Source of the DNA: a virus
Lineage: Duplodnaviria; Heunggongvirae; Uroviricota; Caudoviricetes
Virus record (IMG/VR): IMGVR_UViG_2617270976_000006
Strand: one strand, 5' to 3'
Length of the DNA stretch: 9,129 nt
Part shown: one piece after another, positions 1 through 9,129 of the stretch
Position numbering within the stretch: the first letter of the stretch is position 1
Layout of the letters: each line of letters begins with the position of its first letter
Program-made: the position numbers and the translations under genes
Notes under the pieces: model-generated
The model's database searches: none
What the model was told of the DNA's origin: nothing
What the model saw: the letters and a program-made list of their open reading frames with translations, nothing else

Positions 1-2333
1 CCCAGCTCAACGATTGTGCGTACATCGCGATCGTTGTAGTAACGCCACGGGCAGGGGATCCCCTGCCGTTCGTATGAACGGCGCAAAATCGTGTTGTCGA
101 AGTTGGCTCCATTTCCCCAGACCTGAACAAAAAATTCACCGGAGTTTTCGTCGATAAATTCCCGCAATTGTAACAGTGCATCATCTAACGGGATTTCATC
201 GGTCATAATGGCAGATTGCGCTTCGCGTGATTGCTTAAGCCACCATTTAATGGTGTCCCGATCAATGACTCCGCCAGCAGTTTCCAGATCGATAGTCTTA
301 CTAAATTCCGGTCCCATATCTCCGGTTTGCGGATCGAAAAATATTGCACCTATTGAGATGATCGGGGCATCAGGATTTTTTCCCATGGTTTCAAGGTCGA
401 TCATTAGATGGTCACACGTCCTGCTGGTGGATGTGATTTCGTGATGACCGTTCACCTTAATTGGGTGATCTGCCGTCTCGCCAGTTTCATTATCGCTATT
501 GTGATGCTGATTGCCGCCAGTGTTCTCCTTGTGTGGATGTTCAGCGCCTTCCATTTCCTCCGGATCATCTTCCTGAACTTCAACCTGATACTCTTCATCG
601 AATGTTTCTTGGTATGTTGCGTCGCCCATCACCGCGCCACAATCAGGGCAGTTGCCGCCGCCGGTCTGACCGCAGGCGGTGCAGACTTTTTCCACTTCCT
701 GTTGCGCTACTGGTTCAGGCTGTTTCGTTTCTGGCTCGTTTTGTAACGCATTTGGACTGTTTTGTTCCGCTTTTTGGTAGTTCCGTTCCGATTCATGCTG
801 GTTCTGGTTCACAGAATCGCGGGTCTGGAGCCCCTTAACCCATTTCGGATCATTCGGGTCACTAATCCCTTCAACAAATTCACCACGTGATGCAGCAAGC
901 AACTTATCGGCGTCAGGCTGGCTGATATTGGCTGCCTGCATAATTTTGTTTACTTCGTCAGCGGTAACTTTTATCGGCTCTGGTTGTTCTGAATCTTCAG
1001 CGGTATCTACATTTTGCGGTAAGCCCGTGTATGTGCCATTTTTTCGGGCAAAATATTCTTCTTTTGTGATTTCAGTGGCGCCAGCAGCCAGTGCCTTATC
1101 CAGACCAGAGAGTTTGTTTGCGCGACCGTATTTTTCTCCGTCCTTATCTGCGAAGAGGAAATAGAACGGCCCCTCACGCTCTACAGATGGTTCAGCTTCC
1201 GGCGCGGTTTCATTTTTTGGGATATCAGATACCTCAGTTTCCACTGCATCAGTTTGTGTTTCTGATGACTGGAGAACATCAACAGTGCCCAGGTCTGTTT
1301 CTTCATTCTCAAACACGCCCTTTGTCGTCAGGTATTCGCAGATATATTTGTTCAGTGCTACGGGATCTTTGTGAATGTCGATCGGACGCTCACGGACAAG
1401 GCCAAAAATAGTTTGGCGGTCGTAGCGAAGGGCATCAGGCTGTTTGCGCATTGATGCCGAGATACGCTTCCAGTCTTCGCGGTCGTTGTCGATAACTTCT
1501 TTTTTTGCCCAGCGATGGATGCTGCCGTCAATGTTTCCGGCATCCACATCACTAGGCCAGAGAGCGTAGGCCAGTTCGTCATCCAGTGTTTTCCATGTCT
1601 GCTTGTATTCGCGATGAATGGCAGCAATGACCGGGCTGATTTTTCCTGTTGAATTTTCAGTGTACTGTTGATTGGCTCTGGCGCGGGCGAGATCAACAAC
1701 AGACGTGTATTTTCCGGTTTCCTTGCGTTCACCTTCGCGACGTTTTTTCCAGATGCGCATCTCTGCCTGAATTTCGGGCCATTTAGCACCAGGAATACAT
1801 TTATGCTTAACCCACCCAATGGCGTGCAACTTAAGCTCCGGATACATGGCGTTAACTTCTGGCATTTTCATCAACGCTTCAACGATATGTCCGTCGAATG
1901 TTGCCATGTCTTCCTGCAACAATTCCTGTGCGCTAATAACCATATCAACGGTGATGTTTTCACATGTGTCGAACTTAACCATGACAGCGTTCTGTACTTC
2001 AGGGGCCAGCTTGTCAAAAGTGACGTTCATCGGATCGGATTCAGTCTCAACCGGGACAAAAGAAGCAGACTCCTCATCCCAGCGGTTTTCCTGCATATAT
2101 TCAGCATCCCATGAATCGAGGGCAGGGCGGGGTATGCCAGGTTTATCCTCGCAGACAATAAATTTATAAGCGCAGTCCTGAGCAGCCGGATAATGTTCCA
2201 GGAATTGCCAGTGAAATTTTGCTCGAGCACGGCGTTCGTCGCCAGCTTCAATGGCTGTGGCTACAGCCACAGCGCCTTCTTCCCTTGTTGCCAGTTCGTC
2301 AGGAATAGCGGCGCAAATAAAGACTTTACTCAT
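1..2333 (-). CDS. ydfE: Large early-operon prophage protein (YdfE-like) with C-terminal DEDDh-type 3'-5' exonuclease motifs; C-terminus lies beyond the window start (partial)
   Basis: Manual minus-strand translation from ATG at 2333..2331 (MSKVFICAAIPDELATREEG...) stays stop-free in one frame to position 3, at least 777 codons. GAGG Shine-Dalgarno lies 10 nt upstream. Absent from the ORF track only because it has no in-window stop. Near the window start it shows Exo I (HLMIDLETMG) and Exo II (GNGANFDNTIL) motifs; mid-protein has CTACGQTGGGNCPDCG and acidic low-complexity linkers. Name is by position after ydfD and recollection, not verified. Confidence 0.85.
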   Translation of the reverse strand, partial: MSKVFICAAIPDELATREEGAVAVATAIEAGDERRARAKFHWQFLEHYPAAQDCAYKFIVCEDKPGIPRPALDSWDAEYMQENRWDEESASFVPVETESDPMNVTFDKLAPEVQNAVMVKFDTCENITVDMVISAQELLQEDMATFDGHIVEALMKMPEVNAMYPELKLHAIGWVKHKCIPGAKWPEIQAEMRIWKKRREGERKETGKYTSVVDLARARANQQYTENSTGKISPVIAAIHREYKQTWKTLDDELAYALWPSDVDAGNIDGSIHRWAKKEVIDNDREDWKRISASMRKQPDALRYDRQTIFGLVRERPIDIHKDPVALNKYICEYLTTKGVFENEETDLGTVDVLQSSETQTDAVETEVSDIPKNETAPEAEPSVEREGPFYFLFADKDGEKYGRANKLSGLDKALAAGATEITKEEYFARKNGTYTGLPQNVDTAEDSEQPEPIKVTADEVNKIMQAANISQPDADKLLAASRGEFVEGISDPNDPKWVKGLQTRDSVNQNQHESERNYQKAEQNSPNALQNEPETKQPEPVAQQEVEKVCTACGQTGGGNCPDCGAVMGDATYQETFDEEYQVEVQEDDPEEMEGAEHPHKENTGGNQHHNSDNETGETADHPIKVNGHHEITSTSRTCDHLMIDLETMGKNPDAPIISIGAIFFDPQTGDMGPEFSKTIDLETAGGVIDRDTIKWWLKQSREAQSAIMTDEIPLDDALLQLREFIDENSGEFFVQVWGNGANFDNTILRRSYERQGIPCPWRYYNDRDVRTIVEL

Positions 2334-2425
2334 TTGTTTTAACCTCATGACAGATTTAAGGATGAACAAATCCCTGCCATTGCTGGCATATAAGAATGAA
2401 ACCGGATATTTATTACGGAACTGTT

Positions 2426-2617
2426 TTAAAGACCTGCCGGGATTTCGATATTATCCTGGTGAATAACTTTATCGACCGGGTAACAGTTACCGGGAATTTT
2501 CTGTTCGGTTGCTGCAGTCATACACTCCTGCATTGTCCTGTGAACACTGACTGCAATATCAACTGGCTCTCCGGAAACAAGAAAAACTGTCAGAACAAGC
2601 ACAAATGCTGAATTCAT
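2426..2617 (-). CDS. ydfD: YdfD, small prophage lysis protein with N-terminal hydrophobic segment (63 aa)
   Basis: Translation MNSAFVLVLTVFLVSGEPVDIAV...IEIPAGL matches remembered YdfD. Its ATG (2617..2615) overlaps the dicB stop TGA (2616..2614) as ATGA, suggesting translational coupling. The track ORF 2426..2671 is a longer in-frame ATG extension that I reject. Confidence 0.8.
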   Translation of the reverse strand: MNSAFVLVLTVFLVSGEPVDIAVSVHRTMQECMTAATEQKIPGNCYPVDKVIHQDNIEIPAGL

Positions 2618-2802
2618 TGTGCACATCCTTTTGGCATCAGACGTAAACGAGCCAGCATTGAAACAATGCATATTTTATTTAATAGCTCCCGTTCTTGTTT
2701 TCTCTTGTTAATGGCATCTTCAGTAAATACTGGGTTACTGATAGTGACACCAATTTCAAAACAACCTTCAGACGTATTAACGTTTGGTAATAACGTTTTC
2801 AT
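2614..2802 (-). CDS. dicB: DicB, cell-division inhibitor (62 aa)
   Basis: Translation MKTLLPNVNTSEGCFEIGVTISNPVFTEDAINKRKQERELLNKICIVSMLARLRLMPKGCAQ. GAGGA Shine-Dalgarno 6-7 nt upstream of the ATG at 2802. The track ORF 2614..2961 contains it as the C-terminal 62 codons. Confidence 0.9.
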   Translation of the reverse strand: MKTLLPNVNTSEGCFEIGVTISNPVFTEDAINKRKQERELLNKICIVSMLARLRLMPKGCAQ

Positions 2803-2932
2803 TATCGCGTCCTCAACAATGAATTTTGTGATGCAGTGCCTGGTGCCTCCAGGTGACGTTAACCAGTTAACAATTAACGCCGGATAGCGGAACTGTTTGC
2901 TGAGAACACCGTGCGGTGTGTTGATGCAAACA

Positions 2933-2961
2933 AGATTAGCCATGACTAACATATCGGTCAA
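2933..2961 (-). promoter_or_regulatory. Candidate dicB operon promoter (PL analogue): -35 TTGACC (2961..2956), 17-nt spacer, -10 TAATCT (2938..2933)
   Basis: Read directly on the minus strand. Sits just downstream of the dicA stop and upstream of dicB, with an operator-like palindrome in the spacer. The -10 is only 3/6 to consensus. Confidence 0.4.
2936..2949. promoter_or_regulatory. Operator-like palindrome O3, TTAGCCATGACTAA (TTAG-N6-CTAA), overlapping the dicB promoter spacer and -10
   Basis: Same half-site architecture as the two palindromes in the dicA-dicC intergenic region; 12/14 identical to the reverse complement of O2. Confidence 0.45.
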
Positions 2962-3000
2962 GTGATTTTGTATGCTATAGCTAACATAATTGATGTGGTA

Positions 3001-3035
3001 AAAGATAACTCATTGATGATGTTATCTTTTATTTG
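3001..3035. terminator. Hairpin at the dicA 3' end: AAAGATAAC / GTTATCTTT arms (9 bp), 11-nt loop, T-rich flank on the plus strand
   Basis: Perfect 9-bp inverted repeat at 3001..3009 and 3021..3029, enclosing the dicA stop codon. The AU-rich stem makes it a weak terminator; it could instead be a protein-binding site. Confidence 0.3.
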
Positions 3036-3429
3036 TCCGCTGACGGGCTTTTAGTAATTCTTCAAAGAGTTTATTGAAGTTTTTTACTCGAGCTCGCATT
3101 TCGGCGAGCTGGGTATCCTGTTCTGATTCTGGCAGTGCATTAAACAGCTCAAGGAGCTCTAGTTCTTTGGGGGATAAGGCAACTGGCTTCTCAACAGGTG
3201 GTGTTGGTTGCTTGTCTTCATCGCCAAATAGAATCCATGTTGGTGAGCATTGCAATACTTTGCTGAGGGCAAAAAGGTTCTTCCCTGTAGGTTCACTATC
3301 ACCCCGTTCCCATTGTGATACAGACACATGGGAGATTTTCAGGGCTTTAGCAAGAGACCTTTGGGTGTGTTTGAGGTTTTTCCGACGATACCTGATGCGT
3401 TCGCCGATAGTTAAATTTTTTGTTTCCAT
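3022..3429 (-). CDS. dicA: DicA, cI/C2-like HTH repressor of the dicB operon (135 aa)
   Basis: Track ORF translation METKNLTIGERIRYRRKNLKHTQRSLAKALKISHVSVSQWERG... matches remembered DicA. Divergent from dicC. No clear Shine-Dalgarno upstream. Confidence 0.95.
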   Translation of the reverse strand: METKNLTIGERIRYRRKNLKHTQRSLAKALKISHVSVSQWERGDSEPTGKNLFALSKVLQCSPTWILFGDEDKQPTPPVEKPVALSPKELELLELFNALPESEQDTQLAEMRARVKNFNKLFEELLKARQRTNKR

Positions 3430-3431
3430 AG

Positions 3432-3445
3432 TTAGCTAATGCTAA
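3432..3445. promoter_or_regulatory. Operator-like palindrome O1, TTAGCTAATGCTAA, immediately upstream of the dicA start
   Basis: TTAG-N6-CTAA inverted repeat in the dicA-dicC intergenic region. Confidence 0.45.
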
Positions 3446-3451
3446 ATCGTA

Positions 3452-3480
3452 TTGACTATGTTTTTGTTAACATCTATCTT
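3452..3480 (+). promoter_or_regulatory. dicC promoter (PR analogue): -35 TTGACT (3452..3457), 17-nt spacer, -10 TATCTT (3475..3480)
   Basis: Sigma70-like hexamers with ideal spacing, about 33 nt upstream of the dicC ATG. AAGGTG Shine-Dalgarno at 3501..3506. Confidence 0.55.
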
Positions 3481-3498
3481 GTTAGTTATGACTAACAA
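3479..3498. promoter_or_regulatory. Operator-like palindrome O2, TTGTTAGTTATGACTAACAA (7-bp arms), overlapping the dicC -10 and start site
   Basis: Perfect 7-bp inverted arms around a 6-bp spacer; core TTAG-N6-CTAA shared with O1 and O3. Confidence 0.5.
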
Positions 3499-3512
3499 TA
3501 AAGGTGTTTTAA

Positions 3513-3743
3513 ATGCTTAAAACTGACGCTCTTTTGTATTTCGGTTCAAAAACAAAACTTGCACAAGCAGCAGGTATTCGTTTGGCTTCGCTTTATAGCT
3601 GGAAAGGGGATTTAGTTCCCGAAGGTCGCGCGATGCGTCTACAGGAGGCATCTGGCGGGGAGCTTCAGTATGATCCCAAAGTTTATGATGAATATCGTAA
3701 GACGAAGCGGGCGGGGCGGTTGAACAATGAAAATCACTCCTGA
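3513..3743 (+). CDS. dicC: DicC, Cro-like regulator (76 aa)
   Basis: Track ORF translation MLKTDALLYFGSKTKLAQAAGIRLASLYSWKGDLVPEGRAMRLQEASGGELQYDPKVYDEYRKTKRAGRLNNENHS matches remembered DicC. Confidence 0.95.
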   Translation: MLKTDALLYFGSKTKLAQAAGIRLASLYSWKGDLVPEGRAMRLQEASGGELQYDPKVYDEYRKTKRAGRLNNENHS

Positions 3744-4038
3744 ACAGGCTCGTGAGGCTCTGGATGCCTGGATATGTCGACCAGGAATGACACAGGAGCA
3801 GGCGACGATATTAATCACTGAAGCATTCTGGGCTTTGAAAGAGCGCCCGAACATCGATGTTCAGCGTGTCACATATGAAGGTGGCGCGATTGATCAGCGA
3901 GCGCTTGGCGTTAATCGAGTGAAGATATTTGAACGCTGGAAGGCTATCGACACCAGGGATAAGCGTGAAAAGTTCACGGCGCTAGTGCCTGCAATTATGG
4001 AGGCTATCAGAAATGATACAAAGATAATATGTCTTTAA
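3727..4038 (+). CDS. Hypothetical prophage protein downstream of dicC, in the positional slot of ydfX (103 aa)
   Basis: Track ORF overlapping the dicC 3' end by 17 nt; weak ribosome-binding site; no domain recognised. An internal Met at codon 21 (3787) is an alternative start. Confidence 0.55.
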   Translation: MKITPEQAREALDAWICRPGMTQEQATILITEAFWALKERPNIDVQRVTYEGGAIDQRALGVNRVKIFERWKAIDTRDKREKFTALVPAIMEAIRNDTKIICL

Positions 4039-4060
4039 AGAAAAGGCTGATGGCGAAAAG

Positions 4061-4077
4061 TGGCCCGATGAGGGCCA
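4061..4077 (-). terminator. Candidate flxA terminator hairpin, TGGCCC-GATGA-GGGCCA, followed on the minus strand by CTTTTCGCC
   Basis: GC-rich 6-bp stem between the convergent stops of the ydfX-like ORF (4038) and flxA (4093); partial U-tract only on the flxA strand. Confidence 0.3.
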
Positions 4078-4092
4078 CAATACGGCTGTCAC

Positions 4093-4425
4093 TTAGACGT
4101 AAATATCAATGGTGCCAGCGGTATTTGTATCGTCTTTTTTCTCTTCTTTTTTATCAGGCTGAACTGTCGCGTCTTCATTCTTTTTCTCTGCCTGCTGCCT
4201 TAACAACTGCTCCAGTTGAGCCCAGAGGCTTTCAATTTGCTTCTGTACCAATGCAGCCATTTCTTTTTTCTGCTGTGTCGTCATCCCCTCTTCCGATGAG
4301 ATTTTCCCAAGCTTTTCAGTCAGCACCTGAATTTGTCTTGTGATTTTGGCTATTTCTGATGTTCCTTCCGGGGCGGAGTTGTTTGAAATAACGGTTGAGG
4401 TATTTCCCTGAATTGTGACAGACAT
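4093..4425 (-). CDS. flxA: FlxA, FliA-regulated protein (110 aa)
   Basis: Track ORF translation MSVTIQGNTSTVISNNSAPEGTSEIAKITRQIQVLTEKLGK... matches remembered FlxA. AAGGAG Shine-Dalgarno 7 nt upstream. Confidence 0.95.
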   Translation of the reverse strand: MSVTIQGNTSTVISNNSAPEGTSEIAKITRQIQVLTEKLGKISSEEGMTTQQKKEMAALVQKQIESLWAQLEQLLRQQAEKKNEDATVQPDKKEEKKDDTNTAGTIDIYV

Positions 4426-4448
4426 AGATTTCTCCTTTTAAAAAAGCA

Positions 4449-4475
4449 CTATCGGCATGCACAAAAAAATCTTTA
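4449..4475 (-). promoter_or_regulatory. Sigma28 (FliA) promoter of flxA: TAAAGATT, 11-nt spacer, GCCGATAG
   Basis: Minus strand reads TAAAGATTTTTTTGTGCATGCCGATAG, a near-perfect match to the class III flagellar consensus TAAAGTTT-N11-GCCGATAA, about 25 nt upstream of the flxA ribosome-binding site. Confidence 0.75.
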
Positions 4476-4556
4476 ATCGTATTTCTTGTGTCATTAATTG
4501 TTTGATGTTCAGATTGTTTTCCTCGCGGGCTGGCGCGCCTCAGAAAGTAAAGCTTG

Positions 4557-4584
4557 TTGACAGGGGTAAACGTTCGGCAATAAT
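4557..4584 (+). promoter_or_regulatory. Orphan sigma70-like promoter: -35 TTGACA (4557..4562), 16-nt spacer, -10 AATAAT (4579..4584)
   Basis: Consensus -35 and 5/6 -10, reading toward relB about 370 nt away and antisense to ydfV. Followed by the palindrome CCGCATGCGG (4591..4600). Confidence 0.3.
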
Positions 4585-4627
4585 TTTCTGCCGCATGCGG
4601 GTGTTGCATAAAACGTGTTACGTTCCT

Positions 4628-4933
4628 TTATCGACAGGTCAGGTCACCGCTCACCCGCCGACGAGAAAGCAACACTGACATGCTAAAGCAAAAAATAGAT
4701 GAATAAGTTGAGTTGTGCATATGTAGCCTGACCGTCACAAAGTATATGGTGTCTGTACCAGTAAGATGATGGCCGGACTCTTTAAAAACGAGCTGACCTG
4801 CACAATACAGGATGGACTTAGCAATGGCTGCTCCTGGCACAAAGCGGACAGTGATCACCGTTCTTACGACTACTTTCTGACTTCCTTCGTGACTTGCCCT
4901 AAGCATGTTGTAGTGCGATACTTGTAATGACAT
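4628..4933 (-). CDS. ydfV: ydfV-position ORF (101 aa), doubtful as a real protein
   Basis: Track ORF of the length I recall for ydfV. It has no Shine-Dalgarno, and its start codon lies inside the relBE operator and promoter. Confidence 0.3.
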   Translation of the reverse strand: MSLQVSHYNMLRASHEGSQKVVVRTVITVRFVPGAAIAKSILYCAGQLVFKESGHHLTGTDTIYFVTVRLHMHNSTYSSIFCFSMSVLLSRRRVSGDLTCR

Positions 4934-4945
4934 TTGTAATTACAA
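4894..4945 (+). promoter_or_regulatory. relBE promoter (-35 TTGCCC 4894..4899, 17-nt spacer, -10 GATACT 4917..4922) and relO operator (TTGTAAT direct repeats; 12-bp palindrome TTGTAATTACAA at 4934..4945)
   Basis: Hexamers and repeats read directly, immediately upstream of the relB ribosome-binding site AGAGGTG. Matches the known RelB/RelBE autoregulatory operator architecture. Confidence 0.7.
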
Positions 4946-4957
4946 GAGGTGTAAGAC

Positions 4958-5197
4958 ATGGGTAGCATTAACCTGCGTATTGACGATGAACTTAAAGCGC
5001 GTTCTTACGCCGCGCTTGAAAAAATGGGTGTAACTCCTTCTGAAGCGCTTCGTCTCATGCTCGAGTATATCGCTGACAATGAACGCTTGCCGTTCAAACA
5101 GACACTCCTGAGTGATGAAGATGCTGAACTTGTGGAGATAGTGAAAGAACGGCTTCGTAATCCTAAGCCAGTACGTGTGACGCTGGATGAACTCTGA
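4958..5197 (+). CDS. relB: RelB antitoxin (79 aa)
   Basis: Translation MGSINLRIDDELKARSYAALEKMGVTPSEALRLMLEYIADNERLPFKQTLLSDEDAELVEIVKERLRNPKPVRVTLDEL. Its TGA stop overlaps the relE ATG. Confidence 0.97.
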   Translation: MGSINLRIDDELKARSYAALEKMGVTPSEALRLMLEYIADNERLPFKQTLLSDEDAELVEIVKERLRNPKPVRVTLDEL

Positions 5198-5484
5198 TGG
5201 CGTATTTTCTGGATTTTGACGAGCGGGCACTAAAGGAATGGCGAAAGCTGGGCTCGACGGTACGTGAACAGTTGAAAAAGAAGCTGGTTGAAGTACTTGA
5301 GTCACCCCGGATTGAAGCAAACAAGCTCCGTGGTATGCCTGATTGTTACAAGATTAAGCTCCGGTCTTCAGGCTATCGCCTTGTATACCAGGTTATAGAC
5401 GAGAAAGTTGTCGTTTTCGTGATTTCTGTTGGGAAAAGAGAACGCTCGGAAGTATATAGCGAGGCGGTCAAACGCATTCTCTGA
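5197..5484 (+). CDS. relE: RelE toxin, ribosome-dependent mRNA endonuclease (95 aa)
   Basis: Translation MAYFLDFDERALKEWRKLGSTVREQLKKKLVEVLESPRIEANKLRGMPDCYKIKLRSSGYRLVYQVIDEKVVVFVISVGKRERSEVYSEAVKRIL. Confidence 0.97.
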   Translation: MAYFLDFDERALKEWRKLGSTVREQLKKKLVEVLESPRIEANKLRGMPDCYKIKLRSSGYRLVYQVIDEKVVVFVISVGKRERSEVYSEAVKRIL

Positions 5485-5555
5485 ACCAAAGCATGACATC
5501 TCTGTCTCGCACCGAAGGTGACACTTCTGCTTTGCGTTGACAGGAGAAGCAGGCT

Positions 5556-5711
5556 ATGAAGCAGCAAAAGGCGATGTTAATCGCCCTGATCGTCATCTGT
5601 TTAACCGTCATAGTGACGGCACTGGTAACGAGGAAAGACCTCTGCGAGGTACGAATCCGAACCGGCCAGACGGAGGTCGCTGTCTTCACAGCTTACGAAC
5701 CTGAGGAGTAA
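5556..5711 (+). CDS. hokD: HokD (RelF), Hok-family small membrane toxin (51 aa)
   Basis: Manual translation MKQQKAMLIALIVICLTVIVTALVTRKDLCEVRIRTGQTEVAVFTAYEPEE. AGGAG Shine-Dalgarno 9 nt upstream. Too short for the ORF track. Confidence 0.9.
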   Translation: MKQQKAMLIALIVICLTVIVTALVTRKDLCEVRIRTGQTEVAVFTAYEPEE

Positions 5712-5779
5712 GAGACCCGGCGGGGGAGAAATCCCTCGCCACCTCTGATGTGGCAGGCATCCTCAACGCACCCGCACTT

Positions 5780-5810
5780 AACCCGCTTCGGCGGGTTTTT
5801 GTTTTTATTT
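5780..5810 (+). terminator. Intrinsic terminator of the relBE-hokD operon: 7-bp stem AACCCGC/GCGGGTT with UUCG tetraloop, then TTTTGTTTTTATTTT
   Basis: Hairpin and U-tract read directly, about 70 nt after the hokD stop. Confidence 0.8.
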
Positions 5811-5927
5811 TCAACGCGTTTGAAGTTCTGGACGGTGCCGGAATAGAATCAAAAATACTTAAGTAGCGCGCAGGGATAAGAGGGATGGTCCCTTAAAGGG
5901 GAGAGCTAATTATCCGGAAGGATTCTG

Positions 5928-6179
5928 ATGATGAACATCGAAGAACTGCGTAAAATTTTTTGTGAAGATGGCCTCTATGCTGTGTGCGTTGAAAATGGAA
6001 ATCTTGTTAGTCATTACCGCATTATGTGTTTGCGAAAGAATGGGGCTGCGTTAATTAATTTTGTGGATGCTCGGGTCACGGACGGATTTATCTTGCGCGA
6101 AGGTGAGTTTGTCACTTCATTACAGGCATTGAAAGAGATCGGAATAAAAGCTGGCTTTTCTGCTTTTTCAGGAGAATAA
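5928..6179 (+). CDS. rem: Rem, small prophage protein of unknown function (83 aa)
   Basis: Track ORF translation MMNIEELRKIFCEDGLYAVCVENGNLVSHYRIMCLRKNGAALINFVDARVTDGFILREGEFVTSLQALKEIGIKAGFSAFSGE. GGAAGGA ribosome-binding site 5 nt upstream. A possible promoter (TTGAAG, 18 nt, TAGAAT) lies at 5820..5849. Confidence 0.85.
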   Translation: MMNIEELRKIFCEDGLYAVCVENGNLVSHYRIMCLRKNGAALINFVDARVTDGFILREGEFVTSLQALKEIGIKAGFSAFSGE

Positions 6180-6245
6180 ACTCATCTACAATCTTGCGCG
6201 GGGCTGAACTCCCGCTGAGTAACACCGTGCCACCGGAGAAAACCG

Positions 6246-6524
6246 ATGGCACGCAACGCAAAATATTACAATTCTGATAATTCGCCCGTTCTTGCCTGCA
6301 CGCACGGGCGGTATTCTCACGCATTCAAGTCTGAATGGTTCCAGCACCCTCCATGCACTGCAGAACAGGCCGAATGGCTGATTCATTCTTACCGCAGGCG
6401 CGGGTTCGAGGTTAAGAAAGCTCTCAGTCTCGACTATCGGCACTGGATAATCTCTGTCAGGCTGCCTTATTCCGAACGCCCACCACGTGCGTCCCGCACT
6501 TTCCAGCAACGGATCTGGAGGTAA
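6246..6524 (+). CDS. Hypothetical basic protein (92 aa), immediately upstream of and probably coupled to ydfU
   Basis: Track ORF with GGAG ribosome-binding site 6 nt upstream. Its TAA stop (6522..6524) lies inside the GGAGGT Shine-Dalgarno of the ydfU GTG start (6526). No family recognised. Confidence 0.5.
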   Translation: MARNAKYYNSDNSPVLACTHGRYSHAFKSEWFQHPPCTAEQAEWLIHSYRRRGFEVKKALSLDYRHWIISVRLPYSERPPRASRTFQQRIWR

Positions 6525-6525
6525 C

Positions 6526-7575
6526 GTGCGGGTATTACTTAGACCTGTTCTGGTGCCTGAGCTTGGGCTGGTGGTCCTTAAGCCGGGCCGTGAATCCATA
6601 CAGATATTTCATAATCCTCGAGTGCTGGTGGAACTGGAACCAGAAAGCATGCGTAATCTGCCATCCGGAGTCGTTCCTGCCGTTCGCCAGCCGCTGGCGG
6701 AAGACAAAACATTGCTGCCGTTTTTTAGTAACGAACGGGTGATTCGTGCTGCTGGCGGCGTTGGCGCATTGTCCGACTGGCTATTACGTCATGTTACATC
6801 CTGCCAGTGGCCTAATGGCGATTACCATCACACTGAAACAGTCATTCACCGTTATGGTACCGGCGCAATGGTGTTGTGCTGGCACTGCGACAACCAACTG
6901 CGTGACCAGACATCGGAATCACTGGAGCTGCTTGCTCAACAAAATCTGACAGCATGGGTGATTGACGTCATCCGTCACGCAATAAGCGGTACGCAGGAGC
7001 GGGAATTATCTTTGGCTGAATTATCCTGGTGGGCGGTCTGCAATCAGGTGGTGGATGCACTACCTGAGGCTGTATCGCGTCGTTCGCTGGGATTACCAGC
7101 GGAAAAAATCTGCTCGGTGTACCGCGAAAGCGACATCGTACCGGGAGAGCAGACCGCCACCAGCATATTGAAACAACGCACAAAAAATCTTGCACCGTTG
7201 CCTTACGCCCACCAGCAACAAAAATCACCACAGGAAAAGACGGTGGTAAGCATCACCGTTGATCCAGAGTCTCCGGAATCTTTCATGAAGCTGCCTAAAC
7301 GTCGCCGCTGGGTTAAGGAGAAATACACACGTTGGGTTAAGACACAGCCGTGTGCTTGCTGCGGTATGCCAGCCGACGATCCGCATCATCTGATTGGTCA
7401 CGGGCAGGGCGGAATGGGAACAAAAGCACATGATCTCTTTGTGTTGCCTTTGTGCAGAAAGCATCACAACGAGCTGCATACGGATACAGTGGCATTTGAA
7501 GATAAGTATGGCTCCCAACTGGAGCTGATATTTCGTTTTATCGATCGCGCGCTGGCAATTGGCGTACTGGCGTAA
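6526..7575 (+). CDS. ydfU: YdfU, DUF968-type prophage protein with C-terminal Cys/His HNH-like motif (349 aa from the GTG start)
   Basis: Long track ORF 6487..7575. I prefer the GTG at 6526, which has a strong GGAGGT Shine-Dalgarno 4-5 nt upstream and gives the 349-aa length I recall. C-terminus reads PCACCGMPADDPHHLIGHGQGGMGTKAHDLFVLPLCRKHHNELH. Confidence 0.8.
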   Translation: MRVLLRPVLVPELGLVVLKPGRESIQIFHNPRVLVELEPESMRNLPSGVVPAVRQPLAEDKTLLPFFSNERVIRAAGGVGALSDWLLRHVTSCQWPNGDYHHTETVIHRYGTGAMVLCWHCDNQLRDQTSESLELLAQQNLTAWVIDVIRHAISGTQERELSLAELSWWAVCNQVVDALPEAVSRRSLGLPAEKICSVYRESDIVPGEQTATSILKQRTKNLAPLPYAHQQQKSPQEKTVVSITVDPESPESFMKLPKRRRWVKEKYTRWVKTQPCACCGMPADDPHHLIGHGQGGMGTKAHDLFVLPLCRKHHNELHTDTVAFEDKYGSQLELIFRFIDRALAIGVLA

Positions 7576-7588
7576 GTGGAGAACGAGC

Positions 7589-8341
7589 ATGAACCTTGAA
7601 GCCTTACCAAAATATTACTCCCCAAAATCTCCAAAATTGAGCGATGACGCTCCAGCGACAGGCACCGGTTGTTTAACAATTACGGATGTAATGGCAGCGC
7701 AGGGGATGGTGCAGTCGAAAGCACCACTTGGGTTGGCCTTATTTCTGGCAAAAGTTGGTGTTCAGGACCCTCAGTTTGCGATTGAAGGCCTGCTAAATTA
7801 CGCGATGGCACTGGATAACCCGACATTGAACAAATTGAGTGAAGAAATCCGGTTACAGATTATTCCTTACCTCGTGAGTTTTGCCTTTGCTGATTACTCC
7901 AGGTCTGCGGCAAGTAAGGCTCGCTGTGAGCATTGTTCAGGTACGGGATTTTATAATGTATTGCGCGAAGTGGTGAAACACTACAGACGCGGGGAATCTG
8001 TAATCAAGGAAGAATGGGTGAAGGAACTATGTCAGCATTGCCATGGTAAGGGCGAAGCCAGCACAGCGTGCAGAGGGTGTAAGGGTAAAGGGATTGTTCT
8101 GGATGAAAAAAGAACCCGGTTTCATGGCGTACCGGTATATAAGATTTGTGGGCGTTGTAATGGAAACCGGTTTAGTCGTTTACCGACCACGCTGGCACGA
8201 CGTCATGTCCAGAAGCTGGTACCAGACCTGACCGATTATCAGTGGTATAAGGGGTATGCGGACGTCATTGGTAAACTGGTAACAAAGTGCTGGCAGGAAG
8301 AAGCATACGCGGAAGCGCAATTGAGGAAGGTGACGAGATAA
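7589..8341 (+). CDS. quuQ: QuuQ, Q-like late-gene antiterminator (250 aa) with multiple CxxC zinc-binding motifs
   Basis: Translation MNLEALPKYYSPKSPKLSDDAPATGTG...AQLRKVTR. GGAG Shine-Dalgarno before the ATG at 7589. The track start at 7559 would overlap ydfU. Motifs CEHCSGTG, CQHCHGKG, CRGCKGKG and CGRCNG are present. Confidence 0.9.
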   Translation: MNLEALPKYYSPKSPKLSDDAPATGTGCLTITDVMAAQGMVQSKAPLGLALFLAKVGVQDPQFAIEGLLNYAMALDNPTLNKLSEEIRLQIIPYLVSFAFADYSRSAASKARCEHCSGTGFYNVLREVVKHYRRGESVIKEEWVKELCQHCHGKGEASTACRGCKGKGIVLDEKRTRFHGVPVYKICGRCNGNRFSRLPTTLARRHVQKLVPDLTDYQWYKGYADVIGKLVTKCWQEEAYAEAQLRKVTR

Positions 8342-8372
8342 ATGATTTTTGCTGAAGATGGCGACATGATGT

Positions 8373-8401
8373 TTGCATTTTTCAAAAAATATGGATAAAA
8401 T
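8373..8401 (+). promoter_or_regulatory. Candidate late promoter (PR' analogue, probable QuuQ target): -35 TTGCAT (8373..8378), 17-nt spacer, -10 TAAAAT (8396..8401)
   Basis: Good sigma70 hexamers about 30 nt after the quuQ stop, followed about 50 nt later by an intrinsic terminator. This is the lambdoid PR'/tR' arrangement. Confidence 0.45.
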
Positions 8402-8446
8402 TTTTTCAACGATGGGCTTTGTATACCCGACGTTAAGAAAAAGTAG

Positions 8447-8477
8447 AAAACCCGCTGATGAGCGGGTTTTGTGCTTT
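8447..8477 (+). terminator. Intrinsic terminator (tR' analogue): 10-bp stem AAAACCCGCT/AGCGGGTTTT, GATG loop, then GTGCTTT
   Basis: Hairpin read directly; the A-tract before and T-tract after suggest it could act in both directions. Confidence 0.6.
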
Positions 8478-8615
8478 AAATGGGGCAATGGTAATGTTGA
8501 ATCTCATCCCGGGACTCATGTCTGTTAACTTATTATTTAGCTGGTGACTTGGTTATTTGCCTGATGTTTAAAATGTTTTCTTCCAGTACAATGTCCCTAA
8601 ACACAATGAGTCTGC

Positions 8616-8638
8616 GGTAATGACTCCAACTTATTGAT
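8616..8638. repeat. IS1 terminal inverted repeat (insB-proximal end)
   Basis: GGTAATGACTCCAACTTATTGAT at the junction with prophage DNA. Confidence 0.85.
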
Positions 8639-9008
8639 AGTGTTTTATGTTCAGATAATGCCCGATGACTTTGTCATGCAGCTCCACCGATTTTGAGAAC
8701 GACAGCGACTTCCGTCCCAGCCGTGCCAGGTGCTGCCTCAGATTCAGGTTATGCCGCTCAATTCGCTGCGTATATCGCTTGCTGATTACGTGCAGCTTTC
8801 CCTTCAGGCGGGATTCATACAGCGGCCAGCCATCCGTCATCCATATCACCACGTCAAAGGGTGACAGCAGGCTCATAAGACGCCCCAGCGTCGCCATAGT
8901 GCGTTCACCGAATACGTGCGCAACAACCGTCTTCCGGAGACTGTCATACGCGTAAAACAGCCAGCGCTGGCGCGATTTAGCCCCGACATAGCCCCACTGT
9001 TCGTCCAT
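8631..9008 (-). CDS. insB: IS1 transposase InsB frame (normally expressed as an InsAB' frameshift fusion); ATG-delimited part shown
   Basis: Track ORF translation [125 protein letters not shown]. Confidence 0.9.
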
Positions 9009-9052
9009 TTCCGCGCAGACGATGACGTCACTGCCCGGCTGTATGCGCGAGG

Positions 9053-9127
9053 TTACCGACTGCGGCCTGAGTTTTTTAAGTGACGTAAAATCGTGTTGAG
9101 GCCAACGCCCATAATGCGGGCTGTTGC
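9053..9127 (-). CDS. insA: IS1 InsA, 3' fragment (N-terminus beyond the window end)
   Basis: Manual minus-strand translation [24 protein letters not shown] then stop at 9055..9053, matching the InsA C-terminus. Confidence 0.85.
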
Positions 9128-9129
9128 CC

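Follow-up and report, generated by a model that had tools for sequence, protein, structure and literature searches.

The dicB operon lacks ydfA-ydfB-ydfC and DicF

Does this locus hold a dicB operon that has naturally lost its DicF sRNA, and if so, by what event did the loss occur and what would the shortened operon still express? The window, by which we mean the whole 9,129-nt stretch of DNA analysed, is the entire draft contig JNQT01000087.1 of assembly GCA_000704325.1 and constitutes a segment of a Qin-type cryptic prophage. It contains the following genes.

1..2333, minus strand: ydfE-type 3'-5' exonuclease gene, 778 aa (PF27430, PF27432, PF16473), open at the contig end
2426..2617, minus strand: ydfD, lysis protein (DUF1482), 63 aa
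2614..2802, minus strand: dicB, cell-division inhibitor (PF05358), 62 aa; identical to K-12 in DNA as well as protein
3022..3429, minus strand: dicA, repressor of dicBp, 135 aa
3513..3743, plus strand: dicC, Cro-like (PF14549), 76 aa
3727..4038, plus strand: YdaT-like fusion ORF, 103 aa
4093..4425, minus strand: flxA
4628..4933, minus strand: ydfV
4958..5197, plus strand: relB
5197..5484, plus strand: relE
5556..5711, plus strand: hokD
5928..6179, plus strand: rem, antirepressor (PF27490)
6526..7575, plus strand: ydfU
7589..8341, plus strand: ydfT
8631..9129, minus strand: IS1 transposase fragment; the contig terminates in IS1

The DicA, DicB, YdfD and DicC proteins are all identical to those of K-12. 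Among the Qin-type features for which the locus was inspected, the DicA/DicC immunity region was present directly upstream, and dicB was followed by ydfD, with a 4-nt overlap, and then by ydfE; ydfA, ydfB, ydfC and the upstream dicF were absent. On the minus strand, the dicA stop codon TAA occupies 3024..3022 and the dicB ATG 2802..2800, leaving a gap of 219 bp (2803..3021), as compared to an annotated spacing of 1,267 bp in K-12. A reading of the sequence made earlier, without database searches, had placed dicB 219 bp after dicA, and both the ORF coordinates and the gene calls bore this out. The gene order that it had given for K-12, ydfA-ydfB-ydfC-dicF-dicB-ydfD-ydfE, agrees with the K-12 annotation, with dicA upstream and all genes on one strand.

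The absence of DicF, which this sequence-only reading had also put forward, was examined with the Rfam covariance model RF00039. A search of both strands of the whole window at E<=10 gave no match, and the positive controls K-12, strain G1/2 and strain LR-03 scored 76.7 bits each. With membership set at RF00039 scores of at least 48 bits, the window does not qualify, and the scan at E<=10 ruled out a hidden or divergent DicF. Weak matches to isrK, rsmX, Leu_leader and other Rfam families in the window were far below threshold and were taken as terminator-like chance matches. Divergent DicF-like RNAs occur in other prophages.

Two further claims held in part. The ATGA overlap between dicB and ydfD is present at 2617..2614, but it is unremarkable because the two genes overlap by the same 4 nt in K-12 (dicB 1649609..1649797, ydfD 1649794..1649985). 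Likewise, the description as a minimal operon was correct in that ydfABC and dicF are lost, but the unit extends past dicB-ydfD, with the ydfE-type gene following as its last member. Taken together, these results confirmed the locus as a naturally occurring Qin-type dicB operon from which ydfA-ydfB-ydfC-dicF has been lost.

The short interval is explained by a 1,034-bp deletion

Alignment of the window to the K-12 locus L003 by blastn, which had been suggested as a check, showed that the interval differs from the K-12 sequence and revealed a deletion. Three blocks were obtained.

Window 1567..2886, L003 10845..9526: 100% identity
Window 2874..4009, L003 8491..7355: 99.56% identity
Window 4004..8615, L003 6827..2216: 99.91% identity

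The first block ends at the IS2 boundary of K-12; IS2 cuts the K-12 copy of ydfE and is absent from the ydfE-type gene of the window. The four mismatches and one gap of the second block fall in the 13-nt junction overlap (2874..2886), plus one base in dicA, and the interval 2887..3021 matches K-12. Because the first two blocks flank L003 8492..9525, this segment is missing from the window, in line with the proposed absence of ydfA-ydfB-ydfC. The loss is a clean deletion of 1,034 bp (NC_000913 1648491..1649524) that removes ydfA, ydfB, ydfC and dicF together with the terminator hairpin of the latter, the 90 nt past dicF, and the 5' half of a structured spacer between dicF and dicB. A second K-12 segment of 527 bp is also missing; ydfW and the end of ydfX are gone, which generated the 103-aa fusion ORF.

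The junction of the first deletion lies at 2886..2887 and reads on the minus strand ...CAGTTCCGC/TATCCGGCG..., its right side being a breakpoint that recurs in other alleles (see below). The ydfA leader contains a near-repeat, TACCCCAGCGTTAA in K-12 and TACCCGGCGTTAA in some alleles. Past the breakpoint, the left parent continues as TACCCCAGCGTTAAGG in K-12 and as TACCCGGCGTTAAGG in the undeleted Qin allele L105. The right parent upstream of dicB is TATCCGGCGTTAA, with which the TACCCGGCGTTAAGG version agrees at 12/13 bases. This match between the parents therefore points to a deletion between short near-repeats with a switch at the shared TA, and the 1,034 bp would have been lost from a K-12-type Qin dicBF operon by a crossover within this near-repeat.

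The deletion cuts a structured spacer related to STnc100

The deletion endpoint falls within a structured element. The K-12 spacer, 185 nt from the DicF terminator to dicB, folds far beyond shuffled controls (z = -4.5). In a 256-nt local search, K-12 L003 9447..9587 matched the STnc100 family (RF02076) with 34.1 bits (E 4e-6); the gathering score of the family is 47 bits, which makes the K-12 spacer a sub-threshold relative and not a filed member. The same element is found in a P1-like plasmid, where it neighbours the tRNA genes and precedes a 43-aa ORF (35.7 bits). Both the K-12 spacer and the P1-like segment align to STnc100 with the closing stem and three hairpins, although the match covers only model positions 21-154 of 206, at scores below 47. 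STnc100 has been described as a prophage-borne sRNA related to PasD (bioRxiv 10.64898/2026.05.13.724894). The window scored 18.8 bits (E 1.3), below the 47-bit threshold, because only the 3' half of the spacer element remains.

The DicF-less allele is rare and marks one lineage

As one contiguous match, the window junction was found in 0/5,426 complete E. coli genomes, the best seven records matching in two separated pieces, and it was not found in the GTDB species representatives. An exact-sequence look-up of the 103-aa fusion protein returned 11 contigs. The identical 41-nt junction was present in four contigs (L005, L006, L008 and L009) and also at the end of L012, so that with the window there are six independent carrier contigs from different samples. 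Those other than the window stem from one further NCBI assembly, from several gut metagenome assemblies in ENA and from Logan runs; one of them, L005, is a 135-kb scaffold adjoining rspA-rspB. Assembly GCA_958319605.1 is another carrier of the allele. A search of the junction-bearing contigs for DicF found none, and the junction was always accompanied by the 527-bp deletion. The window is a short draft contig of 9,129 nt ending in IS1, as might be expected if the junction were an artefact of draft-genome assembly. However, the same 41 nt occur in separate NCBI, ENA and Logan samples and in one 135-kb scaffold, and we regard the probability of an artefact as negligible. The allele is thus real and rare, and is the marker of one lineage, linked to the second deletion; its anatomy, its K-12 sequence identity, the lack of DicF and the repeated natural occurrence of the junction were all observed directly.

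Across dicB loci in general, a DicF or DicF-like RNA was found upstream of dicB by blast in 103/124 sampled loci, and on inspection in most of the remaining ones. Many E. coli carry several dicF copies, with a median of 2 places per genome, and other prophages of the same genome could carry dicF.

These data also bear on the direction of the change. If the short form were ancestral, the ydfABC-dicF block of K-12 would be a later insertion, i.e. a moron cassette, and the region to the left of the breakpoint does vary among prophages. However, the junction cuts a conserved structured element whose 5' half is found in K-12-type prophages and P1-like plasmids, and nearly all sampled dicB loci have an upstream DicF or DicF-like RNA. 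In addition, alleles with the same right end have their left ends within genes, and are therefore clearly deletions, and the window lineage bears a second, private deletion. Insertion into an ancestral short form is thus very improbable, and we proceed with a deletion from the K-12-type operon.

The putative dicB promoter and its operator-like sites are retained

Previous work showed that dicBp sits between dicA and ydfA and is the sole promoter found in the operon, and that deletion of dicA leads to a 22-fold derepression of dicBp (PMC10448788). Inspection of the corresponding part of the window, together with the leader that would link it to dicB, identified the following elements.

2933..2961, minus strand: putative dicBp, read from the sequence, with -35 TTGACC (2961..2956), a 17-nt spacer and -10 TAATCT (2938..2933)
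2951..2934, minus strand: operator-like site 1, TGTTAGTCATGGCTAATC, overlapping the promoter spacer and the -10
2986..2969, minus strand: operator-like site 2, TGTTAGCTATAGCATACA
3479..3498: Oc operator between dicA and dicC; read on the minus strand, it agrees with the published Oc at every base
2887..2932, minus strand: first part of the ydfA leader, still present downstream of dicBp, about 40 nt of which would be transcribed
2803..2886, minus strand: dicB-proximal leader, 84 nt, 100% identical to K-12 L003 9526..9609 and containing a GAGGA ribosome-binding site

A dicBp region with DicA operator-like sites is thus present after dicA, as expected for a Qin-type operon, its function being taken from the literature. 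A scan for consensus promoters did not call dicBp, because its -10 fits the consensus at only 3/6 bases. Both operator-like sites are tied to the dicA/dicC operator by the repeat families D1, D2 and I2, and the experimentally tested operator Oc is TTGTTAGTCATAACTAACAA (PMC3441716). From the spacing to the -10 hexamer, transcription is predicted to start at about 2925-2927.

The shortened operon would express DicB and YdfD without DicF

With a probability of about 0.85, we read the window as a deletion derivative with a DicA-repressed dicB-ydfD-ydfE unit that contains neither DicF nor the DicF terminator. A leader of roughly 125 nt would run from dicBp straight into dicB-ydfD-ydfE. In K-12, Rem relieves the repression of dicBp by DicA, and dicBp turns on spontaneously and under stress (PMC10448788). 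The shortened unit would stay silent under DicA and be inducible by Rem or by spontaneous switching; once switched on, it would produce DicB and YdfD and no DicF. Promoter use, repression and expression level are what we infer here from the retained promoter and operators.

How much dicB message would be made depends on what the deletion has removed. The main K-12 operon transcript is a 1,146-nt ydfABC-dicF species, and a longer species that includes dicB builds up only upon inactivation of RNase E (PMC10448788). The size of the main species and the RNase E dependence fit with most transcripts terminating at, or being processed around, dicF. Since the DicF terminator block is deleted together with every DicF processing site, each initiation can probably be expected to yield more dicB message. 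The opposite effect is also conceivable: with the 5' half of the conserved, STnc100-like leader gone, dicB expression could fall. The new dicB leader showed no significant predicted fold (z = -1.5).

The deletion might also be a neutral product of decay, with dicB silent or poorly expressed and no effect on the cell. Qin is a cryptic prophage in decay, the lineage of the window also carries the second deletion and an IS1 insertion, and many alleles with the same breakpoint lack dicA and the promoter, yet persist in 187 genomes. Against this, the coding sequences, the promoter with its operators, and the genes for repressor and antirepressor are all intact and do not differ from those of K-12, where dicBp is known to fire spontaneously and under stress (PMC10448788). 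We therefore consider neutrality doubtful, and favour the reading as a DicA-repressed dicB-ydfD-ydfE unit.

The right breakpoint recurs in unrelated deletions

IMG/VR and metagenomes were scanned for the right-hand block preceded by any but its usual flank. This showed that the right breakpoint of the window (at the junction ...CTCAGCAAACAGTTCCGC/TATCCGGCGTTAATTG... on the minus strand) is common, to the base, to at least 14 unrelated deletion alleles, with TATCCGGCGTTAATTGTTAAC at its right side. In the complete genomes AST46 and MB19, unrelated larger deletions that lose dicC, dicA and dicF end at this very base, just left of TATCCGGCG. The left partners of the alleles lie inside ydaT, a DUF977 gene, replication-region genes, ydfU, a tail-fibre-like ORF and others. 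One allele, ydaT'/dicB, was contiguous in 187/5,426 complete genomes, and among 120 IMG/VR loci sampled without bias, a DicF-like RNA was lacking only from the two with the recurrent breakpoint.

When the left parents were aligned to the TATCC of the fixed site, TA was found immediately past the breakpoint in all 13 that could be traced. C was present at +4 in 10/13 and at +5 in 9/13; T, the base of the fixed site at +3, was present in just 3/13. The deletions at this breakpoint all run leftward. No rightward deletions from the site were found in IMG/VR, searched with one exact K-12-type left flank, or in a spread sample of complete genomes. Some alleles have small indels directly next to the site, e.g. 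a 6-nt TCTCTG loss in 68 loci; since the predicted RNA structure forms a loop at this position, these could also reflect relaxed constraint. The stem formed locally at the breakpoint is short, though the whole K-12 spacer is strongly structured.

Several known sources of fixed endpoints were considered. Recombination by the prophage integrase at a secondary site was rejected, as the att core of Qin, which reads GAAATCCATAA at either end of the prophage, does not resemble CTCTGTATCCGGCG in any meaningful way. An IS end abutting the breakpoint was not seen in any of the alleles. Judged by eye against the consensus sequences, a Ter site at the breakpoint would need a 1-nt insertion in the core GTTGTAAC, and dif matches at 15/28 positions, a weak resemblance. 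We likewise know of no convincing fit to Pin/Hin-type invertase sites, the integron core, REP or the common IS target sites and ends.

A fixed end, variable partners, an obligatory 2-nt terminal match extended by partial homology, and a single direction together argue that CTG^TATCC defines a DNA end, which microhomology then joins to upstream sites. Such an end would fit with arrest of a nascent strand, with a nick or break specific to the site, or with the action of a recombinase at pseudo-sites. Arrest, nick or break would leave an end starting with TATCC, which would be rejoined to upstream TA(N)CC sites.

Whether such a site-specific process, rejoining at TA (N) CC microhomology, produced the window junction rather than a random slip is a separate matter, and we put its chances somewhat below even. 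It would account for at least 14 unrelated left partners meeting one right end, for the TA in 13/13 traced left parents with C at +4 in most of them, for the spread of one allele to 187/5,426 genomes and for the lack of rightward deletions in our searches. However, no enzyme or barrier is known to act there, the att core of Qin is unlike the site, the resemblance to dif and Ter is weak, and the rightward search rested on one exact left-flank sequence. That the TA 84 nt upstream of dicB, in the spacer loop, is a site-specific polar deletion initiator in Qin-like prophages is a tentative proposal, which we hold to be rather unlikely. If true, it would explain with one endpoint at least 14 independent alleles, the DicF-less operon of the window included, and the loss of DicF and the immunity region in E. 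coli prophages would be channelled by a specific DNA site and not be random.

A precedent for such behaviour is the replication arrest site terB, at which Bierne, Ehrlich and Michel reportedly described deletion hot spots in 1991. The Qin breakpoint resembles these in having one fixed endpoint, variable partners, short homology at the junction and polarity. It differs in that it is not known to contain a Tus-binding Ter core.

Relation to known dicB operons and implications

The window shares with the K-12 Qin dicBF operon the prophage, the site next to rspB (as seen in L005), the immunity and promoter region, dicB, ydfD and ydfE. It differs from it by the missing 1,034 bp, which take away ydfA, ydfB, ydfC and dicF as well as one half of the spacer in front of dicB, and by a ydfE that is not cut by IS2. 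A comparable allele is found in three complete E. coli genomes (G1/2, G6/7 and G8), which are Qin-type and have also lost ydfABC, with dicA and dicB 390 bp apart, but which have kept dicF (76.7 bits). There, the left breakpoint lies inside the -10 (TAATCT -> TAATCC) and the right one ~74 nt upstream of dicF; given these different breakpoints, the deletion in G1/2, G6/7 and G8 was an independent event.

Deletions of dicF and of dicB have already been engineered in an intact operon (Balasubramanian et al. 2016, PMC5069750). Like the window, the dicF deletion in Plac-driven dicBF provides DicB without DicF from an operon context. Unlike the natural allele, which keeps DicA control, that construct keeps ydfABC and has a foreign promoter and an FRT scar (PMC5069750). 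The use foreseen in the sequence-only reading, separation of DicB and DicF phenotypes, is served by the existence of a natural DicF-less variant, but its value is small, because the engineered deletions exist (PMC5069750) and other dicF copies may share the genome.

The locus represents a new, naturally occurring variant of a well-known operon, and is an ordinary decay allele. It nevertheless provides a natural experiment, in which a DicA-controlled toxin operon is without its sRNA, its terminator and three unknown genes and has kept its native regulation. DicB blocks division through MinC and ZipA and inhibits phage receptors. Carriers of the allele could reveal whether DicB alone suffices for the benefit that retains the operon in E. 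coli, and whether expression of dicB is normally held down by the DicF terminator. The most interesting result, the shared deletion endpoint, lies outside the original finding. If deletions repeatedly start from one nucleotide, prophage decay at this locus is non-random, and the site would be a tractable model for how endpoints are chosen in illegitimate recombination in natural genomes.

A recurrent deletion endpoint upstream of dicB

The deletion that removed dicF from the window ends, on its fixed side next to dicB, at a position that recurs among related prophages:

window 2886/2887 (K-12 NC_000913 1649524/1649525): recurrent right breakpoint, 84 nt upstream of dicB

This same-base endpoint is common to at least 14 unrelated deletion alleles of Qin-like prophages (loci L014, L015, L031, L049, L139, L145, L147, L152, L195, L207, L226, L229, L234 and L239), all of which extend toward dicA. 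TA was present at the breakpoint in 13 of the 13 left parent sites, the undeleted counterparts of the left flanks, that could be traced. Among 5,426 complete E. coli genomes, 187 carry the ydaT'|dicB allele.

An independent ydfABC deletion and DicF-like RNAs

Strains G1/2, G6/7 and G8 (locus L002, 6400..6812) carry a separate deletion in which ydfABC was lost and dicF retained. Its left end converts the -10 element of dicBp, the DicA-controlled operon promoter, from TAATCT to TAATCC, a change that probably weakens the promoter. DicF-like RNAs were also observed at many dicB loci in IMG/VR, for example L033, L119, L126, L111 and L089, where their distance upstream from the breakpoint is some 100-260 nt. 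They share the terminator stem of DicF and differ in the 5' (seed) part, and a blast search with K-12 DicF as query returned no match to them; they appear to be variants of DicF with a swapped seed.

Further rearrangements and elements in the window

Relative to K-12, the window lacks a further 527 bp through a second deletion, likewise private, which removed ydfW and the end of ydfX. Each contig recovered carries it alongside the loss of dicF.

window 4004..4009: second deletion junction, a 6-bp overlap of the two flanking K-12 matches
window 3727..4038: 103-aa YdaT-like fusion ORF, product of the 527-bp deletion
window 8615..9129: IS1, directly after ydfT, at the contig end

Strain LR-03 has its own IS1, 66 bp from the position of that in the window, and the pair appears to reflect separate insertion events or an adjacent deletion. 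The ydfE-type exonuclease gene (window 1..2333) is intact, whereas that of K-12 is interrupted by IS2; its called length varies among carriers of the same junction, from 585 aa (L005, 6850..8607) to 823 aa (L008, 418..2889), and in L005 the integrase and excisionase are intact as well. Across the dicA stop codon (window 2999..3031) runs a perfect 11-bp inverted repeat, TAAAAGATAAC / GTTATCTTTTA, with no T tract after it. A weak isrK-like match just downstream of hokD (window 5720..5801, plus strand; 25.1 bits, E 0.038, under the gathering score of 50) is probably a mere terminator-like hairpin.

A structured spacer between dicF and dicB

The K-12 dicF-dicB spacer is strongly structured (z = -4.5). 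Together with its P1-like plasmid counterpart it resembles Rfam STnc100 at 34-36 bits (E about 1e-6 in local search), under threshold. The element lies at:

K-12 locus L003 9447..9587: STnc100-like spacer element
window 2803..2886: remaining 3' half of the STnc100-like spacer element
P1-like plasmid locus L241 1858..1969: STnc100-like element

In P1-like plasmids the element stands upstream of a 43-aa ORF, and it may be a common leader of small toxic phage genes.

What the first reader, a model, noticed from the sequence alone, without database searches (positions are those of the whole stretch)
4440..4957. About 500 bp between flxA and relB with no convincing gene: ydfV looks non-coding and a consensus-like promoter reads antisense to it
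The only ORF, ydfV (101 aa, minus), lacks a ribosome-binding site and its start codon sits inside the relBE operator. On the plus strand a TTGACA-16-AATAAT promoter (4557..4584) and the palindrome CCGCATGCGG point toward relB, and several TGACC-containing repeats are scattered through the interval. The region may encode a non-coding RNA or a second upstream promoter feeding the relBE-hokD operon, rather than a protein.
Basis: partly seen in the sequence, partly recalled or inferred. Interest (0 to 1): 0.45.

Follow-up and report, generated by a model that had tools for sequence, protein, structure and literature searches.

The report
Non-coding joint of two mobile modules
The 500 bp between flxA and relB in the E. 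coli K-12 Qin prophage is control DNA stitched together from two independently mobile modules; the annotated gene ydfV is most likely a chance reading frame across the seam, and the consensus-like promoter on the other strand is real but very weak.

Summary
The window is the Qin prophage of E. coli K-12, reverse-complemented. The described features are at the stated coordinates.

ydfV (4628-4933, minus) has no Shine-Dalgarno pairing. Its ATG lies inside the relBE operator, 2-4 nt past the mapped relBE start (4929). It has no recorded start site of its own, no family match and no confident fold. Its only relatives are near-identical DNA with swapped N- or C-termini.

The ORF crosses a module boundary. 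Codons 29-36 are a 24-bp dyad site (4826-4849) that ends a ~1-kb flxA cassette. Codons 1-28 belong to the relBE promoter module, found on 779 plasmids.

The TTGACA-16-AATAAT promoter is the best sigma-70 match in the window. A published primary-transcript map records a start exactly at 4591, with only 4 reads. Full-length relBE-hokD transcripts were recorded only from 4929. Nothing indicates a structured or terminated RNA. The palindrome is a chance-level feature; the four TGACC copies are a weak post-hoc local excess.

A functional RNA or a second relBE promoter is not supported.

Side result: the 24-bp site defines cassette arrays at the phage P2 Z/fun hotspot.

The parts
4448..4475 (-). Sigma-28 (FliA) promoter of flxA: -35 TAAAGATT (4468-4475) and -10 GCCGATAG (4449-4456), read on the minus strand
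   Evidence: The FliA ChIP-seq motif TAAAGATTTTTTTGTGCATGCCGATAGT listed for flxA is the reverse complement of 4448-4475. flxA expression was 280 in wild type and 2 in the fliA mutant (Fitzgerald 2014). The RpoF SELEX peak lies in the same spacer.
4476..4825 (.). Right arm of the flxA cassette: about 350 bp of DNA with no supported gene, which always travels with flxA
   Evidence: The block from window-equivalent 3835 to 4849 is about 99% identical in four or more unrelated contexts. No ORF in it matches Pfam or PHROGs. There is no Rfam hit.
4557..4584 (+). Weak sigma-70 promoter TTGACA-16-AATAAT, divergent from flxA; transcription start at 4591
   Evidence: 11/12 match. A start site at U00096.2 1644263 (window 4591) with 4 reads is listed with exactly this upstream sequence in TEX-enriched 5' RACE-seq (Kim 2012).
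4591..4600 (.). Palindrome CCGCATGCGG at +1 to +10 of that promoter; a chance-level feature
   Evidence: at least one perfect 10-bp palindrome in 852 of 2000 shuffles of the interval.
4522..4522 (+). Further low-count plus-strand start site (2 reads)
   Evidence: Kim 2012, U00096.2 1644332.
4757..4757 (+). Further low-count plus-strand start site (4 reads); a TATGGT -10-like hexamer lies 7 nt upstream
   Evidence: Kim 2012, U00096.2 1644097. The hexamer was read from the sequence listed in the table.
4628..4933 (-). ydfV ORF (101 aa), most likely not a gene. Codons 1-28 are antisense to the relBE promoter and operator, codons 29-36 are the 24-bp dyad site, and codons 37-101 are the cassette arm
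   Evidence: chimeric relatives; no SD; no start site of its own; no family; mean pLDDT 52; spans a module boundary.
4826..4849 (-). 24-bp dyad-symmetric 'type B' site, GTCCGCT-TTGTGCCAGG-AGCAGCC on the minus strand. It is the right end of the flxA cassette and the left limit of the relBE module
   Evidence: Homology breakpoints fall at 4845-4852 in the 18 loci examined and at 4830 in plasmids. It forms an inverted repeat with the cassette's left end. The same site type bounds 57 other cassettes. The common SNPs at 4840, 4842 and 4846 fall on positions that vary between cassette copies of this site.
4894..4929 (+). relBE-hokD promoter: -35 TTGCCC (4894-4899), 17-nt spacer, -10 GATACT (4917-4922), start at 4929
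   Evidence: SMRT-Cappable-seq places the operon start at NC_000913.3 1645901, which is window 4929, and the end at 1645028, which is window 5802. The hexamers were read from the sequence relative to that start. A sigma-70 SELEX peak lies in the relB/ydfV spacer.
4917..4946 (.). relBE operator (relO) repeats, overlapping the -10 element, the start site and the ydfV ATG
   Evidence: direct repeats GATACTTGTAAT and GACATTTGTAAT, and inverted repeat CTTGTAATGACA / TGTAATTACAAG. The identification as the RelB/RelE binding site rests on established knowledge of relBE autoregulation, recalled from memory.

Best explanation
The interval is non-coding control DNA made by joining two mobile modules.

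The left part (to 4849) is the right arm of a ~1-kb flxA cassette. It carries the FliA-dependent flxA promoter (4448-4475, minus strand) and, 82 bp away and divergent from it, a near-consensus but weak sigma-70 promoter that starts transcription at 4591 on the plus strand. The cassette ends in a 24-bp dyad site (4826-4849).

The right part (4850-4957) is the autoregulated relBE promoter and operator, with its start at 4929.

ydfV is an open frame that happens to run through all three pieces. It has no ribosome-binding site or promoter of its own and is most likely not translated into a functional protein.

Shown: the module boundaries, the sigma-28 promoter, the 4929 start and the 4591 start.

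Inferred: the 4591 transcript is low-level, unstructured, untranslated RNA that mostly decays or terminates before relB. It is background transcription from a cassette-borne promoter, not a dedicated regulator.
For: Identity of the locus.

flxA promoter.

relBE start at 4929, and the only start recorded for relBE-hokD operon transcripts.

4591 start: 4 reads, with the upstream sequence identical to the predicted promoter. With 3,746 start sites in that map, the chance of one falling on a given base and strand is about 4e-4.

Promoter rarity.

ydfV has no SD pairing (+0.9 kcal/mol, against -7 to -9 for its neighbours).

No minus-strand promoter-like site of 9/12 or better in 4300-5100. No start site assigned to ydfV in either map.

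Only 31 related protein clusters among 5.8 billion. All are Enterobacterales with near-identical segments, and the N-terminal 33 residues and the remainder occur separately with unrelated partners.

The relBE module plus the 24-bp site occurs on 779 plasmids, and only 18 of these carry the rest of the interval.

The flxA cassette occurs without relBE in the 18 loci examined.

No Pfam or PHROG family. AlphaFold mean pLDDT is 52, with no residue at 70 or above.

No Rfam hit. No structure signal on either strand. No plus-strand terminator-like site between 4591 and relB.
Against: An ATG ORF of 101 aa or more arises inside shuffles of this 532-bp interval only 1.3% of the time. Annotation, however, selects exactly such ORFs.

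No frameshift or stop interrupts the frame in about 80 copies. Away from the junction, SNPs split 5 synonymous to 4 non-synonymous. This is too few to test, but it is not the pattern expected of junk.

A strand-matched ydfV RNA signal is reported from a tiling array and from coverage-based analysis, which found ydfV up and relBE down under four antibiotics. A ydfV::Tn10 insertion has a phenotype attributed to reduced relB expression. DNA or transcription across this interval can therefore matter for relBE.

I could not inspect Ribo-seq or proteomics data.

The absence of a 4591-initiated relBE transcript rests on one long-read data set with unknown thresholds.
Confidence: 0.7

Rival explanations
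1. ydfV is a genuine expressed gene, or at least a functional minus-strand transcript. Its 5' end overlaps the relBE 5' end, so that the two loci repress each other by transcriptional interference and double-stranded RNA cleavage (an 'excludon').
For: ExcludonFinder (NAR 2025) reports opposite changes of ydfV and relBE under four antibiotics and proposes this model. A tiling array detected ydfV RNA in untreated cells. ydfV::Tn10 suppresses the lethality of an rne deletion, which is attributed to lowered relB expression. The ORF is longer than expected by chance.
Against: The pair is not in that paper's core set of 16 divergent excludons, which required detection in at least 50% of samples. The method infers transcript ends from coverage drops, with only a 24-bp gap between the genes. 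No minus-strand start site is recorded upstream of the ATG in two start-site maps. There is no promoter-like sequence and no RBS. The ORF is chimeric across module boundaries. The Tn10 effect was reversed by relB, not by ydfV. An RNA-level role does not require a protein.
Confidence: 0.12
2. The 4591 promoter is a functional second promoter of relBE-hokD. It supplies RelB-independent read-through transcription into the operon under some conditions.
For: The promoter and its start site are real and point at relB with no terminator-like site between them. The start site was assigned to relB with a 367-nt leader. A Tn10 insertion in ydfV, whose position is unknown to me, lowers relB function.
Against: Only 4 reads support the start. 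The SMRT-Cappable-seq tables held here list relBE-hokD and relBE-hokD-rem transcripts only from 4929. The assignment to relB is an automatic nearest-gene rule. The promoter belongs to the flxA cassette, which occurs in P2-like and other elements without relBE. About 760 of the 779 plasmids with relBE lack it.
Confidence: 0.1
3. The 4591 transcript encodes a small protein or a trans-acting small RNA. One candidate is the 27-codon frame that starts at the ATG at 4595, almost leaderless.
For: An ATG lies 4 nt after the start site and opens a 27-codon frame ending at 4678. The few SNPs in it split 3 synonymous to 2 non-synonymous by my reading.
Against: There is no SD (-1.7 kcal/mol), no family match for the enclosing 73-aa ORF, no structure or terminator, no Rfam family and very low abundance.
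Confidence: 0.05

Closest known systems
Spurious or orphan ORF annotations in E. coli K-12 prophages (y-genes with no evidence of expression)
   Same: A long ATG ORF in acquired DNA, with no RBS, no homologues beyond the same DNA, no family and no confident fold.
   Different: Here the cause can be seen directly. The frame crosses a recombination site and runs into the antisense strand of a promoter and operator. Its two halves have separate evolutionary histories.
relBE promoter and operator (relO) with conditional-cooperativity autoregulation
   Same: The 4894-4946 segment has the -35 and -10 elements, the start at 4929 and the hexad repeats. It travels with relBE on hundreds of plasmids.
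   Different: Nothing differs in the operator itself. New here is that the relBE module regularly abuts a 24-bp cassette-end site.
Class 3 flagellar (FliA, sigma-28) promoters
   Same: 4448-4475 matches TAAAGTTT-N11-GCCGATAA. It is bound by FliA in vivo and flxA expression depends on fliA.
   Different: None. This feature is already known.
Pervasive weak sigma-70 promoters in horizontally acquired DNA, and outward-reading promoters of mobile elements
   Same: A good hexamer match, a few reads at the start site, no associated gene, and antisense to an annotated ORF. It lies near the end of a mobile cassette and reads outward.
   Different: The match is unusually close to consensus (11/12) for so weak a signal. 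Repression or rapid RNA decay was not tested.
Excludons (overlapping divergent transcription units)
   Same: A published model names relBE-ydfV as one.
   Different: Neither start-site map supports a ydfV start that overlaps the relBE 5' end. The only mapped starts in the interval are on the relBE strand.
Integron gene cassettes with attC sites; pdif modules of Acinetobacter plasmids; BIME/REP arrays; PeSL cassettes of T4-type phages
   Same: For the 24-bp site: cassettes with diverse cargo lie in tandem arrays. They are separated by a 66-bp imperfect palindrome (site, 18-bp linker, inverted site) that can fold into a hairpin with fixed mismatches. The same cassette appears in unrelated replicons.
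   Different: The sequence is unlike attC core sites (GTTRRRY), Xer sites (11-6-11) or REP. Cargo orientation is not fixed. No dedicated recombinase was identified. Each cassette is flanked by inverted, not direct, copies of the site.
Phage P2 Z/fun variable locus (between tail genes G and FI)
   Same: The arrays lie between H/G and FI in P2-like prophages. P2's own fun(Z) gene is bounded by a type B site and a degenerate type A site.
   Different: In K-12 the flxA cassette sits in a lambdoid prophage next to relBE. Its left end has been deleted there.

Membership tests
Protein-coding gene (ydfV) | Translation initiation region (Shine-Dalgarno pairing or leaderless start) | tested here: not met
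   Duplex energy is +0.9 kcal/mol, against -5.7 to -10.6 for seven neighbouring genes with their own SD; relE, which overlaps relB (ATGA) and is presumably translationally coupled, scores -3.1. The ATG lies past the relBE start on the other strand, so no leaderless start is mapped.
Protein-coding gene (ydfV) | Homologues that diverge as a protein and are conserved as one unit | tested here: not met
   There are 31 clusters, all with near-identical segments. The N- and C-terminal parts occur separately with unrelated partners. There are no Pfam or PHROG matches.
Protein-coding gene (ydfV) | Purifying selection on codons | tested here: inconclusive
   About 80 copies are 99% or more identical. 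Away from the junction there are 5 synonymous and 4 non-synonymous SNPs and no indels. The flxA control shows 2 synonymous and 9 non-synonymous. The test has no power.
Protein-coding gene (ydfV) | Evidence of translation (Ribo-seq, proteomics) | not testable with these tools
   No such data set was readable. No paper in the library reports the protein.
Protein-coding gene (ydfV) | Confidently predicted fold | tested here: not met
   Mean pLDDT is 52.2 and no residue reaches 70. This is weak evidence, because the prediction used a single sequence.
Sigma-70 promoter (4557-4584) | -35 and -10 hexamers with a 16-18 nt spacer | tested here: met
   11/12 match with a 16-nt spacer, and the best match in the window.
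Sigma-70 promoter (4557-4584) | Primary transcript 5' end 6-8 nt downstream of the -10 element | tested here: met
   A start site lies at 4591, 7 nt after the hexamer, with 4 reads in a TEX-enriched library.
Sigma-70 promoter (4557-4584) | Activity lost on mutation of the hexamers or in a reporter fusion | not testable with these tools
   This needs an experiment.
Bacterial small regulatory RNA | Defined 3' end (intrinsic terminator) and a stable structure or a known family | tested here: not met
   No terminator-like site on the plus strand between 4591 and relB. Folding z = +0.31. No Rfam match at E of 1 or below.
Second promoter of the relBE-hokD operon | Transcripts that start at 4591 and continue through relB | tested here: not met
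   The SMRT-Cappable-seq tables held here list relBE-hokD operon transcripts only from 4929. This is one data set with unknown thresholds.
Excludon (relBE-ydfV) | Mapped overlapping 5' ends of two divergent transcripts | tested here: not met
   No minus-strand start is recorded. The pair is absent from the published core excludome. Coverage-based evidence for it does exist.
Site-bounded gene cassette of the P2 Z/fun hotspot type (flxA cassette) | Bounded by one type A and one type B 24-bp dyad site in inverted orientation | tested here: met
   The flxA cassette has GTCCGCTTTGAGCAAGAAGCGGAA on the left and GTCCGCTTTGTGCCAGGAGCAGCC (reverse complement) on the right. 56 of 57 other cassettes have one A and one B site. 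The K-12 window retains only the B site.
Site-bounded gene cassette of the P2 Z/fun hotspot type (flxA cassette) | Occurs between tail-fibre genes H/G and tail sheath gene FI of P2-like phages | tested here: met
   The flxA cassette lies there in L025. Recurrent flanking proteins of the arrays begin with sequences I recognise from memory as P2 H, G, FI and FII; these were not family-searched. Record annotation confirms the position in phage 899 and in phage P2 itself.
Integron gene cassette (attC) | attC with RYYYAAC and GTTRRRY core sites, next to an intI integrase | tested here: not met
   The site consensus is GTCYGCT-N10-AGCRGAC. No intI-type neighbour is among the recurrent flanking proteins.

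The most novel reading that the evidence does not exclude
The 24-bp dyad site inside ydfV (4826-4849) is the end of a previously uncharacterised, integron-like cassette system. Gene cassettes of 0.4-3.5 kb are each bounded by inverted type A and type B copies of GTCYGCT-N10-AGCRGAC. In arrays they are joined by an exact 18-bp linker, which gives a 66-bp foldable palindrome. The cargo includes TIR, deaminase, GmrSD-N-domain, RelA/SpoT-domain, Macro, radical SAM and FlxA proteins. These cassettes populate the Z/fun hotspot of P2-like phages and spill into lambdoid prophages and plasmids next to relBE and a cer-like Xer site. If the sites are substrates of a recombinase, this would be the missing mechanism for the rapid swapping of defence genes at phage hotspots. 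Two recent studies state that this mechanism is unknown. The sequence pattern itself is solid. Whether it is recombinase-driven, and whether it was already described by Nilsson et al. 2004 (a paper I could not read), is open.
Probability: 0.35. Interest if true: 0.75.

Novelty: new member of a known kind. Interest (0 to 1): 0.4.

Why it matters
For the finding itself, the value is housekeeping. ydfV should be treated as a doubtful gene. Phenotypes or expression changes assigned to ydfV, such as the Tn10 suppressor of an rne deletion and the antibiotic 'excludon', are better read as effects on the relBE promoter region or on non-coding transcription. The weak 4591 promoter explains a start site that a public table attributes to relB with a 367-nt leader.

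The wider value lies in the seam. The same 24-bp site marks cassette boundaries at a phage hotspot rich in defence-type genes. This gives a concrete sequence handle for testing how such hotspots exchange genes.

Tried and rejected
Start-site tables. The held supplements of the Cappable-seq paper contained no coordinates for this region. Conway 2014 has no held supplements. Thomason 2015, Ju 2019 and Tamura 2012 are not held. A compiled sRNA table lists candidates only between flxA and ydfW, none in this interval.

Codon-substitution test. About 80 IMG/VR copies and more than 1,200 E. coli genomes are 99% or more identical, so the test has no power. A scan of species-representative genomes with FlxA returned only two E. 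coli loci. No diverged copy of the interval exists in the phage, plasmid or E. coli collections at blastn sensitivity.

I first took 4004 as the left end of the flxA module. That is a K-12-specific deletion joint; the true end is 169 bp further left.

I considered that relBE's right breakpoint (5542) carries a matching site (TCTGCTTTGCG at 5526). At three mismatches the motif is at chance frequency in the window, so I dropped the idea.

C/G skew gave no clear Rho-utilisation signal.

One literature search returned nothing relevant.
Full report
IDENTITY AND COORDINATES. The window matches E. coli K-12 at 100% identity. It is the Qin cryptic prophage in reverse-complement orientation. The conversion is NC_000913.3 position = 1650830 minus window position; U00096.2 positions are 1976 lower. 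I derived this offset from the relB coordinates. The annotated genes are flxA 4093-4425 (minus), ydfV 4628-4933 (minus), relB 4958-5197, relE 5197-5484 and hokD 5556-5711 (all plus).

OBSERVATION. The 101-aa ORF is at 4628-4933. Pairing of its upstream 20 nt with the 16S 3' end is +0.9 kcal/mol, against -8.7 for flxA, -7.1 for relB and -7.4 for hokD. Its ATG (4931-4933) lies inside the relBE operator repeats.

The plus-strand TTGACA-16-AATAAT sits at 4557-4584 and is the only match of 10/12 or better in the window. A match that good appears in 1.6% of shuffles of the interval and in 11% of shuffles of the window. It is unusual but not extraordinary for a reader scanning 9 kb.

The palindrome CCGCATGCGG (4591-4600) is chance level, with at least one such palindrome in 43% of shuffles. 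TGACC occurs four times in the interval, against about 0.9 expected locally, but it is not enriched window-wide. I treat this as a weak excess for a motif chosen after the fact.

WHAT THE KNOWN ELEMENTS EXPLAIN. The leftmost 50 bp are the FliA (sigma-28) promoter of flxA. The ChIP-seq motif published for flxA, TAAAGATTTTTTTGTGCATGCCGATAGT, is the reverse complement of 4448-4475, and flxA expression falls from 280 to 2 in a fliA mutant.

The rightmost 65 bp are the relBE promoter and operator. SMRT-Cappable-seq puts the relBE-hokD start at window 4929 and the end at 5802. Relative to that start, the sequence reads TTGCCC-17-GATACT (4894-4922). A sigma-70 holoenzyme SELEX peak lies in the relB/ydfV spacer.

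THE PLUS-STRAND PROMOTER IS REAL BUT WEAK. Kim et al. 2012 mapped 3,746 primary 5' ends in mid-exponential MG1655 by TEX-enriched 5' RACE-seq. Their table lists a start at U00096.2 1644263, which is window 4591, exactly 7 nt after the AATAAT hexamer. The upstream sequence given is ...TTGACAGGGGTAAACGTTCGGCAATAATTTTCTGC, with 4 reads. At that start-site density, the chance of a recorded start on a given base and strand is about 4e-4. The agreement with the prediction is therefore not a coincidence.

Two further low-count plus-strand starts are listed, at 4757 (4 reads) and 4522 (2 reads). All three are assigned to relB, but only by the paper's rule of taking the nearest downstream gene within 700 bp.

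In the SMRT-Cappable-seq tables held as text here, relBE-hokD and relBE-hokD-rem transcripts start only at 4929, and no start with coordinates 16462xx is listed. I therefore find no support for 4591 feeding the operon at a meaningful level.

Nothing suggests a dedicated RNA product. There is no Rfam match anywhere in the interval. There is no terminator-like site on the plus strand between 4591 and relB. Folding energy for 4591-4928 is indistinguishable from shuffles on either strand (z = +0.31 and -0.95).

ydfV. No start site is assigned to ydfV in either map. No promoter-like sequence of 9/12 or better exists on the minus strand in 4300-5100.

A search of 5.8 billion protein clusters found 31 relatives, all from Enterobacterales and all near-identical over the parts that match. 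The alignment shows three pieces with separate lives:
- Residues 1-33 occur in Citrobacter, Cronobacter, Salmonella and Enterobacter proteins with unrelated C-termini.
- Residues from about 34 to 75 occur with many unrelated N-termini.
- The tail is replaced in others.

No ORF of the interval matches Pfam or PHROGs, whereas the flxA control does. AlphaFold gives a mean pLDDT of 52, with no residue at 70 or above; this is weak evidence because a single sequence was used.

Three points count against a purely chance ORF. A frame this long arises in only 1.3% of shuffles. No copy carries a frameshift. The few SNPs away from the junction are 5 synonymous to 4 non-synonymous. The sample is too shallow to test; flxA itself shows 2 synonymous to 9 non-synonymous. 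Annotation also selects long ORFs.

RNA from the ydfV strand has been reported from a tiling array and from coverage-based analysis that proposes a relBE-ydfV 'excludon'. However, the pair is absent from that paper's core list, and the method infers transcript ends from coverage alone. The ydfV::Tn10 suppressor phenotype is attributed to lowered relB expression and, according to the ExcludonFinder authors, was reversed by relB overexpression rather than by ydfV.

THE INTERVAL IS A SEAM BETWEEN TWO MOBILE MODULES. On 779 plasmids of Klebsiella, Enterobacter, Escherichia, Citrobacter, Salmonella and others, homology to the interval begins at window 4815-4835 and runs into relB. Only 18 of these plasmids carry the rest.

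Conversely, in the 18 IMG/VR and E. coli loci examined, homology runs from flxA rightwards and stops at 4845-4852, with no relBE. Pairwise comparison of four such contexts defines a block of about 1015 bp, from window-equivalent 3835 to 4849, that is about 99% identical in otherwise unrelated surroundings. K-12 has lost the leftmost 169 bp of this block at a strain-specific joint at 4004.

The contexts are:
- Qin-like prophages with relBE.
- An element next to an integrase and pinE.
- A location directly after another integrase gene (by my reading, P4-type).
- Between the tail-sheath gene and the tail-fibre genes of a P2-like prophage (genes identified from their N-terminal sequences).

The block's two ends are inverted copies of a 24-bp dyad-symmetric site. 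The left end is GTCCGCT-TTGAGCAAGA-AGCGGAA. The right end, at window 4826-4849 read on the minus strand, is GTCCGCT-TTGTGCCAGG-AGCAGCC. These 24 bases are ydfV codons 29-36. The commonest 'non-synonymous' ydfV variants (R30C, F31S/Y, V32L at 4846, 4842 and 4840) fall on positions that vary between cassette copies of this site.

ydfV is therefore antisense relBE promoter and operator (codons 1-28), a boundary site (codons 29-36) and cassette arm (codons 37-101).

SIDE RESULT: THE SITE DEFINES CASSETTE ARRAYS. In the 108 new loci, which total 1.02 Mb, a 21-position consensus finds 196 sites, against 0-2 in shuffles. Sixty loci have two or more sites.

The sites come in two spacer types, A (..TGAGCGAG..) and B (..TGTGCCAG..). 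Of 57 cassettes of 367-3451 bp, 56 are bounded by one A and one B site in inverted orientation. Where cassettes are adjacent, the gap between sites is exactly 18 bp in 22 of 26 cases, with a loose consensus CTTYAGCYCAGTTAMCT. The resulting 66-nt junction folds into an imperfect hairpin of -25 to -30 kcal/mol.

Cargo includes TIR, dCMP-deaminase, radical SAM, GmrSD N-terminal, RelA/SpoT, Macro, ParA-like and GAF-EAL domain proteins. Cargo orientation is not fixed: 34 in one direction and 23 in the other.

The commonest flanking ORFs of the arrays begin with sequences that I recognise from memory as P2 tail fibre H, tail-fibre assembly G, tail sheath FI and tail tube FII; I did not run a family search on them. 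Record annotation confirms the position independently: Escherichia phage 899 has tail fibre, tail-fibre assembly, cassette, junction, cassette, tail sheath. Phage P2 itself has a B site 60 nt after G and a degenerate A site before the pF activator site, and these bracket fun(Z). This is the classical Z/fun variable locus.

In plasmid L004 a different cargo, a 246-aa hypothetical protein, lies between an A and a B site immediately upstream of relBE. A sequence resembling cer/dif Xer sites (GGTGCGCGTAA-TGAGGCG-TTATGGTAAAT) lies 13 nt outside the A site. The resemblance is judged from my memory of those consensus sequences. The same flank occurs in full-length Qin-like prophages.

Two recent studies of P2/P4 hotspots state that the exchange mechanism is unknown, and neither mentions such repeats. 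The title of Nilsson et al. [quoted passage not shown] I could not read that paper.

MECHANISM, WITH STATUS OF EACH STEP.
- Shown: FliA drives flxA from 4448-4475.
- Shown: RNA polymerase with sigma-70 starts relBE-hokD at 4929, within the operator repeats.
- Shown: a primary transcript starts at 4591 at very low abundance.
- Shown: the interval is a junction of two modules at the 24-bp site.
- Inferred: the 4591 promoter is a cassette-borne, outward-reading promoter. Its RNA is untranslated, unstructured and short-lived, and it contributes little to relBE.
- Inferred: ydfV is not translated.
- Inferred: effects attributed to ydfV act through relBE promoter DNA or through non-coding transcription.
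- Not known: why an 11/12 promoter gives so few reads. Repression, the 16-nt spacer, the A at -12 and rapid decay are all possible.
- Not known: what moves the cassettes.

VERDICT. As a finding about K-12 it is modest. Most parts are known elements, the promoter already sits in a public table under another gene's name, and the main correction is that ydfV is a doubtful gene. The seam itself leads to a more interesting and possibly under-described cassette system.

Noticed in passing
window 4826-4849; loci L094-L204 (e.g. L123 1321-1386, L202 3501-3566, L204 836-859 and 2933-2956): A 24-bp dyad site, GTCYGCT-N10-AGCRGAC, occurs in two spacer types (A and B) and bounds gene cassettes. Arrays have an exact 18-bp linker between cassettes. 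They lie at the P2 Z/fun hotspot between tail genes G and FI, and P2's own fun(Z) is bracketed by such sites. There are 196 sites in 1.02 Mb, against 0-2 in shuffles.
   Followed up: partly
L004 1410-1451; L010 just left of 10888: A cer/dif-like Xer site, GGTGCGCGTAA-TGAGGCG-TTATGGTAAAT, lies 13 nt outside the type A site. It is found both on an IncFIB plasmid and in full-length Qin-like prophages. The order Xer-like site, cassette, relBE looks like a captured plasmid-maintenance region. The similarity to cer and dif is judged from memory.
   Followed up: no
window 4004 (joint) and 3900-4009: K-12 Qin has a strain-specific deletion joint at 4004. In most related prophages, 3900-4008 and 4004 onwards lie about 3-7 kb apart (e.g. 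5.3 kb in L010). The flxA cassette's left 169 bp, including its type A site, are present in those prophages but missing in K-12.
   Followed up: partly
window 3642-4723 and 4648-6070: Natural deletion variants exist. L009, L046, L049 and L063 join 3641 to 4724, removing flxA and half of the arm. L091 joins 4647 to 6071, removing relBE-hokD and most of ydfV.
   Followed up: no
window 5720-5801 (+): There is a sub-threshold Rfam match to isrK, an Hfq-binding sRNA of Salmonella prophages (25 bits against a gathering score of 50; E = 0.038). It lies just after hokD and ends at the mapped relBE-hokD transcript end (5802).
   Followed up: no
window about 4007-4089 and 3709-3784: Published sRNA candidates between flxA and ydfW (IGRSTf; IS077/ECS010) map here, outside the finding. 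The flxA terminator hairpin GTGGCCC-GATGA-GGGCCAC is at 4061-4079.
   Followed up: no
window 4262-4272: The T-run inside flxA carries 1-bp indels in 4 of about 80 copies, and flxA is annotated as frameshifted in strain a7. flxA SNPs are mostly non-synonymous (9 to 2), which suggests relaxed constraint on flxA itself.
   Followed up: no
window 4605-4680 (-): On the minus strand, just after the ydfV stop codon, a long imperfect hairpin (GUGUUGC...GUAACAC) is followed by GUUUUAU. It could act as a weak terminator shielding the flxA promoter from read-in transcription. The terminator scan did not call it.
   Followed up: no

Follow-up and report, generated by a model that had tools for sequence, protein, structure and literature searches.

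What control is left to a Hok-family toxin gene that has no visible Sok or Mok and lies directly behind a type II relBE pair? We addressed this question for hokD in the window, a 9,129-nucleotide stretch of Caudoviricetes DNA (IMG/VR record IMGVR_UViG_2617270976_000006). Our reading, which we hold with high confidence, is that the locus is relBEF of a Qin-type prophage, that hokD lost its own control through recombination with relBE, and that it would now be mostly silent, with the relBE promoter as its sole control. Gene identities, operator, co-transcription, lack of Sok and Mok, and mosaic origin are established by the analysis below or by the literature.

Identity of the operon

Over positions 4894-5814, the window and E. 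coli K-12 MG1655 agree at 920 of 921 bases (99.9% identity), which makes chance no concern, and the K-12 annotation of this interval reads relB, relE, hokD. The sole mismatch is a C here and a T in K-12 at position 5506, in the spacer between relE and hokD, and 4004-5505 shows zero DNA differences. Its sequence identifies the interval as relBEF (relB-relE-hokD) from a Qin-type cryptic lambdoid prophage of E. coli or Shigella. Its main features are as follows.

4922-4945, relO operator: adjoining 12-bp half-sites TTGTAATGACAT (4922-4933) and TTGTAATTACAA (4934-4945), with four [A/T]TGT[A/C]A hexads
4958-5197, plus strand, relB: ORF of 79 aa, antitoxin and ribbon-helix-helix repressor (Pfam RelB PF04221, 1e-32, residues 1-79)
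5197-5484, plus strand, relE: ORF of 95 aa, ribosome-dependent mRNA interferase toxin (Pfam ParE_toxin/RelE PF05016, 2.2e-13)
5542-5546, plus strand, hokD ribosome-binding site AGGAG, 9 nt ahead of the ATG
5556-5711, plus strand, hokD (relF): ORF for a 51-aa Hok/Gef membrane toxin (Pfam HOK_GEF PF01848, 1.2e-23, residues 6-47)
5780-5811, plus strand, intrinsic terminator: 7-bp stem with a UUCG loop (AACCCGC-TTCG-GCGGGTT, 5780-5797), then T runs

The first two genes form a type II relBE pair, with a RelB-family antitoxin first, a RelE/ParE-fold toxin overlapping it and relO with its four hexads; neither gene differs from its K-12 counterpart in DNA sequence. The two genes overlap by a single base (A5197, within TGATG at 5195-5199), as the first-pass annotation had proposed. 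The classic relO that it placed ahead of relBE corresponds to the published operator, since both half-sites are letter-identical to those defined by mutagenesis and footprinting in E. coli K-12 (PMC2812701). HokD has the size, the N-terminal transmembrane helix and the domain of the Hok/Gef family and aligns with HokC, HokB, R1 Hok and plasmid alleles. Its gene starts exactly 71 nt past the relE stop behind its own ribosome-binding site, again as proposed.

Every item of the relBE plus Hok-family arrangement described in the first-pass annotation is present in the sequence, and its remark that the system is known agrees with both the K-12 match and the literature. Gene order, the three proteins, relO, the 1-base and 71-nt spacings and the terminator are all the same as in K-12 Qin relBEF; the surrounding prophage differs from K-12 Qin by deletions and an IS1, which leave the operon itself unaffected. 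In work cited by the papers used here, the operon sequence is dated to 1985, its Hok homology to 1986, the description of the loss of the hokD regulatory part to 1999 and that of the cause, plasmid-derived relBE, to 2016.

A separate observation concerns the ydfX pseudogene, at about 3727-4038 of the window, which in E. coli C carries the NCBI pipeline label 'toxin YdaT family' and which gave no match in our Pfam search of the window. The claim that relBE-hokD is the only toxin-antitoxin locus in the window agrees with the Pfam result but not with the NCBI label.

Absence of Sok and Mok

The window gave no match to the Rfam sok model (RF01794) at a threshold as loose as E<=10, whereas the model scored 87-120 bits on the intact hok control loci L002, L004, L024, L025, L026 and L027. 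In hokC/hokD-type loci, mok is an in-frame extension to 70 codons; the intact mok-hok frame spans 70 aa in the sister prophage L026 (1739-1951), and mokC and hokC share one stop codon (NC_000913.3). Here this frame is closed by a stop codon.

5538-5540, plus strand, in-frame TGA, six codons ahead of the hokD start codon

The other frame overlapping hokD opens only at a TTG (5537) and has no ribosome-binding site. At the minus-strand position corresponding to the sok promoter, we found unrelated sequence and no sok-type promoter, and a stricter promoter scan of the minus strand over 4700-6000 returned nothing. Also absent are a promoter belonging to hok itself and the 5' tac element, the pairing partner of the 3' fold-back element, so that the sok gene with its promoter, the mok frame, on which hok translation depends, and the hok promoter with its 5' tac, all part of a canonical hok/sok/mok locus, are missing here. 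The K-12 reference annotates mokC/sokC and mokB/sokB and no such partner for hokD, and a literature search for 'sokD' found no microbiology paper. The reported lack of a visible Sok/Mok module was therefore confirmed by the covariance model, the reading frames and the promoter scan, together with the alignment to sister loci given below, and the observation that would have spoken against it, an antisense RNA gene overlapping the hokD start, was not found in the sequence.

Mosaic origin of the locus

Comparisons with sister prophages and with plasmid relBE loci divide the operon at the hok ribosome-binding site.

4831-5549, plus strand, relBE cassette of ~720 bp: promoter, relO, relB, relE, short leader and hok ribosome-binding site
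5485-5541, plus strand, spacer (short leader) of 57 nt
5542-5549, plus strand, crossover zone AGGAGAAG: junction of plasmid-type cassette and prophage-type hokD, within the hok ribosome-binding site
5712-5779, plus strand, hok-type 3' untranslated region: stable hairpin (5719-5740) and fold-back (fbi-type) element CCTCAACGCACCC (5761-5773)

To the right of the junction, the window resembles intact hokD-type loci of E. coli lambdoid prophages and IncY phage-plasmids, which have the same ribosome-binding site, coding sequence, 3' fold-back element and terminator. The prophage loci share 88-98% DNA identity over hokD-rem, and the IncY locus about 91% over the hok segment. L026 and L027 read QueH, sok/mok leader, hokD; L026 encodes an identical HokD protein, after which come rem, ydfU and ydfT, which also match. 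In the alignment, homology to the intact sister loci starts only at 5542. Upstream of it, sister prophages with near-identical hokD-rem-ydfU-ydfT carry a leader of about 175 nt with 5' tac, mok start, Sok target and sok gene (Rfam 104-120 bits), whereas the window has relB, relE and a 57-nt unrelated spacer, with the mok frame closed. Downstream, 5712-5779 shows at most two base differences from the sok-bearing loci and 5712-5811 only a few, with the fold-back element, the structured 3' untranslated region and the terminator kept. Rfam matches to isrK (25 bits, gathering score 50) and rsmX (20 bits, gathering score 56) in the 3' untranslated region were rejected as generic hairpin-plus-terminator resemblance.

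To the left of the junction, the relatives are plasmid relBE loci of other enterobacteria, with which the cassette shares about 98-99% DNA identity (BLAST, 98.5-98.6% over 4830/4831-5560) that collapses after the Shine-Dalgarno sequence and ATG. The left end of the cassette is joined to three different left contexts. For relE alone, DNA identity is 100% in nine loci from plasmids or contigs and in two from chromosomes. On plasmids and contigs from several enterobacterial genera, the cassette precedes at least four other Hok alleles, and eight complete loci have an intact 52-aa Hok frame behind it. Examples come from Klebsiella pneumoniae (IncHI1B plasmid p1194_1) and from plasmids or contigs of Enterobacter, Pseudocitrobacter, Pantoea and K. 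michiganensis; they match the window exactly or almost exactly from the upstream DNA through relO, relB, relE and the spacer to the hok ribosome-binding site, and a sok-less hok comes directly next. Their Hok proteins are of the R1/Pnd type (MKLP.../MKMP..., 52 aa), with about 47-51% aligned-DNA identity to hokD, and their 3' untranslated regions and downstream DNA differ from the window. Because at least four other Hok alleles lie behind the same cassette, these alignments mark the hok start as a repeated recombination joint.

On these results, a relBE cassette of the type now seen on plasmids entered a hok/sok locus already resident in the prophage by recombination. In this event hokD lost its promoter, the mok frame, the sok gene and the target of its RNA, and of the old locus only the stretch from the ribosome-binding site through the coding sequence and 3' untranslated region to the terminator was left. 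Published accounts (PMC6379469, PMC12214031 and PMC7232551) agree on a rearrangement or a plasmid-derived relBE as the origin of the loss of hokD control. Co-transcription of relBEF, loss of the hokD regulatory part and truncation of the ancestral 70-codon frame by relBE have all been published already; the recurrence of the same ~720-bp cassette ahead of the other Hok alleles is a small addition to that account. We also considered hok-less relBE loci as the original state and rejected this, as their divergence points differ (5535, 5542 and 5547 in L008-L010). L008 has an IS21-family element after relE, a transposase-like ORF reads back over the junction in L009, and L010 diverges nearby.

The spacer (5485-5541) showed no significant similarity to the sok/mok leaders of hokC, hokB or the IncY plasmid in shuffle-controlled local alignments, and we rejected it as a remnant of such a leader, as the alignments were no better than shuffles. 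In alignments with R1-type and ESNIH1 loci, its last ~13 nt (GCTTTGCG..., about 5529-5541) correspond to the part of the R1-type hok leader that directly precedes the ribosome-binding site. On this alignment, the spacer is more than neutral filler, its 3' part being what remains of an R1-type hok leader carried in by the relBE cassette. Within it, the 8-nt UGCGUUGA (5533-5540) is perfectly complementary to the fold-back element at 5763-5770, with a chance expectation of roughly <1%. This complementarity is probably fortuitous, since plasmid cassettes with differing hok 3' untranslated regions also carry UGCGUUGA ahead of hok; for this reason, and because the full-transcript fold does not use the pairing, a deliberately kept tac-like element was rejected. 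A local hairpin on the hokD ribosome-binding site, strengthened by the T-to-C change at 5506 (~1.9 kcal/mol), was likewise discarded, neither version standing out from shuffled controls (z = -0.8 and -0.2).

Transcription of hokD from the relBE promoter

The promoter scan found no promoter-like site between relB and hokD, and the only terminator-like site in 4700-6000 is the one at 5780-5797, in keeping with the strong UUCG-loop terminator said to close hokD. By Northern analysis, one full-length relBEF mRNA was seen with relB, relE and relF probes, and deletion of the relBEF promoter made the induced relF-containing RNAs vanish (PMC3598666). Co-transcription and the 71-nt relE-hokD spacer are also stated in PMC5120126. 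These published data substantiate the proposal that hokD is under RelB/RelE autoregulation, a control that they demonstrate at the level of transcription only. A single promoter overlapping relO drives relB, relE and hokD. It would be repressed by RelB2-RelE and de-repressed upon RelB degradation or RelE excess, following the conditional-cooperativity autoregulation and Lon-dependent RelB turnover found in K-12 relBE/relO experiments (PMC2812701).

Predicted translation of HokD

Two further features of the hokD mRNA bear on the translation of HokD, its predicted structure and an editing site.

5694-5697, plus strand, TACG at Tyr47: motif in the sequence, reported TadA A-to-I editing site of hokD mRNA

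The predicted fold of the hokD segment is much more stable than those of shuffled sequences (z = -3.7), 0 of 100 shuffles being as stable. A consensus prediction over ten divergent hok alleles, hokD included, folds the ribosome-binding site and AUG against the last part of the coding sequence, here 5541-5565 against 5679-5703. hokD retains every position of this helix, which also forms when the hokD segment is folded; covariation in the helix is weak, with only one pair changing on both sides. We infer that the native transcript yields HokD at a low level only, because the mRNA keeps this family-conserved helix, because mok translation, its normal opener, is gone, and because the Tyr-to-Cys edit affects only a few percent of transcripts. 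Against low translation, the strong AGGAG and its good spacing make some hokD translation plausible, the 874-nt whole-transcript fold leaves the hokD initiation region as open as the relB one (mean unpaired probability 0.34 at both), and the alternative local hairpin on the ribosome-binding site, described above, does not stand out from shuffles. This fold prefers a different local pairing over the conserved helix. On balance, hokD would be a mostly silent passenger, with the RelB/RelE-regulated promoter as its only remaining control.

Alternative explanations

The recurrence of the cassette ahead of intact hok genes raises the question of whether the trio itself is under selection. In one such scenario, which we consider improbable, selection maintains relBE and a sok-less hok together as a three-gene hybrid, with HokD as a genuine second effector and RelB as its transcription-level antitoxin; HokD would be made upon RelB degradation and de-repression of the operon, perhaps from stable 3' mRNA fragments after toxin cleavage. 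The intact 52-aa frames of the other alleles in eight complete loci and several genera would fit, as would the good hokD ribosome-binding site, the toxicity of overexpressed HokD (10.1101/2025.08.07.668861) and the finding that the relF part of the mRNA is the most abundant fragment after RelE, MazF, MqsR or HicA action (PMC3598666). The same paper, however, describes strong relBEF induction as growth inhibition and mRNA cleavage, with lysis unmentioned. The editing to Cys is found on about 6% of hokD mRNA only (PMC12214031; editing is also described in 10.1101/2025.08.07.668861), and hok is broken or lost to insertion sequences in the relBE loci L008-L010, L018 and L022. Moreover, 100% identity left of the hok start, with divergent hok and unrelated DNA to its right, is fitted equally well by repeated hok recombination. 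A related version, somewhat less doubtful but still unlikely, holds that relBE with a sok-less, short-leader hok is a recurrent hybrid module of plasmids in enterobacteria and no E. coli peculiarity, that the Qin locus formed by hok-to-hok recombination and that the trio is selected. If so, the Qin operon would have arisen with such a module and not by simple insertion of relBE into hokD, and retention of intact Hok would reflect selection, with type II transcriptional repression as the sole antidote to a type I toxin.

Least probable of all, and in our view very much so, is that hokD retains an unrecognised RNA antitoxin, either a divergent Sok transcribed from inside hokD or a trans-acting Sok of another locus. 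Two weak minus-strand promoter-like matches lie within hokD, TTAACA-18-TAGCCT (5580-5551) and TAAACA-18-TAACAT (5603-5574), each 8/12, and most hokD-carrying genomes have other hok/sok loci. Both matches, however, also occur in L026, which has its own sok/mok leader, so they accompany the coding sequence and mark no replacement antisense promoter, in line with the negative strict scan of this strand and with a reference genome that annotates no sok for hokD. The Sok target, the mok initiation region, is physically missing, which leaves trans-acting Sok RNAs without a pairing partner.

Implications

As a discovery, relBEF here carries little weight. What the comparisons contribute is the placement of both recombination joints, and they show hok genes serving as joints between plasmid and prophage backbones. 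Like R1 hok/sok (parB), the reference type I system, the locus has a Hok toxin gene whose ribosome-binding site and AUG are predicted to pair with the 3' coding part, and a structured 3' untranslated region with terminator; unlike R1, it has no own promoter, 5' tac, mok or Sok, and the logic of post-segregational killing therefore cannot operate. The label 'type I toxin-antitoxin system toxin' given to hokD should be read with caution, as the locus has no type I antitoxin, and deletion of relBE alters hokD expression too.

Architecture of the relB-relE-hokD operon

The interval 4894-5814 (921 bp) shares 99.9% identity with E. coli K-12 MG1655, in which the matching interval is annotated as relB, relE and hokD within the cryptic prophage Qin. 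The following elements were located in it.

4958-5197, plus strand: relB, from the ORF list and the sequence (Pfam RelB, 1e-32)
5197-5484, plus strand: relE, from the ORF list and the sequence (Pfam ParE/RelE, 2.2e-13)
5542-5546, plus strand: hokD ribosome-binding site AGGAG, read from the sequence
5556-5711, plus strand: hokD, from the ORF list and the sequence (Pfam HOK_GEF, 1.2e-23)
5780-5797, plus strand: terminator with stem AACCCGC/GCGGGTT and TTCG loop followed by T runs, from a terminator search

The relB and relE genes share one base, at 5197 inside TGATG, and the relE stop is separated from hokD by exactly 71 nt based on the ORF coordinates. Upstream of relB, two adjoining 12-bp elements, TTGTAATGACAT (4922-4933) and TTGTAATTACAA (4934-4945), match exactly the relO half-sites that were mapped with scanning mutagenesis and hydroxyl-radical footprinting (PMC2812701). 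The terminator was the only terminator-like site in 4700-6000. The identity and architecture of the operon are assigned with high confidence, and agree with the first-pass annotation, which had described the one-base overlap, a classic relO, hokD 71 nt downstream with its own ribosome-binding site, and a closing UUCG-loop terminator. Its remark that the system is known also holds: relBE is co-transcribed with relF (hokD), one full-length mRNA being seen with all three probes (PMC3598666), and the 71-nt spacer and co-transcription have been tabulated (PMC5120126).

The operon departs from K-12 at a single base, 5506 in the relE-hokD spacer, which is C here and T in K-12. T was found at this position in all plasmid cassettes examined and in the E. 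coli/Shigella loci L017 and L023, both with identical HokD. With C, a predicted G-U pair becomes G-C within a local hairpin covering the hokD ribosome-binding site, a hairpin whose folding was not better than chance. In Rfam, the hokD 3' untranslated region (5720-5801, plus strand) weakly matched isrK, a Salmonella sRNA, at 25.1 bits (E = 0.005) where the gathering score is 50; the match comprises a hairpin and the terminator and is probably a generic resemblance.

Loss of the sok/mok leader

The first-pass annotation had seen no Sok/Mok module at hokD and had proposed a covariance-model search. Rfam gave no match in the whole window at gathering thresholds, and relaxing the cutoff to E<=10 over 4800-5950 still yielded no sok match. 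As positive controls, intact relatives were fetched and scored with the same model, RF01794, which gave 114-115 bits in two IncY plasmids, immediately before a hokD-like gene, 87 bits in an R1-type locus, and 104-120 bits in three E. coli prophage loci. Despite its name, "sok antitoxin", RF01794 aligned in the intact loci (L002, L004 and L024-L027) with the sense strand, covering the hok leader between the 5' tac element and the hok AUG, and not with antisense Sok. It thus probes the whole sok/mok region, and its strand calls indicate detection of a hok leader and should not be taken as a sok gene.

In alignments, homology of the window to intact hok loci begins only at the hok ribosome-binding site (5542), and the position of their ~175-nt leader is taken by the end of relE and the spacer. 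The spacer (5485-5541) was no more similar to the hokC, hokB and IncY leaders than shuffled sequence. Loci of the hokC/hokD type have mok as an in-frame extension of hok, of 70 codons (1739-1951 in the intact prophage locus L026), with a stop codon common to mokC and hokC; in the window, the mok frame is closed by TGA at 5538-5540. An antisense gene over the hokD start, which would have contradicted the first-pass annotation, was not predicted from the sequence either: the sok promoter positions of intact loci hold unrelated sequence, and a relaxed promoter scan found only two 8/12 matches, inside the hokD coding region and equally present in L026. The K-12 reference annotates mokC/sokC and mokB/sokB, and no mok/sok counterpart around hokD. 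All these indicated that no type I control of hokD is left, and because the Sok target region is absent, Sok RNAs from other loci cannot reach hokD.

Passages of PMC12214031 and PMC7232551 that cite Pedersen & Gerdes 1999 describe the chromosomal hok homologs except hokB as inactivated with loss of canonical components, hokA, hokC and hokE by insertion elements and the others by genomic rearrangements. A passage of PMC6379469 citing Ramisetty & Santhosh 2016 attributes the 51 codons of hokD, against an ancestral length of about 70, to integration of plasmid-acquired relBE. Both the operon finding and the reconstructed explanation are thus already in print.

One relBE cassette joined to several hok genes

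QueH, a sok/mok leader and hokD are found together in other lambdoid prophages. Among these, L026 encodes a HokD protein identical to that of K-12, has rem, ydfU and ydfT downstream, and shows 98% DNA identity over hokD-rem; this arrangement is the one that preceded the rearrangement. Of the complete E. coli genomes, 2753 had at least 80% of hokD-rem and only 1163 had at least 80% of relBE-hokD.

A search of one genome per species with the 20-nt junction GCTTTGCGTTGACAGGAGAA returned 13 loci. We compared nine plasmid or contig loci (L003, L011, L013-L016, L018, L020 and L021) from seven genera, Klebsiella, Enterobacter, Pseudocitrobacter, Huaxiibacter, Superficieibacter, Pantoea and Citrobacter, with the window. 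DNA identity was 95-97% in the upstream region, 98-99% in relB, 100% in relE and 96-98% in the spacer, and about 35-51% directly after the hok start, the collapse falling exactly at the hok ribosome-binding site and ATG. The common block, about 4831-5560, contains a relBE cassette of ~720 bp (promoter, relO, relB, relE and a short leader), 96-100% identical across the seven genera, of which the left end (~4831) is joined to three different left contexts, and at least four Hok alleles other than HokD fill the hokD position. Plasmids compared with each other were 100% identical left of the hok start, and divergent and then unrelated on the right, which marks the hok start as a joint of repeated recombination and not as an island of fast divergence; hok genes seem to serve as such joints. 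With one cassette fronting several sok-less hok alleles in several genera, there is a small chance that relBE-hok was selected as a hybrid module and did not simply arise from recombination. A 535-bp contig of Streptomyces sp. E11-3 (L019) carries an enterobacterial spacer-hok junction with an Enterobacter-type Hok allele, almost certainly contamination of that assembly.

Comparison with both parents of the recombination joint placed the crossover in AGGAGAAG (5542-5549), base 5550 being already of prophage type. The final ~13 nt of the spacer are similar to the segment of the R1-type hok leader that lies just 5' of the ribosome-binding site. In Escherichia sp. ESNIH1 (L012, 2042-2330, minus strand), the ~50-nt sok-less short leader recurs in front of an R1-like hok that has no relBE upstream, with no Rfam sok match; this hok adjoins a divergent ORF pair (~100 aa and 163 aa) resembling, by eye, a TacA/TacT-like antitoxin and GNAT acetyltransferase toxin. 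Given the leader remnant and this short leader, the cassette donor most likely already had a truncated hok. Where relBE has no hok behind it, divergence sets in at varying positions (5535, 5542 and 5547): L008 has an IS21-family element after relE, in L009 a transposase-like ORF reads back over the junction, and in L010 divergence begins close by. What is mildly new here is limited to the exact joints (about 4831 and 5542-5549) and to one cassette standing ahead of several sok-less hok alleles.

Remainder of the window

Three further features were noted.

3727-4038, plus strand: ydfX
4628-4933, minus strand: ydfV, annotated ORF of 101 aa, no Pfam match
8616-9129, minus strand: IS1 transposase fragment (Pfam DDE_Tnp_IS1, 7e-74)

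The ydfV ORF starts within the relBE cassette and crosses the left joint (~4831) into prophage DNA, so its first ~34 codons differ in origin from the remainder, and it may be chimeric or spurious. The E. coli C counterpart of ydfX is a pseudogene labelled "toxin YdaT family protein" by the NCBI pipeline; the ydfX ORF of the window had no Pfam match. Besides relBE-hokD, ydfX is the only feature of the window that bears a toxin label, a caveat to the earlier claim that relBE-hokD is the only toxin-antitoxin locus.

Compared with K-12 (L001), about 1 kb of the dicB-dicA interval is missing from the window (ydfC, ydfB and ydfA, and presumably dicF), and the two BLAST segments that meet at the junction share 13 bases (2874-2886). 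About 0.5 kb including ydfW is also missing, at about 4004-4006. E. coli C has the dicB-dicA stretch (ydfC, ydfB and ydfA) and ydfW, and its insertion sequences in this region are not in the window. No complete E. coli genome in the collection was collinear with the whole window. Similarity to K-12 Qin stops at 8615, and cspF and cspB occupy the K-12 counterpart of the IS1 region.

Regulation and output of hokD

A single relO-controlled promoter drives relB, relE and hokD. RelB2-RelE represses this promoter, and loss of RelB or an excess of RelE lifts the repression (PMC2812701); deletion of the relBEF promoter abolishes the induced relF RNAs, and the relF part of the mRNA builds up after cleavage by several toxins (PMC3598666). 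The single relBEF mRNA, its promoter dependence and relO control bear out the proposal that hokD is under RelB/RelE transcriptional control.

Compared with shuffled sequence, the hokD segment folds much better (z = -3.7), with the ribosome-binding site and AUG (5541-5565) predicted to pair with 5679-5703, a helix that is the consensus of 10 divergent hok alleles, among which covariation is thin. In intact hok loci, as known from R1, this helix makes hok translation mok-dependent. The surrounding regulatory scheme has been described (PMC9841398). With mok gone, HokD would be made poorly. In the fold of the whole 874-nt transcript, the hokD start region is as accessible as that of relB (0.34), which counts against poor translation, as do the thin covariation of the helix and the chance-level folding of the alternative local hairpin. 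A Tyr-to-Cys edit, at TACG (5694-5697), is carried by only about 6% of hokD mRNA (PMC12214031). We consider with moderate confidence that hokD is a mostly silent, poorly translated passenger of the relBE operon.

Follow-up and report, generated by a model that had tools for sequence, protein, structure and literature searches.

A 92-codon open reading frame (ORF) between rem and ydfU is best explained as a genuine gene of the nin region that is translationally coupled to ydfU, starts within a covarying RNA hairpin, and has C-rich RNA through which Rho may silence ydfU in E. coli K-12. We give this account, taken as a whole, a probability of roughly 60%. The window analyzed is a 9,129-nt stretch of Caudoviricetes DNA (IMG/VR record IMGVR_UViG_2617270976_000006), and positions refer to it unless another record is named. 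In this account, the ORF is a gene of the nin (replication-to-Q) region in Qin-like lambdoid prophages. Most short forms of its family begin over the stop codon of a preceding gene, DUF1367 (Orf/NinB-like). Qin-like phages would have replaced the DUF1367 gene by hokD/rem, and in them the ORF has its own Shine-Dalgarno (SD) sequence and ATG, which may be how its N-terminal extension arose. Ribosomes that complete the ORF would then free the ydfU start and begin again on it. Translation of the ORF is probably poor in uninduced K-12, and its C-rich RNA would then give Rho an entry site and keep ydfU and ydfT silent.

A conserved small gene between rem and ydfU

The ORF occupies 6246..6524 on the plus strand, from ATG 6246-6248 to TAA 6522-6524, and encodes a 92-aa product with the N-terminus MARNAKYY. 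An SD sequence read from the DNA, GGAG at 6235..6238 (plus strand), lies 7 nt 5′ of the ATG; it is kept as GGAG in 71/89 loci and is GCAGAG or a shifted GGAG in the rest. These signals support an SD and start codon belonging to the ORF itself, as the preliminary description had held. That description had extended the feature to 6528, which is the last base of the ydfU start codon. From codon 1 to the conserved core, the ORF contains no in-frame ATG, GTG, or TTG. Prophages lacking rem resemble the window from position 6229 on, shortly before the SD. No intrinsic terminator was found between rem and the ORF, the sole terminator-like site being at 5780-5797, after hokD. Rfam was negative both for the window at the gathering score and, with E relaxed to 1, for 6100-6650.

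Purifying selection and intactness in relatives, the two marks of a protein-coding frame, are both found in the ORF. An intact 92-codon frame with its ATG is present in 89 of 92 related loci. The dN/dS in this frame is 0.22 overall, 0.10 in the core (codons 27-92), and 0.81 in the N-terminal extension. The antisense frame that shares the third codon positions of the ORF has a dN/dS of 0.31, and the remaining four frames exceed 1. One of the four holds an antisense 137-aa ORF at 6186-6599, which was rejected as a shadow ORF (dN/dS 1.56); the other three reach at most 1.54. Protein homologues in other genera are 35-50% identical, so the amino-acid sequence has been kept there although the DNA has diverged and another gene may follow. 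Judged by these comparisons, the ORF is not a chance reading frame but a true, conserved gene that encodes a protein, and the protein-level conservation in related prophages called for by the preliminary description is present.

The ORF is already known as a hypothetical protein in sequence databases. PGAP annotates it as WP_012304870.1 in K-12 derivatives and in thousands of E. coli genomes, UniProt names its product ‘Prophage protein’, and PHROGs also holds the family. In the MG1655 record NC_000913.3, no feature separates ydfU (start 1644304) from rem (1644651), in line with the preliminary description, which placed no named K-12 gene there. An identical 92-aa ORF nevertheless lies unannotated in that record at 1644306-1644584 on the minus strand. 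The view that the protein had been overlooked holds for the hand-curated MG1655 record but not for RefSeq/PGAP, UniProt, or PHROGs. Only the reference annotation of E. coli K-12 lacks the ORF, so this is a curation gap and not a discovery. No paper mentioning WP_012304870 or ‘Orf QD1’, the name of a family member, was found in the literature. One phage record labels the ORF ‘toxin to Rem’, an unexplained automated label.

Probable coupling to ydfU

The gene ydfU (6526..7575, plus strand) has a GTG start and encodes a 349-aa protein resembling DUF968 / His-Me-finger (HNH-type) nucleases. YdfU matches PF06147 with an E-value of 1.4e-76 and 256.8 bits (cut-off 27.8), also matches phrog_96 (‘HNH endonuclease’), and is classed in His-Me group 7. 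Its translation carries the HNH-type Cys/His motif CACCG...DPHHLIGHG...LCRKHHNELH, which together with the PF06147 score places it in the DUF968 / His-Me finger nucleases.

The start of ydfU is closely tied to the end of the ORF. The junction reads CTGGAGG-TAA-C-GTG, and the ydfU SD, GGAGG at 6517..6521 on the plus strand, is formed by the last two sense codons of the ORF, TGG AGG (Trp-Arg). The stop codon had been placed within a GGAGGT element two bases before the GTG. It does adjoin GGAGG but shares only the T, and the GTG at 6526-6528, although adjacent, is separated from the stop by the single base C6525. The spacing between SD and GTG is only 4 nt. This GTG is in frame with the longer ORF 6487..7575, for which the previously given 38-nt overlap with the small ORF is right. 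The codon at 6487 is GTG, not the ATG that had been reported. A ydfU start at GTG 6487 is ruled out by the absence of this codon in 58/89 relatives, and the same number of loci (58/89) lack any in-frame ATG, GTG, or TTG upstream of GTG 6526. On this comparison GTG 6526 is the only conserved ydfU start, agreeing both with the reference annotation (349 aa) and with the earlier proposal of a GTG start. The two points on which the proposal of a small coupled gene hung, conservation of the protein in related prophages and a ydfU start other than 6487, thus fell in its favor as far as sequence can tell.

The gap between the ORF and ydfU is 1 nt in 89/89 long-form loci. Across the family, the distance from stop to next start is -4 to +2 nt in 186/190 loci, and 1-2 nt in 179/190, whatever gene comes next. 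Family genes end in TGG AGG or TGG GGG plus the stop codon, these Trp-Arg/Gly codons forming the downstream SD, and after 1-2 nt comes an ATG or GTG. Textbook cases of coupling in RNA phages and E. coli operons hide the downstream start by base-pairing it to the last part of the preceding ORF. The ORF-ydfU pair has the geometry of such cases, with a stop 1 nt from the start, the SD inside the upstream ORF, a weak GTG, and a predicted hairpin in which SD and start codon are paired to coding sequence 5′ of them. Unlike the textbook pairs, its hairpin lacks covariation, and the coupling is predicted from sequence.

In this junction hairpin (6493..6532, plus strand), the final ORF codons pair with the SD (CUGGAGG) and start (GUGCGGG) of ydfU. 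It has a predicted energy of -19.3 kcal/mol (z -2.9; 1/200 shuffles folds as well) and is kept in 13/13 sequence variants at -12.4 to -19.3 kcal/mol. Changes in its stem are mostly C-to-U opposite G, and no double compensatory change occurs. Only wobble-compatible changes occur and the variants are 95% identical in this region, so that the junction hairpin shows no true covariation, and its conservation could stem entirely from the overlapping constraints of the protein, the SD, and ydfU. A 131-nt fold around the junction is as stable as shuffled sequences (z 0.03). Since the end of the ORF supplies the ydfU SD and, with the first ydfU codons, this hairpin, ribosomes finishing the ORF would be needed to expose the ydfU start. 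Close stop-start spacing is common throughout this operon and therefore carries little weight for a functional partnership between the two products.

Family, fold, and relatives

The ORF product belongs to PHROG 1212, whose members include homologues of 66-69 aa in temperate phages across Enterobacterales. It matches the phrog_1212 profile with an E-value of 1.7e-35 and 121.9 bits, and its residues 27-92 align with profile positions 1-66 of 66, a full-length match to the profile. A family profile search gave 528 matches, and clustering at 50% identity gave 103 clusters; a scan of genome contigs with the single ORF protein reached close relatives only. Residues 27-92 form a conserved β-α-β-β core followed by a basic C-terminal tail, PRPSRxxQQxxW. 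Residues 1-26 are a poorly conserved, predicted-disordered, clade-specific extension. In the AF2 model, the core has a pLDDT of about 90 and residues 1-23 fall below 50. The protein is thus small and basic, with a predicted α/β fold.

Members of phrog_1212 include Gifsy-2 STM1021.1n, mEp237 gp51, phiES15 gp17, PY54 ORF47, and N15 ‘Orf QD1’. They are homologous to the ORF product over residues 27-92 at 35-48% identity, and K28, H34, C37, T38, Y49, G53, D63, W67, L73, P74, R81, and W91 are invariant among them. Most also lie in the nin region with 1-2 nt to the next gene, exceptions being PY54 ORF47 (48-nt gap) and the N15-type copies. Unlike the ORF, they are 57-69 aa long, and most of their starts overlap the stop of the DUF1367 gene. 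The ORF differs in its 24-26 aa N-terminal extension and in having its own SD and ATG inside a hairpin. The next gene is DUF968 for the ORF, whereas it is YbcO, NinG, or RusA for the listed members.

Searches for more distant relatives were largely negative. The ORF had no match in Pfam, NCBIfam, or PADLOC. A Pfam search of all 29 alignment members, with E allowed up to 5, brought out nothing but a faint Glyoxalase signal; at 9/29 members and a best E of 0.041, it was too weak, and the relationship was dropped. Sequence searches of the PDB with the single protein and the profile returned nothing meaningful, and the ORF product also lacks an informative fold match. By hhalign, the family profile is unrelated to lambda NinB, NinD, NinE, NinF, NinG, NinH, and Ren, and to Rem, YdfU, and DUF1367. 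The small lambda proteins NinD, NinE, NinF, and NinH (56-68 aa, in overlapping or abutting frames) resemble the ORF in size and in operon slot, which runs from an Orf/NinB-type gene through a small gene to a NinG/RusA-type nuclease. In sequence they differ, with hhalign probabilities of 0.1-0.4% and no match of the ORF to Pfam NinE, NinF, or NinH, and the ORF is not a member of the lambda Nin small-protein families. Apparent domain fusions among the database matches (P0176, P0193, P0204, P0209, and P0247) look like frameshift or chimeric calls into the neighboring gene. The idea that the N-terminal extension derives from 3′-terminal DUF1367 sequence was also discarded, there being no DNA or protein similarity.

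Gene neighborhood and possible roles of the protein

The gene upstream of the family is DUF1367 in 91 loci, Rem in 70, and HokD in 13, and RdgC is also seen. Downstream, the long form (90-92 aa) is followed by DUF968 in all 82 complete cases. The short form precedes YbcO (60 loci), a NinG-like gene (16 by length, of which about 15 are true NinG), RusA (12), or else a methyltransferase (Dcm) or small unknown ORFs. The expected synteny with DUF968 thus stands for the long form only. The commonest genes after the family, YbcO, YdfU, and NinG, are phage recombination-associated HNH-type nucleases; YbcO (DUF1364) and YdfU (DUF968) belong to His-Me finger group 7 and NinG/Rap to group 24. They are neighbors and not relatives of the small protein, with which they share no similarity.

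This context makes the protein a candidate nucleic-acid-binding accessory of a phage recombination and nuclease block, in which an Orf-like protein would be followed by the small protein and then by YbcO, DUF968, NinG, or RusA. The assignment is tentative and is the weakest step of the preferred account. The more specific suggestion that the ORF product partners the DUF968 protein YdfU is weakly supported: it draws on position, the short form precedes other genes, and the tight junction is not specific to DUF968.

An independent accessory (‘moron’-type) product, acting in host takeover, exclusion, or anti-defence and unrelated to the neighboring nucleases, is an unlikely alternative that draws on the same variability. 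The downstream gene changes among DUF968, YbcO, NinG, RusA, the Dcm methylase, and small unknown ORFs, as does the upstream gene among DUF1367, RdgC, Rem, and HokD. To our knowledge, many small nin-region genes of lambdoid phages also have no known link to their neighbors. However, PADLOC returned nothing, and in most loci the gene keeps its slot directly before the recombination nuclease(s), with the short form directly after DUF1367.

Another conceivable role is that of an antitoxin-like inhibitor made first, and in excess through coupling, to restrain the downstream HNH-type nuclease. The order of the genes, their tight coupling, the 82/82 association with DUF968, and the ‘toxin to Rem’ label would all fit, as would the description of the whole class of prophage genes behind the Rho terminator ahead of ydfU as toxic (PMC9160355). 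Yet the family also precedes non-homologous enzymes (RusA and Dcm), so that the fixed partner gene of an antitoxin or immunity protein is missing, and no known antitoxin or DNA-binding family was matched in Pfam or NCBIfam, nor any family in PADLOC. The clade-specific extension evolves almost neutrally, unlike a binding interface, and toxicity of YdfU is not documented in the literature examined. We regard an inhibitor as very unlikely.

Translation start and proposed Rho-dependent silencing

A second hairpin, at 6226..6253 on the plus strand, is predicted over the translation start of the ORF from folding energy and covariation. Its stem pairs CGUGCCA with UGGCACG and includes an inner CGG/CCG; part of the SD is in the loop, and the AUG falls within the 3′ arm. 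The predicted energy is -16.4 kcal/mol (z -5.2), and none of 200 shuffles folds as well. Among 11 distinct variants, both sides have changed in 6/10 pairs and 93.6% of cells remain paired. None of 500 shuffles reaches the covariation score, and slid controls pair at 14-40%. Some of the compensatory changes alter ORF codons 2-3. Both start-site hairpins are, as predicted structures, first described here.

A hairpin of this design would suit an RNA-binding autoregulator, in which the protein binds its own start hairpin and sets the output of ORF-ydfU-ydfT, in the manner of a phage coat protein and its operator. Covariation, the placement of SD and AUG, and a small basic α/β protein agree with this. 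The hairpin is limited to the long-form clade, however, while the protein core is family-wide, and family and fold searches gave no RNA-binding match; autoregulation of this kind is highly improbable.

The ORF also coincides with a change in base composition. A C-over-G stretch at 6180..6540 on the plus strand, defined by GC skew, spans the ORF and is a candidate zone of Rho loading and termination. The skew toward C is confined to 6180-6540, where GC skew is -0.05 to -0.28 versus +0.27 to +0.36 in rem, and the ORF is the only C-rich stretch in the region upstream of ydfU. A terminator ‘upstream of ydfU’ has been ranked among the strongest Rho-dependent ones (PMC9160355). Both rho/nusG mutations and bicyclomycin increase ydfU expression (values 1.4-2.8) but do not change that of rem (PMC9160355 supplement).

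A strong Rho terminator inside or close to the ORF is also what one could see if K-12 did not translate the frame at all. Taken further, the peptide itself might be functionless, and the frame would matter either as a leader whose translation frees the ydfU start or as untranslated Rho-loading RNA. The junction hairpin and SD inside the ORF, the terminator, and the C-rich composition are all compatible with that, and N-terminomics supplements contain no match for ydfU, the ORF coordinate, or an ORF peptide. A functionless peptide is nonetheless scarcely credible given the strong purifying selection on the core, the retention of the protein across genera with diverged DNA and a different downstream gene, and the confidently predicted compact fold.

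A speculative and quite unlikely extension of the preferred account is that the ORF acts as the sensor of a translation-gated Rho attenuator, with the start hairpin setting how often the ORF is translated. Ribosomes translating the ORF would shield its C-rich RNA from Rho and open the ydfU start, and transcription would reach ydfT, which encodes the Q-type antiterminator. Without translation of the ORF, Rho would terminate transcription and the late genes would stay silent.

Significance

None of these findings overturns current understanding. For E. coli K-12, a conserved and constrained 92-aa gene at 1644306-1644584(-) could be added to the reference. For phage biology, PHROG 1212 represents a widespread, uncharacterized small protein, apparently unstudied, that mostly stands directly before lambdoid recombination nucleases. 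The combination of a covarying start hairpin with a strong Rho terminator ahead of ydfU and a Q-like antiterminator offers a testable idea for how late genes of cryptic prophages are silenced. If the attenuator were real, Qin-like prophages would gain a second, translation-based checkpoint before Q.

Coding status and annotation

The 92-aa reading frame between rem and ydfU is a real, conserved gene in a coupled arrangement with ydfU, as the preliminary description had proposed: it is intact, with 92 codons and an ATG, in 89/92 related loci, and its pooled dN/dS is 0.22. Translation starts at ATG 6246, 7 nt past a GGAG Shine-Dalgarno (SD) sequence (6235-6238), and stops at TAA 6522-6524; position 6528, first taken as the end of the ORF, is the last base of the ydfU start codon. 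Selection was profiled on 45 distinct 279-nt alleles, pooled per frame or segment. Within the ORF, dN/dS is 0.10 for codons 27-92 and 0.81 for codons 2-26. The antisense frame that shares third codon positions with the ORF gives 0.31, and the other three frames give 1.18 to 1.54. An antisense ORF of 137 aa (6186-6599, minus strand), which covers the whole of the sense ORF and exceeds it in length, was rejected as a shadow ORF (dN/dS 1.56).

The curated MG1655 record (NC_000913.3) is indeed blank between ydfU (start 1644304) and rem (1644651), where the same 92-aa ORF lies at 1644306-1644584 on the minus strand. The protein is absent from that one record but present in databases, and was not overlooked in general. 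The NCBI pipeline PGAP lists it in a K-12 derivative as hypothetical protein WP_012304870.1 and calls homologues in EHEC prophages, all of which stop 2 nt short of a DUF968 gene. At least 1000 contigs carry an identical protein, named "hypothetical protein" or "Prophage protein" (UniProt A0A094VVT9). Thus, the ORF is not a new gene, and the ydfU GTG start is likewise already annotated, since YdfU in NC_000913.3 has the corresponding 349 aa. The present analysis adds the selection profile, family-wide synteny, dual-use terminal codons, two start-site hairpins (one covarying) and the coincidence with a Rho terminator. Two phage submissions (ON470583.1 and ON470612.1) give the homologous ORF the label "toxin to Rem"; no source or supporting evidence was found for this label.

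Protein family and predicted fold

The protein matches PHROG phrog_1212 (E 1.7e-35) and has homologues with 35-48% identity in Gifsy-2, SPN3UB, mEp237, phiES15, PY54 and N15-like phages, as well as in phages of Klebsiella, Edwardsiella, Hafnia, Erwinia and Pantoea. A profile search retrieved 528 family proteins, and HMMER run exhaustively against 1.84 billion representatives gave 103 family clusters. Members are nearly all stand-alone, unnamed proteins of 57-70 aa, with the consensus MKxxWFxHxxCTxEQAExLxxxYRxRGxxxxKxLSxDxxxWxVSVxLPESxxxPRPSRxxQQxIW(G/R). The family has no match in Pfam, NCBIfam, PADLOC or, by sequence, the PDB, and no relationship to lambda NinB, NinD, NinE, NinF, NinG, NinH or Ren, nor to Rem, YdfU or DUF1367.

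An AlphaFold2 model built from a 29-sequence alignment predicts a core (pLDDT ~90) of strand 29-33, helix 39-52, strand 55-60 and strand 67-74, a C-terminal helix (84-91) at lower confidence, and disordered N-terminal residues 1-23 (pLDDT <50). The 24-26 aa N-terminal extension that distinguishes the long form (90-92 aa) from the short form (66-69 aa) is restricted to the Escherichia Qin-like clade. From codon 1 to the conserved core there is no further in-frame ATG, GTG or TTG; therefore, the core is made only if the extension is translated.

The ORF-ydfU junction

The junction reads CTGGAGG-TAA-C-GTG, with the ydfU GTG at 6526. The last two sense codons of the ORF, TGG AGG, therefore form GGAGG ahead of this start. 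The stop codon had been placed within a GGAGGT SD, with which it shares a single base and no more. Across genera, most members end in TGG AGG or TGG GGG and so supply the downstream SD; this double use partly accounts for the invariance of W91. Among 190 family loci, 88 have a gap of 1 nt from stop to next start, 91 one of 2 nt, 7 one of -1 or -4 nt, and only 2 a larger one. In the long-form clade, ydfU always starts with GTG 1 nt past the stop, and 58/89 loci lack any other in-frame start codon upstream, which supports the proposed GTG start. The codon at 6487, suggested as an alternative ATG start for ydfU, is itself GTG.

A hairpin at 6493-6532 (CCCGCAC-UUUCCAG-loop-CUGGAGG-UAAC-GUGCGGG) joins the 3' end of the ORF to the SD and start codon of ydfU. 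It is predicted to fold at -19.3 kcal/mol (z -2.9; 1/200 shuffles as stable); a larger fold of 131 nt does not stand out (z 0.03). It is kept in 13/13 sequence variants, with stem changes chiefly C to U opposite G; because the region is 95% identical, it yields no covariation evidence. This layout is consistent with classic coupling by unmasking, in which ydfU translation would depend on that of the ORF.

A covarying hairpin at the ORF start

The ORF start sits in a second hairpin (6226-6253; predicted -16.4 kcal/mol, z -5.2; 0/200 shuffles as stable), with the SD partly in the loop and the AUG in the 3' arm. Other long-form alleles carry alternative stems in the same register: GCGCCA/UGGCGC, GCGUCA/UGACGC (codon 2 Ala to Thr), GCGCCAUUG/CAAUGGCGC, and GUACCAUUAC/GUAGUGGUGC with a GUG start. 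Some compensatory changes alter codons 2-3. In an 11-variant alignment, 6/10 pairs are changed on both sides and 93.6% of cells are paired, against just 14-40% in slid controls; the covariation score was reached by 0/500 column shuffles. The U-G pairs occur in the sense orientation and therefore favour an RNA-level (or single-stranded) role. The constraint on this structure partly explains why the first codons evolve near-neutrally at the protein level. The hairpin, which has no Rfam match, occurs in the Escherichia long-form clade only; short-form genes rely on coupling to DUF1367 for their start.

Prophage context and Rho-dependent termination

The window, a Qin-type cryptic prophage from E. 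coli, carries dicA (3022-3429, minus strand), dicC (3513-3743), flxA (4093-4425, minus), ydfV (4628-4933, minus), relB (4958-5197), relE (5197-5484), hokD (5556-5711), rem (5928-6179), the ORF (6246-6524), ydfU (6526-7575) and ydfT, a Q-type antiterminator gene (7589-8341). It is not K-12 and differs from MG1655 within 1567-4009. About 1 kb with ydfA, ydfB, ydfC and dicF (K-12 locus 8492-9525) is missing, which explains why Rfam finds no DicF match in the window; about 0.5 kb with ydfW (6828-7354 of that locus) is likewise missing. From 8615 on, the window no longer resembles MG1655 or E. coli C. In this last stretch (8615-9129), a 125-aa ORF (8631-9008, minus) is a putative IS1 InsB-type transposase fragment.

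The sole intrinsic-terminator-like hairpin within 5400-6800 (5780-5797; 7-bp GC-rich stem and T run) lies 69 nt past hokD and precedes a promoter-like site (5820-5849) that is upstream of rem. A sigma-70-like match (6165-6192; TTTTCA, 16 nt, TACAAT; 9/12) at the end of rem, some 50 nt short of the ORF, could, as a consensus match only, be a weak promoter of the ORF-ydfU-ydfT unit.

In a published survey, the terminator upstream of ydfU ranks with the strongest Rho-dependent ones in E. coli; its supplementary fold-change values in rho/nusG mutants and with bicyclomycin are 1.4-2.8 for ydfU, and those for rem are -0.52 to 0.54 (PMC9160355). Between G-rich rem and ydfU, C exceeds G only in the ORF region (6180-6540). 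This region coincides with the published interval "upstream of ydfU" and is a candidate termination zone. Plausibly, Rho would load on the ORF RNA when the ORF is poorly translated, which would silence ydfU and the antiterminator gene. By the same token, expression of the ORF in uninduced K-12 may be weak; neither ribosome-profiling nor proteomic evidence for or against its expression was found.

Neighborhood and the DUF968 partner

Family members and their neighbors were located in 190 loci, with representatives checked by Pfam. The long form precedes DUF968 in 82/82 complete cases. The short form precedes YbcO (PF07102; 60 loci), a NinG-like protein of 193-213 aa (16 loci; one, in PhiR46_1, annotated as an exonuclease), RusA (12 loci), a 139-aa Cys-rich protein (3 loci) and, in single cases, Dcm methylase or small unknown ORFs. 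The Cys-rich protein occupies the usual YbcO/NinG/RusA slot on three viral contigs (L131:2710-3126, L127 and L143) and has no Pfam match. Upstream lie DUF1367, an Orf/NinB-like family (91 loci, its stop overlapping the short-form ATG), Rem (70 loci), HokD (13 loci) or RdgC (1 locus, PY54). Independent Pfam-labelled neighborhoods read DinI, DUF1367, family gene, YbcO or NinG, RusA, YlcG and Q. DUF968 and YbcO (DUF1364) form one His-Me-finger nuclease group and NinG another (PMC5714182), and in DUF968 proteins an Orf-like domain is reported to be fused with an HNH motif (PMC4118853).

The earlier proposal that the protein partners the DUF968/HNH-like YdfU thus finds positional support only, as the short form precedes other genes. 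From the neighborhood, our best guess, a doubtful one, is that the protein assists the recombination and nuclease block by binding nucleic acid. That the long form is strictly paired with DUF968 may just reflect one module inherited together; the constant trait of the family is its slot in the nin-region recombination and nuclease block, not a tie to DUF968.

What the first reader, a model, noticed from the sequence alone, without database searches (positions are those of the whole stretch)
6526..7575. YdfU carries a C-terminal Cys/His cluster resembling an HNH-type nuclease motif, directly upstream of the Q antiterminator
The segment PCACCGMPADDPHHLIGHGQGGMGTKAHDLFVLPLCRKHHNELH has the paired-Cys and His-His spacing typical of HNH or His-Me finger nucleases. 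It occupies the nin-region slot where lambdoid phages place structure-specific nucleases. Its function appears to be unknown.
Basis: partly seen in the sequence, partly recalled or inferred. Interest (0 to 1): 0.35.

Follow-up and report, generated by a model that had tools for sequence, protein, structure and literature searches.

The report
Prophage YdfU: known HNH-type nuclease domain
The Cys/His cluster at the end of the Qin-prophage protein YdfU is a real, strongly conserved HNH (His-Me finger) nuclease domain, but this was already published in 2017, so the finding is correct and mostly ordinary, and the protein's function is still untested.

Summary
ydfU (6526-7575, GTG start behind a GGAGG) ends 13 nt before the Q antiterminator gene. 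Residues 275-318 carry the quoted Cys/His motif.

Profile searches place the C-terminal third in His-Me finger families: Pfam DUF968 (E 1e-76), PHROG 96 'HNH endonuclease', near-threshold HNHc_6, and hhalign matches to YbcO (PDB 3G27, E 1e-6) and P1 Ref (E 2e-5). An AlphaFold model (pLDDT 89) shows the beta-beta-alpha core. In 79 distinct homologues from different species, C276, C279, C310, H/C313, H287, H288, D303, H314 and H318 are invariant. dN/dS is 0.08 for this domain.

The assignment is not new: Jablonska et al. 2017 name YdfU in His-Me finger group 7.

New here:
- An N-terminal 200-residue domain carries its own invariant zinc-type cluster (C93, H101, C118, C121) and has no fold match.
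- YdfU, YbcO and lambda NinG never co-occur. YdfU has RusA nearby in about half of the loci and a Q-type gene directly downstream in about 80%.
- P1 PdcB is a relative that has lost the catalytic histidines.

Most likely YdfU is a metal-dependent DNA endonuclease of the phage early recombination/replication module. It is silent in K-12. No activity has been shown.

The parts
6526..7575 (+). ydfU coding sequence (349 aa, GTG start, TAA stop)
   Evidence: ORF and sequence. RefSeq annotation of the identical gene. Homologue N-termini align at residue 1. dN/dS 0.11.
6517..6521 (+). Shine-Dalgarno GGAGG, 4 nt before the GTG start, lying inside the end of the upstream ORF
   Evidence: Read directly from the sequence.
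6526..7125 (+). N-terminal domain (residues 1-200), family-specific, with no Pfam family over residues 1-159 and no fold match
   Evidence: AF2 pLDDT 89, pTM 0.71. Foldseek against PDB and BFVD gives no significant hit. phrog_11007 covers residues 2-134. dN/dS 0.12.
6802..6903 (+). N-terminal Cys/His cluster (residues 93-126: C93, H101, C118-W-H-C121-D-N..R126) on a predicted beta-hairpin plus helix; a probable structural zinc site
   Evidence: C93, H101 and C118 are invariant and C121 is 78/79 in 79 homologues. H/C exchange at positions 101 and 121 in more distant relatives. Strands 105-110 and 113-118 and helix 119-125 in the model.
7126..7257 (+). Variable, largely disordered linker (residues 201-244)
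   Evidence: pLDDT below 50 for residues 225-237. Length-variable and gap-rich in the alignment. Highest dN/dS of the three segments, 0.18.
7258..7572 (+). C-terminal His-Me finger (HNH) domain of the YbcO/DUF968 type (residues 245-349)
   Evidence: Pfam DUF968 covers residues 160-346, E 1e-76; HNHc_6 E 6e-6. phrog_96 and phrog_131 'HNH endonuclease'. hhalign to YbcO: prob 91%, E 1e-6. hhalign to Ref: E 2e-5. Strands 285-288 and 306-309 and helix 311-319.
7348..7479 (+). Inferred zinc ligands C276, C279, C310, H313; inferred catalytic set H287, H288 (general base), D303, H314, H318
   Evidence: All invariant in 79 homologues, with position 313 H or C. H288 aligns with the YbcO histidine (H32) that PMC4999995 superimposes on the catalytic His of His-Me nucleases.
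6246..6524 (+). Conserved upstream partner ORF (92 aa, phrog_1212, unknown function); its stop lies 1 nt before the ydfU start
   Evidence: Directly upstream in 78 of 79 related viral loci. Detected by phmmer in 27 of 80 diverse genome loci. PHROG hit E 2e-35, no Pfam hit.
7589..8341 (+). Q-type late antiterminator gene (ydfT/quuQ), 13 nt downstream
   Evidence: Pfam Antiterm E 4e-54, phrog_127. A Q-type gene directly follows YdfU homologues in 61 of 77 diverse loci.

Best explanation
YdfU is a two-domain protein of the early-right (nin) region of lambdoid phages. Residues 245-349 form a His-Me finger (HNH) nuclease domain homologous to the DLP12 protein YbcO and, more distantly, to the P1 nuclease Ref. 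A structural zinc is held by C276, C279, C310 and H313. The beta-beta-alpha active site has H288 as general base. H287, H314 and H318 (with D284/D285) hold the catalytic metal, and D303 takes the place of the 'N' of HNH. Residues 1-200 form a separate domain, so far specific to this family, with its own four-ligand zinc-type site (C93, H101, C118, C121). This domain most likely supplies substrate or partner recognition. The protein would be made from the delayed-early transcript as the last gene (or last but one, before RusA) ahead of Q. It would cut or nick DNA during phage replication and recombination, probably branched or RecA-bound intermediates, complementing the Holliday-junction resolvase RusA. 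In this window (a Qin-type cryptic prophage) the gene is intact but transcriptionally silenced. Shown: homology, fold prediction, residue conservation, purifying selection, gene context. Inferred: metal binding, nuclease activity, substrate, role in recombination.
For: HNH assignment:
- Pfam DUF968 E 1e-76; HNHc_6 26.3 bits against a cut-off of 26.6; RecA_dep_nuc E 0.004.
- PHROG 96/131/22514/7370 'HNH endonuclease'.
- hhalign of YbcO against the C-domain profile: prob 91%, E 1e-6, 75 columns. Ref: prob 77%, E 2e-5.
- AF2 model pLDDT 89 with strand-strand-helix at 285-288, 306-309 and 311-319.
- The top Foldseek hits, although not significant, are HNH proteins: type I-E HNH Cascade, IscB, Cap5, ScoMcrA.

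Conservation:
- All ligand and catalytic residues are invariant in 79 homologues.
- dN/dS is 0.077 for the C-domain and 0.12 for the N-domain.

Context:
- RusA abuts YdfU in 41 of 53 close viral loci and lies within 2 kb in 43 of 80 diverse loci.
- RusA is present in the nin regions of SfV, mEp390, YeP3, EPP-1 and 118970_sal3.
- YbcO sits in the same place, directly before RusA, in 63 of 63 loci.
- NinG/Rap never co-occurs with YdfU.

Literature:
- PMC5714182 places YdfU in His-Me finger group 7 and proposes a recombination/repair role.
- PMC4999995 predicts that YbcO is a nuclease.
- PMC9160355 reports one of the strongest Rho terminators upstream of ydfU in K-12.
Against: - No member of the DUF968/DUF1364 group has a demonstrated activity.
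- Neither the PDB sequence search nor Foldseek gave a significant match, so the structural support rests on a predicted model and on profile alignments.
- RusA is absent from 37 of 80 diverse loci, from this window, and from the 48.7-kb Qin-like phage record PhiR42_1. The link to Holliday-junction processing is therefore not obligatory.
- The P1 relative PdcB has lost H287, H288, H314 and H318 while keeping the N-terminal cluster, and it is non-essential (PMC10695390). The family's shared function may therefore not need catalysis.
- The close-relative context samples are near-identical prophages, not independent observations.
Confidence: 0.55

Rival explanations
1. YdfU is a non-catalytic zinc-finger DNA-binding or regulatory protein. 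The HNH fold is kept as a binding module and the conserved function resides in the N-terminal domain.
For: The P1 PdcB subgroup keeps the N-terminal C..C-W-H-H-D-N cluster and the C-terminal zinc cysteines but has lost all four catalytic histidines. The N-terminal cluster is at least as conserved as the C-terminal one in distant relatives. A homologue is annotated as a 'phage transcriptional regulator' (PMC5714182). The gene always sits next to the late regulator.
Against: In the YdfU lineage itself, H287, H288, D303, H314 and H318 are invariant across 79 homologues down to 48% identity. The C-domain has the lowest dN/dS. This is hard to explain without catalysis.
Confidence: 0.15
2. YdfU is a host-directed or competitor-directed nuclease (superinfection exclusion, host DNA degradation, or the restriction half of a phage methyltransferase/nuclease pair) rather than a recombination enzyme.
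For: DNA methyltransferase genes lie within 6 kb in 52 of 80 diverse loci. They are the immediate upstream neighbour in three of the four RusA-negative loci whose neighbours were scanned. The window carries other accessory 'moron' cargo (relBE, hokD) close by.
Against: Methyltransferases are about as frequent in NinG loci (43 of 80), so the link is not specific. There is no hit to any PADLOC defence model. This window has no methyltransferase gene next to ydfU.
Confidence: 0.12
3. YdfU is a selfish homing-type HNH endonuclease that has spread among lambdoid phages.
For: HNH homing endonucleases are common in phages (general knowledge). The site before RusA/Q is occupied alternatively by YdfU, YbcO or nothing.
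Against: The syntenic position is stable across many genera at 38-58% identity. Both domains are under strong purifying selection. There is no intron or intein association. A conserved upstream partner ORF is present. The match to the rem-ydfU-Q segment is present in 4924 of 5426 complete E. coli genomes, which is not a sporadic distribution.
Confidence: 0.08
4. YdfU is the terminase-associated HNH protein needed for cos cleavage and packaging, as in HK97 gp74.
For: It is an HNH protein in a cos-type lambdoid phage (general knowledge of the HK97 system).
Against: It lies in the early region upstream of Q, far from the terminase genes. SfV and Vibrio phage Cla each carry a separate small HNH gene at the position next to the terminase or genome end.
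Confidence: 0.03

Closest known systems
YbcO of prophage DLP12 (Pfam DUF1364, PDB 3G27; His-Me finger group 7 of Jablonska et al. 2017)
   Same: Homologous HNH/treble-clef domain over 75 columns at 31% identity. Both hit phrog_131. Same genomic place: directly upstream of RusA and near Q. Both are experimentally uncharacterised.
   Different: YbcO is the 96-aa domain alone. YdfU adds a 200-residue N-terminal domain and a linker. YbcO has A-H where YdfU has H-H and D where YdfU has the last His. HMMER does not connect the two; only profile-profile comparison does.
Ref of phage P1 (Pfam RecA_dep_nuc, PDB 3PLW), a RecA-dependent HNH nuclease
   Same: The C-x-x-C ... H-H ... P-L-C-R-x-H-H core aligns with E 2e-5 and 33% identity over 55 columns. 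Both are phage recombination-associated HNH proteins.
   Different: The Pfam score of 17.8 is below the cut-off of 26.9. The flanking regions are unrelated. RecA dependence of YdfU is untested.
NinG/Rap of phage lambda (Pfam NinG), a branch-specific HNH-type endonuclease
   Same: A His-Me finger protein encoded in the nin region upstream of Q. YdfU and NinG are mutually exclusive in every locus examined.
   Different: There is no detectable homology beyond the C-x-x-C knuckle and no Pfam NinG hit. NinG loci lack RusA (0 of 56), whereas YdfU loci often have it.
PdcB of phage P1
   Same: Full-length homologue (26% identity over 94% of the length) with the same two-domain layout and the same N-terminal cluster. 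It is also the gene directly before the late-gene activator (lpa), downstream of a toxin-antitoxin pair.
   Different: The four catalytic histidines are replaced by Y, I, Q and E, and the Gly-rich loop is deleted. It is reported as non-essential and of unknown function (PMC10695390, PMC10067587).
HNHc_6 (PF16784) Orf-HNH fusion proteins of Listeria and Staphylococcus phages (Curtis et al. 2014)
   Same: The HNH core is similar (E 6e-6, 0.3 bit below the cut-off). Both have a recombination-gene context.
   Different: The N-terminal domain of YdfU shows no similarity to lambda Orf/NinB or to YbcN.

Membership tests
His-Me finger / HNH superfamily | beta-beta-alpha-metal core | tested here: met
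   The AF2 model (pLDDT above 90 in this region) has strands 285-288 and 306-309 followed by helix 311-319. This is a prediction only; Foldseek hits to HNH proteins were not significant.
His-Me finger / HNH superfamily | Conserved catalytic histidine at the end of the first strand, plus metal-binding His/Asn/Asp on the helix | tested here: met
   H288 and H287, D303, H314 and H318 are invariant in 79 homologues. H288 aligns with the YbcO histidine equated with the catalytic His in PMC4999995.
His-Me finger / HNH superfamily | Metal-dependent nuclease activity | not testable with these tools
   No experimental data were found for YdfU, YbcO or PdcB.
Pfam DUF968 (PF06147) | Score above the curated gathering threshold | tested here: met
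   256.8 bits against a cut-off of 27.8, residues 160-346, full model length.
His-Me finger group 7 (DUF968 + DUF1364, type structure YbcO 3G27) | Detectable homology to YbcO, and a prophage context next to RusA, Q or antirepressor genes | tested here: met
   hhalign prob 91%, E 1e-6. Q lies directly downstream in the window. RusA and Q are adjacent in relatives. YdfU is named as a member in PMC5714182.
NinG/Rap (PF05766) | Profile match to the NinG family | tested here: not met
   No Pfam NinG hit at E up to 1. hhalign aligns only 13 columns around C-x-x-C.
RecA-dependent nuclease Ref (PF16786) | Score above the gathering threshold | tested here: not met
   17.8 bits against a cut-off of 26.9. 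The HNH core is related (hhalign E 2e-5), but this is not membership.
RecA-dependent nuclease Ref (PF16786) | Cleavage dependent on RecA filaments | not testable with these tools
   Requires biochemistry.
HNHc_6 / Orf-HNH fusion (PF16784) | Score above the threshold, and an Orf-like N-terminal domain | tested here: not met
   26.3 bits against 26.6, matching only model positions 123-184. Lambda Orf and YbcN against the N-domain profile give E 0.35 and 0.29.
Terminase-associated HNH (HK97 gp74 type) | Gene adjacent to the terminase and portal genes | tested here: not met
   ydfU lies upstream of Q in the early region. In PhiR42_1 the terminase gene lies about 7 kb downstream. SfV and Cla have separate HNH genes at that position.
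Known anti-phage defence systems (PADLOC) | Match to a defence-system protein model | tested here: not met
   Only a spurious PglZ hit at E 0.078.

The most novel reading that the evidence does not exclude
The group-7 HNH proteins (short YbcO, long YdfU) are the missing partner of RusA. In this reading, 'HNH + RusA' is a two-enzyme alternative to the single enzyme NinG/Rap for processing D-loops and junctions in lambdoid phages. The N-terminal domain of YdfU would be a new zinc-binding fold (possibly a very old, degenerate duplicate of the HNH knuckle) that directs the nuclease to branched or RecA-coated DNA, Ref-like.
Probability: 0.2. Interest if true: 0.5.

Novelty: already known. Interest (0 to 1): 0.2.

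Why it matters
ydfU is one of the uncharacterised 'y' genes of E. coli K-12. The 2.6-kb rem-ydfU-Q segment has matches in 4924 of 5426 complete E. coli genomes, often several per genome, including Shiga-toxin phages. Knowing that it encodes an apparently intact HNH nuclease with a second conserved zinc-type domain gives a direct experimental handle: an H288A mutant and assays on branched DNA. The pattern of alternative modules (NinG, or YbcO plus RusA, or YdfU with or without RusA) suggests how lambdoid phages assemble their recombination toolkits. None of this overturns current views, and the central point (that this is an HNH domain) is already published.

Tried and rejected
1. PDB sequence searches with the protein and with a 38-sequence profile found nothing usable.
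2. Foldseek of the full model against the PDB gave no hit with E below 0.9. HNH proteins head the list but are not significant.
3. Foldseek of the N-domain alone against PDB and BFVD gave nothing. BFVD did not return phage YdfU homologues either, so these negatives are weak.
4. Internal duplication (the N-terminal 'LCWHCDNQLR' knuckle as a degenerate copy of 'LCRKHHNELH'). hhalign of the N-domain against the C-domain gives 88 collinear columns but E 0.029 and probability 2%. Ref matches the N-terminal motif over 13 columns only. Ten N-domain fragments hit no Pfam HNH family. Inconclusive, so not claimed.
5. An Orf-like N-domain, as in HNHc_6 proteins: rejected.
6. Restriction-modification-like pairing with neighbouring methyltransferases: rejected as non-specific.
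7. Defence-system membership: no PADLOC hit.
8. Apparent fusions of the N-domain to tail-fibre or tip domains in the protein database look like assembly chimeras and were ignored.
9. The alternative start at GTG 6487 (the older 362-aa annotation) was rejected from homologue N-termini and the Shine-Dalgarno position.
10. Rfam and promoter/terminator scans of the surroundings added nothing.
11. A literature search for 'YbcO' returned only superconductor papers.
12. The search for related loci with the 38-sequence alignment failed for lack of a conserved stretch and was repeated with a narrower alignment.

Full report
**Where the window comes from.** The window is a Qin-type cryptic lambdoid prophage of Escherichia coli. 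The segment 5800-8400 is 99.9% identical to K-12 derivatives such as C600. There RefSeq annotates dicA, dicC, flxA, relB, relE, hokD, rem, a hypothetical 92-aa gene, ydfU and ydfT (Q) in the same order. Pfam confirms RelB, RelE, Hok, the DicA repressor and, at the right end, an IS1 transposase fragment.

**Checking the observation.**
- ydfU runs from GTG 6526 to TAA 7575 (349 aa).
- GGAGG lies at 6517-6521, inside the last codons of the upstream ORF, whose stop is 1 nt before the GTG.
- The mechanical ORF list offers an earlier GTG at 6487 (362 aa). Homologues from many species begin with Met exactly at the 6526 position, and the first 18 residues are conserved and confidently modelled as strands. 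The stated coordinates are therefore right.
- The quoted peptide is residues 275-318 (nt 7348-7479).
- The Q gene starts 13 nt after the stop and is a Pfam Antiterm / phrog_127 protein.

**What the C-terminal cluster is.**
- Pfam gives DUF968 at E 1.4e-76 (residues 160-346). It also gives HNHc_6 at 26.3 bits (cut-off 26.6) and RecA_dep_nuc at E 0.004.
- PHROGs gives phrog_96 'HNH endonuclease' over the full length (E 4e-170) and three further HNH families over residues 256-327.
- NCBIfam has no model.
- HMMER against PDB sequences finds nothing, even with a profile.
- Profile-profile comparison does find relatives. YbcO of DLP12, the protein of PDB entry 3G27, aligns to the C-domain profile with probability 91%, E 1e-6, 75 columns and 31% identity. 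P1 Ref, the RecA-dependent HNH nuclease of entry 3PLW, aligns over the core with E 2e-5. Lambda NinG shares only the C-x-x-C knuckle.
- An AlphaFold2 model built on 150 relatives has mean pLDDT 89.4. It shows strand 285-288, strand 306-309 and helix 311-319, the beta-beta-alpha arrangement.
- Foldseek of the whole model against the PDB gave no significant hit. Its best matches are HNH-containing proteins: type I-E HNH Cascade, IscB, Cap5 and ScoMcrA.

**Roles of the residues.** These follow from the alignment with YbcO and from what is known of colicin-type HNH sites; they are inferred, not shown.
- C276, C279, C310 and H313 would hold a structural zinc.
- H288 would be the general base. PMC4999995 equates the YbcO histidine with which it aligns to the catalytic His.
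- H287, H314 and H318 would bind the catalytic metal.
- D303 stands where HNH proteins have Asn.

**Conservation.**
- In 150 representatives of clusters at 50% identity the key positions are kept in about 80-90% of sequences that cover them.
- In 79 distinct homologues taken from one genome per bacterial species (48-99% identity, median 52%), every one of these residues is invariant. Position 313 is either H or C, as expected for a zinc ligand.
- Against 61 diverged E. coli prophage copies, median dN/dS is 0.11 overall, 0.12 for residues 1-200, 0.18 for the linker and 0.077 for the HNH domain.
- Two informative exceptions appear in distant relatives. A Vibrio subgroup has lost two of the zinc cysteines but keeps the catalytic set. 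The P1 PdcB subgroup keeps the zinc cysteines but has replaced H287, H288, H314 and H318 by Y, I, Q and E.

**What was already known.** Jablonska et al. 2017 (PMC5714182) list PF06147 with 'prophage-derived proteins YbcO, YdfU' as His-Me finger group 7. They name YdfU (NP_416078), note RusA, Q and antirepressor neighbours, and propose a role in recombination and repair. Curtis et al. 2014 (PMC4118853) describe a zinc-finger HNH motif in what was then DUF968. Kaur and Subramanian 2016 (PMC4999995) predict a nuclease function for YbcO. RefSeq phage records already call SfV, mEp390, P1 and D6 homologues 'HNH endonuclease'. No paper found reports an experiment on YdfU, YbcO or PdcB function. P1 pdcB is scored non-essential (PMC10695390). 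In K-12 a very strong Rho-dependent terminator lies upstream of ydfU (PMC9160355). The finding is therefore correct but not new.

**The rest of the protein.**
- Residues 1-200 fold with confidence both in the full model and alone (pLDDT 88.9, pTM 0.71). A poorly conserved, partly disordered segment of variable length (residues 201-244) joins them to the HNH domain.
- This N-domain has no Pfam family over residues 1-159, only phrog_11007. It has no significant structural match in the PDB or BFVD.
- It contains a second Cys/His cluster, S-C93-Q-W...Y-H101-H...L-C118-W-H-C121-D-N-Q-L-R, on a predicted hairpin (105-110, 113-118) followed by a helix (119-125).
- C93, H101 and C118 are invariant and C121 is kept in 78 of 79 homologues. 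In more distant relatives positions 101 and 121 switch between H and C, the usual signature of metal ligands. This is most simply a second structural zinc site.
- Its layout and the similarity of L-C-W-H-C-D-N-Q-L-R to L-C-R-K-H-H-N-E-L-H suggested an old internal duplication. The test is not significant (hhalign E 0.029, probability 2%), so I do not claim it.
- The domain is not Orf-like.

**Gene context.**
- In 80 viral contigs carrying close relatives (82-99% identity), the 92-aa ORF is directly upstream in 78 of 79. RusA abuts YdfU downstream in 59 of 75, Q follows directly in the other 16 (as in this window), and NinG is never present.
- With equal flanks the three HNH types separate cleanly. 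YdfU loci have RusA abutting in 41 of 53. YbcO loci have RusA abutting in 63 of 63. Lambda-type NinG loci have RusA in 0 of 56. The three types never share a locus.
- These samples are near-identical prophages and not independent, so I repeated the analysis on 80 loci from species-representative genomes. RusA lies within 2 kb in 43 of 80, mostly upstream with 0-2 genes between, as in SfV, mEp390, YeP3, EPP-1 and 118970_sal3. It is absent in 37 of 80. NinG and YbcO are absent in all 80.
- The most constant neighbour is a late antiterminator. A Q-type gene starts within 250 nt downstream in 61 of 77 loci and after RusA in 3 more. It belongs to at least four sequence families: PF03589-like, PF06530, DUF1133 and PF06323.
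- In P1 the homologue pdcB is likewise the gene directly before the late activator lpa.
- Methyltransferase genes are frequent nearby (52 of 80) but equally so in NinG loci (43 of 80). No restriction-modification link is indicated.
- The rem-ydfU-Q segment has matches in 4924 of 5426 complete E. coli genomes, with a median of two places per genome.

**Interpretation.** The best-supported reading is a metal-dependent DNA endonuclease. It would be expressed at the distal end of the delayed-early operon and belong to the phage recombination/replication toolkit. A family-specific zinc-binding domain would provide substrate or partner recognition. The HNH domain identity is near certain. Catalytic competence of YdfU itself is likely, given the invariance of the full catalytic set. 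The substrate and the functional tie to RusA are inferences from context and are weakened by the many RusA-less loci. Rival readings are listed with their tests: a non-catalytic binding protein, a host- or competitor-directed nuclease, a homing endonuclease, and a packaging HNH. The last is contradicted by gene position and by separate HNH genes next to the terminase or genome end in SfV and Cla.

**Verdict.** The residual interest lies in the uncharacterised N-terminal domain, the alternative-module pattern with NinG and YbcO, and the fact that no member of this widespread group has ever been assayed.

Noticed in passing
window 6802-6903 (YdfU residues 93-126): A second Cys/His cluster (C93, H101, C118, C121, D122) lies in the N-terminal domain. 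It is invariant in 79 homologues and sits on a predicted hairpin plus helix. It is not covered by any Pfam family, and the domain has no fold match in the PDB or BFVD.
   Followed up: yes
window 6246-6524: A 92-aa ORF of unknown function (phrog_1212, no Pfam hit) ends 1 nt before the ydfU start. It is directly upstream of YdfU in 78 of 79 related viral loci and is also present at 42% identity in a Klebsiella phage. It may be a functional partner.
   Followed up: partly
L004 4962-6005 (phage P1 pdcB) compared with window 4958-8341: P1 PdcB is a full-length YdfU relative that has lost all four catalytic histidines. The P1 gene order phd-doc-pdcA-pdcB-lpa parallels relB-relE-hokD-rem-orf-ydfU-Q here: toxin-antitoxin genes, then the YdfU-type gene, then the late-gene activator.
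   Followed up: partly
L093-L252 (viral contigs) and L087 7085-7734 (DLP12): In close relatives, lambda NinG, YbcO and YdfU never share a locus. YbcO always has RusA abutting (63 of 63) together with YbcN. NinG loci never have RusA (0 of 56) but have NinB/Orf (55 of 56). YdfU loci have neither Orf nor YbcN.
   Followed up: yes
L263, L290, L309, L332 and other genome loci, just downstream of the YdfU homologue: The gene after the YdfU homologue is a late antiterminator from at least four different sequence families (PF03589-like, PF06530, DUF1133, PF06323). The adjacency to 'a Q' survives replacement of Q itself. Some loci seem to have a DUF1133 gene and then a second Q-type gene about 1.8 kb further on.
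   Followed up: partly
window 8631-9008, minus strand: An IS1 transposase (InsB, Pfam DDE_Tnp_IS1 E 7e-74) lies about 290 nt beyond the Q gene, where K-12 C600 has cspF and cspB. This copy of the prophage therefore carries an IS1 insertion or rearrangement to the right of Q.
   Followed up: partly
window 6487-6525: The older 362-aa annotation of YdfU (quoted in the P1 record as P76162, 362 aa) starts at GTG 6487. That start overlaps the upstream ORF and is not supported by homologue N-termini.
   Followed up: yes
proteins P0148, P0189, P0190, P0156 (protein database): Database proteins join the YdfU N-domain to tail-tip, tail-fibre or glycine-rich domains. These look like assembly or gene-calling chimeras between prophage regions rather than real architectures.
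   Followed up: partly
alignment A1, Vibrio subgroup (L005 4950-5954, P0164, P0177, P0225): Vibrio-phage relatives have lost the second and third cysteines of the C-terminal zinc site but keep H-H, D and H..H. The structural zinc therefore seems dispensable for the fold in that lineage.
   Followed up: no
L255 (Escherichia phage PhiR42_1, 48.7 kb): A phage record from E. coli ECOR13 has the Qin gene order (dicA/dicC-type immunity, flxA, relBE, hokD, rem, ydfU, Q, csp genes, lysis, terminase), with YdfU 98.8% identical. A full-length Qin-like phage record therefore exists and could be tested for inducibility and used for genetics.
   Followed up: no

Follow-up and report, generated by a model that had tools for sequence, protein, structure and literature searches.

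[quoted passage not shown] In phage lambda, the late promoter reads TTGACT-17-TAAATT-TGACTC-AACGATGGG. Its first six transcribed bases, AACGAT (+1 to +6), form a -10-like sequence that is re-bound by sigma70 (PMC5001585, Bird 2016), the GGG at +7 to +9 is a strong discriminator-like element, and RNA polymerase pauses at +16/+17 (PMC5001585). A TTGACT next to the lambda pause element also helps to reposition sigma region 4. In lysogeny, short RNAs terminated just past an antitermination-controlled late promoter have been described as well, namely, StxS, from the PR'-tR' region of Stx phages, and IsrK, from Gifsy-1 (PMC7547250).

We analyzed a DNA stretch of 9,129 nucleotides, hereafter called the window, which represents a Qin-type lambdoid prophage of E. 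coli carrying dicB, dicA, dicC, flxA, relBE, hokD, rem, ydfU, and quuQ/ydfT. Positions 8365-8477, directly after quuQ, very probably constitute the late-gene control cassette of this prophage, i.e., the equivalent of the lambda PR'-QBE/SDPE(qut)-tR' region. Cassettes of this kind are already textbook material, and the PR'/SDPE/tR' of the QuuQ clade is a further member that involves no new mechanism.

Layout of the locus downstream of quuQ

The features discussed below are listed here with their positions in the window, their strand and the evidence used to place them.

7589 to 8341, plus strand: quuQ (ydfT), encoding a 250-aa antiterminator of the lambda Q family (list of open reading frames)
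8365 to 8372, plus strand: conserved block CATGATGT adjoining the -35 on its upstream side (alignments; CATGAT at the same place in lambda)
8373 to 8378, plus strand: -35 hexamer TTGCAT of the PR' equivalent (sequence and alignments)
8379 to 8395, plus strand: 17-nt spacer TTTTCAAAAAATATGGA, presumed QBE (spacer conservation; position of the lambda QBE, PMC9388147)
8396 to 8401, plus strand: -10 hexamer TAAAAT (sequence)
8402 to 8407, plus strand: TTTTTC, the 6-nt gap between the -10 and the pause element (sequence)
8407 to 8410, plus strand: transcription start cluster, with predicted +1 at A8408, 7 nt past the -10 (class-I dRNA-seq TSS)
8408 to 8416, plus strand: putative sigma70-dependent pause element AACGATGGG, made of the -10-like AACGAT (+1 to +6) and the discriminator-like GGG (+7 to +9) (identity to lambda PR' and conservation)
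8408 to 8434, plus strand: predicted 5' stem-loop of the short RNA, pairing +1 to +4 with +24 to +27 and +6 to +9 with +19 to +22 (minimum free energy fold)
8447 to 8470, plus strand: intrinsic terminator hairpin (tR' equivalent) with a 10-bp stem, a GC core at 8451-8466 and the loop GATG (scan and fold)
8467 to 8477, plus strand: U-tract UUUUGUGCUUU (sequence; mapped RNA 3' end at C8474)
8617 to 9129, minus strand: IS1, IRR end first and transposase on the minus strand (identity to MG1655 ends at 8615/8616; IS1 annotated in CEA106S and LR-03)

The quuQ stop codon occupies 8339-8341, and a 31-nt linker separates it from the -35 hexamer. A sequence-only reading of this DNA had proposed a TTGCAT-17-TAAAAT promoter and a hairpin directly after quuQ, and the sequence contains all of these elements at the positions where they had been placed. 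The gap of about 50 nt announced between promoter and terminator is in fact 45 nt from the -10 to the hairpin. Furthermore, the resemblance to the lambdoid PR'/qut/tR' arrangement put forward by the same reading is borne out at the level of the sequence, with a lambda-family Q, the promoter geometry, the pause element at +1 to +9 and the terminator all in place.

The promoter hexamers are unremarkable by themselves and do not stand above chance. They match the consensus at 8 of 12 positions as first read, or at 9 of 12 when taken as TTTGCA-18-TAAAAT in the scan, and the window holds 8 promoter-like sites compared to 12.0 +/- 3.5 in shuffled sequences. The composite pattern TTGNNN-16..18-TANNNT-5..8-AAHGAT was found only once in the window when both strands were searched, and AACGATGGG also occurs once, versus 0.07 occurrences expected. 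This 9-mer starts exactly 6 nt past the -10, and both the 9-mer and the distance are identical in lambda PR'.

The hairpin consists of AAAACCCGCT-gatg-AGCGGGTTTT (8447-8470), followed by GTGCTTT to position 8477. Its folding energy is -14.8 kcal/mol; for the predicted transcript 8408-8485 the value is -30.4 kcal/mol (z = -4.75), which was reached by 0 of 200 shuffles. In the terminator scan, this hairpin was the top match of the window and was listed on the minus strand only, the plus-strand U-run having been left uncounted because the scan extends the stem through A/T pairs. When the stem is restricted to its 6-bp GC core (8451-8466), the plus-strand tail becomes UUUUGUGC, an interrupted U-tract.

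Three open reading frames overlapping this region were examined and rejected. One of them (8373-8528, 51 aa, starting with TTG) has its start codon 5' of the mapped TSS and continues across the terminator, past the point at which phage homology ends. The other two (8180-8488 and 8239-8409) run antisense across the 3' end of quuQ and the cassette.

A short RNA produced by the cassette in E. coli K-12

The stretch 8300-8615 is 100% identical in K-12 MG1655, in which ydfT lies at 1642489..1643241 on the minus strand of NC_000913.3. To convert U00096.2 coordinates into NC_000913.3 coordinates at this locus, we assumed an offset of +1976, in agreement with the 1977 by which the two versions differ in total length. 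The supplement of Romero 2014 lists a class-I dRNA-seq TSS named RVS_(I)-1640447, with a range of 1640444-1640447 (U00096.2). Through the ydfT coordinates and the assumed offset, this TSS cluster falls at window positions 8407-8410. In supplementary file 1 of Adams 2021, Term-seq of MG1655 gives an "orphan" 3' end at 1642356 on the minus strand, with counts of 103591 (LB OD 0.4) and 55368 (LB OD 2.0). That position corresponds to 8474 in the window and is listed in all three growth-condition sheets of the file.

The entries of Romero 2014 also include ECS025, a 72-nt small RNA placed in the cspF-ydfT intergenic region at 1640375-1640447 (U00096.2) on the ydfT strand, for which Shinhara 2011 is cited; these coordinates translate to window 8407-8479 on the same strand. 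In Shinhara 2011, ECS025 measures 60 nt by sequencing and gives a ~65-nt Northern band in total and low-molecular-weight RNA, and the novel sRNAs are, as a group, called constantly expressed. ECS025 is the terminated RNA of the Qin cassette, running from about 8408 to about 8474 (about 67 nt). The Qin promoter is active in K-12, its terminator is used and a discrete short RNA is the product. The short transcript starting near 8408 that had been proposed from the sequence thus coincides with a published primary TSS (8407-8410), a 3' end (8474) and the ~65-nt ECS025 of K-12; only its length was misjudged, at about 60 nt instead of about 67 nt. This identification explains both the orphan, Northern-validated K-12 sRNA and the "orphan" Term-seq 3' end as the terminated leader of the Qin late promoter. 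A second 3' end, 168 nt farther on, appears in the stationary-phase Term-seq data of MG1655, suggesting that termination may be incomplete even without Q.

In the available portions of the literature, we found no link of ECS025 to quuQ, PR', a pause element or antitermination, and the RNA is described there as an intergenic or prophage sRNA. The Qin locus is not among the entries listed in Ettwiller 2016 (Cappable-seq), Yan 2018 (SMRT-Cappable-seq) or Kim 2012. A search of the whole window against Rfam at gathering thresholds returned no family, isrK (RF01394) reaching 16.6 bits versus a cut-off of 50. The sub-threshold matches obtained with E-value thresholds in the cassette region, isrK included, produced alignments that appear to be driven by the terminator hairpin.

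Conservation of the cassette across Q-linked loci

The layout of the cassette is kept at 20 other Q-linked loci, which belong to active phages and to eight other enterobacterial genera. The region was found in 1629 of 5426 complete E. coli genomes and in active temperate phages, namely, SfV, mEp460, Ayreon, 2H10, Tritos, HannyBb, and the Salmonella phages 118970_sal3 and F1055, as well as in 15 Stx2c-converting phages. Homology of most of these phages to the window stops at 8470-8477, right past the terminator, and differing late modules follow; Q, promoter, pause element, and terminator therefore travel as one mosaic unit. More distant Q relatives were obtained from a scan of species-representative genomes, which yielded Q proteins 63-71% identical to QuuQ in Mangrovibacter, Kosakonia, Phytobacter, Atlantibacter, Scandinavium, and Buttiauxella, and 40-42% identical in E. 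coli, Entomohabitans, and E. albertii.

Conservation was scored segment by segment as the majority frequency over 19 aligned loci (Q identity of 63-100%). The pause element AACGATGGG is the most conserved block of the region, with a majority frequency of 0.99 versus 0.86 for the 3' end of the Q coding sequence. The -35 hexamer (0.91), the spacer (0.89) and the -10 hexamer (0.89) come next, followed by +10 to +27, past the pause element (0.85), and by the linker between stop codon and promoter (0.79). Much lower values were obtained for the part that separates the 5' stem from the terminator (0.54), whose length varies, and for the sequence beyond the terminator (0.49).

The TTG of the -35 is invariant among the 19 aligned loci and the whole hexamer is nearly so. 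The -10 varies between TAAAAT, TAAGAT, TAGGAT, TAGTAT, and TAGCAT with T1, A2, and T6 kept, and the pause hexamer occurs as AACGAT, AATGAT, or AAAGAT with A2 and T6 present in every one. In the spacer, 9 of 17 columns are invariant inside the QuuQ clade, but the spacer differs in lambda (TATTGAATAAAATTGGG) and in the clade of 40%-identity Q proteins, while the sigma70-read elements stay constant; indeed, the 40-42%-identity relatives and lambda keep AAYGATGGG at +1 with different spacers. Judging from these alignments, the spacer at 8379-8395 presumably serves as a QBE, and constant promoter and pause parts combined with variable spacers form the pattern that would be expected if host sigma70 reads the former and each Q reads its own spacer.

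The pairs of the predicted 5' stem-loop persist in 18-19 of the 19 relatives, though only by one-sided changes, and lambda folds similarly; since its 5' arm is the invariant pause element, the changes are bound to be one-sided, and covariation therefore cannot prove this stem. The terminator is conserved as a structure. A hairpin followed by a T-run is present in 21 of 21 related loci (window included), with the stem ending at +50 to +68, and the stems of these 21 loci fall into 10 different sequences, each of which pairs, with energies of -10.6 to -16.4 kcal/mol (for example, CCCGCU/AGCGGG, CCUCGC/GCGGGG, GCCUCGC/GCGGGGC, and GACCUCGC/GCGGGGUC). Pairing was judged here by hairpin detection in each sequence rather than by RNAalifold, which reported no compensatory pairs at the terminator when run on the MAFFT alignment of the leaders because the arms are misaligned there, the stems being of unequal length (CCCGC versus CCUCGC). 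Moreover, the SfV and Ayreon records carry an annotated terminator at the equivalent place.

Two loci that look decayed were also observed. One is a Mangrovibacter locus without the cassette, and the other is an E. coli locus in which a truncated Q is followed by AAAGATGGG.

Comparison with other Q-dependent systems

The Qin locus shares with lambda a Q protein of family PF03589, the geometry of -35, 17-nt spacer, -10 and 6-nt gap, the identical AACGATGGG at +1 to +9, a CATGAT upstream of the -35, an intrinsic terminator, with late genes farther on in lambda and in the MG1655 copy, and a constitutively made short RNA, which in lambda is the 6S RNA. It differs from lambda in several respects. 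The leader is about 67 nt long in Qin compared to 194 nt in lambda, the Qin -35 (TTGCAT) is weaker than that of lambda (TTGACT), and the Qin spacer, the presumed QBE, agrees with that of lambda in just 10 of its 17 positions. The -35-like TTGACT found just 5' of the lambda pause element is absent from the window, where TTTTTC stands instead. Finally, QuuQ has a 48-aa insertion in the arm that, in lambda, contacts the QBE and sigma region 4.

The resemblance is closest with the QuuQ-type phages (SfV, mEp460, Ayreon, 2H10, Tritos, 118970_sal3, and the Stx2c-converting phages), all of which have a 753-nt Q gene, share promoter, spacer, and pause element with Qin and carry a terminator at the equivalent position. 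Their -10 is TAAGAT or TAGGAT in place of the TAAAAT of Qin, their terminator stems and loops are different, and the cassette is followed, depending on the phage, by a methylase, by tRNAs plus stx2, by a holin or by cspF/cspB. No promoter or pause element annotation is present in any of these phage records. Phages 82 and 21 resemble Qin in having a sigma70-dependent promoter-proximal pause at PR' for Q loading, a short leader and a nearby terminator, but their Q proteins are of unrelated families. In phage 82, the pause element lies 9 bp farther downstream and pausing occurs at +25/+26, and in phage 21, Q21 binds a direct-repeat QBE as a dimer. As for StxS, it is made as a 258-nt precursor, is processed to 74 nt and binds Hfq.

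QuuQ and the proposed mechanism of late-gene control

QuuQ matches Pfam family PF03589 (3.6e-54) and also carries a DnaJ zinc-finger domain. It aligns with lambda Q over its full length in BLASTP (33% identity, E 2e-40), and its nearest solved structures are the Q-lambda entries 7UBM (4.6e-36) and 4MO1. Its similarity to the Q of active phage SfV is much higher, with 94% identity and equal length. The 48-aa insertion in the zinc "arm" adds extra CxxCxGxG motifs, and the details of QuuQ loading may therefore differ from those in lambda.

As shown by the K-12 data, transcription from the constitutive sigma70 promoter TTGCAT-17-TAAAAT begins at about A8408. By homology with lambda, we infer the events that follow. 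Sigma70 region 2 would re-bind to the first nine transcribed bases, AACGATGGG. This re-binding would stall RNA polymerase at about +16/+17, i.e., at 8423/8424 if the Qin pause is positioned as in lambda. QuuQ bound to the promoter spacer would load onto the stalled complex, and the QuuQ-modified polymerase would then read through the terminator at 8447-8477 into the downstream DNA. Without QuuQ, the cassette would act as a dead-end generator of small RNA.

Our search of the literature on quuQ and on ydfT/antitermination found no QuuQ pause mapping, DNA-binding or read-through experiment, and no Q-dependent read-through experiment was found for any QuuQ-type Q, the SfV late-promoter literature included. 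In the genome-wide RNET-seq study of sigma70 pausing (Sun 2021), the Qin site is not among the entries listed. A literature search with the literal sequence strings of the pause element gave one irrelevant match and nothing else. The present analysis predicts that the chromosome of E. coli K-12 holds a natural sigma70-dependent pause site near 1642407 on the minus strand of NC_000913.3. It also defines the cis elements of a widespread Q clade that includes active and Stx2c-converting phages.

In Stx2c-converting phages, which carry this cassette about 2.6 kb upstream of stx2c, toxin output is believed to depend on the strength of Q-PR'. A broader proposal, which we hold to be rather unlikely, is that QuuQ-type antiterminators form a distinct lambda-Q sub-class, characterized by a zinc arm that a further 48 aa turn into a DnaJ-like double zinc finger, by a spacer element of their own (TTCAAAAA...TGG) and by loading without a -35-like TTGACT, and that the ECS025 leader with its conserved 5' stem-loop may also regulate in lysogens, as StxS and IsrK do. 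Given the distance of about 2.6 kb to stx2c, either the distinct sub-class or the regulatory leader could, if true, bear on toxin expression.

Alternative explanations for the promoter, hairpin and short RNA

The abundance of the RNA and the description of the novel sRNA group as constantly expressed in Shinhara 2011 would suit a unit that is above all a stand-alone small-RNA gene, whose ~67-nt ECS025 acts on targets in trans or on the long transcript in cis, in the manner of StxS and IsrK, and whose promoter and terminator would be retained for the RNA and not for antitermination. Such a gene would also fit the conservation of +10 to +27 (0.85) and of the 5' stem-loop (18-19 of 19 relatives), and there is a precedent for terminated PR' transcripts as regulators (PMC7547250). 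However, the unit invariably accompanies a Q gene, lying directly after it and moving with it, and what is best conserved in the unit is a DNA signal for sigma70 rather than an obvious seed region. Because of this tie to Q and the nature of the best-conserved part, we consider it unlikely that an sRNA gene is the sole role of the unit. Between the 5' stem and the terminator, conservation is lowest (0.54) and the length is variable, the 3' tail UUUUGUGC is short and presumably poor as an Hfq-type tail, and the isrK model scores only 16.6 bits against its cut-off of 50. A small-RNA role would in any case add to the function of the cassette rather than replace it, and an added regulatory role of ECS025, as for StxS and IsrK, is possible.

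The hairpin could also be mainly an ordinary gene-end terminator that stops plus-strand transcription of quuQ (early/middle) as well as minus-strand transcription of the convergent cspF-ynfS, the promoter-like hexamers being incidental. A-runs precede it and T-runs follow it, the scan scores it as a minus-strand terminator, and the cspF-ynfS genes of K-12 point towards it from a distance of about 150 bp. Furthermore, the 5' flank is A-rich (AAGAAAAAGTAGAAAA) in relatives that have cspF in convergent orientation (2H10 and Qin-type) and weaker (GATAAGATTTAAGAA) in phages without cspF. Against this, the published K-12 data place a class-I TSS 60 nt upstream of the hairpin and reveal a discrete ~65-nt RNA, and the promoter must therefore be real. 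In addition, the Term-seq list holds no opposite-strand 3' end at 16423xx, all three "16423" entries being the same-strand site, and the hairpin is kept in phages without a convergent gene. Gene-end termination is thus a very improbable account of the unit, and a bidirectional role of the terminator may at most be an extra. The count of promoter-like sites (8 versus 12 expected in shuffles) would agree with a hairpin and a weak promoter match lying together by chance in an AT-rich intergenic stretch. Such a coincidence is refuted by the RNA-end data and by conservation, since the cassette is conserved across genera, the lambda pause element is identical at the same offset, and RNA 5' and 3' ends and a Northern band are reported for K-12.

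IS1 and the genes downstream of the cassette

The late-gene control cassette of Qin is followed in the window by IS1 only, since the window ends inside this element. The insertion point (8616/8617) lies 139 bp past the U-tract and about 142-143 bp past the mapped 3' end at 8474. The sequence-only reading had described the late genes as interrupted by IS1, which is imprecise: IS1 is indeed present, but it sits in non-coding DNA from 8617 on, past the terminator, and no late gene is therefore disrupted within the window. In MG1655 and CEA106S, the cassette is followed by the cspF/cspB morons and then by essD/essQ, rrrQ, and rzpQ, and in phage 118970_sal3 it is followed by a holin. The IS1 of CEA106S is a simple insertion one base farther on that is accompanied by a 9-bp duplication and leaves every downstream gene intact. 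In LR-03, IS1 is found at the equivalent of 8548/8549 and is joined to gnsB, everything from cspF up to and including the lysis genes having been deleted. The window, CEA106S and LR-03 all retain an intact cassette.

Conserved sequences around the late promoter and in the leader

Two elements of the Qin-type cassette have counterparts in the lambda sequence (L013):
8365-8371 (lambda L013:747-752), CATGAT block, from the alignments and the lambda sequence
8408-8434 (lambda counterpart L013:783-807), predicted leader stem-loop, from folding

The CATGAT block lies immediately 5' of the -35 element and is conserved throughout the QuuQ clade, and lambda PR' carries CATGAT in the same position. In the terminated leader RNA, nucleotides 1-27 can fold into a stem-loop in which the pause element forms the 5' arm, and a similar fold is predicted for the lambda leader. 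The pairs of this stem-loop are kept in 18-19 of the 19 aligned relatives, all changes being one-sided, and the DNA at leader +23 to +27 is conserved as CCGTT or ACGTT. The conservation of the stem-loop could reflect selection either on the RNA structure or on the DNA sequence at +23 to +27. In the DLP12 prophage, the supplement of Romero 2014 includes a 67-nt RNA, "IS019" (U00096.2, 576438-576505), in the nmpC-essD intergenic region, just upstream of essD, and this RNA may be the counterpart in the late region of DLP12.

QuuQ-type antiterminators and their late regions

The comparisons of QuuQ with lambda Q and with its relatives concerned two regions:
7931-8146 (residues about 115-186), QuuQ arm insertion region, from comparison with lambda Q
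L032 (LC727876.1) 708-5408, late region of an Stx2c phage

Relative to lambda Q, QuuQ has 48 amino acids inserted in the zinc-ribbon "arm", raising the number of CxxCxGxG-type motifs to four, which explains why the protein matches the Pfam DnaJ central domain (1.3e-08). Because the lambda arm touches both the Q-binding element and sigma region 4, this insertion may alter Q loading. In Stx2c-converting phages, Q is likewise of the QuuQ type, with both PF03589 and the DnaJ finger, and it is accompanied by the promoter, pause element, and terminator seen in the Qin cassette. Past the cassette, these phages carry two open reading frames, tRNA-Met, and tRNA-Arg, followed by stx2A/stx2B about 2.6 kb downstream of the cassette.

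Judged from their sequences, two relatives (L024 and L026) look like decayed loci. Mangrovibacter plantisponsor has a full-length Q without the promoter/pause cassette after it, and the pause hexamer reads AAAGAT at an E. coli locus in which Q is truncated N-terminally (residues 76-250 only).

IS1 insertions and a second 3' end beyond the terminator

IS1 was located downstream of the terminator in the window and in the related genomes CEA106S and LR-03:
8616/8617, IS1 in the window
one base beyond the window's insertion point, IS1 in CEA106S
equivalent of window 8548/8549, IS1 in LR-03

These three distinct insertion points are spread over about 70 bp (window 8548-8617; L002:4318; L033:15729), and the AT-rich stretch 3' of the terminator looks like an IS1 hot spot. 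In LR-03, IS1 adjoins a deletion of cspF through the lysis genes, with a junction to gnsB. Term-seq of MG1655 places a second 3' end at 1642188 (- strand), on the same strand and 168 nt beyond the terminator, which suggests some terminator read-through without induced Q. This end, found in LB at OD 2.0 only and antisense to ynfS, is equivalent to a position just past 8616 and is displaced by IS1 in the window.

Missing segment between dicB and dicA

BLAST mapping against LR-03, in which the gene order around dicB-dicA is the same as in K-12, defined one further feature:
about 2874-2886, dicB-dicA junction

Compared with LR-03, a segment of about 1 kb with ydfC, ydfB, and ydfA is missing from the window at the point where dicB meets dicA. 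On the K-12 map, dicF also lies within this segment, and the Rfam scan of the window returned no DicF match. Since the flanks of the junction overlap by 12-13 nt in the mapping, the sequence suggests that the segment was lost by deletion at a short repeat.

Follow-up and report, generated by a model that had tools for sequence, protein, structure and literature searches.

Qin prophage DNA runs up to one end of an IS1 element in the stretch of DNA analyzed here (9,129 nucleotides, hereafter "the window"), and the sequence stops inside that element, just beyond the gene and signals that are expected to control late transcription. The locus raises three questions: whether the late genes still lie on the far side of IS1, how the element came to be there, and whether it has anything to do with the defective state of the prophage. 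An initial annotation of the window, made from its letters alone, held that IS1 cuts off the late region and is a likely inactivating event that helped to make the prophage cryptic. The features that bear on these questions are collected in table 1.

Table 1. Features of the window around the Qin-IS1 junction (positions are those of the window)
Feature	Position	Strand	Basis and remarks
quuQ (ydfT), Q antiterminator of Qin, 250 aa	7589..8341	+	Translation identical to K-12; Pfam PF03589 Antiterm, E = 3.6e-54
pR'-like late promoter, TTTGCA + 18-nt spacer + TAAAAT	8372..8401	+	Consensus scan; putative function
TCAACGATGGG, putative initial transcribed segment	8406..8416	+	Invariant in three-way alignment of window, λ and SfV
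Late-leader intrinsic terminator, tR' equivalent	8447..8477	+	Predicted; 10-bp GC-rich stem, GATG loop, U-rich tail
Qin DNA between terminator and IS1, 138 bp, non-coding	8478..8615		Composition; AT-rich (35–44% GC)
TGAGTCTGC, left copy of the 9-bp target-site duplication expected if the insertion is simple	8607..8615		Direct sequence reading; left flank only
Partial IS1 (IS1A type)	8616..9129	-	IS1 nt 768 down to 255, right inverted repeat first; cut by contig end, not biologically
insB', C-terminal 165 codons, IS1 transposase DDE domain	8631..9128	-	Pfam PF03400 DDE_Tnp_IS1, E = 5.7e-78, full profile 1–131
IS1 programmed -1 frameshift motif TTAAAAAAC (A6C), between insA and insB'	9071..9079	-	Direct sequence reading

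The IS1 element and the end of the contig

The right end of IS1 (GGTAATGAC...) begins at position 8616, where the first G of GGTAATGACTCCAACTTATTGATAGTG opens the right inverted repeat, and this terminal inverted repeat (GGTAATGACTCCAACTTATTGAT) is present precisely where colinearity with K-12 Qin ends. The 514 nucleotides from there to the end of the window show no mismatches to IS1A-family copies in ER2683 (a K-12 derivative), EC06, WP7-S17-ESBL-04 and several draft contigs. The match is not due to chance; the element itself is a standard one of the IS1A type, with no differences from known IS1A, and only its insertion site is new. The initial annotation had put an IS1 end next to prophage DNA at 8616, and its placement is exact to the base. 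It had also stated that the InsB-proximal end faces the late promoter, with the transposase genes antisense to late transcription, and this too is correct, the InsB reading frame being on the minus strand and Q and pR' on the plus strand. The A6C motif directs the programmed -1 frameshift of IS1, and an identical transposase carries the RefSeq annotation "programmed frameshift". Nucleotides 1–254 of IS1 (the left end and most of insA) lie outside the contig. Many BLAST matches that covered IS1 only began about 17 nucleotides to the left of 8616, as if the element were longer than the standard one; these extensions are chance similarities that were favored by ranking on coverage, and the flanks concerned are unrelated.

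The window is the whole of a draft contig (JNQT01000087.1, 9129 bp, of assembly GCA_000704325.1). When the cut, 165-amino acid InsB fragment was looked up, it was found on 13 contigs that belong to four draft assemblies, and each of them ends in the same piece of IS1. One of these contigs is a second contig of GCA_000704325.1, which shares only the IS1 fragment with Qin loci, and whose flank encodes a protein that, read by eye, we take to be an autotransporter adhesin. Since IS1 is cut at the identical point in 13 contigs of four assemblies, the end of the window is a repeat-induced assembly break in a multi-copy IS1 and not a biological boundary. A contig that breaks in this way does not show the late region to be missing, so the statement that IS1 cuts it off loses its basis. 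The more general lesson is that a draft contig ending inside an IS element tells nothing about the DNA beyond.

The late control module upstream of IS1

The antiterminator encoded by quuQ is, by its sequence, a homologue of λ Q; in addition to the Pfam match in table 1, it matches the λ Q structures 7UBM (E = 4.6e-36) and 4MO1 (E = 1.1e-23). Beyond the gene, the hexamer TAAAAT is followed after 6 nucleotides by AACGATGGG, the same sequence and spacing as in the stretch after λ Q, which we take to be pR' with its pause-inducing element. The λ record annotates no promoter there, and the Qin hexamer aligns with TAAATT, presumably the λ pR' -10 region. The initial segment of λ pR' carries a sigma-70-dependent pause signal (AACGAT) that is used for Q loading. 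PMC12360218 describes such Q loading at a pause that is sigma-dependent and promoter-proximal. By these resemblances Qin appears to retain a λ-like pR' core that comprises the promoter and a putative pause element.

The predicted terminator that follows has the hairpin AAAACCCGCT-GATG-AGCGGGTTTT at 8447–8470 and then GTGCTTT, and an A-tract upstream of it makes it look bidirectional. The 84-nucleotide stretch that contains the hairpin (8402–8485) folds as RNA with z = -4.8 relative to shuffled sequences; a search of the whole window against Rfam at gathering thresholds gave no RNA families. In the SfV record the homologous position (107 nucleotides after Q) carries the label "putative rho-independent terminator", and similarity to SfV and to Stx2c phages stops at about 8470–8477. 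"Late terminator" thus seems a fair label for it, as the initial annotation had it, and the distance given there to IS1 (about 140 bp) compares with a measured spacer of 138 bp.

The insertion site

The 274 bp between the end of quuQ and IS1 (8342–8615) show 100% identity to K-12 and to numerous other E. coli, and there is no annotated feature beneath them. In K-12 the uninterrupted site has AATGAGTCTGC to the left of the insertion point and TTATTATATT (also given as TTATTATATTATTAGCAGAGC) to its right. The K-12 gene order to the right is a small ORF, cspF (on the minus strand), cspB, ynfU, essD, ydfR, rrrQ and rzpQ. The small ORF, which lies downstream of cspF, has 29 codons on the minus strand, and at the K-12 locus 3 bp separate its stop codon from the insertion point. 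The IS1 site is intergenic, and no annotated gene is disrupted; the initial annotation had supposed that comparison with the uninterrupted locus would show which gene had been hit, and it shows none. The nine bases that it singled out next to the junction do read TGAGTCTGC, which is the correct 9-mer for a target duplication test.

IS1 insertions near the site in other E. coli genomes

The Qin segment that precedes IS1 in the window (274 bp) is found unbroken in 1,411 complete E. coli genomes, that of K-12 among them. An IS1 in the same orientation, near enough to be joined to the Qin segment, is present in nine of 5,426 E. coli genomes, and the exact junction of the window in none of these 5,426 complete genomes. 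The exact left junction (Qin-IS1) also had no matches among GTDB representative genomes or JGI metagenome contigs, nor did the IS1 left end followed by 0–14 variable bases and TTATTATATTATTAGC in the same two collections. Mapped onto K-12, the cases resolve into seven independent IS1 events in the Q-cspF-cspB region (about 750 bp), a count that holds for the one orientation surveyed. Four of the seven are simple insertions with perfect 9-bp duplications: CEA106S, offset by 1 bp to the right from the site in the window (GAGTCTGCT); the STS63-2-E clade, 23 bp further on (GCAGAGCTA); Z1323CEC0012, in cspF (GACAATTCC); and EC06, in cspB (TATTTCTCC). The other three are deletions or rearrangements. 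In LR-03, where IS1 lies 67 bp left of the site in the window, a 4.56-kb deletion extends to the middle of gnsB; in SW07091, where it lies between cspF and cspB, a 7.76-kb deletion extends to pinQ; and LCP30S3_I3, also with IS1 between cspF and cspB, is rearranged between two IS1 copies.

The IS1 copies of the compared strains have 0–37 mismatches to the window's 514 nucleotides, and these, together with the differing SNPs in the flanks (of CEA106S, the one strain compared in this respect), indicate that the events are independent. We considered whether the window's junction is the CEA106S insertion after the loss of 1 bp, but this is less parsimonious, since the SNPs in both IS1 and the flank differ. 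In CEA106S, cspF, cspB and all of the lysis and late genes are intact right behind IS1.

The three insertions of the window, CEA106S and the STS63-2-E clade lie within 23 bp of one another in the same orientation (9266–9297 in the coordinates of the K-12 locus), and they directly flank a 14-nucleotide tract of pure A/T, TTATTATATTATTA. AT-rich targets are a known preference of IS1, which this cluster fits.

Simple insertion or adjacent deletion

Most likely, at a probability that we put at about 0.6, IS1 arrived by simple transposition and duplicated TGAGTCTGC; cspF, cspB and the essD-rrrQ-rzpQ lysis genes would then follow on another contig. This estimate derives from the 4:3 split among the comparable events and from the fact that the two nearest of them are both simple. 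A standard IS1A-type element would have landed in AT-rich, non-coding Qin DNA, 138 bp past the terminator of the Q-controlled late leader, and the insertion would be recent, private to this isolate and in a prophage that was already defective. The left end of IS1 (...GGCAGCATCACC) should then join TGAGTCTGCTTATTATATT; that is, the left end ...AGTAAGTTGGCAGCATCACC would be expected to be followed by TGAGTCTGC and then by TTATTATATTATTAGCAGAGC.

A less likely course, though a realistic one, is an IS1-mediated adjacent deletion or inversion, by which the DNA to the right of 8616 (cspF, cspB, the lysis genes and possibly more) was removed or relocated; there would be no target duplication, and the late region would be truly missing at the locus. 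Three of the seven nearby events are of this kind (LR-03 into gnsB, SW07091 into pinQ, and the rearranged LCP30S3_I3), and the window's Qin copy already has two other private deletions (below). Against it stand the four simple events, the two closest to the window's site among them, and the window itself, which has no sign of a deletion there and ends at an assembly break. Simple transposition is therefore the reading that we prefer.

A broader proposal can be made from the same events, namely that the roughly 750 bp from the late terminator to cspB are a recurrent IS1 target (with three insertions within 23 bp at TTATTATATTATTA) that has repeatedly seeded deletions of the lysis cassette, so that prophage domestication would follow a preferred route rather than random decay. 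We regard this as unlikely; if it were true, it would be a modest illustration of how the AT preference of IS1 can channel prophage decay.

IS1 and the defective state of Qin

IS elements are generally polar, and this one sits between Q/pR'/tR' and the lysis genes in the orientation given above, so one might suppose, with the initial annotation, that it is an inactivating event that helped to make the prophage cryptic, and that it blocks late transcription through polarity and its antisense transposase. We find this very improbable. Qin is defective and free of IS1 at this site in the 1,411 complete genomes mentioned above, and the insertion is private to one contig. Because Qin lacks the element in more than 1,400 complete genomes and the junction is found in none, IS1 is not the cause of the cryptic state; it did not make Qin cryptic but is a late, private event. 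As in K-12, the replication genes that fuller relatives carry after ydaT are already missing from the window's copy, and CEA106S keeps its full lysis cassette behind an IS1 that is only 1 bp away.

A polar block of late transcription is itself doubtful. A passage of PMC12360218, which cites Forbes & Herskowitz 1982, treats λ Q as a proven suppressor of polarity, and since QuuQ belongs to the λ Q family, IS1 need not block late transcription; by this analogy, an extrapolation from λ, the label "likely inactivating" is not sustained. The insertion probably has little functional consequence: RNA polymerase modified by Q would be expected to read through IS1, and on the other strand the element would merely part cspF and the small ORF from the terminator that they share. 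Its biological weight is small: it is one more IS1 in a defective prophage and interrupts no gene. In sum, this is a known, ordinary element at a new but unremarkable intergenic site.

Least probable of all is that the assembler created the Qin-IS1 junction as a chimera that the genome does not contain; the contig belongs to a fragmented draft, with IS1 as a collapsed repeat, but Qin passes into IS1 precisely at the inverted repeat's first base (a chimera is not expected to honor an element boundary to the base), Qin is colinear with K-12 until there, and the AT-rich site has independent IS1 insertions within 23 bp in two strains with complete genomes.

The Qin copy of the window and its strain

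Positions 4004–8615 are Qin DNA that is 99.9% identical to that of K-12 BW25113 (4 mismatches in 4612 nucleotides), and its FlxA, YdfV, RelB, RelE, HokD, Rem and QuuQ proteins do not differ from those of K-12. The initial annotation had concluded that the strain is not K-12, whose Qin it described as carrying IS2. This is borne out, since in K-12 an IS2 truncates ydfE, which is intact in the window, and the window carries a private form of YdfU as well as two private deletions. The ydfE exonuclease ORF occupies positions 1–2333 on the minus strand (778 amino acids called) and is cut by the start of the contig.

The first of the deletions, at 2874–2886, has removed 1035 bp relative to K-12 Qin, between the imperfect repeats TTAACGCCGGATA and TTAACGCTGGGGTA. 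It takes out ydfA, ydfB, ydfC and the gene for the DicF sRNA, and the DNA just upstream of ydfA now lies about 84 bp upstream of dicB. A 53-mer that we take to be DicF matches K-12 exactly within the stretch that was lost, and the window does not contain it. The second private junction, at 4004–4006, marks the loss of 530 bp of K-12 Qin, the stretch with ydfW that separates the ydfX/YdaT remnant from flxA. Neither the 1035-bp nor the 530-bp deletion junction occurs in one piece in any complete E. coli genome.

YdfU (DUF968; 6526–7575) differs from its K-12 counterpart by P37L, K40E and L209Q; L37 and E40 are present in none of four comparison strains, and by protein look-up the exact variant is on record only for contig JNQT01000087.1. 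Escherichia phage PhiR42_1 (PV340562.1; 48.7 kb, from ECOR13), which was deposited as a complete phage, is 100% identical at its positions 6001–7027 to positions 7589–8615 of the window. It has the gene order relBE-hokD-rem-ydfU-Q-cspF-cspB-lysis, as in Qin, with ydfU annotated as shorter (927 nucleotides) and a transposase upstream.

The suggestion that the IS1 marks an IS1-rich strain carries little weight, because IS1 is common in E. coli (with matches in 5,149 of 5,426 genomes, at a median of 10 places), the copy equals an IS1A-family copy of a K-12 derivative over its 514 nucleotides, and only two contigs of GCA_000704325.1 were seen to end in IS1.

Comparison with known systems

Over its 514 nucleotides the element is the same as IS1A-family copies of a K-12 derivative and of other strains, including the right inverted repeat, the InsB DDE domain and the A6C motif; it differs from the known copies in its insertion site, which is absent from the 5,426 complete E. 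coli genomes. The CEA106S insertion (NZ_CP166722.1) shares with it the intergenic site, the orientation and the IS1A family, and differs in a 1-bp offset (GAGTCTGCT versus the expected TGAGTCTGC), 2 SNPs in IS1 and 7 SNPs in 4.6 kb of Qin flank. Relative to K-12 Qin (quuQ - cspF - cspB - essD/rrrQ/rzpQ), the window is without the IS2 in ydfE and has IS1 after the late terminator. The late control region parallels the λ Q/pR'/tR' module in that Q is homologous, the -10 region and TCAACGATGGG are kept, and a predicted intrinsic terminator follows. On the other hand, the Qin leader is about 70 nucleotides long and that of λ 194, there are differences in the -35 region and in the putative Q-binding spacer, and Qin, unlike λ, has cold-shock "moron" genes between its terminator and lysis genes.
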